In this document: positions 1 to 64,000 of the stretch, one piece after another
Position numbering within the stretch: position 1 is the stretch's first letter
Layout: each line of letters opens with the position of its first letter
Source: Candidatus Latescibacterota bacterium
Lineage (GTDB): Bacteria > Latescibacterota > UBA2968 > UBA8231
Reading direction: 5' to 3'
Assembly: GCA_965197905.1 (NCBI GenBank)
Contig: CBDAOB010000005.1
Coordinates: 1,248,001-1,312,000 of the forward strand
DNA length: 64,000 nucleotides
Notes under the pieces: generated by a model
What the model was told of the DNA's origin: nothing
The model's database searches: none
The model's input: the letters and a program-made list of their open reading frames with translations, nothing else
Program-made: the position numbers and the translations under genes

Positions 1-1
1 G

Positions 2-1003
2 CAACGACCGGCTCTCCGTCTGGAGCTGCTCAACTCGATCGAAACGGGCGCTGCGGACATCGTGGTCGGAACCCACGCGCTCATTCAAGAAAGCGTTAGG
101 TTCCCGAAGCTCGGCCTGGTGGTGATCGATGAGCAGCACCGATTCGGCGTGGTCCAACGCGATCTCCTGGCGAACAAGAAAAAACAGGCGAACCTTCTAT
201 ATTTGACGGCTACACCGATTCCCCGCACCCTGGCCCTGGCACTTTACGGAGACACCGATATGTCAATTCTGAATCAACTACCGCCCGGGAGGAAACCGGT
301 CAGGACGGCGGCGCGATCGGAGACAAGCCGCGAAGCTATTCTCCGATTCGTGGCCGAGCAACTGGATTGCGGAAGGCAGGCGTATCTGGTGTATCCGTCC
401 ATCGAGGACTCCGAAAAGTTGGGATTAAGGTCCGCTTCCCGGGCGTTCGAGGAGCTTTCCACTGGGGCTCTCGCAGGTTATCGGCTCGGGCTGCTTCACG
501 GCCAGATGTCAGAGGATGAGAAAAACTCGACGATGAAGGGGTTCGTCGAGGGCAGCACCCAGGCGCTGATCAGTACTACCGTTGTCGAGGTGGGCGTCGA
601 CGTCGCGAACGCGACGGTCATGGTGATCGAGAACGCCGAAAGGTTCGGTTTGGCACAGCTGCATCAGCTGCGTGGGCGCGTTGGGCGTGGTGTGGACGAG
701 TCGTATTGCATACTCATCAACGCTGCCGCTGCGGACGGAGATCGGACCGCCGCGCAGAACAGAATCGATCTATTGTGCCGGACCAGTGACGGCTTCGAGA
801 TCGCCGACGAAGACCTTGCCCTGCGGGGTCCCGGTGAGCTGCTGGGTACCGCACAGGCGGGACAGGCGGCATTTGCCGTCGCAGACTTGAGCCGGGATGG
901 CGAGCTCCTGAGACAGGCTCGAGAGTTGGCCGGTAGAGTCGTAGGCCAGGACGACCATTGCCGGGAAGTTACGCAGCAAGTCGAACCAAATTCGGGATTG
1001 TAG
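2..1003 (+). CDS. recG: ATP-dependent DNA helicase RecG, C-terminal part (5' end outside window)
   Basis: VVGTHAL, DEQHRFG, TATPIPRTL, QLHQLRGRVGRG and DL.LRGPGE motifs; frame is open from position 2. Confidence 0.95.
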   Translation, partial: QRPALRLELLNSIETGAADIVVGTHALIQESVRFPKLGLVVIDEQHRFGVVQRDLLANKKKQANLLYLTATPIPRTLALALYGDTDMSILNQLPPGRKPVRTAARSETSREAILRFVAEQLDCGRQAYLVYPSIEDSEKLGLRSASRAFEELSTGALAGYRLGLLHGQMSEDEKNSTMKGFVEGSTQALISTTVVEVGVDVANATVMVIENAERFGLAQLHQLRGRVGRGVDESYCILINAAAADGDRTAAQNRIDLLCRTSDGFEIADEDLALRGPGELLGTAQAGQAAFAVADLSRDGELLRQARELAGRVVGQDDHCREVTQQVEPNSGL

Positions 1004-1015
1004 AGGAGTATAGCC

Positions 1016-2155
1016 ATGGAGGAGGTGCGAGTTGCCACATTCGCCGGTCCAGGGTCCAAACCAACGATCAGAACCGTAGCCAAACCTGCGGTGCCGGAGA
1101 ATGCAGCTCTGATAGAAATCGAAGCGTGTGGTGTATGTGGGACAGACCTGCATATCCTGAAAGGTCATTGGCCCGGCGAGCTGCCGTGGCCCTTCACCCT
1201 CGGTCACGAGCTAGCCGGAACCGTGGTTGAGATTGGCAGCAGGCTCACTCACGATTTTATGGGTGCTCCGTTGAGCGTGGGATGTCGCGCCATGCTGCCG
1301 CCATTGATGCCTTGTGGCAGCTGCTACTACTGCGTGCATTTTCCGACTCACGCCAATCGTTGTCTGCAACCGACCTACTACGGCAGGTACCTGGCGTTCG
1401 ACAAACCTCCTCATCTGTGGGGTGGTTGGGCGGAGATGGTGTACGTTGACCTCGACCTATTGCCGGCTACCAAAATCTACCGCTTGCCCGACGGTATGTC
1501 GGCCATGCTTGGATCGCTGTCGGAGCCGCTGACATCATGTATCCGTGCGCTAGGTCGCGCCGCCAGGAGTGGGGGATTCTCGGTGGGGGATACGGTAGTA
1601 GTGCAGGGGTCAGGCCCCATTGGGGTGCTGATGCTCGTGGCGGCTCGCGAAATGGGGGCGGGAAAGGTCTTCGTGGTTGGTGCCCCGGAACGCCCGCGAC
1701 TGGAAATATGCCGTGCCTTCGGAGCGGACGGCACGGTCTGCATCGAAGATTACGGTTCCGCCGCGAGCCGGATAGAAGCGGTCGGGCAAATGGTCGGAGG
1801 ATTTGGCGCCGATCTGGTGGTCGATTGCAGCGGGCATCCCTCCGCCGGTCCGGAAGGATTGGAGATGCTTCGCGACGGCGGAACCTACGTGGAAATGGGG
1901 CAGTTTACCGATGCCGGTTCGATCGAAACCAACTGGCACCGCATCTGCTCAAAGGATGTGACGATCGTGGGGAGTTGGGCGTTTACCGCAAACGACATTC
2001 CGTTGGCGATCGAAATGCTCGATAGAGCAGCCGATCGCTACCCCTGGTCACAACTGCAAACATCCTTCCCGTTCTCGGAAGAAGGAGTACAGGAAGCTAT
2101 TGACGCGGCCATGGCGATGCGCTGCGTGAAAGCGACCATACGGCCCAACCGTTGA
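1016..2155 (+). CDS. Zn-dependent medium-chain alcohol dehydrogenase
   Basis: CGTD, GHE, structural Zn CxxCxxC...C and GSGPIG motifs; GAGGAG RBS. Confidence 0.9.
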   Translation: MEEVRVATFAGPGSKPTIRTVAKPAVPENAALIEIEACGVCGTDLHILKGHWPGELPWPFTLGHELAGTVVEIGSRLTHDFMGAPLSVGCRAMLPPLMPCGSCYYCVHFPTHANRCLQPTYYGRYLAFDKPPHLWGGWAEMVYVDLDLLPATKIYRLPDGMSAMLGSLSEPLTSCIRALGRAARSGGFSVGDTVVVQGSGPIGVLMLVAAREMGAGKVFVVGAPERPRLEICRAFGADGTVCIEDYGSAASRIEAVGQMVGGFGADLVVDCSGHPSAGPEGLEMLRDGGTYVEMGQFTDAGSIETNWHRICSKDVTIVGSWAFTANDIPLAIEMLDRAADRYPWSQLQTSFPFSEEGVQEAIDAAMAMRCVKATIRPNR

Positions 2156-2175
2156 GTGTTTGCCGGCGCCATCAT

Positions 2176-3543
2176 TCAGGAAATGCTCTTCAATCCCGAT
2201 TCGACGATAACGGCGATCTCGTCCGCTTCTTCCTTGGTCAAAATCAGCGGAGGCGCCACGAAGAATATCGGTTCGGGGCCGGCTATGGCGTGGCTCATGC
2301 GACCCAGAAGCAGCCCCTCCTCCTTCATCTTCTTTTGTACCTGCGCGGTGCGTGGTGCATCCAACATGCCACCCTCTTCATCCACCAGCTCGATGGCGAT
2401 CATGAGTCCCTTGCCGCGAACGTCCCCTAGAAACGGTGAGCTAATACTCGACAGACTCTCCATCAGATAGTTGCCCACCGTTTCGGCGTTCTCCCATAGC
2501 CTCTCCCGCAGAAGGATATCGATAGCTGTCACGGCGGCGGTGCAGCAGACGGGATGCCCGCCGTAGGTGGAAATCTGCGAGAACTCCCGATCTTCTTCAG
2601 GAGAGCCGAGGAACGCCTCGAACACCTCCGGGGTAACAACGCAGGCCCCCAGGGGCAGGTAGCCGCTGGTAGCGCCCTTTGCCAGCGTAATCATGTCGGG
2701 CACAACACCCCAGTGTTCGCAGGCAAATAACCTTCCGGTCCGCCCGAAGCCGTTGATGACCTCATCGAAAATAAGCAGGACTCCATAACGATTGCAGATC
2801 GCGCGAAGCTGGGGTAGATATTCGTCGGGAGGAACCAGAACTCCGCCGCCTCCTATGATTGGCTCGGCGATGACGGCGGCTACCGTTTCCGGTCCCTCGC
2901 GGACAATCGCATCTTCTATTTCTGCGACGCAGGCCACACCGCATTTCGGGTACTGCAGGTGAAGCGGACAGCGATAACAGTAAGGCGGATCTGTGTGCAG
3001 AAACCCGGGCACCAGCGGTTCGAACTTTGTTCGGCGACCCACCTGGCCCGTCGCGGAGAGGGCGCCCATGGTGAAGCCATGGTACCCCTGGTACCGCGCT
3101 ATCACCTTAAATCTGTTTTCGCCAGGAAATCGTTGCCGGCAGTACTGTCGGGCGATCTTCAGTGCCGTTTCGTTCGCCTCGGAGCCGCTAGCGCTGAAAA
3201 ACGAGTGCTGCAGATCGCCGGGCAGAATATCCGCGAGGCGGGAAGCCAGGTTGGCGGCGGGGGCGGTGACCATCGCGCTGGAAGCGTACGGAAGCTTCTT
3301 CATCTGCTCGTAAACCGCATCGGCGATCTCGGTGCGGCCGTACCCCAGGGTCACGTTCCAGATTCCCGCAATGCCGTCTATGTAGCTGTTGCCGTCCGCG
3401 TCCTGAACTCTAACCCCGTCGCCCGACGTGATCACCATGAGATCGGTCTGCTCAAGGGTCCGATGCTGCAGCATCGGATGCCACACGTGCTGTTGATCTA
3501 CAGTGCGAACGGCATCTGCTGAAATCGTCTCTTGTAAGGTCAT
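2176..3543 (-). CDS. Class III (omega-amine) PLP aminotransferase
   Basis: SGSEANE, YHG, FDEVINGFGRTG, TLAKG (PLP Lys), TYGGHP. Confidence 0.92.
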   Translation of the reverse strand: MTLQETISADAVRTVDQQHVWHPMLQHRTLEQTDLMVITSGDGVRVQDADGNSYIDGIAGIWNVTLGYGRTEIADAVYEQMKKLPYASSAMVTAPAANLASRLADILPGDLQHSFFSASGSEANETALKIARQYCRQRFPGENRFKVIARYQGYHGFTMGALSATGQVGRRTKFEPLVPGFLHTDPPYCYRCPLHLQYPKCGVACVAEIEDAIVREGPETVAAVIAEPIIGGGGVLVPPDEYLPQLRAICNRYGVLLIFDEVINGFGRTGRLFACEHWGVVPDMITLAKGATSGYLPLGACVVTPEVFEAFLGSPEEDREFSQISTYGGHPVCCTAAVTAIDILLRERLWENAETVGNYLMESLSSISSPFLGDVRGKGLMIAIELVDEEGGMLDAPRTAQVQKKMKEEGLLLGRMSHAIAGPEPIFFVAPPLILTKEEADEIAVIVESGLKSIS

Positions 3544-3587
3544 CTCTCGATCCTCTGCTCCTGCTGGGAGTGTTCGTCGATTGCGCT

Positions 3588-3616
3588 AATCTACTGTTAG
3601 TCTTCGACAGCATCAA
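3588..3616 (-). promoter_or_regulatory. Putative sigma70 promoter for the class III aminotransferase
   Basis: TTGATG-17nt-TAGATT on the minus strand, 45 nt before the ATG. Confidence 0.45.
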
Positions 3617-3726
3617 CGCACCGTAGCAGTCAAGGCGATGTGTTCGCTTGACTTGATGATGTCATTTTGATAACTACTCGAATTGCAACGGTTTTCGAGC
3701 GCTGTGGAATCGCCAAGGATCCTGCA

Positions 3727-4794
3727 ATGTCCAATCATCTGTTTCCCACGACCGTCATCGGGAGCTTGCCCCGGCCCGAGTGGCTGCGCCAGGCAATCCT
3801 GGACCGCAAATCTGGTGCGCTGACCGAGGACGAGACCACCGCCATCCTCGACCGGGTGATCGACGAGGCGATCCTGCTGCAGGAACGGTCCGGCCTGGAG
3901 GAGATTACGGATGGGGAGTGGCGCAGAGAGAGTTATGTCAAGGTGTTCGCTGAACGTGTACGGGGTTTTGAGAGCGATCTCAACGTGAGTGATATTCCGT
4001 ATCCTGCGGTGGTAGCTCCAGTGGAGTACTACCGGCCCATCGCCCTTGAAGAGCTGAGATTTCTCCGCCCCAGAACCTCCCGGCGGGTCAAGGTTACCCT
4101 ACCTGCTCCGTATATCATCGGACGCAGAATGTGGCATCCGGAATATTCCGCCAAAGCATATCCGACGAGAGAGGCGCTGATGACCGACTGCGTCGGGATA
4201 CTTCGCGAAGAGATCGAGAAACTGAAAGAGGCGGGCGCCGACACGATCCAGCTCGACGAACCCTGGTTGAGCACGATGGTCGATCCGGAATTCCGCAAGA
4301 GGGAGGGCGTCAGCGATGAGCAGTGGCAGTACGAAAAAGACCTGTGCGCGGATCTGATCAATCAGACCGTCTCTGGATTCGACGATCTCAATACCGGAAT
4401 GCATCTCTGCCACGCCCATTTCGCGCACAAACATGGAACCGAGGGGCCGTATGATCTGATCATGGATTCCCTGGCCAAGATCAAGGTTGGAACCATATCA
4501 ATGGAGTATGCCACGCCGGTGGCCGGGGGCATGCACACCTTGAACAGGTTCCCGGAGCGGGTGCGGTTGGGGTTGGGGTGCATCGACCACTGCAATCGCG
4601 ATATCGAATCTCCCGAGCAGGTCGTCGCCAGAGTTGAAGAGGCGATGGGCCACGTGGACAAGGAACGCATCACCTTGCACCCCGATTGCGGGTTCGCCCC
4701 CTCGGTTCAGAATCCGATGGATCTGGACGAGGCGTATCTGAAGCTGAGCTCCATGTGTGAGGCTGCCCAGATCCTGCGTGAAAAACACGCATAG
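3727..4794 (+). CDS. Cobalamin-independent methionine synthase II family protein (catalytic domain only)
   Basis: TTVIGSLPRP, TDGEWRR, IQLDEP, Zn ligands HLC...E...PDCG; AAGGA RBS. Confidence 0.85.
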   Translation: MSNHLFPTTVIGSLPRPEWLRQAILDRKSGALTEDETTAILDRVIDEAILLQERSGLEEITDGEWRRESYVKVFAERVRGFESDLNVSDIPYPAVVAPVEYYRPIALEELRFLRPRTSRRVKVTLPAPYIIGRRMWHPEYSAKAYPTREALMTDCVGILREEIEKLKEAGADTIQLDEPWLSTMVDPEFRKREGVSDEQWQYEKDLCADLINQTVSGFDDLNTGMHLCHAHFAHKHGTEGPYDLIMDSLAKIKVGTISMEYATPVAGGMHTLNRFPERVRLGLGCIDHCNRDIESPEQVVARVEEAMGHVDKERITLHPDCGFAPSVQNPMDLDEAYLKLSSMCEAAQILREKHA

Positions 4795-4811
4795 AAATCC
4801 AGGGTGAGTAG

Positions 4812-5300
4812 ATGACTGCTAGAAGAATCCAAGTGCGGCTAGAGAAACGGGGGGTTTCCTGCAAGGCGGAGGTCCTCGAGGACCTGGCGCCAAAGACCTG
4901 CAGCCTGCTGTGGGAAGCGCTGCCTCAAGGTGGCGACGCCTTCCACGCCAAGTACGCCAGCAACGAGGTCTACACCCTCGTTCCCCCGTTTGCGCCCGAA
5001 GAGCCCGGTCTGGAGAATCCCACCATGACGCCGATCGCCGGTGACCTGGTGTATTTCTACTTTGCCCCCGGCTTGGTCGCGCTTCCAGACGTCAAGGACA
5101 CCGCGTGCGAAAACGGCGTCGTCGACCTGGCGATCTTCTACGGCCGTGACAATTTCCTGTTTTCTCCGACCATGGGTCCGACCCCGGGAACCCGGTTTGG
5201 CGCGATTACCGAAAACCTTTCCGAGATGATGGACGCGTGTACCAACGTCTGGCGAGAAGGGTTCGCCGGCGAACGCCTTATCTTCGAACGCAGCGACTAG
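4812..5300 (+). CDS. DUF3830-like (cyclophilin-like fold) protein
   Basis: APKTC..LW..LP, HAKYASNEVY, ENPT..PIAGD and LAIFYGR resemble DUF3830. Confidence 0.7.
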   Translation: MTARRIQVRLEKRGVSCKAEVLEDLAPKTCSLLWEALPQGGDAFHAKYASNEVYTLVPPFAPEEPGLENPTMTPIAGDLVYFYFAPGLVALPDVKDTACENGVVDLAIFYGRDNFLFSPTMGPTPGTRFGAITENLSEMMDACTNVWREGFAGERLIFERSD

Positions 5301-5377
5301 CACGTTGTGGCGGCTGAGTATCGCTGCGTTGTGCAGCCGTCGCGAATCGATCTCACTGCCCTCCAATACCTGATTGA

Positions 5378-6505
5378 ATGACTGAATCCCTGGTGTCACC
5401 CTCCGAGTTTGTAGGACTAGACGGGGTGACACACCTGTGCACTGGGGGCGAAGCGCCGTGGCTGAAGCGTTTCGACACCGTTTACCAACAGTTTTCCACC
5501 TGTAAGAGCGCCGGCGCGAAAGGTCGGCGCCAGATATTCGATCGGGTTTCCGCCTGTCGAAACAAGATGGCCGATCTGTGGAATGTGCCTGCGGATCGGA
5601 TCGGGTTCATGCTCTCGGCGGCTGAAGGGATGAACTGGCTGGCGCGGGGTCTCGAACTGCGATCGGGAGATAACATCGTTACCACACGCATGGAGTTTCC
5701 GTCGGTGGCCTACGCCTGGCGTTCGGCGCGGGAGAGTGGGGTAGAGATACGCATGGTGGCGCATCGGAACTGGGTCGTGGAGGAAGAGGAATTGATCGCG
5801 GCTATCGATTCCAGGACGCGGGTGTTGGCGGTAAGTCAGGTGAGTTTCTATTCCGGTCAGTGTTTGGATATTCTCCGTCTTTCCGAGGCGACGAGAAGAC
5901 AAGGTGCTCTGTTGGCGGTGGACGCCACCCATGCTTCGGGTGTCGTGCGGGTACCCGCCGAACTTACCGACCTTTGTGTGACCAGCTGTTACAAGTGGAT
6001 GCTGGCGACCCACGGGCTGGCACCCTGCTACTTGAGCACCAGGGCCGAGGAGGTGGCCGAGGCGACGAGCTTCGGCTGGCACAACCTGGAGGTCTGGGAA
6101 CGAAACACCTACGACTGCAAGCCAGAGGTGGCCGCCAAGCCGATGCCCGATCTTCTGGAACCGGGCAACCCTGCTCTAATCGTGATCATGTTTCTCGAGC
6201 GAGCCCTCGACCTGATGCGAGATCTGGGCATCGAGCGTATAGAAGGCCATGCCAGGGAGCTGGCGGCGCGTACCAGTGCAGGCCTCAAGGATTTGGGGCG
6301 GGTCGTGATTTCTCCAGAGGAGCAACCCAGGCGGTCTGGGAATACCTGCTTCGTCGATGAACGGGCCGAGCATTTGGTGGCGCAGCTAGCAGCGCAGCGC
6401 ATTCTGGTTTGGGGTGAGATGGGACGAGTGCGCATATCAACCCACGTCCACAACAACGCTGACGACGTGGATCGTTGCCTGCGCGCTCTTCGAGGGCTGG
6501 GATAA
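5378..6505 (+). CDS. Class V PLP-dependent enzyme (cysteine desulfurase/lyase-like)
   Basis: EFPS, VDATH, SCYKWML (PLP Lys), RISTH..N; no obvious NifS/SufS catalytic Cys loop. Confidence 0.85.
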   Translation: MTESLVSPSEFVGLDGVTHLCTGGEAPWLKRFDTVYQQFSTCKSAGAKGRRQIFDRVSACRNKMADLWNVPADRIGFMLSAAEGMNWLARGLELRSGDNIVTTRMEFPSVAYAWRSARESGVEIRMVAHRNWVVEEEELIAAIDSRTRVLAVSQVSFYSGQCLDILRLSEATRRQGALLAVDATHASGVVRVPAELTDLCVTSCYKWMLATHGLAPCYLSTRAEEVAEATSFGWHNLEVWERNTYDCKPEVAAKPMPDLLEPGNPALIVIMFLERALDLMRDLGIERIEGHARELAARTSAGLKDLGRVVISPEEQPRRSGNTCFVDERAEHLVAQLAAQRILVWGEMGRVRISTHVHNNADDVDRCLRALRGLG

Positions 6506-6512
6506 TCTCCTT

Positions 6513-8189
6513 TTGGCTGGCCCGAGCCGCACCAGATGGAGATGGATCTCGTCGCTGCTGCTGGTTGCCGGAGCGTCTGTCTGGATCCTGTTCGCCCTTT
6601 GGGGTGAGGATCTGGTGCGCTCAATCTACGCCGCCGCCGCCCCCGCTGAGTTTCTGAACGGCCTCATAAAGAGACAGTCCGTACATCGGGTCGACTACTA
6701 CCTGAACAGGGGGTGGACGGCGGCGCGGGGCATGGCCTGGTTGATGTGGAGCGCCGCTGCCTTGATAGCGCTCTACCAAACTCTGCTGGCTACCGGGTTG
6801 TTTCGGCGGCGGAATCCGCCGCTTTTGGTGGCGATCGTGTTCGCGACAATCCTGGTGTGCGAGTCGTACGTTCTCGGCGTTCCGATTTTTCAGCTACTGC
6901 CCCACTGGTTCTGGTCTCTGCGCCTCAAGGAGCTCGGGAACTGGTGGCTTCTTTTCCCGCTCGCAGCGGTCCTGTGGGGCACCTTGCACCAGATATTTAG
7001 TGGGCCGGCAAGAAACAAGCGCAATCTGCTGCTCCTCATCCTGACAGGAACCCTGGTGCAGTACGGGATCGTCGCGATGGAAGGCAATGCCCTTGACGGC
7101 TTGCGGCATCGGTTGCTGGATACCGGGCATGGTGGATTCCCGCGGCTCGCGTCCGATCAGATAAGCCTCCTTCGAGTCGTCGCCGGTTACGACGACATGC
7201 TGGCCGCGGGCCAACTGGCGGATTATCCGTTTGGCACCAAACCACCCGGTGTGCTTGTTTTCTTCGTCCTTTGCGCACGACTGGCGGATATGCTCCAGTT
7301 TTCCGGAACGAACCTGGAGCAGCTATCGACGCTTGCCACGTTGCTGTTTCCCGTCTTTACCTACCTGGCGCTGGTACCACTGTTTATGGTTTGCCGGCAG
7401 TACGTTGGCACGAAAGAATCCTGGGTGCCCTGCTGCCTATACATTGCGCTTCCCAATCTCGTGCTGATGAATATGCATCTGGATCAGTTTCTGTTGCCCC
7501 AGCTGGGACTCTGGTTCGCTCTGACAATGGTCCTCGCGCACCGACGGGGGAGTGCGCTGGGCGGCGTGTTCAGCGGGGTCCTGCTTTATGTCTGTCTGTT
7601 TGTCTCGTTTTCGTTAATTGCGCTGGTCGCCCTGATTCCCGTCATCCTGATCGTGCGTGGCCCCGGTCGTTCAAACGCTACCAGGATGTTGGGCTACCTG
7701 ATCTTTGGGTTTGTGGCTTCGTATGGCCTGCTTTATGCCATCGCCGACTACAGCGCAGTAGATCGTTTTTTCGCGGCCATCGGCCGGCATTCACAATGGA
7801 AGGTAGAGACCTGGGGTATTCTCACCGTTGTCTATTTCGCCATCCTGAACACGGTGGAGTTCGCACTTTGGTGCGGCGTGCCGGTTGCTATTCTATGCGG
7901 GGCCGAGCTGTATCGTTCGGCTCGGATCATGTGGACCACCAGACAAGTGGCGGAGGAGGGCACCTTAGGTGTTGCTCTTCTAGCCACTGGAGGGTTCCTG
8001 CTTATGTTCGGGAGAACTGTAGGCGAGACCGGCCGACTGTGGATCTTCCTGGCGCCGCTGGTGGCGTTTTGCGCTGCGGCCACGTTGAACAGATTGATGC
8101 CTGATCGCCTTTTGGCGGGGACTGCGGCAACGGTCACATTGCAGATGGCCGTCGTTCTCACCCTCAAGCGACACCAGGATTTCTTTTGA
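6513..8189 (+). CDS. Polytopic membrane protein, possible GT-C glycosyltransferase (start uncertain)
   Basis: Many TM segments; TKPPG, LDQ and GETGRLWIF motifs; TTG start chosen just after the upstream stop. Confidence 0.55.
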   Translation: MAGPSRTRWRWISSLLLVAGASVWILFALWGEDLVRSIYAAAAPAEFLNGLIKRQSVHRVDYYLNRGWTAARGMAWLMWSAAALIALYQTLLATGLFRRRNPPLLVAIVFATILVCESYVLGVPIFQLLPHWFWSLRLKELGNWWLLFPLAAVLWGTLHQIFSGPARNKRNLLLLILTGTLVQYGIVAMEGNALDGLRHRLLDTGHGGFPRLASDQISLLRVVAGYDDMLAAGQLADYPFGTKPPGVLVFFVLCARLADMLQFSGTNLEQLSTLATLLFPVFTYLALVPLFMVCRQYVGTKESWVPCCLYIALPNLVLMNMHLDQFLLPQLGLWFALTMVLAHRRGSALGGVFSGVLLYVCLFVSFSLIALVALIPVILIVRGPGRSNATRMLGYLIFGFVASYGLLYAIADYSAVDRFFAAIGRHSQWKVETWGILTVVYFAILNTVEFALWCGVPVAILCGAELYRSARIMWTTRQVAEEGTLGVALLATGGFLLMFGRTVGETGRLWIFLAPLVAFCAAATLNRLMPDRLLAGTAATVTLQMAVVLTLKRHQDFF

Positions 8190-8197
8190 CGGGAGTG

Positions 8198-9793
8198 ATG
8201 GAGGACAACATTTCGTTCAAGACCGTAGCCTTGACTACCGGACTGGCCACTGTGGGCGTCGCGTCCCTGTTTCGCTACGCCGAACTGCAGCACGGTGCTG
8301 GCATGCCTCTGGATGACTCATGGATCCACTTGCAATTCGCGCGCAATCTCGTCGAGGGGAACGGCTTCGCCTTCAATCCGGGCGAGACGACGGCGGGTTC
8401 GACGGCTCCGCTGTGGACCCTCTCGCTTGCCGCACTGATGCTGTTGCCCTGGGACATCCTTGGTTCGGTCAAGGTGTTCGGCATTCTACTTCATTGGGCG
8501 AGTTCCGTGTTGGCCGTTCGCCTGGCTCGCAGCCATGGGTTGGAAGCTCCATGGGCCCTCCTGGTCGGTCTCGTAGTGGCGACAACCCCCAGGCTCGTCT
8601 GGGGAGCGCTTTCGGGGATGGAGATCCCGCTGTACCTGCTGCTGTCGACCGCGGGACTTTGCTTTCACGTTGAGTGCATCGGTCGTTCGCCGTCGATCTT
8701 GGGCACTATGCTGGTGGCATTAGCAGTGCTGGCGCGCCCGGAGTGTCTCATTCTTTTCCCGCTCTGTCTCATCGACAGGTGGCGTTTCGATCGTTCCCAG
8801 GATCATCGGCGAATGAACCTCAGGCACGGTCTGCTCTACGCCGCCATCATGGCGCCATCGATTGTCTTCAATCTGCTCGTCTCCGGCAATCCGCTTCCCA
8901 ACACCTACTACGCCAAGGTGGGTGGTTACGGATTACTGCAGGCGATCGCCGCAGCTGATATGACGCAGGTGGGAAAAGCGCTGGTTGTCTATCCGTTGAT
9001 TCAGGCTCGCGAGCTGGGTCGGTTCGCGGTGGAGAACAGTCTTTTCGTGAGCATGGCCTGCCTCCTGGGTTTCCTGGAGCTGCTGCGTCGCGATCGAACT
9101 GAGAACGGGAAGTTGTCATGGATCATCCCGCTCGTCCTCGTGGCGTTTCCGCTGGTCCGCGGGGCAGTCGCCCCGTTCAAGGGAGCGTTATTTCAGCACG
9201 GTAGGTACGCGGCTTTTCTCGTGCCGCTAATCACGGTTGCCGGAGTACTGGGTTTACGGAGCCTGTTCGAGGTTCTCGCTCACGGCCGCTCCGGCAAGCA
9301 ACTCCAGCTCCTGCGGCAATGGGCCATTCCCGCCGTCGTAGGTCTACTAGTGCTCGAGCTGGCCGTCGCCAACATCAAATACGCCCGCACCTACGCACGC
9401 AACGTGGCCAACATCAACGCCACTCACGTGAAAATGGGGCAGTGGCTGGCCAGCAATACGCCAGCGGACGCCGTCGTTGCCACCCATGACATCGGCGCCG
9501 TTGGATTCTTCTCGAATCGGTATCTGTACGATACTACCGGCTTGATAACGCCGACTGTTCTGGACTACCTGCCGAAAGGACGACCAGCGGACAAGGGCGT
9601 CGCCCGCTTTCTGCGCGATAAGAAACCCGACTACCTCGTGCTGATCCCCAGCTGGTACCCGACCTTGACCCGAAGAATCGGAGGGATTCAAGCGGTATTT
9701 TCGATCAATGTCTCCGACAACACGGTGGTCGCCGGGGACCGGTTCGTCGCCTATCGACTACCCTGGTCCTCGCTGCCCCCGGATGGTCCGTAG
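8198..9793 (+). CDS. GT-C/PMT-like membrane glycosyltransferase
   Basis: LDDSWIHLQFARNL first-loop acidic motif, SGME, LARPE, PLPNTYYAK, DIGAVGF..D..GL. Confidence 0.7.
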   Translation: MEDNISFKTVALTTGLATVGVASLFRYAELQHGAGMPLDDSWIHLQFARNLVEGNGFAFNPGETTAGSTAPLWTLSLAALMLLPWDILGSVKVFGILLHWASSVLAVRLARSHGLEAPWALLVGLVVATTPRLVWGALSGMEIPLYLLLSTAGLCFHVECIGRSPSILGTMLVALAVLARPECLILFPLCLIDRWRFDRSQDHRRMNLRHGLLYAAIMAPSIVFNLLVSGNPLPNTYYAKVGGYGLLQAIAAADMTQVGKALVVYPLIQARELGRFAVENSLFVSMACLLGFLELLRRDRTENGKLSWIIPLVLVAFPLVRGAVAPFKGALFQHGRYAAFLVPLITVAGVLGLRSLFEVLAHGRSGKQLQLLRQWAIPAVVGLLVLELAVANIKYARTYARNVANINATHVKMGQWLASNTPADAVVATHDIGAVGFFSNRYLYDTTGLITPTVLDYLPKGRPADKGVARFLRDKKPDYLVLIPSWYPTLTRRIGGIQAVFSINVSDNTVVAGDRFVAYRLPWSSLPPDGP

Positions 9794-9879
9794 CATCCCC
9801 GCCCATTGTCAGAAAATCGGCCAACTCGTACCTTGTCAGTCTTGTCTGCGTACCACAATCCAATAGCTCGAGAGCCACA

Positions 9880-10848
9880 ATGAAGGCGATTCGGTTTCAC
9901 GACAGCGGTGGCCCCGAGGTCCTGCGTTACGAGGAGATCACGGATCCGCAGCCGGCAGCCGCACAGGCATTGATCACCGTCGAAGCTTGCGGATTGAACT
10001 ACATCGATACCTATCACCGGAGCGGCCTCTATCCGGTCGACCTGCCGTGTATTCCTGGAATGGAGGCGGCCGGCGTTGTAGCAGCGCTAGGCGAAGGAGT
10101 CAGCGATTTCGCCGTGGGAGATCGAGTCGCCTACGCTGGAGTTTTGGGCGCCTACGCCGAGAAGGTTGCTGTCGACGCGGGGAAGCTGGTGAAACTCCCA
10201 GACGGCGTCGATTGCGAAACAGGCGCGGCCTTGATGCTGCAGGGCATGACGGCACACTACCTCACTCACAGCACCTACCCTCTTGGAAAAGGAGACACGG
10301 TTCTGGTGCACGCGGCCGCCGGAGGGGTGGGTCTGCTTTTGACTCAACTCGCGAAGATGCTTGGGGCCCGGGTGTTCGGCACCGTATCGACGGCAGCCAA
10401 AGAAGAGCTTGCCCGTGCCGCCGGTGCCGATGAGGTAATAAGGTACACCGAGAACGATTTTGAGAAGGAAGTCTTGGCAAACACCGAAGGGCGCGGGGTC
10501 AACGTGGTTTACGATGGTGTGGCCCGAGATACCTTCGAGCAGAGTCTCAACGTGCTAAAGCCCCGGGGGTATATGGTTCTGTTCGGCCAATCCAGTGGTC
10601 CGGTGGAACCGTTCGATCCGGCTATTCTAAACATCAAGGGATCCCTCTTCCTTACGCGACCCACGATGGTGAATTATGTCCAGACACGGGAGGAGTTGTT
10701 GGAGCGGGCGAATGATCTCCTGCAGTGGGTGGTGGACGAGCGACTCGACGTACGCGTAGGCGAGCGATTTCCACTGGCCGATGCTGCGGAGGCACACAAG
10801 GCGCTGCAAGGGCGGCGAACAACGGGAAAGGTATTGTTGTTACCGTGA
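9880..10848 (+). CDS. qor: NADPH:quinone oxidoreductase (zeta-crystallin family)
   Basis: GLNYIDTY.RSG, LQGMTAHYL, HAAAGGVG, KGSLFLTRP, TTGKVLL. Confidence 0.92.
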   Translation: MKAIRFHDSGGPEVLRYEEITDPQPAAAQALITVEACGLNYIDTYHRSGLYPVDLPCIPGMEAAGVVAALGEGVSDFAVGDRVAYAGVLGAYAEKVAVDAGKLVKLPDGVDCETGAALMLQGMTAHYLTHSTYPLGKGDTVLVHAAAGGVGLLLTQLAKMLGARVFGTVSTAAKEELARAAGADEVIRYTENDFEKEVLANTEGRGVNVVYDGVARDTFEQSLNVLKPRGYMVLFGQSSGPVEPFDPAILNIKGSLFLTRPTMVNYVQTREELLERANDLLQWVVDERLDVRVGERFPLADAAEAHKALQGRRTTGKVLLLP

Positions 10849-10906
10849 GCGTAAAGCGGACCCGGTAGCTATCCGATGTACCCGGAAGACGCAAAGGAGC
10901 AGTAAT

Positions 10907-12264
10907 ATGGTAGAAGGACTCGACGGCCAGGAGAGCGGTGATCTCGAAACCGACGCGCAGCAGCGTGCTACTCAAGAGCCGGTGGCCGAGCCGGCCGCAG
11001 CGGCTGAAGCGATTAAGGCGCCCGAAGTGATTGGGGAGCCCGAAGCTGACGCGCCTGAACCGGAAAGTGAGTTCTCCAAGCTACTTCGGGAACAGGAATC
11101 CGGAGAGGGCGACCGCGTCCTCAAGGGGGGGGAGAAGGTGAGCGGGGTCCTGGTCAAGATCGGTGAGGAAGACAGCTTCATCGATTTCGGCGGGCGCAGC
11201 GAAGGAGTTATCAAGACCGTCGAGCTGAAGGATGAGGACGGATCGGTGCAGTTCTCCGAGGGTGATCCCCTCGAGGTCTTTGTCGTATCCGAAGGGGAAG
11301 AAACCGTATTGACCCGATCCCTGCGCCACGAGGATGTCAGCTCCGATCACCTGCAGCAGGCCTACACGAACGGAATCCCCATCGAAGGCAAGGTCGAAGC
11401 CGTAAACAAATGGGGTCTTGGAGTCTCCCTGGCCGGCGACATCAGAGCCTTCTGTCCCATATCACAGATAGACACGCAATTCGTCAAGGATACCGAGCCG
11501 TATCGCGATCAAAGTTTCAGTTTCAAGATCATAGAGTATCGCAATGGGGGCCGGAACATCGTCGTTTCTCGGCGTGCGTTGTTGGAGGCAGACGAGAAGA
11601 GGATATCCGATGAGGTTCGCGCCGGACTCAAGAAAGGTGCTGAGATCGAAGGTACCGTTACCCGCTTGCAGCCGTTTGGCGCATTTGTGGCATTGGGTGG
11701 GGGCGTCGAAGGGCTCATACACGTGTCCGAGATGAGTTTCCAGAGGGTGAAACATCCGTCTGAGGTTTTGCAGGAAGGGCAGCAGGTCAAAGTGGCGGTT
11801 ATCGAGCTGAAGAATCTCAGAAGCAAGAAGAAAGAGCGAATCTCCCTGTCCTGAAGGCGCTGGAAGAAGATCCCTGGGATGAGGTGGTCAAGCAGTTCAA
11901 ACCGGGTTCAGTGGTAGAAGGCAAGGTCGACGCATTGGAAGAGTTCGGCATCTTCGTCGAACTCGCCCCCAGTGTACGCGGTATGGCCCACATTTCGGAA
12001 CTTTCAGACAAGAGAGTCAATCATCCGAAAGACGTTGTGTCGGTGGGCGACACGGTGCGCGTGGCCATTGTCGAGATGGACAACAAACGGCGTAGACTTC
12101 GCCTCTCCCTCAAGCAGGCGGAGCGCTTCGAGTCGGCGACCAACCTCAAGGAGTTTCAGCAGCGCCAGGAGAAGGGCCAGGAAACACAGGGAAGCAATGC
12201 GATGCTCGATGCTTTACAACGTGCCAATTTGATCGACAAGCAGGGCTCCCAGTCAGAAAAATGA
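10907..12264 (+). pseudogene. Ribosomal protein S1-like protein (about 4 S1 domains), split by a 1-nt frameshift near 11851
   Basis: S1 repeats (FGAFV..G..EGLIHVSE, FGIFVEL..GMAHISEL); ...ISLS-TGA continues as LKALEEDPW in the -1 frame; AAGGAG RBS. Confidence 0.8.
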
Positions 12265-13514
12265 GTGGGTCCTTGAAAAAGCTCTTCGCAGGCGAACCCA
12301 TCGGTTTTATCGGAGGTTTCGGGGGGGCTTTCGTACCCGAAATTCTAAGGACCACACTCGACGAATTGGAGGCGGCGTTTCGCGATGCGAGCGCCGACCC
12401 ATCCTTCTGGCAGGAATTCGTCGAAACGATGCAGACCTACTCTTGCCGCCCGACCCCCGTGACCTATCTGGAGAATCTCAGCCGCGAGCTCGGCGGTGCC
12501 CAGATCTATTTGAAACGCGAAGACCTGAACCACACCGGAGCGCATAAGCTCAATAACGTAATGGGACAGGGTTTGTTGGTGAAACGGATGGGTAAGAAGC
12601 GGGTCATCGCGGAGACCGGGGCCGGGCAACACGGGGTGGCGACAGCCACCATGGCTGCTCGAATGGGTTTCGAGTGCACGGTTTACATGGGTTCCGTCGA
12701 CGTCGAGCGACAGAGGCCGAACGTCTTTTGGATGCAACAGCTGGGTGCCGAGGTGGTCCCGGTGGAGGACGGTGCCGCAACCTTGAAGGACGCAATCAAC
12801 GAGGCCATGCGGGATTGGGCCTACTCGATGGGCGACACCCATTACGTCCTGGGAACCGTCTGCGGCGCCCACCCATTCCCGCAGATGGTGGCATATTTTC
12901 AAAGTATAATTGGCAAAGAGAGCCGCGAGCAGATGTTGGGTCGAACAGGGCGTCTGCCGGACAGGGTCTATGCCTGCGTTGGTGGGGGGTCCAACGCCAC
13001 CGGCATATTTCAGGGTTTCCTAGAGGATACGGAGGTGGAACTCGTTGGGGTGGAGGCCGCGGGATTCGGGTTGGATAGCGGCCGACACGCCGCGCGGCTC
13101 GCTGGGAACGACGGATCCGTGGGGGTGGCTCAGGGGTACAAGACCTACTTTCTTCAGGACGAGGATGGACAGATGAAACACACCCATTCCGTCGCCGCTG
13201 GCCTGGATTACATCGGAGTGAGCCCGATACTTTCCCACCTGTACGAGGTCGGCCGCGTTCGCTTCGAAGCGACCGACGACAAGGAAGTGGTCGAGGGGCT
13301 GCGCCGGCTGATGCGCGCCGAGGGCATTATCGCAGCGCTGGAGAGTGCACATGCCGTCGCCTTAGCGTTGCACGAGATCCCCGCTATGAATCGGGACGAT
13401 GTTGCGTTGGTGAATCTCTCCGGCCGCGGCGACAAAGACATATTCACCATTGCCGACGCAATGAACGACGAGGGATGGAATCAGTTTCTGAAAAATCGGG
13501 CAGCCAAGCTCTGA
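12261..13514 (+). CDS. trpB: Tryptophan synthase beta chain
   Basis: KREDLNHTGAHK, AETGAGQHG, GGGSNA, AGLDY, ALES.HA, NLSGRGDKD. Confidence 0.96.
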   Translation: MSGSLKKLFAGEPIGFIGGFGGAFVPEILRTTLDELEAAFRDASADPSFWQEFVETMQTYSCRPTPVTYLENLSRELGGAQIYLKREDLNHTGAHKLNNVMGQGLLVKRMGKKRVIAETGAGQHGVATATMAARMGFECTVYMGSVDVERQRPNVFWMQQLGAEVVPVEDGAATLKDAINEAMRDWAYSMGDTHYVLGTVCGAHPFPQMVAYFQSIIGKESREQMLGRTGRLPDRVYACVGGGSNATGIFQGFLEDTEVELVGVEAAGFGLDSGRHAARLAGNDGSVGVAQGYKTYFLQDEDGQMKHTHSVAAGLDYIGVSPILSHLYEVGRVRFEATDDKEVVEGLRRLMRAEGIIAALESAHAVALALHEIPAMNRDDVALVNLSGRGDKDIFTIADAMNDEGWNQFLKNRAAKL

Positions 13515-14287
13515 ATCTGGAAGGGGAGATCCGCCAAAGACTGGGAGAGCGAAAGATATTGCTCATGACCCACCTGATTGTGGGTTATCCATCCCTGGAG
13601 GCGAACTGGGAGATGCTGGAGGTGATGGCGGAGGTTGGGGTTGATATGGTGGAACTGCAGCTCCCGTTCAGCGAACCGATCGCCGATGGTCCGACCTTTG
13701 CCCGCGCCAACCAGATAGCGCTCGAACGGGGCATGCGAACGAACGCTTATTTCGATTTTTTTCGCCGGGCAGCCGGGCGTTTCGATTTCCCCCATCTCAT
13801 GATGGGTTACTACAACGTGGCCTTTCGCATGGGACACGAAAACTTTTGCCAACGGCTCAGCGACAGCGGTGGTTGGGGATATATACTTCCGGATCTGCCG
13901 TTCGAGCAGTACGGAGATCTGTTCGATTGCAGCCGGGCACATGCGATTGCGCCCATTCTGTTGATGACGCCGACAAATACCCCCGAAAGACTCGCCCAGA
14001 TAGGCAGCCGCTCGGCTGGATTCGTCTACGTGGTGGCTCGCAAAGGAGTGACGGGCCGCAGGACCGAGTTGGATGCCCAGCTGGACGACTTCCTCGAACA
14101 GTGCAGAGCAAACACCTCCTTGCCGCTCGCTCTCGGTTTTGGTTTGCAGAGCGGCGACGATCTTCGAGGCCTGCAGGACAGGGTTGAAATGGGCATCGTT
14201 GGCTCCGTTTTGCTAGATCGTTGGGATGCCGAGGGTCTCGAAGGGTACCGCAAGCTTCTCACCGAGTTGGGGGCCGCCCGAAATTAG
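13475..14287 (+). CDS. trpA: Tryptophan synthase alpha chain (start may instead be the CTG at 13511)
   Basis: ELQLPFSEPIADGP, PDLP, GVTG, LGFG, IVGS; directly follows trpB. Confidence 0.92.
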   Translation: MESVSEKSGSQALNLEGEIRQRLGERKILLMTHLIVGYPSLEANWEMLEVMAEVGVDMVELQLPFSEPIADGPTFARANQIALERGMRTNAYFDFFRRAAGRFDFPHLMMGYYNVAFRMGHENFCQRLSDSGGWGYILPDLPFEQYGDLFDCSRAHAIAPILLMTPTNTPERLAQIGSRSAGFVYVVARKGVTGRRTELDAQLDDFLEQCRANTSLPLALGFGLQSGDDLRGLQDRVEMGIVGSVLLDRWDAEGLEGYRKLLTELGAARN

Positions 14288-14315
14288 CGGGGTACCGCGG
14301 CGTGCGGGTTGTTCC

Positions 14316-15206
14316 TCAACCGGGTCCTGTACTCTGGCGTAGCAGCTGTTCCAGATAGTGCCGGTAGTCGCAATCGGGAATCTTTTCCGTTAACGACTGG
14401 AGGGCCGCTTCGTCGATGAACTCCTGTTTGTACGCGATTTCTTCCAGACAAGCTATCTTCAGTCCCTGACGTTTCTCTATTGCTTCGATGAACGAATTGG
14501 CCTCCTGCAGGCTTGACGGAGTGCCGGTGTCCAGCCATGCCGTCCCGCGGCCTAGGCGTTCGACTCTTAGGCGACTCGATTCCAGATAAGCGCGGTTGAC
14601 GTCGGTGATTTCCAGCTCGCCGCGAGCCGACGGATTCAAGGCGCGGCAAACTCGGCACACCTCCTGGTCGTACACGTAGAGTCCCGGCACCGCATAGTTC
14701 GACTTGGGCGTTGCCGGTTTTTCTTCGATGCCCACCACGTTTGATTGTTGATCAAACTCGATGACGCCGAAATCCTGCGGGTTGCTGACGTAATAACCGA
14801 AAATGAGAGCGCCGTCCGAGAAACTTTTCAGGGCTTCGGAAAACCCTCCCTCGCGGTAGAAATAGTCGCCGTAGAAGACATTGTCTCCCAGAATCAGCGT
14901 GATGGCGTCGCCGGCGATAAACTCTTCGGCAAGAAGAAAGGCCTGGGCGATACCTTCGGGACGCGGCTGAACCTCGTAACAAACCCGCAAGCCCAAATCG
15001 CTGCCATCGCCGATGAACTCCCGCAACACGGGTACATCCTTGGGTGTCGAGATGATACAGATATCCCTTATCCCGCCCAACATCAACGTCGAAAACGGAT
15101 AGCAGATCATCGGCTTGTCGTACACCGGAACCAGTTGCTTACACACAATTCGGGTCAGCGGGTATAGTCGGGAGCCAGTGCCGCCCGCCAATACGATGCC
15201 TTTCAT
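14316..15206 (-). CDS. rfbA: Glucose-1-phosphate thymidylyltransferase
   Basis: GIVLAGG.GSRLYP, KQL.PVYDKPMI, EEKP..PKSN, RGELEITD, WLDTGT. Confidence 0.96.
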   Translation of the reverse strand: MKGIVLAGGTGSRLYPLTRIVCKQLVPVYDKPMICYPFSTLMLGGIRDICIISTPKDVPVLREFIGDGSDLGLRVCYEVQPRPEGIAQAFLLAEEFIAGDAITLILGDNVFYGDYFYREGGFSEALKSFSDGALIFGYYVSNPQDFGVIEFDQQSNVVGIEEKPATPKSNYAVPGLYVYDQEVCRVCRALNPSARGELEITDVNRAYLESSRLRVERLGRGTAWLDTGTPSSLQEANSFIEAIEKRQGLKIACLEEIAYKQEFIDEAALQSLTEKIPDCDYRHYLEQLLRQSTGPG

Positions 15207-18085
15207 ATCGAGTTCCCTTTTCCAGTTTCCGTAGGTGGAAAGGTGAGTTGGACCTTCTTTTTGAACAAGGTTGTGGTCTGCAGGTTCAGATGTTCATCGC
15301 CGTCGTATCTGACGAGAAACCAGGTATCCTGCCGGTCGGGCAGGGAGAAGTTGATGTCCATCGCGTGTTCATTGTCGGGTATGGATATCCACCAGGGGGA
15401 TTGAAACCGCTCGGCCAGAGGACGCACGTAGTCCGGGTCGTCAATACCGCTGAATTCGAGCCGATTCTGCTCAAACCAGAGGTCGACCAGTTGCCGTCCT
15501 CGGTACTTGCTGGGCACGGACGGATCGACCGTGTATACTGCCAACGCGATGGGTCGAGGGGAACGCTCGAGAATGCCCGGCAGCAAGGGACCATTGAACG
15601 TGAAGACGACGCGGTAGAAGCCCGGTTCCAGCCGCGGGTAAAACACACCGGCTGCAATGGGGCCGTCGGAGGTTTTCTCATCATGCTCGAAGACCTTGAT
15701 AAGCTCCGGACTTCCTGTATCAAACATGGGAAGCTGTCGCAGGGAGAACTGCTCCAACCCGATTTCGCCGAATCCAGAGTACTCCACGTAGAAACGCCCA
15801 AGACTGATGCGCCCCACGTAGAACGCCTGAGACACACCCGGGCTCGGTGATGGGACAATCGGCTTACTCAAATGGATTCTCGACCTGCTAACGGCTGGCA
15901 CGTTGGTGTACAACAAGGACACGAGGTGACCTGTGACACGCGGAATTGGACTCTTGGAGAATAGGTCGGGCGTGTCGAAGCTGTAATATCCGGGGTCCAG
16001 CAACGGACCATCGAGATTGACAAGCAGGCCAAGCGCGTCTCTGCCTTCGCGGGGCAGGAAAGTCCCGTCGGGTTCCCGTGTGCCGACCATTTGGTTCGTC
16101 AGGTCGAGCTCGAACGAACTGGCGACGGGGATGATTCGTGGTTCGCCGTGAGCCGGGTTGTCATAGGTGAGCCCAACCGCCGAATCGGCAATCCTCTGCG
16201 TCGGAATGGCAGTGCTCCAAAGTTTCGGTGCGAGCAATGCCAGCAGAACTAGGGCTGGCTGATACCTGCCAAGAAACCTGGCGCCGGCCAGGACGAGAAT
16301 ACCACAAAGTACGATCTCGCTCACCGCGACCGAATCGCGGTCAGGCGTAAAATGAACCTGCCATGGATAGTACTGATTTACGGATCGGTATTCGTGATTG
16401 ACCCCGTTGTATCCTCCTTCAGGGAATTCCACCGTCGTCGTTACGGTGTCCAAGCTAACGGTCCACGCCATCGCCAGCAGGAACAACCCTAGGGCGGTTT
16501 GTCTTTTGGAGCCGAAGGACCAGGCTAGTCCCAGAACCAACACCGGCAGCGCTGTTATCAGGAAACGACCCGGGTATCCAAATCCGAAGGTCCAATCCGG
16601 ATGGGCGCCGTTGACCGCCGCGGTGCAGATGTAAAGGGCGCAGCAGACAAGGGCCAAACGACTTCGTGTCCGTGCGAGCAAGGTCAAACCCACAAGGCTG
16701 TACAGGAATACGGGCGCAGCGTTCAGCAGGCCGTGGGTGCTGAGCAACCAGTGCCCGGGTAGCGAGGTGAACCAAACGGCCGGATTTAACGACCCTTCCG
16801 ACCAGGCATTCCCCGGACGGAAGGGTCCTAGCCAATCGTTGCTGAAGGTGTAGTTGAAGCGAATGTGGACGGCGGTCATGACCAAACTGACCGCCAACAC
16901 CGACACGATGTTGCGCTTATTTTCGACGCTGAACCAGCATTGAAGCAGGAGCAAGGCGAGCAAAAGAGCCGTCAGGGGCAGGTATCGGGGATGCAGAAAT
17001 GGCAGGACCCACGCCAGGAGTGCCAGCAACCCAAGCCACGCAATTTCCCAGCGGCCCACAGATTGGTAAACGCCTTCGGAACGTTGCCAGTGAGGCATAC
17101 ATGACAGAGTGATAAGTGCGATCAGAAGGGCTGGCATTTCGGGGTAGAGTTGGTTGCTGTAGAGAAAAAAAGGGGCGGTAGTCGCCAACAAAAAGACAGC
17201 TATGAGGGCCGCGGCGACAGAAATGCCGACGCGACACAACCAGACAAAAGCCGCGGCTGAAGTTGCGGCTGCCAAAAGGCACATGAACAACGCGCAGGCC
17301 AAACGCGGGTTTGACCACAACTCGAGGCCGAGCCAGTAGGCCGGAACAAGCAGCACCGAAAGCCCGATGGGATGAACCGAATGGACCTTTCCCGTCGGCG
17401 AGGCAGGAGCTTTGGCGAGACCGAAGTCCGTTATGTGGAACTCGTCGGTGGTGGAACTATCCAGGTTGTTCGCCAGATCCATGTCGCCATCCCGAATCAA
17501 ACTCTGAGTCACGCGCAGATACTGGCCTTCGTCGCCATGGATCATGGTGACCTGACAGAAGTACAAGGTGTAGATTCCATAACCTACCGAGCACAGCAGG
17601 AAAATCGTGATGGCAAGATACCTGACGGGTGACCGGTTCCAATCCGTTCCGATGGCAAGGTTGGGATAAACCATATAACAGAGGCACAAGCCCCAGGTGG
17701 CGTGGGGACTCCACAACAACGTCAGATACGGAAATAGCTGGCAAAGCGGATTCCAAAGGGAAACCAGTCTGACGACCGAAAGGGCTCCGGCCAACCACGC
17801 AAGGTGCAGGAATCGGTCGTCGGTTTGGAGGCGAAGTTCAGCGTTGGCACGTAGATGGGCGAGGAGCAGTCCGGCCACGGCCGTGATCAGAGGTGCCAGC
17901 GACCACCGAATCTCCAGATGGGAATATTCTACGATGGTGGACAGCGAGCCGGTGGAGGCAGCGACATGGACCGAGATCCAGCAGATCGCAAACCACACCA
18001 GAAGCAGGAAGGAGGCGATCACCGAGGCGGCCGAGGGCGGAGGTAGGTGAGAGAGCCGGCAGAAAATCGATGAAGCAACGACCAT
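15203..18085 (-). CDS. Large polytopic membrane protein, GT-C-like, with an extracytoplasmic C-terminal region
   Basis: GDEGQYL...SL..DGD.DL, H.IGLS.LL.PAY, QLYPE, GRF motifs; 960 aa; 4-nt overlap with rfbA. Confidence 0.6.
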   Translation of the reverse strand: MVVASSIFCRLSHLPPPSAASVIASFLLLVWFAICWISVHVAASTGSLSTIVEYSHLEIRWSLAPLITAVAGLLLAHLRANAELRLQTDDRFLHLAWLAGALSVVRLVSLWNPLCQLFPYLTLLWSPHATWGLCLCYMVYPNLAIGTDWNRSPVRYLAITIFLLCSVGYGIYTLYFCQVTMIHGDEGQYLRVTQSLIRDGDMDLANNLDSSTTDEFHITDFGLAKAPASPTGKVHSVHPIGLSVLLVPAYWLGLELWSNPRLACALFMCLLAAATSAAAFVWLCRVGISVAAALIAVFLLATTAPFFLYSNQLYPEMPALLIALITLSCMPHWQRSEGVYQSVGRWEIAWLGLLALLAWVLPFLHPRYLPLTALLLALLLLQCWFSVENKRNIVSVLAVSLVMTAVHIRFNYTFSNDWLGPFRPGNAWSEGSLNPAVWFTSLPGHWLLSTHGLLNAAPVFLYSLVGLTLLARTRSRLALVCCALYICTAAVNGAHPDWTFGFGYPGRFLITALPVLVLGLAWSFGSKRQTALGLFLLAMAWTVSLDTVTTTVEFPEGGYNGVNHEYRSVNQYYPWQVHFTPDRDSVAVSEIVLCGILVLAGARFLGRYQPALVLLALLAPKLWSTAIPTQRIADSAVGLTYDNPAHGEPRIIPVASSFELDLTNQMVGTREPDGTFLPREGRDALGLLVNLDGPLLDPGYYSFDTPDLFSKSPIPRVTGHLVSLLYTNVPAVSRSRIHLSKPIVPSPSPGVSQAFYVGRISLGRFYVEYSGFGEIGLEQFSLRQLPMFDTGSPELIKVFEHDEKTSDGPIAAGVFYPRLEPGFYRVVFTFNGPLLPGILERSPRPIALAVYTVDPSVPSKYRGRQLVDLWFEQNRLEFSGIDDPDYVRPLAERFQSPWWISIPDNEHAMDINFSLPDRQDTWFLVRYDGDEHLNLQTTTLFKKKVQLTFPPTETGKGNSI

Positions 18086-18175
18086 TAGGAGGCTCAGTAC
18101 CGCGTTTTGAGAAAGGGGGAGTGTCTATGGCGTCGGCAGGACCAGGGAGGAGGCCGAAAGAGTTCGGCCACGCTC

Positions 18176-18910
18176 CTAGTCCATTAAGATGCCGCCATTT
18201 ACGTCGATGATTTCGCCAGTGATATGGGCGGAATCTTCACAGGCCAGGAAGAGCGCGCAGTTCGCGACGTCCTGCGCGGTCCCCTTCTTGCCCAGGGGGA
18301 TCTGCTCGCTCAATTTCGCGTGTAGCGGATTGTCGGTCATGTTCGTATCGATTATGCCCGGGGCAATGCCGTTGGCACGTACACCATACGGTGCGAGGCC
18401 TCGGGCGAGAGCCATGGTCATAGCGAGCACCCCCGCCTTGGCGGCCCCGTACGGGGGGCCCGAAGCAAGACCGCCCGTTTTTCCAGCCAGCGAGGTCAGG
18501 TTGATTATGGCGCCTTTGCCCCGCTTTTTGAGGATTGGATAGGCGGCCTGGCTGCACAGAAAAGTTCCCTTTAGGTTTACGGAGATAGTCCGGTCCCAAA
18601 GGTCCTCGTCGCAATCTTCAAAAGTGCATAGCTCCAGTATGCCGGCGTTGTTCACCAGAATATCCAAGTCACCCAATTCATCCAGTACTTTCGAGAAGCC
18701 GGTCGTTACTGAGCTCTTGGACGATACATCCATTTCGATACCCAACGATCTGGTAGCCAAGCTTTTCGCTGCCTCTGCCGCGGCTTCGGCGCGGATGTCG
18801 GCTACGACAACATGCGCACCTTCCAGGGCAAACGTGGTGGCAATGGCGTAGCCGATGCCTCTGCTGCCCCCGGTAATTAGCGCAACTTGCCCTTTGAGTT
18901 TGTCGGCCAT
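18176..18910 (-). CDS. Short-chain dehydrogenase/reductase (FabG-like)
   Basis: TGGSRGIG, NNAG, YGAAK, PG.IDT.M; ATG at 18910. Confidence 0.9.
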   Translation of the reverse strand: MADKLKGQVALITGGSRGIGYAIATTFALEGAHVVVADIRAEAAAEAAKSLATRSLGIEMDVSSKSSVTTGFSKVLDELGDLDILVNNAGILELCTFEDCDEDLWDRTISVNLKGTFLCSQAAYPILKKRGKGAIINLTSLAGKTGGLASGPPYGAAKAGVLAMTMALARGLAPYGVRANGIAPGIIDTNMTDNPLHAKLSEQIPLGKKGTAQDVANCALFLACEDSAHITGEIIDVNGGILMD

Positions 18911-18916
18911 GTGAAG

Positions 18917-19143
18917 ATCTAGCATGGAAGCGGCGTAGGCGCAGCCGGTGATTACACCCACTCGCAAATGGGCGCGGTTATGTCGAGTTCGCTTCGACTA
19001 AGGTAATAGCCCCCCAACGGGGTGGCCAGAAAAATGTAGTTGGCCGTCACGACCACTGGTGCATAATAGCTTCGTCGCTGAGACCACTTGAATAGCTGAC
19101 CGAAACCGAAAGATAGAAGGATGGCTGCATACATCCAGTCCAA
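18917..19143 (-). pseudogene. Remnant of a membrane transporter (EamA/DMT-like N-terminus), frameshifted and truncated
   Basis: Hydrophobic MDWMYAAILLSFGFGQLFK...VVTANY, continuing after a 1-nt shift as LRVGVITGCAYAASML, then abutting the SDR start. Confidence 0.4.
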
Positions 19144-20890
19144 AAAGCTACTGCCTTTCTGGTGGCGAGGAAGACCGGGCTATAGTCTGGCGCCCATCAG
19201 ACCGCAAGAGTTCGGTGGTCGACTCGCGAAGACGGCGGCTGCGACCATCCTCATTACGGTCGTCGGCTGTGTTCTGCCTGCGATCAAGGAGGAGATGGAT
19301 TGGAGTTCGTCGGCCCCAGAGGCGTTGCGGGCGCAACTGACGAACCGGAAACAGCAAAAGGCGAATTCCGGCGTTGGCCGCGATCGAATCGCGGACGATG
19401 AGCTTTCCGGGTTCTATCTTCGGCGCTCTGACCGGATGGCCTGGAGCGGACCACGTGGCCCCCTCGCGCAGGCGGACGAACTGGTGGAAGCGCTTGCCAA
19501 GCTTTCCATTGATGGCCTCAATCCGGAAGAGTACGGATTGAGCACGCTGGCGGCAGCGATGGTTGCTGTACGACATTCGGCAGGAATCTCAATAGAGCGA
19601 CTTCGTCGTCTCGCACAGCTCGATATAGAGCTGACTACGGCTTTCCTGCGGAGCGCCCGACATCTGCTCGCGGGGCGTGTGGCTAGGCGCGACGTGGACG
19701 TTGACTGGCGGGTCAGCTCACCGACCGGCGATCTGGCGGGATTGCTGGAAATGGCATTGGCGACAAATCAGGTAGAATCGTCGCTGTTGGGGCTGCGGCC
19801 ACGGCGGTTGGAGTACGCACGGCTGCAGGATCTACGGCGACGTTACCTGGAACTCGAAGCGGCCGGCGGGTGGCCCAAGGTTCCCGCAACAGTGACTTCG
19901 GGTAGGATGGATAAGAAGATGGCTGCCATTTTCGGCCAGCGACTGTTCTTGTCCGGAGACAAGCCTGAGTATGTCGAGGAGTCGAAAGTCTCCAACGAAC
20001 AGCTGCGGGGGTACCTACGTGGGTTTCAAAAGCGTCACGGTCTCCAGGTTTCGGGGTCGATCGATTCGTCCACCTTCGTGACTCTGAATGTCTCGGTTCA
20101 GCAACGTATCGCCCAACTTGAAGTAAACCTGGAGCGCTGGAGGTGGTTGCCCCACACGCTAGGCAGTCGTTACATCCTGGTGCGCATCGCCGATTTCGCG
20201 TTGGACGTCGTCGAGGACGAGGACGTGGAAATGACGATGCGGGTGATTGTTGGCAAGCCATATACCCGAACCCCGGTCTTTAGCAGTGCCTTAACCCGAT
20301 TGGTGTTCAATCCATACTGGCACATACCGCGCAGCATCGCCGCCAACGAAATCCTGCCACTGGTTGAGCGTGATTCCGACTACCTCGAACGCAACGGTAT
20401 CCACGCTCTGCCCGTGGTCGGTCCGCCTGACAAACAAACCAACCCATTGGAGATCGACCTCGATGCGGTTCGCAAGGGCACGAGCATGCTTGTGCAGAGT
20501 CCGGGATACACAAATCCACTCGGGCGCGTAAAGTTCATGCTCCCCAACCCATATAGCATCTATCTGCACGACACGCCGGCTGCCGAGCTTTTCGATCGAC
20601 GGTCCCGGGATTTTAGTCACGGATGTATACGACTCGAACACAGCACGGATCTCGCTGCCTATCTCTTAAAGGATCACGGAGACTGGCCCCGATCGGAGAT
20701 TGACCGAGTGCTGGCCTCGGGAGAGAACGTGCAGGTGGACCTCGCCAGGAGCGTTCCTGTTTTTCTACTCTACTGGACCGCCTGGGTTGACGATGAAGGG
20801 CGAGCTCAGTTTCGCGAGGATATCTACCAAAGCGATACGGAGCTGAACCGGGCTCTGGTCGAGGCGGGTGTATCGACTTTCCAATTGTAG
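19121..20890 (+). CDS. L,D-transpeptidase (YcbB/LdtD type) with peptidoglycan-binding domain (start uncertain)
   Basis: FQKRHGL..G, NLERWRW, VIVGK, NPYW.IP, NPLG.VKF, IYLHDTP, SHGCIR. Confidence 0.9.
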   Translation: MAAYIQSKKLLPFWWRGRPGYSLAPIRPQEFGGRLAKTAAATILITVVGCVLPAIKEEMDWSSSAPEALRAQLTNRKQQKANSGVGRDRIADDELSGFYLRRSDRMAWSGPRGPLAQADELVEALAKLSIDGLNPEEYGLSTLAAAMVAVRHSAGISIERLRRLAQLDIELTTAFLRSARHLLAGRVARRDVDVDWRVSSPTGDLAGLLEMALATNQVESSLLGLRPRRLEYARLQDLRRRYLELEAAGGWPKVPATVTSGRMDKKMAAIFGQRLFLSGDKPEYVEESKVSNEQLRGYLRGFQKRHGLQVSGSIDSSTFVTLNVSVQQRIAQLEVNLERWRWLPHTLGSRYILVRIADFALDVVEDEDVEMTMRVIVGKPYTRTPVFSSALTRLVFNPYWHIPRSIAANEILPLVERDSDYLERNGIHALPVVGPPDKQTNPLEIDLDAVRKGTSMLVQSPGYTNPLGRVKFMLPNPYSIYLHDTPAAELFDRRSRDFSHGCIRLEHSTDLAAYLLKDHGDWPRSEIDRVLASGENVQVDLARSVPVFLLYWTAWVDDEGRAQFREDIYQSDTELNRALVEAGVSTFQL

Positions 20891-20987
20891 TCCAAAGGTT
20901 CCGAGGGCCCGGCTGGGTGCGATGGTCGAAGCCAAAACCCACGCATATTTGCTTTTTCGGGGTTGGTTTATTTATTAGTCCCGACCT

Positions 20988-21368
20988 ATGACCCCACTTG
21001 TTCTCTCCTTATGGTTCGCTTGGTTGGTTGCGTGCGTGACCGAAGATGCCGCCCAACAAACACCCGAGAACAACACAGAAAACCAAATCGCGCTTGGTGG
21101 CGAGCTATTCGCGAAGAACGGCTGCGCGGTTTGTCACGGCCGAGACGGACGGGGTGACGGTCACGCCGCCAAGAGCCTGAACCCCAGCCCACGCGATTTT
21201 CGTGAACTCTCGGCATATCAACAGGGGGGTACGCAACGGGAAATCGCGGCAACAGTGAAAAACGGTATCGGTCGGCGCAACAGCGCGATGCCGGCCTACC
21301 CGCACTTGAGCGAGGCGGACGCCAACGCCTTGGGGGCGTTCGTGGTTTTTCTTCAGAGACAGCCATAG
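20988..21368 (+). CDS. Monoheme cytochrome c, probable lipoprotein
   Basis: CAVCH heme motif, distal AMP Met, LVAC lipobox-like signal. Confidence 0.85.
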   Translation: MTPLVLSLWFAWLVACVTEDAAQQTPENNTENQIALGGELFAKNGCAVCHGRDGRGDGHAAKSLNPSPRDFRELSAYQQGGTQREIAATVKNGIGRRNSAMPAYPHLSEADANALGAFVVFLQRQP

Positions 21369-21400
21369 CCAATATGCAGAAATAGAAAGGAATCTCAGAG

Positions 21401-23751
21401 ATGTCGAAGACCGTGACAGCGTTATTGTTGTCGATTCTCGTGTTCGCCGGCCGCAGTGCGGCGGGAGAAACCATCGATGGAACCGTGCACGATGCGCGGG
21501 GTGCAGTATTAGCTGGAGCAAATGTGCAAATACGGGGGACCGGTCGCGGTGAGGCCACCGATGCCGACGGCAGGTTTCGCATTGCAGGTTTGGAGGCCAC
21601 CAAAGTGCAAGTGGTGGTCAGCCTGATCGGGTACGGCTCCCAAACCCAATCGGTCGATCTCCGGTCGGGGTCCAAGCGGATTGATTTCGTGCTGACGCTC
21701 GAACCGATAGAGATGAATCCCCTTGTGATCTCCGCGAGCGCTATCGGAGAAGAGGTGAGGACTGCTCCAAACAAAGTGAATATCATCGATCGGCGGGAGA
21801 TCGAGCGTTCAACGGGATATACGATCCAGGATGTACTGCAACACTCGGAAGGTCTCTATGTGTCGCGGTGTCGCGGGGCCAAGGGCTCTTGGTCGACTTC
21901 CAAACTGTCGTTGTTCGTGGCATGACGGCAGGCACCTTTGGCCGCAATTCAGCGGTGCTGACCACCTTGAACGGGCACTCCCTCAACGGCACTCTGGGTT
22001 CCTGGGCGAACATCGGTGATCTCGATGCTTTACCTGCAAGCATTATTCAAAAAACTGAAGTGATCAAGGGACCGTACGCCTCGATCTACGGCTCGGGCGC
22101 GACCGGAGGCGTCATCAATATTACGACCCGCAAACATTTTGATCGTGCCATGGGAGGTGATGTTCAATACAAGGTCGGTCCCTACGGGTTTCGTTCCATT
22201 GCCCCCGCGTTCTTCGGTCAGACGGATCGTTTAACCTATTCCGCCTGGGGTGAGTTCATGCACGGCAGCGAACGGCTCGGGCGCCGGCGGAAGACGTGGA
22301 ATCTCGCCAACGGCTATCTCGACGAGGGCAGAATCGAGCAGTCGAAATACGGGTTCATGATCGGGTACGATTTGAACGCCGCCGACAGGGTTGATCTGTT
22401 GGGCAGTCGACTGGAAAAGTTCAACAACTACGATGGACGGCCGATCAACCGCGAGGAGATCGACAGCGACTTTCTGCATTTGACCTTTACGCGAAAAATC
22501 AACGATACGTATACGCTTACGGTTCTGGGCAACTGGCTGCGCAATACCTACGATCTGGTCGCCGACAACAATCCCGCACATCCCGACTCCGCCGCGTGGA
22601 TAACACGTACGCAACCGTTTCCCAACAGGGAAATCGGGGTCAAAACCGTTGTCAGCGGCAAGCTTGGCCCCCACCATTTCAATACGGGAGTCGAGTGGCG
22701 ACGGAATCGGAGTAGCCGCACGTCCTGGTGGGGCGACCGGGAATTCCTTGAGTTCGACGTTAACGGCACCCAAGAGATCTATTCGCTGTTCGTGGAGGAC
22801 AAGCTGCGCTTCGGCAGGCTCGAGTTGACTCCCGGGTTTCGATTGGAACAGTGGCAAGACAACGCGTTATACTCGGAGCAGGAGACGCCCGACAACGCAC
22901 CCAATTTCCCCGGACCCGCGCCCGCCTACCTCAACGGTCGTGTCCATACAGGTTACGCTTCCGGTACCAGCGAGAAAGAGGCGTTCAGTCCGAAGGTTGG
23001 AATGGCATACCTGCATTCAGACCGTCTCAAGATCAGGGCCTCCGCCGGCAGTACTTTTCGGGCGCCGCGGATAACCGAGACCTACAGTCCCGACTATCAG
23101 ACCCTGGACTTTCTGAAGTTTCGGGCCAACCCGGGTCTCGACGAGGAAACCATCATCTCTTACGAAGCAGGATTCGATTGGTCCACTTTGAACCAGCGCC
23201 TCGATCTGTCGGCTACGGCGTTCCGCATCGATGCAAGAGATCGTATCGAGTTTACCTTGACTGGGAGTTTTACGGCCGAGGATCCGTTCGTGATCGTACA
23301 CCGAAATCTCGATACGGAAATCATCGGAATTGAAGGAGAGGTGGGATTCGCCGTCGGACAGAATCTCGCCGTCGGTGCGAATTTTTCGTTTGTAGATGCC
23401 GAGTACACCAGCGGCTCGTCCGCCTTTAAGAACGAACCAACGCCTTACGTTCCGGATCATACATTAAACGTCAATGTTGATTACGCTCTGATCCACGGAT
23501 TGGATCTACGCCTGTCGGTGCAACGCATAGGTGAGATAACAGACGGCCTTTTCCCCGGAGGTATCGACGGCTACGAGATCTTCAATCTCAAGGCGCGCTA
23601 CGAAATCGCCGGAGCCGGCAGAGATCGATATTTCATCGATGCCGGCCTTACCAACCTGTTGGATGAGGACTATCAGGTACCTAGCAACGGAGTGTGGGAT
23701 TACAGGCCGCTGGGCCGAGGGTTGCACCTGACCGCAGGATACGGGTTCTAG
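21401..23751 (+). pseudogene. TonB-dependent receptor (carboxypeptidase-like N-domain, plug, barrel), frameshifted by an 8-bp tandem duplication
   Basis: Signal peptide; EVIKGP.S.YGSGA.GGVINI.T plug; FRAP, ANP.L..E, NLLDE.Y; C-terminal F. GTGTCGCG occurs twice at 21860-21875. Confidence 0.88.
21860..21875. repeat. 8-bp tandem duplication (GTGTCGCG)x2
   Basis: Directly visible; removing one copy restores a 780-aa ORF. Confidence 0.9.
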
Positions 23752-23815
23752 CCGCCAGCTAATCCCGACGTGCCGCGCGTCTGCTACGGTTGATCAACAT
23801 CTATGCCGTTCACTG

Positions 23816-23862
23816 GGGCTGCATCACACCTTTCGCCGGTTGGTGCAGCCCTCCGTTTTTTT
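23816..23862 (+). terminator. Putative intrinsic terminator/attenuator between the TonB receptor and the ABC binding protein
   Basis: GGGCTGCATCA...TGGTGCAGCCC stem followed by TCCGTTTTTTT. Confidence 0.55.
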
Positions 23863-23878
23863 CCCATGCCAAAGAGAT

Positions 23879-25576
23879 ATGCCGATGGTGATCATAGTCA
23901 CGATTATGGTTGTAACGCTGGTGGGATATTCCGTCTCTTCAGCAGCGGTAGTACTGCGGGTCGGGACTACCACCGAGATGGCACCCCTCTCCCCTGTGGA
24001 CACGAACGGCCTATGGTACAGCACCGGTTACATGGGTTTTTTGTTCATGCCCCTCATCACCTATCGAGGTCCCGACGCTCGTTTTGGCCCCTGCCTGGCC
24101 CAGTCATGGGAGGTAGCCGCCGACAACCATTCGATTCAGTTCCGCCTGCATTCCGGAGCGCGGTGGCACGATGGCCCTCCGGTTACTGCTGAGGACGTTG
24201 CTTTTACGCTGGACTACGTCAAGGAGCATGAGCTCATCGGTCAGCTCTGGCGCTTTCTGGATCATTCGGAAGTAATAGATACACTCACGGTTGCCGTACA
24301 CTTCACTGAACCAGTGGCATTCTATCAATCCATGTTCTTTCCGTGGCCGAAGATCCTGCCAAAACACATCTGGAACGATATATCAGAGCCGGATCTGTTC
24401 CAAGGAACGCAAGCCATGATCGGAAGTGGCCCGTTCGAGTTTGATCGATACGATGCCTACGCGCGGGTGGCGTCACTGCGAAGAGTGCCTGAATTTTTCG
24501 GTGGTGATACGGCGGTTGAGCAGATAGATATACGGTACTACGGCTCCAATGAGGCTCTCGTGCTCGCTCTTAGACTGGGGGATATCGACGTTGTGGTGGG
24601 AGCTACCAGCCACATTCCCAACGCGTACGTGGCGGCTGTCGAAGGGGAGGCGGCTATTGGGCTCGTCGAGATCGAGGACTCGGGTGTACCGCTGACTTTG
24701 GTATTTCACGCGACGAGACATCCCACCCGCCTCCCACTATTCCGCCAGGCCGTCGCTGCAGCGATCGATTACGGAGCATTTATTCCGACCGTCATGCGCG
24801 GTCGCGGTCGTATTCCCGAGCGTGGATTCGTGCCTCCGGCCGCCTGGACCTACGGCGGGCCCTTTCCCCTCCATGTCCACGACCCAGAGCGTGCTGTGGC
24901 TTTGCTCGATTCCATCGGATTCAAGGATGTGGACGGCGACGGTCTGCGGGAGGACGAAAATGGGGACGACTTCACACTGGCGCTGATTCCCGAAACATGG
25001 CAATCTCACGGAGAGGAATTGCGCGCTACGGAGCTACTTGTGTACCAGCTCAAGTCCGTGGGCATTCCAGCCCAACTGACCAAGTATCTGGTGGAAGAGG
25101 AGTACGAGATTCTCTGGGAACGACGGGACTACCAGGCATATGTGGGACATGCGACCCATGCCAGCGTGCGAGATGGTGGGCATGTGTATTTTGCCAACTA
25201 TCAGGATTACTCCTATGGCACTTTTGAAGATTCGGTCTATTTCGAGATTCTGGATCGCATCACCCACGCTCAGAACGCGGATGAATATCTGCTAGCCGTC
25301 AGACAAGCCCAGGCATTCAACAGCAGCGAGTTGCCCGGATTGCCTTTGACGTGGGGTTCGAAAATATTCGCTTTTCGAAAAGACAGGTTCAGCGGTTGGC
25401 AGGGGATGAGCGGGTACGGATTTCCCAACTACGATTCATGGTTTTCGTTACAACCTCGACCCGCGGCGGCTGCCAAACCTACCGACTCGATGTCTGCGGG
25501 GTTCTGGACGAAATTCGGCCTTGCCGTCCTGTTTCTGGCCGCAGCGTCCTGGATTTGGAAACGTCGCAGGCTCTAA
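23879..25576 (+). CDS. ABC transporter substrate-binding protein, family 5 (peptide/nickel), with C-terminal TM anchor
   Basis: LA.SW, WHDG.PVTAEDVAFT, ILPKHIW, IGSGPF; ends in a hydrophobic helix plus KRRR. Confidence 0.88.
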   Translation: MPMVIIVTIMVVTLVGYSVSSAAVVLRVGTTTEMAPLSPVDTNGLWYSTGYMGFLFMPLITYRGPDARFGPCLAQSWEVAADNHSIQFRLHSGARWHDGPPVTAEDVAFTLDYVKEHELIGQLWRFLDHSEVIDTLTVAVHFTEPVAFYQSMFFPWPKILPKHIWNDISEPDLFQGTQAMIGSGPFEFDRYDAYARVASLRRVPEFFGGDTAVEQIDIRYYGSNEALVLALRLGDIDVVVGATSHIPNAYVAAVEGEAAIGLVEIEDSGVPLTLVFHATRHPTRLPLFRQAVAAAIDYGAFIPTVMRGRGRIPERGFVPPAAWTYGGPFPLHVHDPERAVALLDSIGFKDVDGDGLREDENGDDFTLALIPETWQSHGEELRATELLVYQLKSVGIPAQLTKYLVEEEYEILWERRDYQAYVGHATHASVRDGGHVYFANYQDYSYGTFEDSVYFEILDRITHAQNADEYLLAVRQAQAFNSSELPGLPLTWGSKIFAFRKDRFSGWQGMSGYGFPNYDSWFSLQPRPAAAAKPTDSMSAGFWTKFGLAVLFLAAASWIWKRRRL

Positions 25577-25600
25577 CCCCGATCAACGCCAAGGTCTTTT

Positions 25601-26551
25601 TTGAGCGATCACGTCTTCAAGAAGAGCGCCCGGTATTCCTTGAGCCTGCTGGTTGTGCTCCTACTGAATTTCGCCTTACCCCGTGCGATGCCTGGAGATC
25701 CGGTAATGCACCTCATGGGCGCGGAGGATTATTACCGGTTTCCCGAGATGGCAGAGCAGGTTCGGGCGAAGCACGGCTTGGATCGACCCCTGGTTGAACA
25801 GGCCTGGACCTATTTCGCCGGTATCCTGCGAGGTGATCTGGGCGTGTCATTCCGCTATCGAAGCAATGTCGGCGAGCTTCTGCTGCGCGGCATAAAGTGG
25901 ACGGCGTGTTTGGTGTTGCCGTCCCTCGCAGTGGGATCGCTGCTGGCAGCCTTACTCGGGGGTGTCGCTGGTTGGTGTCAGGGACGACCGTGGGAGCGGC
26001 TGCTAACCATGAGTATCATGCTATTCAGATCGGTTCCCGAATACGGAATCGCTATGATTGCCTTGCTCCTCCTGGCCTATCACCTTGCCCTGTTCCCCCT
26101 CGCCGGCATAGCCCAGATCGGCGGCCTGGAGATCCTGCGCCACGCTCTGCTGCCCTGGATCATCCTCAGTCTCCTCTATACCGGTCAGTATTACCTGGTG
26201 CTGCGGAACGCCATCGCCGCTACACGAGCAAAACCTTTCATCGTTAGCGCTCGAGCCCGTGGACTTACCAGCTGGGTGGTCCTGAGGCGCCACGCTTTTC
26301 GCGAAGCTCTGTTGCCATTCCTGTCCCTATTGGGTTTGGGACTCGGTTTCTCCGTGTCCGGGGTGTTGCTGGTGGAGATCGTATTTTCTTGGCCCGGAAT
26401 GGGAACCTTGATTCTGAGCGCCGTCAACAGCCGCGACTATCCTCTCCTGCAGGGTTGCTTTCTGCTATTGACTATCAGTGTCCTTTTGGTCAACTACCTC
26501 ACTGATCTCGCGTACGGATTTTGCGATCCGAGATTGAGGATCGGCTCTTGA
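25601..26551 (+). CDS. ABC permease (DppB/OppB-like)
   Basis: PGDP, GLDRP, GDLGVS, ARARGL, VEIVFSWPGMG, RDYPLLQG. Confidence 0.92.
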   Translation: MSDHVFKKSARYSLSLLVVLLLNFALPRAMPGDPVMHLMGAEDYYRFPEMAEQVRAKHGLDRPLVEQAWTYFAGILRGDLGVSFRYRSNVGELLLRGIKWTACLVLPSLAVGSLLAALLGGVAGWCQGRPWERLLTMSIMLFRSVPEYGIAMIALLLLAYHLALFPLAGIAQIGGLEILRHALLPWIILSLLYTGQYYLVLRNAIAATRAKPFIVSARARGLTSWVVLRRHAFREALLPFLSLLGLGLGFSVSGVLLVEIVFSWPGMGTLILSAVNSRDYPLLQGCFLLLTISVLLVNYLTDLAYGFCDPRLRIGS

Positions 26552-27354
26552 ACAGCTTCGTCGCTCGCCCCGAGTGTCTGATTGGCTGCGGATTCCTGAT
26601 GGCGCTTGCAGCGGCGGGCGCGCTGGCAGGCTTTCTGGCCCCTTACGATCCGTGGGCGGCTAGCGGACCTCCGTTTGCATCTCCCAACTGGCCGCATCTG
26701 CTGGGTACGAATGATCTCGGCCAGGATCTCCTGAGCGAGGTAATCTTCGGCATTCGACTTTCTCTATCGGTGGGTTTGATTGGCGCCGCTGTGGCGACCT
26801 TCATTGGGGCGCTTGTCGGGCTAGCGGCGGGGTATTATCGGGGTTGGATCGACGAGGCATTGATGGGGTTGACCGACACGATCATGTTGATTCCGGCACT
26901 CCCGTTGATCATCCTGCTGGTTGCCTATTCCGGACCCAGCTTCTGGTGGTTTGTCGCGGTTATAGGTTTGGTTTGGTGGACCGGCACGGCGCGGGCCGTA
27001 CGCGCCCGAGTGTTGCAGGTGCGGGAAATGCCTTTCGTCGAAGCCTCGACCGCGTTGGGAGCCCGCAGATGGCGCACCATGCTGGTTCACGTCTTGCCGA
27101 ACGTTGGCCCAGTTTTGCTGGCACGTTTCACCATGGCTGTGCCTGAAGCGATTCTCACAGAGGCCGGCCTTAGCTTTCTGGGACTCGGAGACCCGTCGGT
27201 AAAGAGCCTGGGATTAACCTTGAATCACGCTTTTACAAACGGGGGATTGATCAACGGACAATGGTGGTGGTACCTGTTTCCGATCATGGCCATATCCACG
27301 ATAGTGTTGAGCGTATCTCTGCTTGGAGTCGGTTCCCAATCAAATCCCAAATAG
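26548..27354 (+). CDS. ABC permease (DppC/OppC-like)
   Basis: HLLGTNDLGQD, FVEA..LGA, HVLPN, EAGLSFLGLG. Confidence 0.92.
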   Translation: MNSFVARPECLIGCGFLMALAAAGALAGFLAPYDPWAASGPPFASPNWPHLLGTNDLGQDLLSEVIFGIRLSLSVGLIGAAVATFIGALVGLAAGYYRGWIDEALMGLTDTIMLIPALPLIILLVAYSGPSFWWFVAVIGLVWWTGTARAVRARVLQVREMPFVEASTALGARRWRTMLVHVLPNVGPVLLARFTMAVPEAILTEAGLSFLGLGDPSVKSLGLTLNHAFTNGGLINGQWWWYLFPIMAISTIVLSVSLLGVGSQSNPK

Positions 27355-27370
27355 TGCCGAAGGCAGCGCA

Positions 27371-28591
27371 CTATCCCAACAGCTTCGATTTTCGCGTGAC
27401 TCTGTTCCAGTTTTTCTTCTCTCGCCGACGCTGCAGCAGATACTTCACTCGTGGAAAGCGCGGCGCAGGGGGCTCGAACTGGAGCCGGATCCACTCCACC
27501 GGAGGCACCGCAATACGAATCAGGTAGAGCAGTTTTTTCGTAATCGGGGCGCCGCCGAAGAGATAATAGCGAGCCGCATCGAACGGTCGGATAAACGACT
27601 TCAAGTCGAAGAACTCCCGTTTCCGCCAAATCCGTTGGAATAGCCATGACCGGGAGCGGGTAGGGGCCAACGGTTCCAGCTCCGACAAGGTGCGCTCGGG
27701 ATAGATCAATTGTGTTATCCAGAGCATCGAGTGATAGAAGGAATCTTGTAGCCGTCGTGACTTGGCTTTACCGCAAAGCAGGTCCCAGTCCATGCGCGGC
27801 CCCCATTGTCGATAGAAGGCGTTGATATCATAGTACCAGAGCATACGGCCGAATCCGTGCAGATTGGCGTGAGTGGCGAGATACAGTAGCATCTCCTCCG
27901 GACAGAGACTGCAAATCGTGCGGCCCCGTACGGTCCACTCGTGCGATTCGTCCCACGAGGACTCGCGCCCGTCTGGCACTCCGTAGTTATACAACCGGAA
28001 ATGAATCTCGACGGGAGTAAGATCGTCTCTGGTGAATCGCAACTGCTCCATGTACTGGGAATACTCGACCATTCCTGCCGGCGTCAGATCTTTGGGGACC
28101 GGCGTATCCTGATGAAACCCGGCCTTCTCGAGAATCTCTCGACACGCCAGATGGTCCGCCTCGCGTATCAGCAGATCGAGATCGTAGGAGGCGCGCGGGG
28201 CTCCAGGCGGATGCAGACTCTGCAGAATCGGTCCTTTCAACGCCATGGTCTCGATGTAGTCCGAATTCAACAGATCTTGGCAGTGTAGAAGGGTATCGAC
28301 CTGCTGGCCTTGGAGACGTTTCATTTCGGCGGCCCCATCTTGCAACGTCGACCGCGACGAGGGCGGGATTTGGTCCAGCAGGGAACAGGCGGAGAGATGG
28401 TGATGCAGCAGAGCCAACATCCGGTGGTAGTCGGCTTTGCTCAGGATGCGATTCCAGTCGGGCTGGTCCGTAACCAAACGGGCAAATCGCTGTGCCCATT
28501 CTTCCTCCAGTTTTTCTCGGCACGCAAGGACGAGGATGAGATCCTCCGGCGTGAGCCGATGATGCGTCTTATTAGTTTGATGTGAATCCAT
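27371..28591 (-). CDS. Nucleotidyltransferase family protein (NTP_transf_5-like)
   Basis: LKG....R...DLDLLI, VEIH.RL, H...HGF.R..WYYD; start at 28591 inferred. Confidence 0.8.
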   Translation of the reverse strand: MDSHQTNKTHHRLTPEDLILVLACREKLEEEWAQRFARLVTDQPDWNRILSKADYHRMLALLHHHLSACSLLDQIPPSSRSTLQDGAAEMKRLQGQQVDTLLHCQDLLNSDYIETMALKGPILQSLHPPGAPRASYDLDLLIREADHLACREILEKAGFHQDTPVPKDLTPAGMVEYSQYMEQLRFTRDDLTPVEIHFRLYNYGVPDGRESSWDESHEWTVRGRTICSLCPEEMLLYLATHANLHGFGRMLWYYDINAFYRQWGPRMDWDLLCGKAKSRRLQDSFYHSMLWITQLIYPERTLSELEPLAPTRSRSWLFQRIWRKREFFDLKSFIRPFDAARYYLFGGAPITKKLLYLIRIAVPPVEWIRLQFEPPAPRFPRVKYLLQRRREKKNWNRVTRKSKLLG

Positions 28592-29810
28592 GGGTGATGC
28601 TAATCGGACCGCAATGCTTGTGGCCAGCCAGGCCTTCTTCAATGGCGTCCTGGCCGTCGAGGTCATACTTCTAGGCCGTTGGTTTGATAGCACCCTTTTG
28701 GGGTTCTATTTCTTCAGCCTTTCTTTGGGCAGCATCCTCGAGGTGTTCGTTCATTGGGGCGCCCAGCACTATGTGAATCGAGAGGCTGCGTCAGACCTCA
28801 CTGCCAAGCAGCACCTTCCACTCTTCTTGAGATTTTCGTGCGCCGCCCAGATACTCATCGCGGCGGTCCTGATGACGAACTTCGGTTGGCCTCAGGCACT
28901 GATCGCTGCGGGGTTGATGATGCGCTCGGGTGCCTTCCTCGTCGGAGCCATTTTCGTCGGTCGGCGCCGGGTTGTGATCCCGATTCTGGGCCGGGTATCT
29001 TCGCAGCTTTTGCTCCTTCTATGTCTGCTGACGATCGTGCGGAGCGGTCCCTCTCTGGAATCCCTTTCCTTGGTCGAAGCCGGCGTAGGATTTCTGCACC
29101 TGCTGGCAATGTTGCTGTTGTTACCGAAAATCGGGTACACGATTCGCGAAGGCGACACTTGGGGCGCCATGGTCAGCAAGGGAGGCATGTTGGCCAGGGC
29201 GGTCTGGCCTTTCACTCTTCTGTTCTTCCTCGGCCAGCTGATCTATCGAGGCGATGCCGTCTTGCTGGCATATCTCGTCGAGATCGACTCCGTGGCCAAA
29301 TTGATGCTGGCGTTCAAGTGGATCGAAGGCATGTTCTTCGTTGCCGCCGTCGTCTCCAGCGCCACCATACCGTTGTTGGTCGAATCGGCCTCTGCTCGGA
29401 TCCGGGAACTGGTTCTCAAGATCGGCCTTATGCTGTGCGCGGGGTTATCGCTTTTGGCTCTTGGTATGCTGTGGATCGGCATTCCCTTCCTGGAGTACGC
29501 GTTAGGACAGACGTTCTTCCACTCGCGTCCGTTCTTTCGCCTATTGGTTTGGTGCATCCCACTCCAAGGATTGGGGTTTTTCTTTGCCACAACCTTGGTT
29601 GCTTTGAATCGAGAGCGACCGCTCTTAGTGCTAAGCGGAATAACGATCTTGATCGGGTTTGTGTCGAAATGCCTCGCAACTTGGCTCTGGGACATCTGGG
29701 GATTCGCCTTCGCGATTCTCGGCCACCTCGCCCTCTATCTGGCTGGCACCGGAATGCTTCTTTTCCGTGAGCGCGGGAAAGATAGGGTTGCAGCAACAGT
29801 GAGGCAATGA
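28590..29810 (+). CDS. Polysaccharide/oligosaccharide flippase (Wzx/MOP-like)
   Basis: About 12 TM segments; G..YV.RE, IYRGD.VLL, AFKWIE pattern. Confidence 0.65.
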   Translation: MGDANRTAMLVASQAFFNGVLAVEVILLGRWFDSTLLGFYFFSLSLGSILEVFVHWGAQHYVNREAASDLTAKQHLPLFLRFSCAAQILIAAVLMTNFGWPQALIAAGLMMRSGAFLVGAIFVGRRRVVIPILGRVSSQLLLLLCLLTIVRSGPSLESLSLVEAGVGFLHLLAMLLLLPKIGYTIREGDTWGAMVSKGGMLARAVWPFTLLFFLGQLIYRGDAVLLAYLVEIDSVAKLMLAFKWIEGMFFVAAVVSSATIPLLVESASARIRELVLKIGLMLCAGLSLLALGMLWIGIPFLEYALGQTFFHSRPFFRLLVWCIPLQGLGFFFATTLVALNRERPLLVLSGITILIGFVSKCLATWLWDIWGFAFAILGHLALYLAGTGMLLFRERGKDRVAATVRQ

Positions 29811-31772
29811 ATGTTGGCAACCGATCCAGACCGTCGCACGTATGTGGCAACCGGTGTCGCCGCAGCAGGGTCCACAACGCTCCATCTCCTTGCCAATGTT
29901 TTTCCGGAGCATCTGTGGGGCGCACACCACCTGAAATTCCTCTTTCCCGAAGCCGTTATCCCATTCTACCTGTCCCCTTTGGTTATACTGGTTCCGTCCG
30001 TGAATCGGCAATTTCGTCGCATCGTCGGCGCAGTGCTCGGTGCCTGCGGGTCAACAGCTCTTCGGTACGCGATCGCACTCTGCGTATCCGCGCTGATCTT
30101 CTCCGCGTTTCCTCTTGACCACCGTCTCTTTGGCGACAATCTAGCAAGGCTAGGTGAAGTAGCAGGGCTGACCGAGATAGACCATCGCCCCCATGAGTAC
30201 GACACTATGTTACGCCGGTTCGTTCACCGCGAGCTTGGCGAATTGCTGGGTTGGGGTGTGGATCGAACCTATGCGACGATCTCCATTCTCTTCGGGGTCG
30301 CGTACGTCGGCGGATCCCTGGCCCTCTCTCGGCTTTTGGGTCGTAGCTCTGCGGGCGCTGCACTTTTGTTTTGCGGACTCCTATCGCCCGGGTATATGCT
30401 GCTCTTCTTCGGTTATGCGGAGGCTTACAGTTCTGTAATTTCAGCTACCCTGTTCTTTCTCTTGACCACGCTCGCATTTATGGAAGGCAGGTGCTCCATC
30501 TTGTTACCAGTGCTGACACTGGCCGCAGTAGGTCTCCTGCACATCATGGGACTCTTCGTTGCGCCAGGGTTGGTTTACGCGGCGGTGAAACGATACGAGG
30601 TGGATCGCTTTTTCCCTCTGATCCTCCGCCGTCACTTCGCCCCGGCGCTTTGCTTTGTCAGTCTGCTGCTGGGTTTGTGGTCCTTTCATCTGATACGGCC
30701 TTCTTCCATGCTCCCGCTGTTCGACCGGGTCGACCATCTACCGTACGGAATCCTTTCGTTGGCGCATCTTCTCGATATGGTAAATGAGCAGATGCTGGTT
30801 GCCTTACCCGGGTGGATCGGACTGCTGCTGGCGCTGGTACAGCCTCGGGGAGAAGCGGATCAACGGCTGCAATTGTTGGGCGTTGCCGCCGTCGTCAGCT
30901 TGGGGATGTGGTTGACGGTCAACCCGGCTCTGGGCAGTCTCGATTGGGATCTGCTCGCTATATCGGCATTGCCTTGGGTTCTTTTCGGTCTGTACGCCAT
31001 GATCGTCCGATTCCCTTCAGAGGGCTCTCTGGGTTACGCCGCAGCAGTGGTTGTCGGATTGAGTCTAACACACACGATTCCGTGGATCACACTTCAACGT
31101 TGGGGGGACAAAGCGGTTTTGGCGGTCGAGGCGATGGTAGTCAACGACGCCCACACCTTTGGTTGGCGCAGCGGAATTCTCGGAGTGAGCATGATATCTG
31201 AGGGTTTCCATGGAGCCGGACGGCGCCAGCTCGAACGGGCGGAGCGGCGTTCGAGCGACGAAGCACCGGTGGTCCTGCGGACGCTGGCGCAGATCTATCT
31301 CGAGGAAGGCCGATTCGACGAGGTCAACTCGCTGCTGCGGAGAACCCTATTGCTCGTGCCTGACAAGGCCACGCTGAAGATCTTGCGCGTCTATCGCAAA
31401 CGCGCGCCCAACGGATTGCTGGCAAGCATCGAGTTGCTGGAGTACGTCATCAGCATCCACCCCCATCCAACCTATTTCGGAATACTGGCCGAGTTTTATC
31501 GTGCGGCAAATCGTCGCGAGGATCTGTTTCGCCTTATGGATAAGCTGGACCGTACTATTTCTCGATCGGAGCTGTTGGCAACAACGGATCCAAACAATGG
31601 TGAGAATCTGATGAATCTCGGGGCTCTCTATCTTCGGCGCGGCCGCATGCGCGAGGCGGAGACCGCCTTCGACAACGCCGAGGCTACACCATTGGGCGCC
31701 AAGCAACGGACTTCATTGAGAGAGTTGCGGGCTATACTGGAAACAGTAAAGTCTCGGGGTTCACAAGAATGA
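29811..31772 (+). CDS. Polytopic membrane protein (GT-C-like) with C-terminal TPR repeats
   Basis: Many TMs, LFFGY.E.Y and DWDL motifs; TPR-like LAQIYLEEGRF and NLGALYLRRGR..EA. Confidence 0.6.
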   Translation: MLATDPDRRTYVATGVAAAGSTTLHLLANVFPEHLWGAHHLKFLFPEAVIPFYLSPLVILVPSVNRQFRRIVGAVLGACGSTALRYAIALCVSALIFSAFPLDHRLFGDNLARLGEVAGLTEIDHRPHEYDTMLRRFVHRELGELLGWGVDRTYATISILFGVAYVGGSLALSRLLGRSSAGAALLFCGLLSPGYMLLFFGYAEAYSSVISATLFFLLTTLAFMEGRCSILLPVLTLAAVGLLHIMGLFVAPGLVYAAVKRYEVDRFFPLILRRHFAPALCFVSLLLGLWSFHLIRPSSMLPLFDRVDHLPYGILSLAHLLDMVNEQMLVALPGWIGLLLALVQPRGEADQRLQLLGVAAVVSLGMWLTVNPALGSLDWDLLAISALPWVLFGLYAMIVRFPSEGSLGYAAAVVVGLSLTHTIPWITLQRWGDKAVLAVEAMVVNDAHTFGWRSGILGVSMISEGFHGAGRRQLERAERRSSDEAPVVLRTLAQIYLEEGRFDEVNSLLRRTLLLVPDKATLKILRVYRKRAPNGLLASIELLEYVISIHPHPTYFGILAEFYRAANRREDLFRLMDKLDRTISRSELLATTDPNNGENLMNLGALYLRRGRMREAETAFDNAEATPLGAKQRTSLRELRAILETVKSRGSQE

Positions 31773-32785
31773 TGGCGACGATAGAACGTCCTCCCGATCG
31801 TTTGCTGGCTCCTTCCTTCTGGACGAGTCTGTTCGGACGCGACATCAGCAGCTGCCGGGCCGAACTTATCGAGAGGGGAATGAGTCCCAGCACCGTGTTC
31901 CGAATGCACTTTGAACGGGGGGATCCAAGTTTTCCTACGCTTATTCTCAAGGTCTCCAGAGCCCCCTGGCCCTCCAGTGACCCGACCGGGTTTGGCAGGG
32001 AAGCGTTCGTTTATGAACGTTTCATTGGAAGAACGTCCACGGTGGGCCCCGAGCTGATCCATTGCGAGGCCGATGGCGACGGCACTGTGATCGTGCTCTC
32101 CGATCTGGAGATCGATCATGAGTTCAAGAGATCAGACCATCTCTGGAGCCAGACGGAGATCGTGCCGGTTCTCGAAACATTCGCTCGCTTGCATCTGCAA
32201 GCGGAGGAGATCGGCCATGCGGATGGTGGCCCCCTGGTTGCGGCTCCGAACCTTCGCTGGGGGCAGGCCGTCATTCTGGAGGCGGCGCGAAGCGTAATGC
32301 CTCACGTTACAGAAATCCCCTCAAGATTTCTTTCGGAGTGTGAATTCCTGCTCGGCAGGCTGGATCCGAACAGCTGGCAGCAGCGACCCTCGACGTTGCT
32401 TCATAGCGATTTTAATGCCTCAAATGTGGCTTTCTCGAACCGCTCCGGAGAAGCGCGGCTGATCGATTGGCATATCGCGGCTTGGGGTATGCCATCATTC
32501 GAGATCGGGTCGCTATTTTACCAGCCGCACTGCAACCACGTGAAGTTGAGCCGGTCTCAAACCCTGCGGCAGTATCTCCATGCCCGTTACGAGCTGGACG
32601 GAGTAAGATTCGACGAACAGGAGGAGTGGAACTGTTTCCGCTTCGCCCTGGCGTACGACGGACTCAGTTACCTTCCCCCGGTAGCCCGGAGTCTGAAGGA
32701 GGCAGGATCCCTGTCCGGCTGGTGGTTGAACATGTTGCAGAATATTGTTGAGAATCTGAATTGGGCGGCGCGAGAATACCGGTAG
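31769..32785 (+). CDS. Aminoglycoside phosphotransferase/choline-kinase family protein
   Basis: ILK, RE..Y, LLHSDFNASNV, LIDW. Confidence 0.8.
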   Translation: MMATIERPPDRLLAPSFWTSLFGRDISSCRAELIERGMSPSTVFRMHFERGDPSFPTLILKVSRAPWPSSDPTGFGREAFVYERFIGRTSTVGPELIHCEADGDGTVIVLSDLEIDHEFKRSDHLWSQTEIVPVLETFARLHLQAEEIGHADGGPLVAAPNLRWGQAVILEAARSVMPHVTEIPSRFLSECEFLLGRLDPNSWQQRPSTLLHSDFNASNVAFSNRSGEARLIDWHIAAWGMPSFEIGSLFYQPHCNHVKLSRSQTLRQYLHARYELDGVRFDEQEEWNCFRFALAYDGLSYLPPVARSLKEAGSLSGWWLNMLQNIVENLNWAAREYR

Positions 32786-32798
32786 AAATGCGGAATTG

Positions 32799-33821
32799 AT
32801 GGAATACGAGGAATTCGCCGCCGACCTGGAAGATTTCTGGGGGCGCCGGAAGAATGAGCCGACCCACCGGCGGGAGACGGTCTTATTCGGTCGCAACACT
32901 TGCATCCATGCCAATGAGGCGGCCGTGCTCGAGGCCGTCGATTTCTCGGCCCGGCTGTTCTCCCGCGTCGCCACGTTGTGCGACCGGTCCTTCGAGGTGC
33001 GGATCGTCGTAAGCCCGGCACCCCAACCGCCGCAGCCGGTGGACGAGAGCCTGGTTAACCAGTTGCACTACGTGGGACAGGGCGACTGGCTGCACATCCG
33101 CGCTGCCGCATGGGGCAGCGCCCACGTTGCTTTGAACCGTGGAGAAGCCCACTTGATACTGACCCCCGAGCTAGCGTGTCGGCCCGACCTGGTCAGCTCG
33201 TACCTTTTGAACACGGTGCTGCTGAACCTCGCCATCGCCGATGGGGTAGGCATGTTGCACGCCTCGTGCCTCATGCGGAACGGACGGGCGCTATTGCTGA
33301 TGGCGCCACACAACACCGGTAAATCAACGACCGCCCTCGAACTCGTGCGCGCCGGCTATCGCCTTCTTACCGACAGCATGGTCTTCTTTCAGCTGGTCGA
33401 TGGCAGGCCGCTACTCATGGGCATGCCGGTGGGCCGGATTAAACTGAGGCGAAATGTTCTCAGCCGTTTCCCGGAGTTCGAAGCTTCGTTGAAGGCGGAG
33501 CAGGTACGCTCTGAAACCAAATACGTGGCCGAACTGACCGAGCGTTCACAAACAGAAAAAGAAGCGGTTTCCGCGGCTGCGATCGCACTTTGCCTGCTGC
33601 GGCGAAGCGAGCTCGAGTCGAGCCATTACGTCGTCGTGGATCGGTCGGAGATCATGCAGGCTATCGTAAAAAACAGCTTGTACTTCGACAGCTCCATGGT
33701 GTGGCGTCGAAATCTCGATCAGCTGGAGCAGTTGGTTGAAATTGCAGATTGGTACAGCCTGGCGGTGGGAACGAGCCCCGCGGGAATCGTAGAAGCTGTT
33801 AACTCGATCCTGAACGACTAG
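32799..33821 (+). CDS. HprK-related P-loop kinase
   Basis: LHASC, Walker A-like APHNTGKSTT, GYRLLTD. Confidence 0.7.
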   Translation: MEYEEFAADLEDFWGRRKNEPTHRRETVLFGRNTCIHANEAAVLEAVDFSARLFSRVATLCDRSFEVRIVVSPAPQPPQPVDESLVNQLHYVGQGDWLHIRAAAWGSAHVALNRGEAHLILTPELACRPDLVSSYLLNTVLLNLAIADGVGMLHASCLMRNGRALLLMAPHNTGKSTTALELVRAGYRLLTDSMVFFQLVDGRPLLMGMPVGRIKLRRNVLSRFPEFEASLKAEQVRSETKYVAELTERSQTEKEAVSAAAIALCLLRRSELESSHYVVVDRSEIMQAIVKNSLYFDSSMVWRRNLDQLEQLVEIADWYSLAVGTSPAGIVEAVNSILND

Positions 33822-35038
33822 CCGATGTGCTGAGGAATCTCTATTTCCTCCCCCGTCATCTCGAAGATCTGGTGTTGGTACACCGTGCGTACGATAGTGC
33901 TTTCCAGCGCGGGTGGCAGGTCGACAAAACGCAATTGCATGGTCCGGCCATGCGGGTCTGACGTGTCCCGAAGTACCTGGCAGACAATTCCCCCCAGTGG
34001 GAAAGCTCCTTCGAAGTCGGGATCGATCAACACCCGGAAGCCTGCAGTCGTCGTATCCTCCGTCCTGACACTGAGTCCACCGGCACCCAAGTCCATCACT
34101 TCCACCTGAATGGCGGGTAGCTCTCGGGGGTCGAAAACCGCTTCATGCGCTTCCCCATCGTCGGCGTCAGAGCTGTCTTCCGGGAGCTCGACGACTACGT
34201 CCTCCTCCCCGGACGTATCGACGCTATCGAGCAACGCGATGGCCGCCTCGGTCCCCTTTGGCCCCGCATCTTCAGGCAGCACTCTGAGCAGCATCGGGAA
34301 GTGGACCGGTATGCGAAAAAATCCGCGCTGCTGCATGCGCTCCAGGTCGTGCACATGCTTGAGCAGAATCGTCTGCGAGACCTCGTCGACGGAGATTATT
34401 TCGGTCGTGAAACGATATTCCGTGTCCTGCTCTCTCCAAAACCGGGCGGACAGGTGGCTCCCCTGAGTCACCGCGCGGAATTCCCGCTGGTCTTCCCGCA
34501 ACATCAAGGTGGCGGAGAGCCCGCGCTCGTCCCGGCTTACCACAAGCCAAGGAGAAAAGGTTTCCGTGTCGCCTGCTTCCGGCTGCACCATCAGGGTGAC
34601 TCCGGGCTCCAGTTGCCGCGTGGTGCGCATCGGTTGGGCGGCATCGAGGGAATCGAACCCCAGCATCTCTCGCATCTCGGCGATGTTCTTCAACACGGGG
34701 TCTTCCGGATTGCGATCGGCCACGCGAGCTGCGTATCGGCCCACGTGTCGATCGAAGCTATACACGGAATTCAAAAGCATCGATGGGTCGCTGAGCGAAT
34801 GTTTGCGGCCCAACTTTGCGAGAAATCGCAACTGTTTCGGCTTCAGACCTCGATCCTTGCCCGAACTCCAGAACCGTTTGTGAATCGCCTGCTGATGGCG
34901 CCGCCGTTTGACAAAGTACCCCACCGCCATCGCCAACAGACCGGCACAGAGCAATGTAAACAGGACTTTTACTACCGGTGACGGCTCCTCAATCCGTGGC
35001 CGCAGCAGGGGCAGAATCTCGCGCAATCCTTCGTTCAC
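33818..35038 (-). CDS. Membrane-anchored PilZ-domain (YcgR-like) c-di-GMP receptor
   Basis: N-terminal TM; YRF.T.I, QRGFFR (RxxxR), DLGAGG. Confidence 0.75.
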   Translation of the reverse strand: MNEGLREILPLLRPRIEEPSPVVKVLFTLLCAGLLAMAVGYFVKRRRHQQAIHKRFWSSGKDRGLKPKQLRFLAKLGRKHSLSDPSMLLNSVYSFDRHVGRYAARVADRNPEDPVLKNIAEMREMLGFDSLDAAQPMRTTRQLEPGVTLMVQPEAGDTETFSPWLVVSRDERGLSATLMLREDQREFRAVTQGSHLSARFWREQDTEYRFTTEIISVDEVSQTILLKHVHDLERMQQRGFFRIPVHFPMLLRVLPEDAGPKGTEAAIALLDSVDTSGEEDVVVELPEDSSDADDGEAHEAVFDPRELPAIQVEVMDLGAGGLSVRTEDTTTAGFRVLIDPDFEGAFPLGGIVCQVLRDTSDPHGRTMQLRFVDLPPALESTIVRTVYQHQIFEMTGEEIEIPQHIG

Positions 35039-35146
35039 GATTCGTCCTTCTCCATTTCGGTCTTAGATACGAAAGACCACCTTGCAAGTCAATTGAGAAA
35101 TGCTTGTAAGTTGCTGTCAGAATTGCTATTAATACTAGCTAGGCGG

Positions 35147-35163
35147 TTGGCGTTCCTCTTGCC
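35147..35163 (+). promoter_or_regulatory. Possible sigma54 promoter upstream of the response regulator
   Basis: TTGGCGTTCCTCTTGCC (GG-N10-GC), 26 nt before the ATG, with AT-rich sequence upstream. Confidence 0.35.
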
Positions 35164-35189
35164 CGAAAACTCACCCCAGGTTATGCCCC

Positions 35190-35822
35190 ATGGCCACTTT
35201 ACTGATCATTGAAGACGACATGGTGTTTCAACGGGCGTTGAAACGCGCCCTCGAACCAGCCGGACACAAGGTGTCGACGGCCGACACCGGGCACAGCGGT
35301 CTGGCGATGCTGCAGGAGTATATGCCCGACGTTGTTCTGCTTGATTTGATTCTAGGGGATGGGGACCTGGATGGTCTCGAGGTCCTGGCGTGGACGCGGG
35401 CACTGAACTCGGAGCTCCCCATCATCATCATGACCGGTCATGCCTGCGTGGAGACCGCGGTGGAAGCGATGAAACTTGGAGCCAGTGACTACGTTCAGAA
35501 ACCGTTGAATTTCGACGAGGTGCTGCTCTTGATCGATCGGAGCCTCGAGGTGGTCAATCTGCGGCGAGAGTTGGATCGGCTCCGCAGCGCGCAGGTGGCA
35601 CCGATAGGGGAGTCCCTAGCCCATATCGTCGAAGAGCACCCCGAAGGCGATGTCTACGACGGTGTCCTTCGACAACTACTGATGGAAGCGCTGCAAAGAG
35701 CCGGTGGCAACAAGGCCCGGGCCTGCCGGTGGCTCGGATTGAGCAAGTCGCGTCTGGACTACCGTCTGCGTCAGTACGGCATCAACGCCACCGAGATTCG
35801 CAAGGCAGGGCGTAGTGGCTGA
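35190..35822 (+). CDS. Response regulator: receiver plus Fis-type HTH, no AAA+ domain
   Basis: IEDD, LLD, MTG, AM..GA.DY..KP; AL..AGGNK..A..LGLS. Confidence 0.88.
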   Translation: MATLLIIEDDMVFQRALKRALEPAGHKVSTADTGHSGLAMLQEYMPDVVLLDLILGDGDLDGLEVLAWTRALNSELPIIIMTGHACVETAVEAMKLGASDYVQKPLNFDEVLLLIDRSLEVVNLRRELDRLRSAQVAPIGESLAHIVEEHPEGDVYDGVLRQLLMEALQRAGGNKARACRWLGLSKSRLDYRLRQYGINATEIRKAGRSG

Positions 35823-36060
35823 AACGCTCCCAACTGGAGATGAACCCCTGGAGGAGAATGCGGCGCTGTTGCAACGGTTTGTTCACGATCTCAACAATAT
35901 CCTGGCGGCGGCATTGGTCAACGCAGATCTGCTGCAAAATCGGCTTGCGCCAGAAAGTCCTCTAATGGAGATCGTGGAGGATCTGAACCTTTCCTTGGAA
36001 CAGGCGCGGACGTTGATACAAGAGATCAGAGCGGCAGCGCCAAACCTCAAAGGGCGCTAG
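35815..36060 (+). CDS. Stand-alone HisKA (DHp) domain protein
   Basis: H-box VHDLNNIL in an 81-aa helical protein; overlaps the regulator stop; no HATPase domain. Confidence 0.65.
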   Translation: MAETLPTGDEPLEENAALLQRFVHDLNNILAAALVNADLLQNRLAPESPLMEIVEDLNLSLEQARTLIQEIRAAAPNLKGR

Positions 36061-36934
36061 TGGTGTCGTCCACTTCCTCGGCGCTGGGGATTGAATCCAT
36101 GGCGCCCGATCTCGAAACGCATATGGCCGCCGCAGACGTTGCCCTCTCAATTGAAAACCTTGCGTCCGCGCCTCGAGCGCGTTCTGCGAGGTAATATCCT
36201 ATGAAGGTATCTCCGGCCGCCGTGGTGTCGATTGCCTTTACCTTCGGCGCGTCAATCCGAAAGCCTTCCGAGCGATAGCGATACTCGGCTCCCTGAGCGC
36301 CCAAGGTTAACAGTACCTCGGCAGCGGGCAGCTTTTCCGCCACCCGTTGGGCTAATTGATCGATGCTGATGTTGCCGACGAGACCGGCGGCTTCGGTCTG
36401 GTTGAGAATCAAGCCGCTCAATTTGTGCAAGGGATATTTTAGCAGGTCGGGGTCGAACGGAGCCGGGTTGAGATAGATGCTCAACTCTCTGGTTTTGGCC
36501 TCATTTATTAAATAAGATACTTCGTTTATCTCATTCTGTAACAGTAGAGTATCTCCACTATGAAAGTTGGTCAAGCTGTCGGCGATATATTCCCGGGATA
36601 GATCAGTGTTGGCCCCCGCATGCAACAAGATCGAGTTCTCTCCCTCGTGGTCCACCTGGATGATAGCGTGTCCCGTCGGATGATTGGAAGTGGCTATATA
36701 TCGGGTTTCAGCGCCAAATGCGGCGAGTTTTTCAATCAGCCAGCGGCCATCGGGGCCCACCATGCCACCGTGGGCGACCTCGGCGCCAGCCAGCGCGAGG
36801 GCGGCGGTCTGGTTCGCCCCTTTGCCGCCGGCGAAGACCTGATAAGAGCGGCTGGAGATGGTTTCGCCAGGCCGTGAAATATGCGCTACGTTGTAGACGT
36901 GGTCTATGTTGATGGAGCCGAAATTGAGAATCAC
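36047..36934 (-). CDS. Ribokinase/PfkB carbohydrate kinase
   Basis: GSINID, GGKGANQ, LQNE, NPAP, DTTAAGDTF; GTG start overlaps the upstream TGA. Confidence 0.9.
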   Translation of the reverse strand: MILNFGSINIDHVYNVAHISRPGETISSRSYQVFAGGKGANQTAALALAGAEVAHGGMVGPDGRWLIEKLAAFGAETRYIATSNHPTGHAIIQVDHEGENSILLHAGANTDLSREYIADSLTNFHSGDTLLLQNEINEVSYLINEAKTRELSIYLNPAPFDPDLLKYPLHKLSGLILNQTEAAGLVGNISIDQLAQRVAEKLPAAEVLLTLGAQGAEYRYRSEGFRIDAPKVKAIDTTAAGDTFIGYYLAERARGADARFSIERATSAAAICVSRSGAMDSIPSAEEVDDTTSAL

Positions 36935-37671
36935 CTCAAGGCTTCTTTGAGCTCCGACTGCGCGTGGGTGGTGAGAAACCGCATGTCGCTGGCCAGATCG
37001 ATGAACCGAAAACCTTCCGCGAGCCGCGATCTGGCGCCCGCGGCATCCTGCACCGGCAAGCCGCTCGGTGTGCCCGCTTTCTGGCACCCTTCGCGAAAAC
37101 GTTGCAGTGCCTCTTCGTGGTCGGAGTGCCCTGCTTCGACGCCCATGGAAAAGGCCAGGTCTGTCGGACCCAGAAAGCCGATGTCGACACCCTCGACGCA
37201 TGCGATCGTTTCGGCATTGTTGATGCCCTCCATATCCTCGATCTGGGGAATACAGAGAACAGCGTCGTTTGCCGTCGTGCGGTAATCCGGAGAGATCAGG
37301 TTGCAGCGGCCCGAGCCAACCGACCGGCTACCCCTGGGAGGATATCGCATGGCTTTGGACAGTTTCTCGGCCTGCTCGGGCGTGCTGACGTGAGGGAAGA
37401 CGATTCCGTGGGCGCCAGCGTCGAGAAGGCGCGCCACGGTGACGGGGTCGTGGTCCCAGGCGCGCACCAGGGGTATCGATCCCCGCGCCTCGATGGCGCG
37501 GAAGGTCTGCGTGATCAGATCCAGATCGAAGGGGGAGTGTTCGGCATCCACGGCGATCCATGGAAATCCGATCGACGCCAGAACCTCGGCGGCCAAAGGT
37601 GAGGCGAGATTGAGCCAGCTTCCCACCGATGCCTCTCCGCGCGAAAGGGTTTCCCGTACGGGATTTTCCAT
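36931..37671 (-). CDS. HpcH/HpaI aldolase family protein
   Basis: DAEH, LDAGA.GI..P, RYPP.G.R, QIE, GPTDL. Confidence 0.9.
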   Translation of the reverse strand: MENPVRETLSRGEASVGSWLNLASPLAAEVLASIGFPWIAVDAEHSPFDLDLITQTFRAIEARGSIPLVRAWDHDPVTVARLLDAGAHGIVFPHVSTPEQAEKLSKAMRYPPRGSRSVGSGRCNLISPDYRTTANDAVLCIPQIEDMEGINNAETIACVEGVDIGFLGPTDLAFSMGVEAGHSDHEEALQRFREGCQKAGTPSGLPVQDAAGARSRLAEGFRFIDLASDMRFLTTHAQSELKEALR

Positions 37672-37748
37672 CAAATATTCCTCAGGTCTAACTTAATAGT
37701 GATACAAATACAAATTCCGTAATATGTTGCGATACAACAAGCTGATAG

Positions 37749-38873
37749 CTACTTGATAGCTATCAGACTATCTACTTCTGCCTTCAGGCGGGGAAGCACT
37801 TCGTCGTATGGAAACTGGCCGACCAGGTGGGTTCCCCGCTTCAGGTTTACGAAGTTGGGGGCGCACCACAGCCCGAGATCGGCATCGTCGGTTTCTCCAG
37901 GTCCATTGACCCGGCACCCCATCACCGCAATGGTAATGGAGTGCCGCTTCGCATATTCTGTCGTTTCGCGGACCTGTTGCGCCAGCTCTATGAACGCCTC
38001 GTTTTCGACCCGGGAGCAGGAGGGACAGGAAATGATATTGAGTCCATCCGGCAAAGACTTGGGAACCGATCGAAAACGACCGGTTTCGATGTCAGTGAGA
38101 ATGTCTCGTCCGACGCGGATCTCCTCTCCCTTCTCCTCGAAAGGCAGGGTCAGGGATACTCGCAGGGTGTCGCCGATTCCTCTGGGTATCAGCTGCTCGA
38201 AAGCGATGCGGGTCTTGATCACCCCGTCCGGAGGCATGCCCGCTTCGGTCACGCCAAGGTGCAAGGGAACATCTGGTCGTGCCGAAGCGAATCGGTCGTT
38301 CGCCTCGATGACCTTGTTCGGGTCGGAGTCTTTGAGGGATACGCAGTAACGAAAGAACCCGAGATCGTCCAGCAGCTGGCAATGTTCCAGAGCCGAAGCG
38401 AGCATGGGACCGATGGAATCACCCTGGGGAAATTTGGCTTTGTGTTCGGGGTCTACGGAGCCGCAGTTGACTCCGATGCGAACGGCGCAGTCATTTTCCT
38501 GGGCTACGTCGGCGAGATAGGCGACCTTTTCCGCAACCGGAAGGTTCCGTTCGTGGTGGTAAAGGTGTCCCGGATTGTAACGAATTTTCTGGACGTACGG
38601 GGCTACCTGCTTGGCGAGTCGATAGTTCTCCTGCAAGTCGACGCTGAGTGGGGTCGTCGCCTGCTCGCTGATCTCGGCCAGCGCTTCCACATCTTTACGG
38701 CTGTCTACGGCGATGCGAATCAGGTCGGCGCCAGCCGCCTCCAACAGTTCCACCTGGCGCACGGTCGCGGGGATGTCCTGAGTGCGGGTAGCCGCCATGC
38801 TCTGCACGGCGACCGGGTGATTCGCGCCGATCGGCGTACTGCCTATCCAGACCTCTCGGGTAGGGTTCCTCAT
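37749..38873 (-). CDS. ispG: (E)-4-hydroxy-3-methylbut-2-enyl-diphosphate synthase
   Basis: [54 protein letters not shown]. Confidence 0.95.
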
Positions 38874-38910
38874 ACGTCACATTTCGTCGGGGATGGCGGA
38901 TGATTGCTAC

Positions 38911-38939
38911 ATTGTACGGGCGTTGAAAATTGTTGTCAA
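38911..38939 (-). promoter_or_regulatory. sigma70 promoter for ispG
   Basis: TTGACA-17nt-TACAAT, near-consensus. Confidence 0.7.
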
Positions 38940-39031
38940 AACAGGTCGCTATTCGGCCAGCAAACGACTCTCTTGCCGCGGATGACCCAGTTTCGATTCA
39001 GCGGCTGTGTTGATCGCCGCCATACCGGTCT

Positions 39032-40171
39032 ATGAAGAAACGAGAATTGCCGAAATCCGAGCCGTATTTGACCGAGGAGGAGATCGAGACTCTGGTGGCC
39101 GACTTCGAGGGGATTTTGCGGTCTAAGACTCTTACCAGGGGGCCGTTTATAGATCGATTCGAGATGGAATTCGCCACACTTGCGGGTGTCTCACATGCAG
39201 TCGGCATGAGTTCCGGCACGGCTCCACTTGAGGTTGCCATGCGGTTTTGGAACGTGGCAGGCGGCGAGGTGATCGTGCCCACGAACACCTTTGCCGCGTC
39301 GGCAAACGCGGTCCTTCTGGCGGGTGGGACGCCGGTGTTAGCCGACATAACCTGCGAGACTTTGACCAGTGATCTGGACGCGATCGAAGACCACGTTTCT
39401 GACATCACTAGGGGAATCATCGCCGTCCACATCTCGGGGTTTATTCAACCGGATCTTCACGAGGTGCGACGATTCTGCGATCAGCGGGGTCTCTTCCTGT
39501 TGGAAGATGCGGCTCACGCCCATGGAGCCAGCCTGGATGGCCAATCGGCCGGGTCCCTGGGCCACGCCGGCAGCTTTTCGTTTTTTCCTACCAAACCGAT
39601 GACCAGTGGAGAGGGGGGGATGTTGACGACGGATGATTCGGAGTTGGCGGGGTTTGCAGAAAGTTTTCGCTGCCACGGGATCGACGATGCGGGGAAACGC
39701 CTCGAGCGTCTGGGAGCAAACTACCGGTTGCCGGAGCTAAGTGCGGCCCTGGGGCTGCGTCAGCTCGAGCGACTGGAAGAAAAAATGACATATCGTAAAT
39801 CGCTGGTAAACAGCTATATAAGTCAATTGAAATCAGTTCCGGACGTAGGAATTTTTCGAGAACCGAAAAACCAGGTTCACAGTTACTATAAATTCCCGAT
39901 ACTACTCCCGGACTGTTGGGATCGAGAATTCTGCCTGTCCTCGTTGGAGCGGGATTTTGGCATCCGTTGTGGCACCATTTACTGGCCGCCCTGCCATCTG
40001 GAACCCTTTTACCGGCGGCGTTTCGGCTACGGTCCTGGGAGTTTCCCGACCGCCGAAGAAGTGCTGCCGCGAACCCTGACCCTGCCGCTTTATAACGGCA
40101 TGGCACTGGCGGATGTGGAGTATATTTGCGGCGCGGTCAAGGAGGTGGCACGTCGCTACGAAAACGGTTGA
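39032..40171 (+). CDS. DegT/DnrJ/EryC1/StrS sugar aminotransferase
   Basis: SSGT, EDAAHAHG, FSFFPTK, GEGGM, LTLPLY. Confidence 0.92.
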   Translation: MKKRELPKSEPYLTEEEIETLVADFEGILRSKTLTRGPFIDRFEMEFATLAGVSHAVGMSSGTAPLEVAMRFWNVAGGEVIVPTNTFAASANAVLLAGGTPVLADITCETLTSDLDAIEDHVSDITRGIIAVHISGFIQPDLHEVRRFCDQRGLFLLEDAAHAHGASLDGQSAGSLGHAGSFSFFPTKPMTSGEGGMLTTDDSELAGFAESFRCHGIDDAGKRLERLGANYRLPELSAALGLRQLERLEEKMTYRKSLVNSYISQLKSVPDVGIFREPKNQVHSYYKFPILLPDCWDREFCLSSLERDFGIRCGTIYWPPCHLEPFYRRRFGYGPGSFPTAEEVLPRTLTLPLYNGMALADVEYICGAVKEVARRYENG

Positions 40172-40205
40172 CTTTCTGGCGTCGTTAAGTAAGTTAACGT
40201 TTACT
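40168..40205 (+). promoter_or_regulatory. Putative promoter and palindromic operator of the TetR gene
   Basis: TTGACT-16nt-TAAGTT overlapped by AGTAA-N8-TTACT (40188-40205), 3 nt before the ATG. Confidence 0.45.
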
Positions 40206-40208
40206 ATC

Positions 40209-40814
40209 ATGCCTGCTGAAAGGAGAACCCGCAAGAACAAGCGCGAAGCGCTGGTGGGGGCCGCTATCCGGCTGGTCGCTCAAAAAGGGACCAAAGCCGC
40301 TTCCGTTCGGCAGATAGCCGAAGCTGCGGGGGTATCTGAAGCTGCGGTTTATCGACATTTCTCCAGCAAGGAGGATCTTTTTTTTCAGGTTTACTGCCAG
40401 ATCGTCGACGATATGGCGGTCTCCAAGGAAGATATCCTCGGAAGCGGCGAGCCGATGCACCTGCGAATCGGGGGATGGGTCCGGGTTACCTACGACTTCT
40501 TTGACAAATTCCCCGATGCGTTCACCTTCGTGCTCCTGACTCCGCACAACTTCGAAGAGCGGGATGGGGTTGAGATTACCACGAGGCAAGGAGCCATGCT
40601 CATGGCCATGCTCGACCGCGACATGAAGGAGGGTCTGTTACCATCTTTTCAACTCGATCTGGCCATGGCGATGTTTACCGGAGTAATGCTCAACGTGCCG
40701 CGGCTGATCAACGAGGGTGCCCTTGCCGCTCCCGCCTCCCAGTATGCAGATCGCGTAGTAGAGGCGATATTCAACATGTTTCGGATCAAAGAATCGACTC
40801 GCGCGGAAGCTTGA
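40209..40814 (+). CDS. TetR/AcrR family transcriptional regulator
   Basis: SVRQIAEAAGVSEAAVYRHFSSKEDL HTH. Confidence 0.92.
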   Translation: MPAERRTRKNKREALVGAAIRLVAQKGTKAASVRQIAEAAGVSEAAVYRHFSSKEDLFFQVYCQIVDDMAVSKEDILGSGEPMHLRIGGWVRVTYDFFDKFPDAFTFVLLTPHNFEERDGVEITTRQGAMLMAMLDRDMKEGLLPSFQLDLAMAMFTGVMLNVPRLINEGALAAPASQYADRVVEAIFNMFRIKESTRAEA

Positions 40815-40815
40815 G

Positions 40816-41451
40816 ATGTCGGAACGAAAGAGAATTCTGGTTCTAGCGCCCCACACGGACGATGGCGAGTTCGGCTGCGGAGGAACGATTAGTCGATTCG
40901 TCGAAGAGGGGGATGACGTGTATTACGCTGCATTCTCCACCGCCGAGAAGTCTGTCCCACCTGAATTTCCACCCAATATTCTGGAGCGCGAGGTCAGATT
41001 GGGTACCTGCGTTCTGGGTATACGCCCGGAAAATCTTCTCGTTTACAAATACGAGGTACGCTGCCTGCCGCACGCCAGGCAAGAGATTCTTGAAGAGCTA
41101 GTGCGGCTGAAAGCGGAGATAAACCCCGATACGATTTTTCTTCCGAGCAGTCAGGATCTTCACCAGGACCACCAAACCGTTTACACCGAAGGGCTGCGCG
41201 CCTTCAAGATGTCGACGGTTCTCGGATATGAACTGCCTTGGAACAACCTCAGTTTCGACTATCGGCATTTCGTCGTGCTGCAGCAACGCCACGTGGAGAC
41301 CAAGATCGAAGCGCTGCGGTGTTACCAGTCGCAAGCCCATCGTCCCTACAGCGAAGAGGATTTTATCTGGGGATGGGCGCGCACGCGGGGAGTACAGATA
41401 GCAGCTGAATACGCAGAAGCGTTCGACGTGCTCAGGTGGGTGCTGCCGTGA
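40816..41451 (+). CDS. PIG-L/LmbE family deacetylase
   Basis: APHTDDGEFGCGG, HQDH, K..AL..Y.SQ. Confidence 0.9.
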   Translation: MSERKRILVLAPHTDDGEFGCGGTISRFVEEGDDVYYAAFSTAEKSVPPEFPPNILEREVRLGTCVLGIRPENLLVYKYEVRCLPHARQEILEELVRLKAEINPDTIFLPSSQDLHQDHQTVYTEGLRAFKMSTVLGYELPWNNLSFDYRHFVVLQQRHVETKIEALRCYQSQAHRPYSEEDFIWGWARTRGVQIAAEYAEAFDVLRWVLP

Positions 41452-42137
41452 GTCGCGTGTTGGCCGCTCACCAGCCCAACTATCTTGCCTGGCTAGGTCT
41501 TTTCCACAAGGTGGGCAACGCCGACGTCTGGGTGGTTGCCGATGATGTGCAGTTTGCCAAACATGGCTTGACCAATCGCAATCGCGTTCGAACAACAACT
41601 GGATGGCAGTGGCTTACGGTGCCGGTTCTCACCAGGGGTAAGGGTTTGCAATCCATCGGGCAAGTCGAGATCGACAATGCCCGGAATTGGCGCGACAAAC
41701 ATCTCAAGTCGTTGCGATGGAACTACGGCAAGGCACCCTATTTCGCACGCTACGAGGAGGTCCTGGCACGGTACTACGAAACCGATTGGCGACATCTGGT
41801 GGATCTGAACATGGAATTCTGCCGCTTCGTCCTGGGGGAGCTGCAGATAGAGATCGAGCTTCGCAAGACATCGGAATTCGAGGTTCGGGAGGATCGAACT
41901 CTTAGGTTGCTCGATTTGGCAACAGCGCTGGACTGCGGGGTCTATCTGGCCGGAGCGGGATCGTCCCGACAATACCTCGATCCAGCCGCTTTCGAGCAGG
42001 CAGGTATCGAGTGTCGATTCAGCACGTTTCGCCACCCGGTCTACCCCCAATGTTTTCCGGGATTCGAACCGTCCATGTCGACCCTGGACCTGCTGCTGAA
42101 CTGCGGTCCCACGAGCCGGGAGGTGCTGTTTGGCTGA
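41448..42137 (+). CDS. WbqC-like family protein
   Basis: HQPNYL.WLG, DDVQF, NRNR, WLTVP, S.LDLL.N. Confidence 0.88.
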   Translation: MSRVLAAHQPNYLAWLGLFHKVGNADVWVVADDVQFAKHGLTNRNRVRTTTGWQWLTVPVLTRGKGLQSIGQVEIDNARNWRDKHLKSLRWNYGKAPYFARYEEVLARYYETDWRHLVDLNMEFCRFVLGELQIEIELRKTSEFEVREDRTLRLLDLATALDCGVYLAGAGSSRQYLDPAAFEQAGIECRFSTFRHPVYPQCFPGFEPSMSTLDLLLNCGPTSREVLFG

Positions 42138-43272
42138 CAAGGTGTTGATGTTGACGAACGTGCACAGCCCCCTGGATCAGCGCATCTATCATAAGGAAGC
42201 AAAAACCCTGGCTGCGGCCGGGTACAAGATAACCATTGTGGGTCCGGGAGACGCCGTGCTCCAGGAATGCGATGAAGGTATCGAGGTCAAGGTCATTCCC
42301 GTTCCTCGAACCCCGTGGGACCGTTTGACCAACCTGTGGCGACTGTTCGAGATTGCACGGAGCTCCGATGTGGGTCTGGTTCACTTCCACGATCCGGAGC
42401 TGCTTCCCGTCGCGTTTTTGCTCTCGCTTATGGGCAAGAAGGTCATCTACGACGTCCACGAGCATTTTCACATGGTTGCCCTGACGCGATCGTGGATACC
42501 TGCCGCGGTGAGAAGGCCGCTGGCGTTTGCTGTGGAACACGGCGAACGGTATCTCGGCCGCTACATGAACGCAGTAGTGGGAGTGGTAGATGAGCAGGGC
42601 AACCGCTTTGGCCGGCGCCCCTTCGTCGCGGTCAAGAACTATCCGCGGCTGGAGTGTTTTGATGCCCCCCAGAGCGCGAGGGGGATATCCTGCGATTTGC
42701 TGCACGTGGGCTCCCTGTCGCGAGAACGTGGGGCCCTGCTGTTGCCCCGCATACTCAAGACCCTCAAAGGGACCCATCCGACATTCTCTATGCTCAACGT
42801 CGGTGGGTTCCATTCCCCGTCCGATGAGCAGCGATTCCATGAGGATCTGGAAAGCTTCGATCTATGCACGAACGTGCGCTGTCTGCAGCGCCACGTGCCG
42901 TACTCCAAGTTGGGCCATCTCATCGCATCGGGCAGAGTGGGATTGGTTCCGGGGATCGTCTGCCCAAAAAATCTAAAACCGTTTGTGCCCACGAAACTTT
43001 TCGAATATTTGGCGTGCGGTGTACCGGTAGTGGCGAGTGATCTGCCCTCCATAAGGGCGCTGCACAATCAGGGTAGCTGGGGCATCCTGGTGGATCCGGA
43101 CGATCCGCGGGCCCACGCCGACGCAATCGGCTATCTGCTCGACCATCCGGGCGAAGCCGCCGAGATGGGGAAGAGGGGCCGGGCGTTGGTTGAGGAGCGG
43201 TTCCAGTGGGGCCGCCAGGGCAGCAAGCTACTTTCACTCTACGATCTCGTTCTCAAAGGTGGAGCCGTATGA
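42130..43272 (+). CDS. Glycosyltransferase family 4
   Basis: D.RI..KE, HFHDPEL, YDVHE, PTKLFEY.A.G.PVV. Confidence 0.9.
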   Translation: MADKVLMLTNVHSPLDQRIYHKEAKTLAAAGYKITIVGPGDAVLQECDEGIEVKVIPVPRTPWDRLTNLWRLFEIARSSDVGLVHFHDPELLPVAFLLSLMGKKVIYDVHEHFHMVALTRSWIPAAVRRPLAFAVEHGERYLGRYMNAVVGVVDEQGNRFGRRPFVAVKNYPRLECFDAPQSARGISCDLLHVGSLSRERGALLLPRILKTLKGTHPTFSMLNVGGFHSPSDEQRFHEDLESFDLCTNVRCLQRHVPYSKLGHLIASGRVGLVPGIVCPKNLKPFVPTKLFEYLACGVPVVASDLPSIRALHNQGSWGILVDPDDPRAHADAIGYLLDHPGEAAEMGKRGRALVEERFQWGRQGSKLLSLYDLVLKGGAV

Positions 43273-44099
43273 AGGGTTTGGTCCATTTCATCTCAGCATG
43301 CTCGATCTGCCTGGTGTCATCGCATACGCCGAGTTTCGCCGGCGCCTGGAGCCAGCAGAAGGGGCATTATTATGCCAAGTTTTCGGGTATCTACTACACC
43401 TCCGACGAGCGCTACAACGATATGGGCCGGCGCGACGAATTGGGACAGGATGACGATGAATTCAGGTCGACCCAAGGGTTCCTCTACGTCGAGTACGGAG
43501 TAGCCGACAGACTGACCACGGTGGCTCAGTTTCAAGGGGGTAGGTTGGTCAACGAAAACGCGCTGATCCGGCAGACGACCGTGGGCACCGGCGATGTAGA
43601 TCTGGGTCTCAAGTACCAGTGGATCGACGCTCCGGTCGTACTGGCACCATTCGTCACGGCAAAGATACCGGGCGGCTACGACCAGAAATACGAGCCGCCT
43701 CTAGGCACCGGAGATGCCGATCTCGAATTCAGGGTGCTGGCTGCAAAGTCGTTCCACCCGTGGCCGCTGTATATGGGAGCCGAGGTTGGTTACAGGCTGC
43801 GCGGCGGCCCGTTCTCGAATCAGGTTCCGTATCTGGTGGAGGTTGGTTCGCAGTTCCGCGAAGGCATGTTCGCCAAGATCTATGTCAACGGAACCCAAAC
43901 CCGTTCGAAGACGGAGAACCTGGGGTTGGTCGGCGCGGGCGTTCAGGTATCGGAAGGAGACTTCGCGAAGTTGGGACTGAATCTCGCATTCCAAACGGTG
44001 GGATCGATCTGGGTAGACGTGCTTTGGGAGTCCGTGTTCGACGGGAACAACGTCGGAGCCGGTGCGACGTGGGGTCTGGGAATTTCAACGATACAATAG
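43269..44099 (+). CDS. Secreted protein, probable outer-membrane beta-barrel
   Basis: Signal peptide, AGAW, YVEYG, GDVDLGLKY, PLGTG; alternating amphipathic strands. Confidence 0.6.
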   Translation: MKGLVHFISACSICLVSSHTPSFAGAWSQQKGHYYAKFSGIYYTSDERYNDMGRRDELGQDDDEFRSTQGFLYVEYGVADRLTTVAQFQGGRLVNENALIRQTTVGTGDVDLGLKYQWIDAPVVLAPFVTAKIPGGYDQKYEPPLGTGDADLEFRVLAAKSFHPWPLYMGAEVGYRLRGGPFSNQVPYLVEVGSQFREGMFAKIYVNGTQTRSKTENLGLVGAGVQVSEGDFAKLGLNLAFQTVGSIWVDVLWESVFDGNNVGAGATWGLGISTIQ

Positions 44100-44115
44100 T
44101 GACGGAGGTTCGATC

Positions 44116-45246
44116 ATGAAACGATTGGCGCGGCGCGATTTTATGAAGACGGGAGGTGTGGCGGTTATTTCCAGTCTCATACCGTTAGCTGGATGCTCAT
44201 CCAACGACGTAGACGTGCTTGCTATGCCGACAGCGCCCGATGTGGATGTCCCCGCCGGCGCAACAGGGAGCGAGATACTGGTGTCACCAATAACCAGCAA
44301 CGACCGCTTCTACCTGCAATCGATCAACGGACAGAACTACGACCCCAACGTCAACGCCGACAATTGGCGCCTAACGATAGATGGTTTGGTCAGCTCGCCG
44401 ATCACGGGTCTAACCTACGGAGACCTGATTTCCATGCCCATACAAAGGGACACGGTTACCTTGCAATGCATCGGCAACTGGATCGGCGGACCGTTGGTGG
44501 GCAATGCGGAGTGGGGAGGCACGCCGTTGCGCAATCTCCTGGATCGGGCAGGGGTCCAGAATCAAGCCATCCGGCTCAAGTTCTACAGTGTCGATGGGTA
44601 CACGACTTCGATCCCCCTCGAACGTGCCGTTCGGGATAATGTTCTTCTGGCATGGGAAATGAACGGCGAAAGGCTGCCTTCGAAGCACGGGTTTCCAGTG
44701 CGTCTGATCAACCCGGGTCACTACGGTCAAAAGATGCCGAAGTGGATCACCCGAATCGAGCTCATCGACGACGTCTACCTGGGCTATTGGGAAAGGCTGC
44801 CCAAGGACAAGCCGTTCAAGTGGTCGGACGAAGCAGTGGCCACCGTGAACTCTCGCATCGACGCACCGCTTTCCATATGGGACGATGTCAAGGATCCTGG
44901 AAACGGGGGCGTCACTTTTACCTTGCAGACTATTCGGGGTGCCGTCGGAGAGGATTTCATCATACACGGCATCGCGATGGCAGGTGAGCGTATTGTGGAC
45001 CGGGTGGAGGTCAGTACCGACGGTGGGTTTGTGTGGGAGGAGGCCCATATCACTACCCAGCAATCACCGAATATTTGGGTGACCTGGGGCTACCATTGGG
45101 CTTTACCCGCAAGCGGCCGCTACGAGATCTTCGCCCGGGCAACCGACGATGCGGGAGAGGTGCAGCCTGCCACCGACACCGGTGTCGATCTGTACGATGG
45201 CCGCACGGGCTACCACCGGGTTCCGGTGAACGTCGTGACCAGCTGA
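44116..45246 (+). CDS. Sulfite oxidase-family molybdopterin oxidoreductase, Tat lipoprotein
   Basis: RRDFMK Tat motif, LAGC lipobox, TLQCIGN Mo-ligand Cys, GNAEWGG, HGFPVRL..PG.YG, VEVSTDGG. Confidence 0.88.
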   Translation: MKRLARRDFMKTGGVAVISSLIPLAGCSSNDVDVLAMPTAPDVDVPAGATGSEILVSPITSNDRFYLQSINGQNYDPNVNADNWRLTIDGLVSSPITGLTYGDLISMPIQRDTVTLQCIGNWIGGPLVGNAEWGGTPLRNLLDRAGVQNQAIRLKFYSVDGYTTSIPLERAVRDNVLLAWEMNGERLPSKHGFPVRLINPGHYGQKMPKWITRIELIDDVYLGYWERLPKDKPFKWSDEAVATVNSRIDAPLSIWDDVKDPGNGGVTFTLQTIRGAVGEDFIIHGIAMAGERIVDRVEVSTDGGFVWEEAHITTQQSPNIWVTWGYHWALPASGRYEIFARATDDAGEVQPATDTGVDLYDGRTGYHRVPVNVVTS

Positions 45247-45333
45247 TTATGGGGAACGCCGATCAACGGAGTGAGACTGTCTCGGCGATCGGATGGGGTT
45301 GATGGGGGGCGGCAGCGTAGATCTAAGCGGGTA

Positions 45334-45627
45334 TCAGGCTTCCTCGGCGGGCAGCCATTCCTCGATGGTTCGGCATACGGAACGGGCCTGGTTGGCGCTT
45401 GAGATCTCGAACTTACTGCGCTGCAGGTAGGTGCCCTCGCGCTTCTGGTATCTGCGGATCGATATCTTTTGGGGGCCGTAGTCACCCGATTTTCTGTCCA
45501 GATCCTGGTACAGAAACATGATGGTGGCCCACGAGCCTTTGCTCAGCACTTCCTTGTCCAGTTCCTTCCGCAGGACTTGACCATCCTCCTCGTACTGGAT
45601 CGTCAACTCCTCTACCGTTTCCGCCAT
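45334..45627 (-). CDS. Small hypothetical protein (97 aa)
   Basis: Clean ORF with AAGG RBS and protein-like composition. Confidence 0.7.
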   Translation of the reverse strand: MAETVEELTIQYEEDGQVLRKELDKEVLSKGSWATIMFLYQDLDRKSGDYGPQKISIRRYQKREGTYLQRSKFEISSANQARSVCRTIEEWLPAEEA

Positions 45628-45778
45628 CTGAACCTTTCCACTATCTGTATCTCAATCTCGCGTCACGTAGAATAACGACCAATGCAAATCCAATTGCAAC
45701 AAGATTCTTCGAGGTGTTCTCTGCGCTGTAGATCTTCCGCCAACCCTGTTGTTCAATCCGTAAAAAGTAACGTCTTAG

Positions 45779-45807
45779 TTGAGTATCCATATTTTCTCGC
45801 CTATAAT
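45779..45807 (+). promoter_or_regulatory. sigma70 promoter for the indolepyruvate oxidoreductase
   Basis: TTGAGT-17nt-TATAAT. Confidence 0.6.
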
Positions 45808-45873
45808 GATGGCAACAGGGTCGCTTTTGCGAATTGTCTCATCTTGATGTAGACGGAGCACTTCCACTTGTCC

Positions 45874-48800
45874 ATGGATATTCGGGATCGATTTACCCGC
45901 AAAAACGGGACCGTCTTCCTGACGGGAATCCAAGCCCTGGTGCGTTTGATCCTGGAGAAACAACGGACGGATGCCGCCAACGGCCACGTGAATCAAACCT
46001 TCATAACCGGTTATGAGGGGTCGCCCTTAGGTGGGTTCGACATGGTCGTGGCCCAACAGATCGATTTGCTCAATCAGGTTGGGCGCACCGTGCATCAACC
46101 GGGCGTGAATGAAAAGGTCGCCGCCTCGGCCATTCTCGGAAGCCAGTACGCCGATTGCGCTGACGTGGACGCGTTCTGGTATGGCAAAGCCCACGGGGTG
46201 ATGTGGGTGCCCGACGAGGTTTGGTTGTCAAACCTCGCCGGGTCTGCGGGATCGGGTTCCATGGTTCTGCTATGTGGGGAGGATCACAACTCCAAAAGCT
46301 CAGTGACGCCTGGCAGTAGCGACTGGGTGCTGCGCAGCAGCTACGTACCAATTTTTTATCCGTCGTCCGTGGCGGAGGTTCTCACTCTCGGAATGCACGC
46401 CATCGCGCTCTCGCGCCGGACAGGTCTCGTAACCGCGCTCAAATTGACGACCCCGATCTGCGACGGAGCTGCCACGGTCACGTTGGAAGAGCCGCGTTCT
46501 GGATGGCAGCATCAGCAGGTGAGCTATAAAAAGCAGTTCAATCCGTTGGTGATGGCCACAGGAGCGCTTCCAATGCAACGCGAGCTGGTGGAAAGGAAGG
46601 TGCCGCTGGCAGCGGAGTATGTGCGCCTCAATCAGCTCAATCAGGTGGTCGACGAGGATGCTGGCGGGGATGTGGGCATTGTGGCCACGGGCAAGAGTGC
46701 GGTGGATCTCGCTTGCGCGCTAGAAGCGATGGACCTGCGGGTTCCGGTTCTCAAGATCAGCGTAACATTTCCGCTAGATACACAAATCGTCGCCCAGTTT
46801 GGTCAGAATCTTCGCCACATCTACGTGATCGAGGAGGCCGGCGACTTCGTGGAGGATGCTATAAAAGCTGCTCTCTGGAATACGGGAGTGACAGGGGTGT
46901 ACGGGAAAACAGATGATCGCGGTGAGCCGCTGATCCCAGCACACGGAGAGCTCACCCCGGAGCTACTGATTCGGATACTTGAACCGCGATTGAAAGCGAG
47001 CCACTCCGCTACGTCTGCAAGTCGAGGGTTGGAGGAAATCGACAGCCGCACCTATCCACATGTTCCGACAGTTTCGCCCATGTCATGTGGGGGTTGTCCC
47101 TACAACAGCTTCCGCGATCTGTCTGAGAAGCCGGGTGGGGCTATAGGATGCAGCTCGATTCGCGCCGTTGACGCTTATGATAACGGCGTGCTTTACATCC
47201 CGACCATGGGTGCGGGGGGTTCGATCTACAGCGGTTGGTCCCAGTTCAACGGGAACAAGCACATCTTTCAGAACCTTGGAGACGGAAGTTACTTCCACAG
47301 CGGTCGCGGTGCGATTCAGAGCTGCGTCGAAGCCGGCACGAACATCACCTTTCTGCTGCTGTTCAACGGAGCTGTCGCGCTCACCGGCGGTCAGCGACCG
47401 GCGGGACAACGCTGCACGGAAGACGTAGTGTCCGAGCTTCTGGGAATGGGTGTGAAGAGACTAGGCATCGTAAGCGAGGATCCAACGGTGTACAAACTGA
47501 AGTCGGACGATCGCGTGGAGCTGTTCTCAACGGAACGTCACGCAGAGGCACTAGACACGTTCAAGAAACTTCCCGGAACGACCGCTCTAATCCTCGACAA
47601 GGAATGTGCAACCGAGAAAAACCGTCGTGCGCGCCGGCAGCGGACGTCCCCGACAGAATACATCATGATCAACGAGGCGATCTGCGAAGCCTGCGGTGAT
47701 TGTTTCAGGAAGTCTGAGGGGTGCGCCGCGCTGTATCAGGTAGACACCGAGAATGGACCCAAGACTCAGATTCGCACCTCGCAGTGTACCCGCGACAGTC
47801 TGTGTGTAGAAGGAGAATGTCCGGCGTTCGTTTCGGTGATTCCGGCGGCAGGCACGAAGCTCCGGCGTCGCTCCCCTGGCATGATCGAACCACCGCCCGA
47901 ACCCGCGCTGCCAGAGCTGGAGCGTACCTACAGTATCTACGCCACCGGCCGTGGGGGTACGGGTGTTGTTACCATATCCCACATCCTCGCGTTCGCGGCG
48001 ATGATGGAAGGCAGGTTCGTCTACCTATCCAACAATACGGGTCTTGCCCAAAAAGGGGGGCCCGTGGAAGCACCCGTACAGATTAGCGCTGAGAAACAGA
48101 TTACCTTCCATAGTCTGCTGCCTGGCGCCGCCGATCTCTACCTTGGCTTCGATCTGATTCGAGCCGCCGAGCCGGGCAATCTGAGGTACGCGGCCGCGAA
48201 TCGGAGCGTTGGCGTCGTGAGTAGCAGCGTACTGCCGACGGCCGCGCAGAATCGGCATCCCGACGGCCGCATCCCCGACCAAGAGTTCCTGCGCAGTGTC
48301 ATCGAGCGGTATACACGAGCGGGCGAGAATCTCTACGTGGACACCTACGTGGCGGCGGAATCCCTCTTCGCCGATTCGGTCTTCGCCAACATGATTCTGC
48401 TTGGCGCGGCCTTCCAGGCCGGCGCCGTTCCCGTGTCCTCCGACTCCATCGAAAGGGCAATTCGCCTGAACGACCGCGCCGTCGAGGACAATCTGTGCGC
48501 TTTCAGGTGGGGTCGGATCTCCGTCGCTGATCCGGAGCGGCTCACCCGAATCTCCGAGGACGGTGATTCGAATCCGGTGTCGATTCGGTTTGGGGGTATC
48601 GAGTATACCTCCAAGCCGGCGGCGAAGGCTGCGACGCCATCGATCACCAATCACCTGGGCGATCAAGAGCTAGAAGAGGAGGTCGGTCGCTATCTAACCG
48701 AGCTTACGGCGTATCAGGACGCTAGCTACGCGTCCGGATTTCTTCGATACATCGAGAAGGTTCGCGGGAAGGAGCAGGCGATTGGTACGACCGGGACTCG

Positions 48801-49287
48801 CTTTACACGTACGGTGGCGCTTCAGCTCTATCGCCTCATGGCCTACAAAGACGAGTACGAGGTGGCCCGGCTGGCAACCAGGCCGCAGTTCGAGCGCAGA
48901 ATTCGCGGACTGTTCGAGGGCCGACTCTCCATCCGGTACCATTTGCAACCGCAGACTCTGCGCTGGCTCTTCAAAAAGAAGATTCGTTGCGGCTGGGGGA
49001 CGCGGACCGTCTTGCGATTACTGGCCCGTATGAAATGGCTGCGCGGCTCGGGGTGCGATCCCTTCGGCTTTGCGAAGTCGCGAAGACAGGAACGAGAGTT
49101 GGTAGGTTGGTACCGAGATCTGATCGCTAAGCTGACCGCGAGACTAGACGAATCCAACTATGACAGCGCAGTAGAGATTGCGGCGACTGCTGACCGGATC
49201 CGCGGCTTCGAAGAGGTGAAGTCGACGGCGGTGGAAACCGTTCTCGAGACGACCGCGAGAGCATCCGAACGGTTCGGACAAGATTAG
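45874..49287 (+). CDS. Indolepyruvate ferredoxin oxidoreductase family protein (fused single chain)
   Basis: LTGIQALVRL, GYEGSPLGG, CGGCP, GDG TPP motif, CEACGDC, GLAQKGG, MAYKDEYEVARL. Confidence 0.9.
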   Translation: MDIRDRFTRKNGTVFLTGIQALVRLILEKQRTDAANGHVNQTFITGYEGSPLGGFDMVVAQQIDLLNQVGRTVHQPGVNEKVAASAILGSQYADCADVDAFWYGKAHGVMWVPDEVWLSNLAGSAGSGSMVLLCGEDHNSKSSVTPGSSDWVLRSSYVPIFYPSSVAEVLTLGMHAIALSRRTGLVTALKLTTPICDGAATVTLEEPRSGWQHQQVSYKKQFNPLVMATGALPMQRELVERKVPLAAEYVRLNQLNQVVDEDAGGDVGIVATGKSAVDLACALEAMDLRVPVLKISVTFPLDTQIVAQFGQNLRHIYVIEEAGDFVEDAIKAALWNTGVTGVYGKTDDRGEPLIPAHGELTPELLIRILEPRLKASHSATSASRGLEEIDSRTYPHVPTVSPMSCGGCPYNSFRDLSEKPGGAIGCSSIRAVDAYDNGVLYIPTMGAGGSIYSGWSQFNGNKHIFQNLGDGSYFHSGRGAIQSCVEAGTNITFLLLFNGAVALTGGQRPAGQRCTEDVVSELLGMGVKRLGIVSEDPTVYKLKSDDRVELFSTERHAEALDTFKKLPGTTALILDKECATEKNRRARRQRTSPTEYIMINEAICEACGDCFRKSEGCAALYQVDTENGPKTQIRTSQCTRDSLCVEGECPAFVSVIPAAGTKLRRRSPGMIEPPPEPALPELERTYSIYATGRGGTGVVTISHILAFAAMMEGRFVYLSNNTGLAQKGGPVEAPVQISAEKQITFHSLLPGAADLYLGFDLIRAAEPGNLRYAAANRSVGVVSSSVLPTAAQNRHPDGRIPDQEFLRSVIERYTRAGENLYVDTYVAAESLFADSVFANMILLGAAFQAGAVPVSSDSIERAIRLNDRAVEDNLCAFRWGRISVADPERLTRISEDGDSNPVSIRFGGIEYTSKPAAKAATPSITNHLGDQELEEEVGRYLTELTAYQDASYASGFLRYIEKVRGKEQAIGTTGTRFTRTVALQLYRLMAYKDEYEVARLATRPQFERRIRGLFEGRLSIRYHLQPQTLRWLFKKKIRCGWGTRTVLRLLARMKWLRGSGCDPFGFAKSRRQERELVGWYRDLIAKLTARLDESNYDSAVEIAATADRIRGFEEVKSTAVETVLETTARASERFGQD

Positions 49288-49318
49288 GGATCAGGTGTCC
49301 GCGAAAGCCGTACCGTAG

Positions 49319-50224
49319 CTACAGATCGAGGGCTACGGGTGTCGAGGTACGCAGCGCGCGCCGCAAGACGCGCAATAACTTCGACCGCAAAACGATCTCG
49401 TCCCAGGGTGGAACGCCTGGCTTGGGTTGGGCCAGCTGTGCGACAAAATCTTCGAGCCAGGTTGGCTCGGCGAACTGCCCAGTGTGTGGATGCAGGTGCA
49501 AACCGTCCTGTCGCACGACCGCCGAGGAGCTCGAGAGCCCCTCCGTGTAGACGACACCTCCGGTTCCCGCAACGGTGAGCTCTTGATTCAGCGGAAGGTG
49601 AACTGGCGCCATCAGAAGCTGGGCTGTCGCTCTCCCGATTCCTGCCGTTATGGCAAGATGGTGTTTGGAACGTTCCTTCGTGGCGGTGGCAAGCAGGAAC
49701 TGAAGATCGGAGCCGATCAGATCGACCGCCATATCGACGGCGTCCCACGCTGCCCACCACGCGGGTAAGAGACTGCTGCCTCCTCCCCGAAGGTGGCGGA
49801 GGTAAACCGCCTGGCCGAATGCTGGCTTGCGGCATTCCCGTTGCACGGTTCTGTAATGGTTGCTGAAGCGGAATTGCCCTCCGCTTGCCACACAAATATT
49901 TTGCCTTGCTGCCATTTCAGCCAACTGGTCATGCTCGGTTTTCGATAGGGCTACGGGGCCAGCCGCGAGAACATGAATCCCTTGTTCCACACACCGGAAC
50001 AGGTCTCGCTTCAGCGCAGAATACGGCGTTAGAAAGCAGCATACTCCAGACGCCACGTGCTGGAGCACGACGCCCAACTCGTCAAACACCGGTATCGAGC
50101 CGATATCCAAACGGGTACGTCCAAGGATCATTACCCCCGAGATCTCAAGGGACTCGCAAAGTACTTGGACCGCATCTTTCTGCGCCGCACTGGCTACGAG
50201 AGCTATGGGAGGGGCGGTGGACAT
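49319..50224 (-). CDS. Divergent Gfo/Idh/MocA-like protein
   Basis: G.HVL..GP in place of EKP, RF; coupled to the upstream Gfo gene. Confidence 0.55.
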   Translation of the reverse strand: MSTAPPIALVASAAQKDAVQVLCESLEISGVMILGRTRLDIGSIPVFDELGVVLQHVASGVCCFLTPYSALKRDLFRCVEQGIHVLAAGPVALSKTEHDQLAEMAARQNICVASGGQFRFSNHYRTVQRECRKPAFGQAVYLRHLRGGGSSLLPAWWAAWDAVDMAVDLIGSDLQFLLATATKERSKHHLAITAGIGRATAQLLMAPVHLPLNQELTVAGTGGVVYTEGLSSSSAVVRQDGLHLHPHTGQFAEPTWLEDFVAQLAQPKPGVPPWDEIVLRSKLLRVLRRALRTSTPVALDL

Positions 50225-51369
50225 CAGGATGCGGCGGCCTCCATAGGTAAGCTGACTACCTGATTCTGCATCACCGATAAATAGCCGGCGGTTAGAATCT
50301 CCATATTGTCGCGGGCGTCCGCGACGGTGTAAGACGTATGGCGGTCGTTGTCCATAGCCCCAAGCAGATCCTCGAGGGCGGCGGCGAATCCGACGCTATC
50401 AGGGACCGCTGTCGTCGTTGGAGTCGGAGATCTGCTGTGCCACATCATCGGGTCTTTGGGGGGGATGCTGTAGTCGGCGCCGACGATCTCCTCCCTTAGG
50501 AAGCTATTGACGGTAGGTCCCTTGCCATCAACGACCGCGCTTCCCAAGCTGCCAACGAGATATGCCTTCGAGGGACCGCCCTGCGGGTGGGTTGCAACCC
50601 CGATGCGGCCACCGCAAACCGTGGCGATGCGGCCGGAGTCGTCTGTCATGGTCAAGGTGCCAAAATCGTCAGCACCATGGGACGCGTGCTCGGGGAAGAA
50701 GTGGGCCCCGGCGCGTCCGTAGACCTTTCTTATGGGGCCCAGACAGGTCTGCACCAATCCGACGCCGTAGGCGCCGACGCAAAGAAGCTCCCGTTTGATG
50801 TCGGGAAACTTCCAGCGTCCCGGCCCTAGAAAGGTGGGAGTAGCGCTCGAATCGATCGGCCGTGGCCAGCCCTTGGAGAACAAACCGTCGGCGTGGACGC
50901 CGAGAAGGGTCCCCAACGAATTCGACTCCAATATGGATTGGCTCTGCCTGGCCAGCTCACCATAGGTGAAGCTCGGAATGATCGAACAGACGCCAGCGCG
51001 ATCGACGGCGGAGACCACCGCATCGCACTCGTCGACTGTCGCCCCGATGAACTTGTCGATCCACAGCGCCTTGCCGGCGGCGGCAGCACGTTGGGCCAGG
51101 CCGGCGCGTTTTTCGATTTCGTGACCGATACTCACGATGTGAACCCGATCGTCTTCGAGCCCACGATCCACATCTTCGAGGTAGGGGACGCCCAGGCGCG
51201 CCGCCCAATCGCGATTGGCTACCGCAAGATCCTCCTCGATGTCCGCGTCATCGGCGACGGCGACGATTTCGATGCGAGGATGATCCTGGTAGAGGGGGAC
51301 GAAGCTCGGTTGGTGGCTGTACTTGCTGAAGCTTACCAGCAAAACTCCGTATCTCTCGAGGTCGGTCAA
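50224..51369 (-). CDS. Gfo/Idh/MocA family oxidoreductase
   Basis: IVAVAD, AAAAGK.LWIDK, overall Gfo layout. Confidence 0.75.
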   Translation of the reverse strand: MTDLERYGVLLVSFSKYSHQPSFVPLYQDHPRIEIVAVADDADIEEDLAVANRDWAARLGVPYLEDVDRGLEDDRVHIVSIGHEIEKRAGLAQRAAAAGKALWIDKFIGATVDECDAVVSAVDRAGVCSIIPSFTYGELARQSQSILESNSLGTLLGVHADGLFSKGWPRPIDSSATPTFLGPGRWKFPDIKRELLCVGAYGVGLVQTCLGPIRKVYGRAGAHFFPEHASHGADDFGTLTMTDDSGRIATVCGGRIGVATHPQGGPSKAYLVGSLGSAVVDGKGPTVNSFLREEIVGADYSIPPKDPMMWHSRSPTPTTTAVPDSVGFAAALEDLLGAMDNDRHTSYTVADARDNMEILTAGYLSVMQNQVVSLPMEAAAS

Positions 51370-51439
51370 CGGCGAATCAGTTTTTTGGGAGAATAGATGA
51401 ATGAGGCCGGCATTTCGAATCGATGCCGGTCGGAACTGG

Positions 51440-51976
51440 CTACCAGCGCGTCAAGTTGCCCATGATCTTGTCCAGATCAGTCTGCAGACCCTTCTTTTCC
51501 GTTTCCAGCTCGCGAATACGGTTTTCGCTTTCTTCGAGCGATCCGGAAAGATTCTTCATGGCGTCTTCCAGCTCAGCTGCTTTTTCAGCCAACTTAGCGC
51601 TCTGTTCCGTTGCCTGTGAGCGTTGCTTCTGGCGTTCGTCGAGCTCCTGGCGCAAGGTGGACAGCCGGATCTCCATATCGTGAATCGTTTTGTCAGCGTC
51701 CTCCTGGACCTTCTTGCGTTCCTGGTCCAGTTCCTGCTGGATGCGATTCTGTTCTTCCTGCAGTTTTCTTTCCTGTGCCTTCAATTCCTCGTAGACAGCC
51801 GAAAGTTTTTCCTCGACGGCCTCTCGCTCCTGTGCGCTAGTATGCACCTGTTTCTCCGCCTCTTGCTTGACGGCGACTTCGATGTCGAGCATTTGGTGCA
51901 AGCGTGCAATCTCATCACGTTGTCGGGTGAGTTCAGTTTTTAATCTACCGGCAGTTAGGAAGGCGAATATTCCCAT
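51440..51976 (-). CDS. Coiled-coil protein with a short hydrophobic N-terminal peptide
   Basis: MGIFAFL followed by about 165 aa of E/Q/K-rich heptads; GAGGG RBS. Confidence 0.8.
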   Translation of the reverse strand: MGIFAFLTAGRLKTELTRQRDEIARLHQMLDIEVAVKQEAEKQVHTSAQEREAVEEKLSAVYEELKAQERKLQEEQNRIQQELDQERKKVQEDADKTIHDMEIRLSTLRQELDERQKQRSQATEQSAKLAEKAAELEDAMKNLSGSLEESENRIRELETEKKGLQTDLDKIMGNLTRW

Positions 51977-52053
51977 TGAGTTTCCCTCTTACGCAGCTAA
52001 CCGCACATTTCGGGGGAGTCGGGGGGAGAACCGAAGAAAACTGAGCCGGCGAC

Positions 52054-53142
52054 CTAGGAGACCTTGCCGGCTTGGCGCCACTCGGAATCGGGCATGTCAG
52101 TAGCCAGCTTCAGCGCTCCAACGGCTCCGGCGTACACCGGGTCTTCCACCGTCGACACCTTACACGGACCAAACTCGCTCAGGTTCGAACGCACCTCTTC
52201 CGCAAGGGCGCGAATCTGACTGCCGCCTCCGGCGAGCAATATGTTCTGCCGCAGATCGTGTTGGTACTCCGGATCGAACGTAACGATCAGTTCCCGGGCG
52301 CTCTCGATCAGATCGGGCATGACACTTTCGCAAGCTTCCCTCACTTCCTCGGTTACGTCGTAGGTCTTCGGTTTTCCGTTGACCTAGAAATCGACGTAGA
52401 TCACTTCTTTCTGCGAGGAAACGAAAGCGTACTGTTCCTTGATGCGGCGCGCATTTTCCAGGGTGATGGGCGAATCCTTGATCTTCTCCTGAAGCAGCAT
52501 GTGCAGGCGCGAATCTACGAAGTTGCCGGCTTTGACCAACGTCCGTTGGTCTTCCTCGCTGGGGATCGTACCGTGCATGCGACAGAGATCTAAGGTGCCC
52601 GCCCCGATGTCGATAATCAGCGCGCTATTGAACAGATCCAAGCCATACGCGACAAGAAATGGCTCAGAGGCTATGAGCACATAATCAACCAGACCGCTTA
52701 CCGCGTCGGCCAACGCTTGCCGGTCCTCGGTGGAGGCGCGGGCCGGACATCCGATGACGACCCGAAGTTCCTGATTCGGCTGGCGTTCGGCTAATTCGAG
52801 TATGAAGGTGACCAGGTGGTTGATCGCCTCCGCATCCCGGTTCAAATCCTGATCCTCGGCCTCTTCCGGCGATGCGCGATATCTAAAAACACCATTCTCC
52901 AATGGCCAGATCATGTCGACGGCCATGCGGTTCTTCAGACATTCCTCGCCGATCACTACCCGTTTTCCGAGGAACTTGTAAGATATTAGGTCCTTCGGCC
53001 AACCGACGACGCTGCTGACTGTTCGTTTGATCTGTGTGTTTGTGGCGATAGAACTCTGCGATGTGCCCAGGTCTATGCCAATGCAGAGGATATCGGATTT
53101 GGAGGACTTATCCAAAGCTCCTTCCGCCTCGGCACTTGCCAT
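52054..53142 (-). CDS. MamK-like bacterial actin, interrupted by an in-frame TAG at codon 253 (52384-52386)
   Basis: GIDLGTS, SVVGWPKD, SEPFLVAYG, DIGAGT, EDQ.TL.KAGN, KEQY.FV, then in frame after the TAG: GKP..DVTE, FDPEYQ, NILLAGGGS, GALKLA..W. These are collinear with MamK as I recall it. Confidence 0.82.
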
Positions 53143-53198
53143 ATTCAAATGCTCCCCGAAAAATACGTCAAAATCATGTGTAAATCTCTATTTCGCAC

Positions 53199-53228
53199 AA
53201 TGTAAGAGCAATACTGGAGGACTGTCAA
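53199..53228 (-). promoter_or_regulatory. sigma70 promoter for the MamK-like gene
   Basis: TTGACA-18nt-TACATT; GGGGAG RBS before ATG 53142. Confidence 0.6.
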
Positions 53229-53388
53229 GCAAAAGTTTCCTCAGGCATACTCACGGTGATGTGAATGGCGAAAAGGGCGAATGTGTTCACGGCATGCGGC
53301 CACTACCGAAAGAAGCAGCTGCCAACGGCTCGCAACCTCTTTCTTGCCGACAATCGAAGAGTTTATACAATTCTGTAGGGACCAGTTC

Positions 53389-56300
53389 ATGCTCTACTTG
53401 GCGATTATCACAGGGTTGGCGGCCGTTGGTTACGGTGGTGCGCAAGCCTCGTCTGTCCCCACCCATGCACCCAGCGAGATCCTGGTTCGCTTCCGTGCCC
53501 CGAGTGCCAAGATATCCGCCGCCGCCCACGACGAGGTCGAACGACTGAACCGTCTCTTCGGGCTTGTGGCGGAGGTGCCGGTGTTACCAGTTAACTCCTT
53601 GCCGGGCAGTGCGAAGACCGCTGGCGGGAGCACACTGGAGAGATGGCGGTTGTTGCGTTTTTCCCCGGGGACCGCCGCCGATTCGCTCGTGCTGTATTAT
53701 TCGATGTTGAAAACTGTCGAGCGAGTCCAGCCAAATTACCTCCGACGGTTTGCCAGTACGCCCAACGATTCACTCTTTCGGCGGCAGTGGAATCTCTCCC
53801 ACATTGGCTGGACGGAGGTCGAACCGGTCGATGCCAGCCACCTCATCGTTGCGGTCATCGATTCTGGTCTGGACTACCGTCACCCCGACATCGTTGACCA
53901 GGTGTGGACCAATGAAGGGGAAATCCCCGGTGCGCCGGGTGTCGACGACGACAGCAACGGATACGTAGATGATTTCCTCGGTTGGGATTTTACCCATGCC
54001 CCAGGATTCGCGGCACAAGGGGATTATCTAGATCGCGATGGCGATCCCATGGATGAGTCCGGACATGGAACCCACGTCGCTGGCATCATCGCCGCAACGA
54101 GCGACAACGAACTGGGAATAGCAGGTGTGGCCCATGGGGTCCGGATCATGCCGCTGCGAGCCGGCTTCAATCTGGCTGCGGGTGGCTTCCTGGAGGATGA
54201 CGACCTCGCCGCTGCCATTGTCTACGCGGCGGACAACGGCGCGGACATCCTGAACATGAGTTGGGGCGATCCTCAGTTCTCGCCGCTGATTCGCGATGTG
54301 ATTCGCTACGCCCGCAGCAGAGGCTGCGTTCTGGTGGCGGCGGCGGGCAATGATGGCGGCGATGCGGTCTTCTATCCCGCGAAGCTGGACGAGACGATTG
54401 CGGTAGCAGCCAGCGGAACAGGCGATTCCGTGCCGGCCTTCACCAACCGCGGATCAAGTATCGATGTCGCGGCGCCGGGGATCGGGATCTGGAGCCTGGC
54501 GCCTGGTGGTTCCTACGCCGAGCGGACCGGCACCTCCATGGCGGCCGCCCACATTTCCGGGATTGCGGCAGCGTTCATGGCGCAAGGTGCTGGCCTGGAC
54601 GCCGCTCAGGTAAGGGCGGCGCTCGCATTGAGCGCGCGTGACGTAGGGTCGTCCGGATGGGATGACCGCACCGGTGCCGGCATCGCCAACATCGATGCAT
54701 CTACCCCGTCGCCGCCGGTGGTGGCGATCGCTAAGCCGTCAGTTGATGATCTTCTTGTCGATCGCATCGGAATTGAGCTAACCCTTGCTGGAAGCGTAGG
54801 CAGATTGGATGTAAGCTGGCGCGCCCTCGAAGAAAGCTCGACATGGAACCGGCTTTTCGCGGGAGCGGCATCGCAGGTAAGCGCGGAAAACCTGATGTGG
54901 GATGTTTCGACCTTGCCGGAGGGCAGCTACGAAATCCGCGCGCGTGCGTTGCAGCACGATCTTCAAGACCGCGTGGAGGTCCGGGTGCAGCGTACGCCGC
55001 CGCGGATAACGCAGGTCGAGCTCACGCCTGTGTTGGACGGGCCCAAGTGGGACTATCTCTTGGAATGGGAGACGGATGAGCCGTCAGGCGGCGAGGTTGT
55101 GATCGTCGCTGACGTCGGGAGCGTGCCGGTCAGAACCTTGCCGGTACCCGCACGTTCCCGCAGCCATTCCCTGACCTTGGGTTCTGATCTGGATCGCGGG
55201 GAATACCGCGTACATCTACGTCCGCGCTCGGGACAGCTGCAAGGGGTCGAATTCGAAGCGGGCGGTTTTGCTGTCGACGCTCGTCAGTTCCCGCAGTGGA
55301 ATTCCGTTCTTCGTGGCAGGTTAGCAGACGGCTACCTCATGCCGATGTTTTCCGACTTCAACACCAACGGGGTTGCGGAACTCGTGCAAATGACGATGGG
55401 CGGGACGCCACAATACGGCCAGGCCGTGTTCCATGAACCGGGGACCGAAGGGTTTAGGGAGGTGTTTCGCAGCTCGAGGTTATTCATCCCGTGGAACACC
55501 CACGACCTCGATCGCGATGGGCTGCCCGAATTGATGGCCGTAGATGCCCAGAGGGTCAGGTTGCTGGAGCCCGAAAACGAGGGTCGATTCCCGCAACAGG
55601 TTGTCTGGGAACGACGAGACGTTTGGGGTGGCGAGGTGGGTGACCTTGATAGCGATGGCAATCAGGAGATGTTTCTCCGGTCCAGCAACGCCGACCTGAT
55701 TCATGTCTTCGAGAACCAACGAGACAATGACTTTTCCGAGATCACCGTGCTCACCAATCCCACAACGGGCACCAACGAGTTGGGAGATCGGCAGCTAGTC
55801 GGCGACTTCGACGACGACGGACGCGCGGAGTTGTTGGTGGGAGACGGGGACGGCGACCTCTTCATCTTCGAAGGTTTTGGCGACGACCGTCAGCGGATGT
55901 CGTGGCGGCGCGATCAGAGCGGTAACTCAGACGGTCGGGTGGTGGGCGGGGGAACGGATATAGATGGGGATTCGCGGGTAGAGTTTGTCGTCGCTCATCT
56001 GCTCCTGAACCCAGTGCGTCCCGACCTTCAGCGCTGGACCGTATCCGTATTCCAATCGGTGGGAGACAACGAGTTTACCCGCGAGTGGTCTGTGGAGGTA
56101 AAGGGTGGCCGGTCTAACGGTAACGGGATTGCCAGCGGCGACTTGAACGGCGATGGATTGCCGGAACTCGTTCTGGCTCTGGTGCCCGATCTCTATGTCG
56201 TCTCAGCAACGGGTGTCGACACCTATGAACCGGTGTGGCACTCCACCATTGGCAACGCTCGAAGAACTGTCATTGGAGATCTGACGGCATCCGGCGATAT

Positions 56301-57465
56301 GGCGATCGCTTACAATACCGCCAACGGCATCGAGATTCGGTCGATGGTCTCAAGCCCCGAGATCTTGTTGGCGCCGGTGGGAGTGCGTGGCTTCGCAGGC
56401 CCCGACGGGCAAATCGCCGTCTTTTGGGAGACCATCAAAGGGGCCGCGGCATATCGAGTTTTTCGTGATGGCCTCTTGCGCCAGGACAATCTGACGGGAA
56501 CGGAGTATCTCGACCAACGGACCCAGGCAGGTCGGGTTTACGAATATTCGGTGGCGGCGATCGACGAGCGGGGGATCGAGGGTGAGAGGAGTCATAAGTT
56601 CAAGATCGAGGCACGTCCGCTGGCGCAGGTAATAGCAGTCGAGCGGGTATCGGCGACGCACCTTGCAGTTCAGTTCGGCGAGTCGATGGAACCGCTCGAA
56701 GCGCACCGATTCGACCTCGATCCGGGTATTGGAAAACCCACATCGGTCACCCAGGATCGTCAAGATTCGAGGGTCGTACTCGGCTTCGAATCAGCACTGC
56801 CCGATTCCGGCACGTTTGAGCTGGTTTTGGTTGGCGTGAAGGCGGCGGACGGCACGCCATTGGCGTCATCCAGCGCTCGCTTACCTGTGCAGCTGAAGCC
56901 GTATCTCGCGGTTGTTCAGATCGTAGATGCGGTCGTGATCAACTCCCTGAGAATCGAGTTGCAATTCGACGGCGGGGTTCGGTACGACGGCGCAGACAGT
57001 ACCTTTTCCTTCGTCGGAGGTGACATCCACATACGCGATGTGGAGATGATAGCGGAGGATCGGCTGGGAATCGACCTGGACGATTTGACGCCGATACGGG
57101 CCCGAGGGGAGACCTTTCAGCTGGTCATTTCCGGGTTGCTCGACGCCAACGGCAATCTGATCAGCGAGCGCGTCCCTCTGCGCGCGACTGCCACCGATCT
57201 CGCAGACGTGATGGTGTTCCCCAATCCGTTCGTGCCCGACCGCGGCGACCTGGTTTTCGCCAACCTGACCGAATCGGCTACCATCCGCATCTACAACCTT
57301 GCCGGGCAGCTTGTCCGCACGCTCGTGGAGGACAACAAGGATGGCGGCCTCGAATGGGACGGCAGCAACGACCGCGGCAGGCCGGTGGACTCGGGAGTCT
57401 ACTACTTTACCGCGTCTTCCGGCAAGGAATCGGTCCGTGGAAAATTCGCCGTTGTCGCGGATTAG
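53389..57465 (+). CDS. Secreted S8 subtilisin-like peptidase with FG-GAP/VCBS repeats, FN3/Ig-like domains and a C-terminal FlgD-Ig/T9SS-like domain
   Basis: VIDSG, HGTHVAG, AAGN, GTSMA; D.D.DG..E repeats; FPNPF...IYNLAGQLVRTL...WDG...SGVY. Confidence 0.9.
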   Translation: MLYLAIITGLAAVGYGGAQASSVPTHAPSEILVRFRAPSAKISAAAHDEVERLNRLFGLVAEVPVLPVNSLPGSAKTAGGSTLERWRLLRFSPGTAADSLVLYYSMLKTVERVQPNYLRRFASTPNDSLFRRQWNLSHIGWTEVEPVDASHLIVAVIDSGLDYRHPDIVDQVWTNEGEIPGAPGVDDDSNGYVDDFLGWDFTHAPGFAAQGDYLDRDGDPMDESGHGTHVAGIIAATSDNELGIAGVAHGVRIMPLRAGFNLAAGGFLEDDDLAAAIVYAADNGADILNMSWGDPQFSPLIRDVIRYARSRGCVLVAAAGNDGGDAVFYPAKLDETIAVAASGTGDSVPAFTNRGSSIDVAAPGIGIWSLAPGGSYAERTGTSMAAAHISGIAAAFMAQGAGLDAAQVRAALALSARDVGSSGWDDRTGAGIANIDASTPSPPVVAIAKPSVDDLLVDRIGIELTLAGSVGRLDVSWRALEESSTWNRLFAGAASQVSAENLMWDVSTLPEGSYEIRARALQHDLQDRVEVRVQRTPPRITQVELTPVLDGPKWDYLLEWETDEPSGGEVVIVADVGSVPVRTLPVPARSRSHSLTLGSDLDRGEYRVHLRPRSGQLQGVEFEAGGFAVDARQFPQWNSVLRGRLADGYLMPMFSDFNTNGVAELVQMTMGGTPQYGQAVFHEPGTEGFREVFRSSRLFIPWNTHDLDRDGLPELMAVDAQRVRLLEPENEGRFPQQVVWERRDVWGGEVGDLDSDGNQEMFLRSSNADLIHVFENQRDNDFSEITVLTNPTTGTNELGDRQLVGDFDDDGRAELLVGDGDGDLFIFEGFGDDRQRMSWRRDQSGNSDGRVVGGGTDIDGDSRVEFVVAHLLLNPVRPDLQRWTVSVFQSVGDNEFTREWSVEVKGGRSNGNGIASGDLNGDGLPELVLALVPDLYVVSATGVDTYEPVWHSTIGNARRTVIGDLTASGDMAIAYNTANGIEIRSMVSSPEILLAPVGVRGFAGPDGQIAVFWETIKGAAAYRVFRDGLLRQDNLTGTEYLDQRTQAGRVYEYSVAAIDERGIEGERSHKFKIEARPLAQVIAVERVSATHLAVQFGESMEPLEAHRFDLDPGIGKPTSVTQDRQDSRVVLGFESALPDSGTFELVLVGVKAADGTPLASSSARLPVQLKPYLAVVQIVDAVVINSLRIELQFDGGVRYDGADSTFSFVGGDIHIRDVEMIAEDRLGIDLDDLTPIRARGETFQLVISGLLDANGNLISERVPLRATATDLADVMVFPNPFVPDRGDLVFANLTESATIRIYNLAGQLVRTLVEDNKDGGLEWDGSNDRGRPVDSGVYYFTASSGKESVRGKFAVVAD

Positions 57466-57495
57466 CAGCACCTGACTCGAGAAAGGGAACAGAAG

Positions 57496-58506
57496 ATGAT
57501 TCGCATAGGCATTGTCGGGCTCGGCTTCATGGGGGTGACCCACTACAAGGCGATACAGAAAGTCCGGGGAGGCAAAGTGGTGGCCGTCTGCACCCGAGAC
57601 CGGCGAAAGCTGGCCGGAGACTGGCGCGGTGTACAGGGGAACTTCGGCGGTAGCGGGGGTGTGCAGAATCTAGAATCCGTCGCCCGATATCGACAGGTCG
57701 ATGCGCTTTTCGCCGATGCGAATGTGGACCTGGTGGACATCTGCTTGCCAACGCGCATGCACTACGAAGCCTGCACCGCAGCGCTTACAGCTGGCAAACA
57801 TGTGTTGGTCGAAAAACCTATCTCGCTCTCGCCGCGGCAAGCCGATAGCATGGTAAACACGGCACGAAAAAAGAGACGGCTACTGATGGTTGCCCATGTC
57901 CTCCGTTTCTTTCCCGAATTCCGGTTGCTCAAGGAGATGTTGGAGAGCCGCGAGTACGGCAAGATTCAGGCGATGCACATGAAGCGGATTATTTCCAAGC
58001 CTGACTGGCGCGATCCCAAGGAAAACGGAGGACCGGCGATCGATCTGCACATTCACGACGTCGACTTTCTGCAATACCTGCTCGGGATGCCAACCGCGGT
58101 CACGTCGTCAGGGTATCTCGATCGCGGCGGTTTGGTGGAGTACGTGCACACCCAGTACGATTACGCTGGGAAACGGATGGCAGTGAGCGCCGAAAGCGGA
58201 TGGTTGTCGCAAGCCGGCTGCCCGTTCGAACACGGCTACGATGTCTACTTCGAAGACGCGACCCTCAAGTTCAATTCGAGCTCCGGGCAGCCTCCTCTAC
58301 TACTTACGCGGGACGGCAAGACGAGGCGCCCGAGGTTGAGTTCACGGGATGGATTCGTTGCTGAACTGCAGGAAGCGGTAGATTCGGTTCAAAACCGAAA
58401 ACCGTCGCGAATCATCGGTGGTCAGAGCGCTCGAAACTCGATCGCGATCTGCCTGAAGGAAATCGAGGCGGTGCAGAAAGGCCGGAGAGTCAGGATTGGA
58501 AAATGA
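57496..58506 (+). CDS. Gfo/Idh/MocA family oxidoreductase
   Basis: GLGFMG, GKHVLVEKP, DLHIHD.D. Confidence 0.92.
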   Translation: MIRIGIVGLGFMGVTHYKAIQKVRGGKVVAVCTRDRRKLAGDWRGVQGNFGGSGGVQNLESVARYRQVDALFADANVDLVDICLPTRMHYEACTAALTAGKHVLVEKPISLSPRQADSMVNTARKKRRLLMVAHVLRFFPEFRLLKEMLESREYGKIQAMHMKRIISKPDWRDPKENGGPAIDLHIHDVDFLQYLLGMPTAVTSSGYLDRGGLVEYVHTQYDYAGKRMAVSAESGWLSQAGCPFEHGYDVYFEDATLKFNSSSGQPPLLLTRDGKTRRPRLSSRDGFVAELQEAVDSVQNRKPSRIIGGQSARNSIAICLKEIEAVQKGRRVRIGK

Positions 58507-58511
58507 GCCGT

Positions 58512-58814
58512 TCAGGAAGGTTGCCAGGCGTTCAGCTCGGAAGCAAACTGGATATCCGCCCGCGTAACAGCTTTTGCACTGTGGGTCGTGACGGATGCAG
58601 AAACCGTTTTCGTGCCGGTGTTCAAACTGAAATCGGGATGGTGATTCATCTCGGTAATGGTTTTTACTAGATGGTTTAAGAAAGAAGTAATGTCGCGGAA
58701 ATTGCTGAAGGTGAAGTCGCGGGCGATGATCGTATCGGTCCGCGACCATCCCTCGAGTCGCTTCAATTCTTCATCAACTTCACTGGCGCTGAGTACCGTT
58801 TTGTCTTCTGCCAT
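58512..58814 (-). CDS. Pterin-4-alpha-carbinolamine dehydratase
   Basis: F.F.NF, NHHPD, TTHS. Confidence 0.85.
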   Translation of the reverse strand: MAEDKTVLSASEVDEELKRLEGWSRTDTIIARDFTFSNFRDITSFLNHLVKTITEMNHHPDFSLNTGTKTVSASVTTHSAKAVTRADIQFASELNAWQPS

Positions 58815-58881
58815 GTTTTGCGTCTCCTGATCGGCGTGTGGGGTGAATTTCCCGCGAGGCTCTCTCTATGTCAATCCTGCG

Positions 58882-58910
58882 TTGACGCCTGCCCCACTCG
58901 CCGCTAGGTT
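58882..58910 (+). promoter_or_regulatory. Putative sigma70 promoter for the FliN-like gene
   Basis: TTGACG-17nt-TAGGTT. Confidence 0.4.
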
Positions 58911-58951
58911 CGGGGAGTAGGCGAGTCGACGACGCAAAGGAACGGCAAACG

Positions 58952-59203
58952 ATGAGCAGTCCAACAGATCTTTCCCAGTTGCAGAATATGGATGTGCGGG
59001 TGTCGGTGGAATGGGGGCGGACCCGCATAACGCTGGAAGAGGCGCGGACGCTTGGCCCCGAAGCGATCCTCAAGGTCGATAGCGAGGTGGACGATCCGGT
59101 GGAGGTGCGGGTCAACGGCAAGTTGATCGGGCGCGGCAAGATGGTGCTCGTGGGCGACAGTTACGGCGTACAGATGACTCAGTTCGTGGATGGCGGTACC
59201 TGA
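58952..59203 (+). CDS. FliN/SpoA-domain protein
   Basis: V.VEWGRT, PVEVRVNGKLIGRG..V.V...YGV; AAGGA RBS. Confidence 0.85.
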   Translation: MSSPTDLSQLQNMDVRVSVEWGRTRITLEEARTLGPEAILKVDSEVDDPVEVRVNGKLIGRGKMVLVGDSYGVQMTQFVDGGT

Positions 59204-59231
59204 AGTGAGAGTGAACAATCCTTTGGTTGCC

Positions 59232-59275
59232 ACGAAAAATGGGGCGAGGGATTCAACCCTCGCCCCACTTTTCGT
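59232..59275. terminator. Bidirectional intrinsic terminator between the FliN-like gene and groEL
   Basis: ACGAAAAATGGGGCGAGGG-ATTCAA-CCCTCGCCCCACTTTTCGT inverted repeat with A/T tracts on both sides. Confidence 0.85.
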
Positions 59276-59296
59276 ATCCGGCAAAACTACTGGTTC

Positions 59297-60940
<1,644 letters not shown>

Positions 60941-61237
60941 TTAACCTACGATGGCGAGAACATCTTCCTCGCGCATTATGAGGAACTCTTCACCTTCGAT
61001 CTTGACCTCGGTGCCAGAATACTTGCCGATAAGAACCTTGTCGCCTTTCTTCAGTTCGGGCGTAACGCGCGAGCCGCCATCCAGTTTTCCGGGACCGACG
61101 GCCACGACCTCGGCCTCCTGGGGTTTTTCTTTGGCGGTATCGGGAATGATAATGCCCCCAACCTTCTGCTCATCATCGTCATCTAGACGCTTGACCAGGA
61201 TGCGGTCCGCGAGTGGTTTGATCTTTGGTTTGGCCAT
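60941..61237 (-). CDS. groES: Co-chaperonin GroES
   Basis: [40 protein letters not shown]. Confidence 0.97.
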
Positions 61238-61296
61238 GGGATTGTCTCCTCGTGTGGGGTAAAAGAAACTCCTTACGATGGTGTAGCTACTCAGTT

Positions 61297-61313
61297 GGCA
61301 ATTCCCGTGCCAA
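61297..61313 (-). promoter_or_regulatory. sigma54 (-24/-12) promoter of groESL
   Basis: TTGGCACGGGAATTGCC matches TGGCACG-N4-TTGC. Confidence 0.75.
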
Positions 61314-61330
61314 TAGCAACAGAAAAAGAG

Positions 61331-61343
61331 TAAACCATTGATA
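61331..61343 (-). promoter_or_regulatory. IHF binding site
   Basis: TATCAATGGTTTA matches WATCAANNNNTTR; lies between the sigma54 box and the palindromes. Confidence 0.6.
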
Positions 61344-61393
61344 AATAACATCTTAAGAGATTGTGCCCCGCTGCCGTGCGAATCCTTCAAGTG

Positions 61394-61524
61394 GCCAATA
61401 TTCCCAAAATGGGAATATTGGCGCAGGAAGTCCGCGCCGCGAAATTCATAGTCTATTAATTTTAATAGCTTTAAGATCATTTCCCGAATCGGGAATCTAT
61501 CTCCGGGCATTCTCAAAACGGGAA
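61394..61524. promoter_or_regulatory. Three palindromic TTCCC-N5-GGGAA-type sites (candidate enhancer sites)
   Basis: 61401 TTCCCAAAATGGGAA (inside a perfect 13-bp inverted repeat, 61394-61422), 61481 TTCCCGAATCGGGAA, 61510 TTCTCAAAACGGGAA. Confidence 0.6.
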
Positions 61525-61661
61525 TCTGGTCCTCCCATTGGTGAAATGGAGACATTTTGCCGTCGGCCATAGGGATGGCTATCTTTTTGTCCGTCATTGG
61601 CAGATTGGTCTGAATTGTTCAAGGCCCTGCAACATCTCATTTCGATACAGGAAATCCCACA

Positions 61662-63537
61662 TTGACGTCTATCCAGGGTGAGCTGCGCGACCAGCTCGTA
61701 GGTTTGTTGGGCGACCGGATTGCCACCGGAGAAGTGTTGATCTCACCTTCCCACTTCCTCGCCGCCATCGTCGAGGATTACCAGGTGCTGACAGGAAGCT
61801 TCGTCTCGGAGGAGGTGAAGAGCGAGTTGTCATCTCTCCTTGGCGAGGTCAACAAATCTACTCCGGAATTGGTGCTCATACCCGGGATTGAGAACTGGAT
61901 CACCAAGTCGGTTTATGGCTTGATGCGCAAAAAGAGCTGGGGCGTAACCGAGGTGCGCGAGGGCGGGAATCACCTGGTGCGCGACTTCGTGAAAAGCGCC
62001 CAGGTGAAAGCGTTGCTCCAGGGTTTGAAGACTACTCCGAATCAGCTGAATGCTCGCCGCTGCCTTCACACCATAACCTACCAGATCGCCGGCAAGGAAG
62101 ATCCCCAGCAAAAACGCTCCCTGGCGCGCCTGGCACAGGCAAGAGCCAACGCCAAGACCGTTGTCCCCGCCGATGGAGGCGGCGCCCCGGTTGACCGCGC
62201 AGCCCAAAGTGAAGCGCGGTTGCAGGAGCTGCTTTCGGGGCCAGCCGAGGACCCGAGTGCGGAGGAGGTGGAGCATCGGCACGCGGAGCAGAAGAAGGCC
62301 CAGGCAAAGATTCGCAAAGAGCAGATGGACCATTTGATAGAACATCTGGACCAATATGTCGCCCAGGGCAAGATGACTGAAGAGGAAGCGGGGAAGCTCA
62401 AGAAGCTGAATCAGGTCGACACGGCCATGCAGAGTGGCAAGGTAGACAAAGAGAAGGGAAGCAAAATACGTAACAGTATCCTCTCCGGCACCGCACGTTA
62501 CGAGCTGGACAAGAAGGTCAAGGAAACCGTCGACTACGTAGTGCGTTACACACAGGTGTACGACGCGCTGGGGCGCATCGAACAAAAGTACGACGACGCA
62601 CTGCGGCTCCTGATCGAATTCAAGGAGGCGGCGAACGCCGCGGAGCGCACTCAAGAGGAATTCGGCGCGTTGGGCAAGAAGCTCATCGAAGACACCGCTT
62701 GCCTGCAGAAGGTCATCGGCCTTCTTGACAGACAGGACGGCGAGGTGCGCATGATCGCTGCGAACCTGCCTCCGTATAGCCACATCATGCGCAGAGATCA
62801 GGATCGCGTCTCCAACATGGTTATCGAAGAGAGTTTCGTCATCGAGCTGCGGGAGTCGGAACCCGGTGCGATCTCCGAGAAGCTGAGGGATCCGGACCGC
62901 AAGGTGCAAGTGCGAGCGGCGGCGGACATGTTGTGTATGGCAGGACTGATCAATCGCCTTATCAAACCTACGCCGATTCGCAAAGAGATTCGGCTTCTAA
63001 AGTTGAACCTCATCATTGAGGACTTCTTTCGTTCTTCCAACGACGTGAGTGAAGCGCGCTCGCGCGCGCAGCAGTTTCTAGAGACCCGCATTTTGAAGCT
63101 GTACCCCGACTTGACCGAGGAGGAAACCGCCGAAATGCAGCAGCTGGGCGCGGAGATGATCGAGTCGGTGGAGCAGACTATCGTGGCAGAGCGCGCCGCT
63201 GAAAAAGAGGCCGGCGCAAGTGCAGCCAAGGAAGGGGCCGCTTCCTCTGCGCCCGCCTCTGAAGAGGGAGGGGGTGAGCTCAGCGCAGACGAGGTGAAGA
63301 GCGGAGTGATGATAGGGAGGGTACTGATGCGTATGGGGGGTGGGCAGCGCGTTGCCAAGCGGTATGTGGTAAAAAATCGGGAACGTGCCTTTTAAGATCA
63401 TGCCCGACGATGACGATCCATCCAGGTTCGTGCTCGTCAAGAAAGATCCGGATAGCGGCGAGCTTCTACTCGTGCGCCGTCGCGGCGCCAAGCGGTATGT
63501 GGTAAAAAATCGGGAAGGGGTCTGGGAGCCGACCTAG
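61662..63537 (+). CDS. Large helical acidic hypothetical protein; C-terminal about 50 aa shifted to the +1 frame near a 30-bp duplication
   Basis: 577-aa ORF ends at 63395; a second frame (63385-63537) reads VPFKIMPDDDD...AKRYVVKNREGVWEPT. Confidence 0.65.
63354..63516. repeat. 30-bp exact direct repeat (63354-63383 and 63487-63516)
   Basis: GCCAAGCGGTATGTGGTAAAAAATCGGGAA occurs twice. Confidence 0.92.
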
Positions 63538-63574
63538 GCACCGTCCGGACACAGCGGTCCCGCCGCTGAAGAAG

Positions 63575-64000
63575 ATGCTCGATCTCACCAACAAAGTTGT
63601 GCTCGTCACCGGGGCCAGCAGTGGCATCGGGTGGCACCTGGCCACTCAGCTCGCTGGCTGCGGGGCGCAACTCGTTCTCATGGCCAGACGGCGCCACCGG
63701 TTGGTCGAGCTACGCCAACAGATTGTCGAACAGTGCGGGCACGATTCGATGATCGTGGTCGGGGACGTGGCGGATCCGAGCAGCGTTCGCGAAGCTCGCC
63801 ACCAACTGCTGGAACGATTTCCGCGCGGGTTGGACATTCTGATAAACAATGCTGGCCGGGGATTGTACGGCCCATTCGTGGAAGCCAATCCGGAAGAGCT
63901 GACCGCGATTGTTCAAACGAATTTGTTGGGGGTGATCGAATGCACCCGGACCTTTGTGCCGGACATGCTCGAAAGGGGAGATGGGTGTGTGGTTTTCGTG
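63575..64000 (+). CDS. Short-chain dehydrogenase/reductase (3' end outside window)
   Basis: VLVTGASSGIG, GDV, LINNAG, TN. Confidence 0.9.
   Translation, partial: MLDLTNKVVLVTGASSGIGWHLATQLAGCGAQLVLMARRRHRLVELRQQIVEQCGHDSMIVVGDVADPSSVREARHQLLERFPRGLDILINNAGRGLYGPFVEANPEELTAIVQTNLLGVIECTRTFVPDMLERGDGCVVFV

What the first reader, a model, noticed from the sequence alone, without database searches (positions are those of the whole stretch)
51440..53228. MamK-like actin plus putatively membrane-targeted coiled-coil protein outside any magnetosome cluster
Seen: a 362-codon actin with its own near-consensus promoter, followed 77 nt later by a 178-aa coiled coil starting MGIFAFL. No mamA/B/E/M/Q-like gene and no mreC/mreD are in the window. 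Known: the motifs SVVG.PKD, SEPF.V.YG, EDQ.TL.KAGN, GKP...DVTE, F.PEYQ and the terminal W match MamK (recalled, not searched) better than MreB, FtsA or ParM. MamK positions organelles through adaptor proteins, including coiled-coil Mad proteins in deep-branching magnetotactic bacteria. Inference: a two-gene cytoskeletal module (filament plus membrane adaptor) positioning a non-magnetosome cargo, or a detached part of a magnetosome system. This is the best candidate for an undescribed system here.
Basis: partly seen in the sequence, partly recalled or inferred. Interest (0 to 1): 0.8.

Follow-up and report, generated by a model that had tools for sequence, protein, structure and literature searches.

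The report
Broken actin gene tracking lost flagella
This is a freshly broken copy of a real two-gene unit (a relative of the magnetosome actin MamK plus a long rod-shaped partner protein) that non-magnetic Latescibacterota bacteria keep only while they carry flagellar genes, which hints that the filament serves swimming cells rather than magnetic organelles.

Summary
The stop is in two read sets, is not recoded, and removes 109 residues: this copy is a young pseudogene. Read through, it passes the MamK family cut-off (415 > 400); it is not MreB or BeeR. The genome has no magnetosome genes, and the actin forms its own clade, apart from both magnetosome MamK lineages. The coiled-coil gene follows it in 19 of 19 family genomes that carry it, and the two are deleted together. 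New clue: all 31 carriers among 168 Latescibacterota genomes hold flagellar genes; 0 of 20 flagellin-negative relatives carry it; here and in the sister species flagella and actin decay together. Gas vesicles, microcompartments, CheA and PilT do not track it. Best reading: a membrane-tethered filament serving the swimming stage; cargo and binding unshown, and general loss on host association is not excluded. MamK-like actins outside magnetotactic bacteria are known (saltatorellin, BeeR), and this scan noted other MamK-plus-partner modules in other lineages, but not this one.

The parts
53199..53228 (-). sigma-70-type promoter TTGACA-N18-TACATT
   Evidence: 10 of 12 matches; TTGACA kept in 9 of 10 relatives' upstream regions
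52054..53142 (-). MamK-family actin gene, 362 codons, broken by a nonsense codon
   Evidence: NF040964 415.3 bits > 400 when read with X; sister-species protein folds onto MamK 5ljv, TM 0.86
52384..52386 (-). in-frame TAG at codon 253; Gln in 45 of 45 close homologues
   Evidence: same letters in contigs of runs X1 and X8
51977..52053 (-). 77-nt spacer with a purine-rich ribosome-binding-like stretch before the second gene
   Evidence: sequence; spacer 30-107 nt in relatives
51440..51976 (-). 178-aa partner: one continuous helix, no Pfam family, intact
   Evidence: dN/dS 0.04 against G002
51878..51976 (-). partner residues 1-33: most conserved block (87-92% column identity), hydrophobic tip; candidate actin- or cargo-binding end (inferred)
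51443..51475 (-). partner residues 168-178: conserved amphipathic helix ending in Trp; candidate membrane anchor (inferred)
   Evidence: hydrophobic moment 0.78, highest of all 11-residue windows, median 0.35
51407..51429 (-). hairpin after the partner gene, without a U tail; not called as a terminator

Best explanation
Shown: this is a recently inactivated copy of a two-gene module of one Latescibacterota family: a MamK-family actin of its own clade plus a dedicated 178-aa coiled coil, behind a conserved sigma-70 promoter, gained and lost as a unit, with no magnetosomes. Shown as a correlation: the module is kept only with flagellar genes and decays when they decay. Inferred: in intact relatives the actin forms an ATP-driven filament like MamK; the partner, a rod of about 26 nm, grips the membrane with its C-terminal amphipathic helix and the filament or a polar cargo with its conserved N-terminal block; together they position or hand on the polar motility apparatus (or its pole landmark) in swimming cells. 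The module is an accessory, not a part of the flagellum. In this sponge-associated lineage swimming was given up, selection lapsed, and the actin took a CAG-to-TAG change.
For: Pseudogene; no amber tRNA or PylS; TAG ends 631 of 2008 long ORFs; 4 of 6 core missense differences between G000 and G002 hit columns invariant in 45 homologues, against 30 of 1607 in the clade. Unit: partner adjacent in 19 of 19 family carriers; both genes cut out cleanly between retained flanks in G004, G011, G020, G005, G003, G009; both eroded in G012 and G018. Flagella: 15 of 21 flagellin-positive against 0 of 20 flagellin-negative genomes; all 16 carriers found later also hold flagellar genes; 6 of 24 genes of the main flagellar cluster broken in G000, 16 missing and 5 damaged in the G002 stretch held, none broken in G015; flhA also broken in G012, G018, G030, whose actin gene is broken. 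Other cargoes do not track it.
Against: Many flagellated genomes lack the module: 21 of 45 flhA-positive genomes of the class had no match at E <= 1e-60 (two of these hold broken copies), genus g15 has flhA in 7 of 8 but the actin in 1 of 8, and 0 of 36 genomes of other classes carry it though 18 have flhA. G005 and G009 lost the pair with flhA intact. G107 keeps an open actin frame without flhA; G078 has a frameshifted actin with intact flhA. The pair is unlinked to flagellar clusters and its promoter is sigma-70 type. FlhF is present, so polar placement has its usual machinery. Kin are not independent, and about 8% of genes are broken in both sister genomes anyway, so co-loss may reflect lifestyle. 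The flhA frameshift in G000 lies in a short A run and could be a read error.
Confidence: 0.45

Rival explanations
1. Cell-shape module: actin plus membrane-bound coiled coil bends or stiffens the cell body for efficient swimming (in the manner of crescentin or MamY/CcfM, recalled), with no cargo.
For: Same co-loss with flagella; partner is a long helix with a putative membrane end; weak feature match to the crescentin rod, score 0.90, below the recognition level; a neighbouring MamK-like clade is coupled to wall amidases.
Against: No wall enzyme is linked in this clade; the crescentin match is weak; MreB is present.
Confidence: 0.2
2. Lifestyle co-loss only: the filament positions something unrelated to motility (a storage granule or other body) that free-living cells need, and it vanishes with flagella because host-associated cells need neither.
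For: Both sister genomes lose many genes; half of flagellated genomes lack the module; no linkage or flagellar promoter.
Against: No carrier among 31 lacks flagellar genes; microcompartments (38 of 41, absent at the cut-off used from intact carrier G015) and gas vesicles (1 of 41) do not fit; flanking genes stay when the pair goes.
Confidence: 0.18
3. Nucleoid or origin positioning in an asymmetric swarmer cycle: in the other three families of the class a ParB-like gene stands where the coiled coil stands here, so the coiled coil may have replaced it as the link to DNA-bound cargo.
For: A gene of about 204 aa follows the actin in 10 of 12 carriers of families f2-f4; the one scanned is ParB_N plus HTH_ParB; these actins are the sister group and are also confined to genomes with flagellar genes.
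Against: The coiled coil has no DNA-binding domain (7); G000 has no close orthologue of that ParB-like gene (best 31%); the module is dispensable.
Confidence: 0.12
4. The TAG is read through, so the module still works here.
For: dN/dS is equally low (0.03) before and after the stop; two RNA-library contigs lie on the actin gene.
Against: No suppressor tRNA or PylS; TAG is a normal stop in this genome; nonsense changes of all three kinds are common; two further invariant residues are changed in this copy. Low dN/dS is expected if the loss is recent.
Confidence: 0.03
5. Detached part of a magnetosome system.
For: Passes the MamK cut-off; magnetosome clusters are reported from this phylum (PMC7602337, passages); G000 is 91% complete; a greigite-type Latescibacterota MamK was not among my references.
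Against: No MamB, I, M, Q, H, S or T match in G000, and MamA, E, O only as generic TPR or HtrA hits; MamB over cut-off in 0 of 41 relatives; own clade apart from both magnetosome lineages.
Confidence: 0.02

Closest known systems
MamK of magnetotactic bacteria (NCBIfam NF040964; PDB 5ljv, 5ljw, 5jyg)
   Same: Family score over cut-off, 43-44% identity, same fold (TM 0.86), same nucleotide-binding motifs in intact relatives; paired with a coiled-coil gene as in deep-branching clusters (PMC12748827, passages).
   Different: No magnetosome genes; separate clade; unrelated partner; tracks flagella; this copy is truncated.
Saltatorellin (bioRxiv 10.1101/817700; abstract and passages read)
   Same: [quoted passage not shown]
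   Different: Planctomycete lineage; no partner described in the passages read; its sequence was not in my tree, so clade membership is untested.
BeeR (NF053558; PDB 8r2n; PMC11929497, main text read to the methods)
   Same: MamK-related actin of non-magnetotactic bacteria, function unknown.
   Different: 204 bits against a cut-off of 530; 27% identity; 14 disordered N-terminal residues rather than 30-50; outgroup in the tree.
MreB
   Same: Actin fold; Pfam MreB_Mbl hit.
   Different: 63 bits against a cut-off of 293; the genome has a separate mreB.
Mad20/25/26 coiled coils of deep-branching magnetosome clusters
   Same: Soluble coiled coils encoded beside a MamK gene.
   Different: No profile match between the partner family and the coiled coils of the deep-branching cluster L161.

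Membership tests
MamK family (sequence family NF040964) | Score above the curated cut-off of 400 bits | tested here: met
   415.3 read with X; 417.1 for intact G002. Cluster-borne MamK score 469-523.
MamK family (sequence family NF040964) | Actin fold closest to MamK | tested here: met
   Model of the G002 protein, pLDDT 89: top hits 5ljv and 5ljw
MamK family (sequence family NF040964) | Full-length product with all nucleotide-binding motifs | tested here: not met
   Stop at 253 removes the GGGS adenosine motif and the C-terminal 109 residues; met in intact relatives
Magnetosome MamK (functional class) | Genome holds the core genes mamA, B, I, M, Q (core set per PMC7602337, passages) | tested here: not met
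   MamB 0 of 41 over cut-off. The MamI profile rang in no control genome, but it did on L104 and the L104 protein found nothing in G000.
Magnetosome MamK (functional class) | Groups inside a clade of cluster-borne MamK | tested here: not met
   Own clade, 100/100, apart from L104/L108 and from L161/L171; only three cluster-borne references were verified, none greigite-type
Magnetosome MamK (functional class) | Polymerises and treadmills with ATP | not testable with these tools
   needs purified protein or live imaging
MreB | MreB family score and clade | tested here: not met
   63 bits against 293; far from six MreB rows
BeeR | Family score; 30-50-residue disordered N-terminus | tested here: not met
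   204 against 530; residues 1-14 disordered
Saltatorellin | Groups with the Saltatorellus actin | tested here: inconclusive
   Reference sequence not held; loci with an upstream coiled-coil partner form another clade, and that they include saltatorellin rests on earlier scan notes
Mad28 | Groups with Mad28 | not tested
   No Mad28 row in the trees; the likely Mad28 of L161 scores 40 bits on the MamK model against 415 here
Mad coiled-coil adaptors (partner gene) | Sequence kinship with Mad coiled coils | tested here: not met
   Profile A1 found no hit at E <= 0.001 in the ORFs of 83 loci, L161 included
Membrane-targeted adaptor (partner gene) | Amphipathic or transmembrane anchor | tested here: inconclusive
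   No transmembrane segment; N-terminus moment 0.11; C-terminus moment 0.78, mean hydrophobicity 0.51; membrane binding needs experiment

The most novel reading that the evidence does not exclude
A MamK-family filament with its own membrane-tethered coiled-coil adaptor that positions or segregates the polar flagellar apparatus: the first assigned non-magnetosome job for this actin family. With the tree, it would suggest that MamK-family actins are mostly general polarity filaments with swappable partners, recruited to magnetosomes at least twice.
Probability: 0.3. Interest if true: 0.8.

Novelty: new variant of a known kind. Interest (0 to 1): 0.55.

Why it matters
What MamK-like actins do outside magnetotactic bacteria is open: BeeR has no function and saltatorellin only a hypothesis. 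Here natural losses give a testable link to the swimming stage and name the partner to test. It also warns that a MamK hit over the NCBIfam cut-off is no marker of magnetotaxis: 21 of 168 genomes of this phylum pass it, and none of the 41 closest has MamB. For experiments the window's copy is the wrong one, and so is the sister species' copy; intact relatives should be used.

Tried and rejected
Co-folding of actin and partner, each with an alignment: no verdict, score 0.00; not evidence either way. Amber recoding or pyrrolysine: rejected. Assembly error at the stop: rejected; runs X2 and X5 could not be read at that codon because their rows were cut from the output. Chemoreceptor arrays as cargo: CheA dimer domain in 3 of 15 carriers and not in G000, which has 2 MCP hits. 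Gas vesicles 1 of 41. Microcompartments 38 of 41. PilT in 0 of 132 genomes of the class at E <= 1e-120. The short motif shared by partners of other MamK-like clades is not in this partner family or in G000. Longer or fused forms of the partner: none from residues 1-45, weak evidence. Atlas search for the partner: unnamed coiled coils only, below recognition level. Names for the distant representatives could not be obtained, so 98 of 167 tree rows carry no context label. A search of five non-carriers with the actin alignment rang nowhere, with no positive control in that call. Literature searches found no description of this clade, its partner or a link to flagella.

Full report
Observation. 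The promoter match alone is within chance (3 sites against 1.6 +/- 1.4), but TTGACA is kept in 9 of 10 aligned upstream regions.

The stop is real and is a stop. A contig of run X1 spans the whole stretch without a difference (it may be the source), and a 162-base contig of run X8, an RNA library of another study labelled sponge metagenome, covers the codon without a difference. X2 and X5 could not be read at that codon. The genome has no tRNA with a CUA anticodon and no PylS (20.6 bits against 178). TAG ends 631 of 2008 ORFs of 400 aa or more. The sister species G002 has CAG there, and 45 of 45 close homologues have Gln. The stop removes 109 residues, including the adenosine-binding GGGS. It is one of many breaks: 31 of 401 G002 genes are broken in G000 and 29 of 357 the other way round, on about 660 kb compared; these counts include some shadow ORFs and possible indel errors. 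dN/dS is 0.03 on both sides of the stop, so the loss is recent. Yet 4 of the 6 core missense differences between G000 and G002 fall on columns invariant in 45 homologues (two in each genome), against 30 of 1607 nearest-neighbour differences in the clade. Selection has lapsed in both sister species.

What the actin is. Read with X it scores 415 bits on MamK NF040964 (cut-off 400), 204 on BeeR (530) and 63 on MreB (293). A model of the intact G002 protein matches MamK 5ljv best (TM 0.86). A separate mreB lies elsewhere. Record titles of relatives name mostly Latescibacterota. No magnetosome system is present: MamB and MamI profiles find nothing and MamA only generic TPR proteins; proteins from two verified clusters (L104, L108) find no MamB, M, Q, I, H, S or T in G000; MamB passes its cut-off in 0 of 41 genomes. 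In a 167-row fast tree and a 48-row careful tree the window's actin sits in its own clade (100/100) with actins followed by a ParB-like gene and with stand-alone ones, apart from the L104/L108 MamK and from the deep-branching cluster L161. A single clade of the cluster-type MamK is rejected (p-AU 0.0016), but six of its nine rows were grouped by score or tree position, not by verified context, and the group was named after the tree was seen. Greigite-type MamK, Mad28 and saltatorellin were not in the trees.

The partner. It is one continuous helix of 176 residues (pLDDT 92) with no Pfam family. A profile search returned 25 homologues, 103-327 aa. Conservation peaks at residues 1-33 and 171-178. 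The N-terminus is hydrophobic but not amphipathic (moment 0.11); the last 11 residues have the highest moment in the protein (0.78, median 0.35). It shows no kinship with the coiled coils of L161. It directly follows the actin in 19 of 19 carriers of the family, in one case past inserted transposase genes. In six non-carriers the flanking genes are adjacent with the pair cut out (G004, G011, G020, G005, G003, G009; of 9 non-carrier loci examined, one ended at a contig edge and two showed no known flank). G018 holds eroded remnants of both genes. So the pair is one evolutionary unit.

What it tracks. Among 41 relatives, 15 carry the actin; all 15 have flagellins and FliG, while 0 of 20 flagellin-negative genomes carry it. 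A scan of 168 genomes of the phylum added 16 carriers: 12 have flhA and the other 4 have flagellins and FliG. Decay runs in parallel. Against a G021 reference cluster of 24 genes (names recalled from sequence and order, except flhA and flhF), G000 has 6 broken (flgE, motA, fliM, fliN, flhA, flhG-like), G002 lacks 16 in the 60 kb held and has 5 damaged, and G015, with an intact pair, has 23 found and none broken. flhA is also broken in G012, G018 and G030, whose actin genes are broken. A second G000 flagellar region looked largely whole. Results against: about half of the flagellated genomes lack the module; G005 and G009 lost it with flhA intact; G107 keeps an open actin frame without flhA; G078 has a frameshifted actin and intact flhA; G022 has a TAG in the partner with intact flhA. 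The Fisher values overstate, because kin are not independent. CheA (3 of 15 carriers), gas vesicles (1 of 41), microcompartments (38 of 41) and PilT (none in the class) do not track the pair.

How it most likely works. Shown: a co-inherited actin and coiled coil, needed only where flagellar genes are kept, not needed for having them. Inferred from MamK biology (treadmilling filament with lineage-specific adaptors; PMC10653835 and PMC12748827, passages): the filament is held at the membrane by the partner's C-terminal helix and positions or hands on a polar structure of swimming cells. I put this at 0.45. Rivals are a shape module for swimming (0.2), mere lifestyle co-loss (0.18), nucleoid positioning in a swarmer cycle (0.12, from the ParB-like gene in sister clades), read-through (0.03) and a detached magnetosome gene (0.02). 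No step of binding, polymerisation or localisation is shown.

What is known. MamK-like actins outside magnetotactic bacteria are published: saltatorellin (10.1101/817700, abstract and passages) and BeeR (PMC11929497, main text to the methods). A metagenome survey kept 227 of 2798 MamK-like hits as cluster-borne (PMC7449369, passages). I also read passages of PMC9938234, PMC11032199 and PMC7602337. Nine searches found no account of this clade, its partner or a tie to flagella; the library lacks most subscription papers, and I opened no supplements, so the sequence tables of PMC7449369 and of the saltatorellin preprint may list these proteins. Earlier notes of this scan report MamK-plus-partner modules in planctomycetes, Marine Group II archaea and amidase-coupled lineages but none for this module; one of them gave me the saltatorellin lead.

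Verdict. A new variant of a known kind, caught in the act of being lost. The window's copy is dead, the module is real, and its co-loss with flagella is a usable clue to an open question. Interest 0.55.

Noticed in passing
L110-L184, genes just upstream of MamK-like actins; L161:9181-9933: A short helical motif (two hydrophobic residues, then hydrophobic-aromatic, then Asn-Leu) is in 26 of 49 upstream neighbours but 1 of 527 other ORFs, in unrelated scaffolds: amidase N-termini, coiled-coil C-termini, a 101-aa viral-contig protein (motif defined on these same proteins). A weaker copy ends the gene before mamK in the deep-branching magnetosome cluster L161. Candidate shared MamK-binding peptide; absent from the window's partner.
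   Followed up: partly
L110-L182: Large clade of MamK-like genes directly behind an Amidase_3 gene, some followed by a receiver-SPOR gene, with no mam genes in the loci held.
   Followed up: partly
L013, L015, L016, L204-L211: In the other three families of the class the actin sits in a TPR, small gene, actin, ParB-like order; the upstream gene often ends in the conserved stretch ITIELQSH.
   Followed up: partly
P0152-P0169, P0175, P0182; P0188: MamK-like domains fused behind long low-complexity N-termini, several with a leading coiled coil (523-1232 aa), and one FtsZ-MamK fusion.
   Followed up: no
L184, L185, L186: MamK-like actins on three contigs of the viral collection, one next to a terminase gene.
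   Followed up: no
G000 C1-C5; window 58952-59203: At least seven dispersed FliG copies (four about 80% alike), several orphan FliN genes including one in the window, and up to ten flagellin-domain genes, yet no CheA hit. Multiple FliG copies are common in flagellated relatives.
   Followed up: partly
window 61662-63395 (+): 577-aa protein with no Pfam or NCBIfam family and three paralogues in the genome.
   Followed up: no
window 45334-45627 (-): 97-aa gene of no family; a close homologue directly follows the coiled-coil gene in G008 and G022.
   Followed up: no
window 52338-52499 and 52926-53155: Both contigs of RNA run X8 laid on 51000-53600 fall inside the broken actin gene; not proof of transcription.
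   Followed up: no
G000 and G002, about 660 kb compared: About 8% of genes broken in each sister genome: early genome decay, mixed with possible indel errors.
   Followed up: partly
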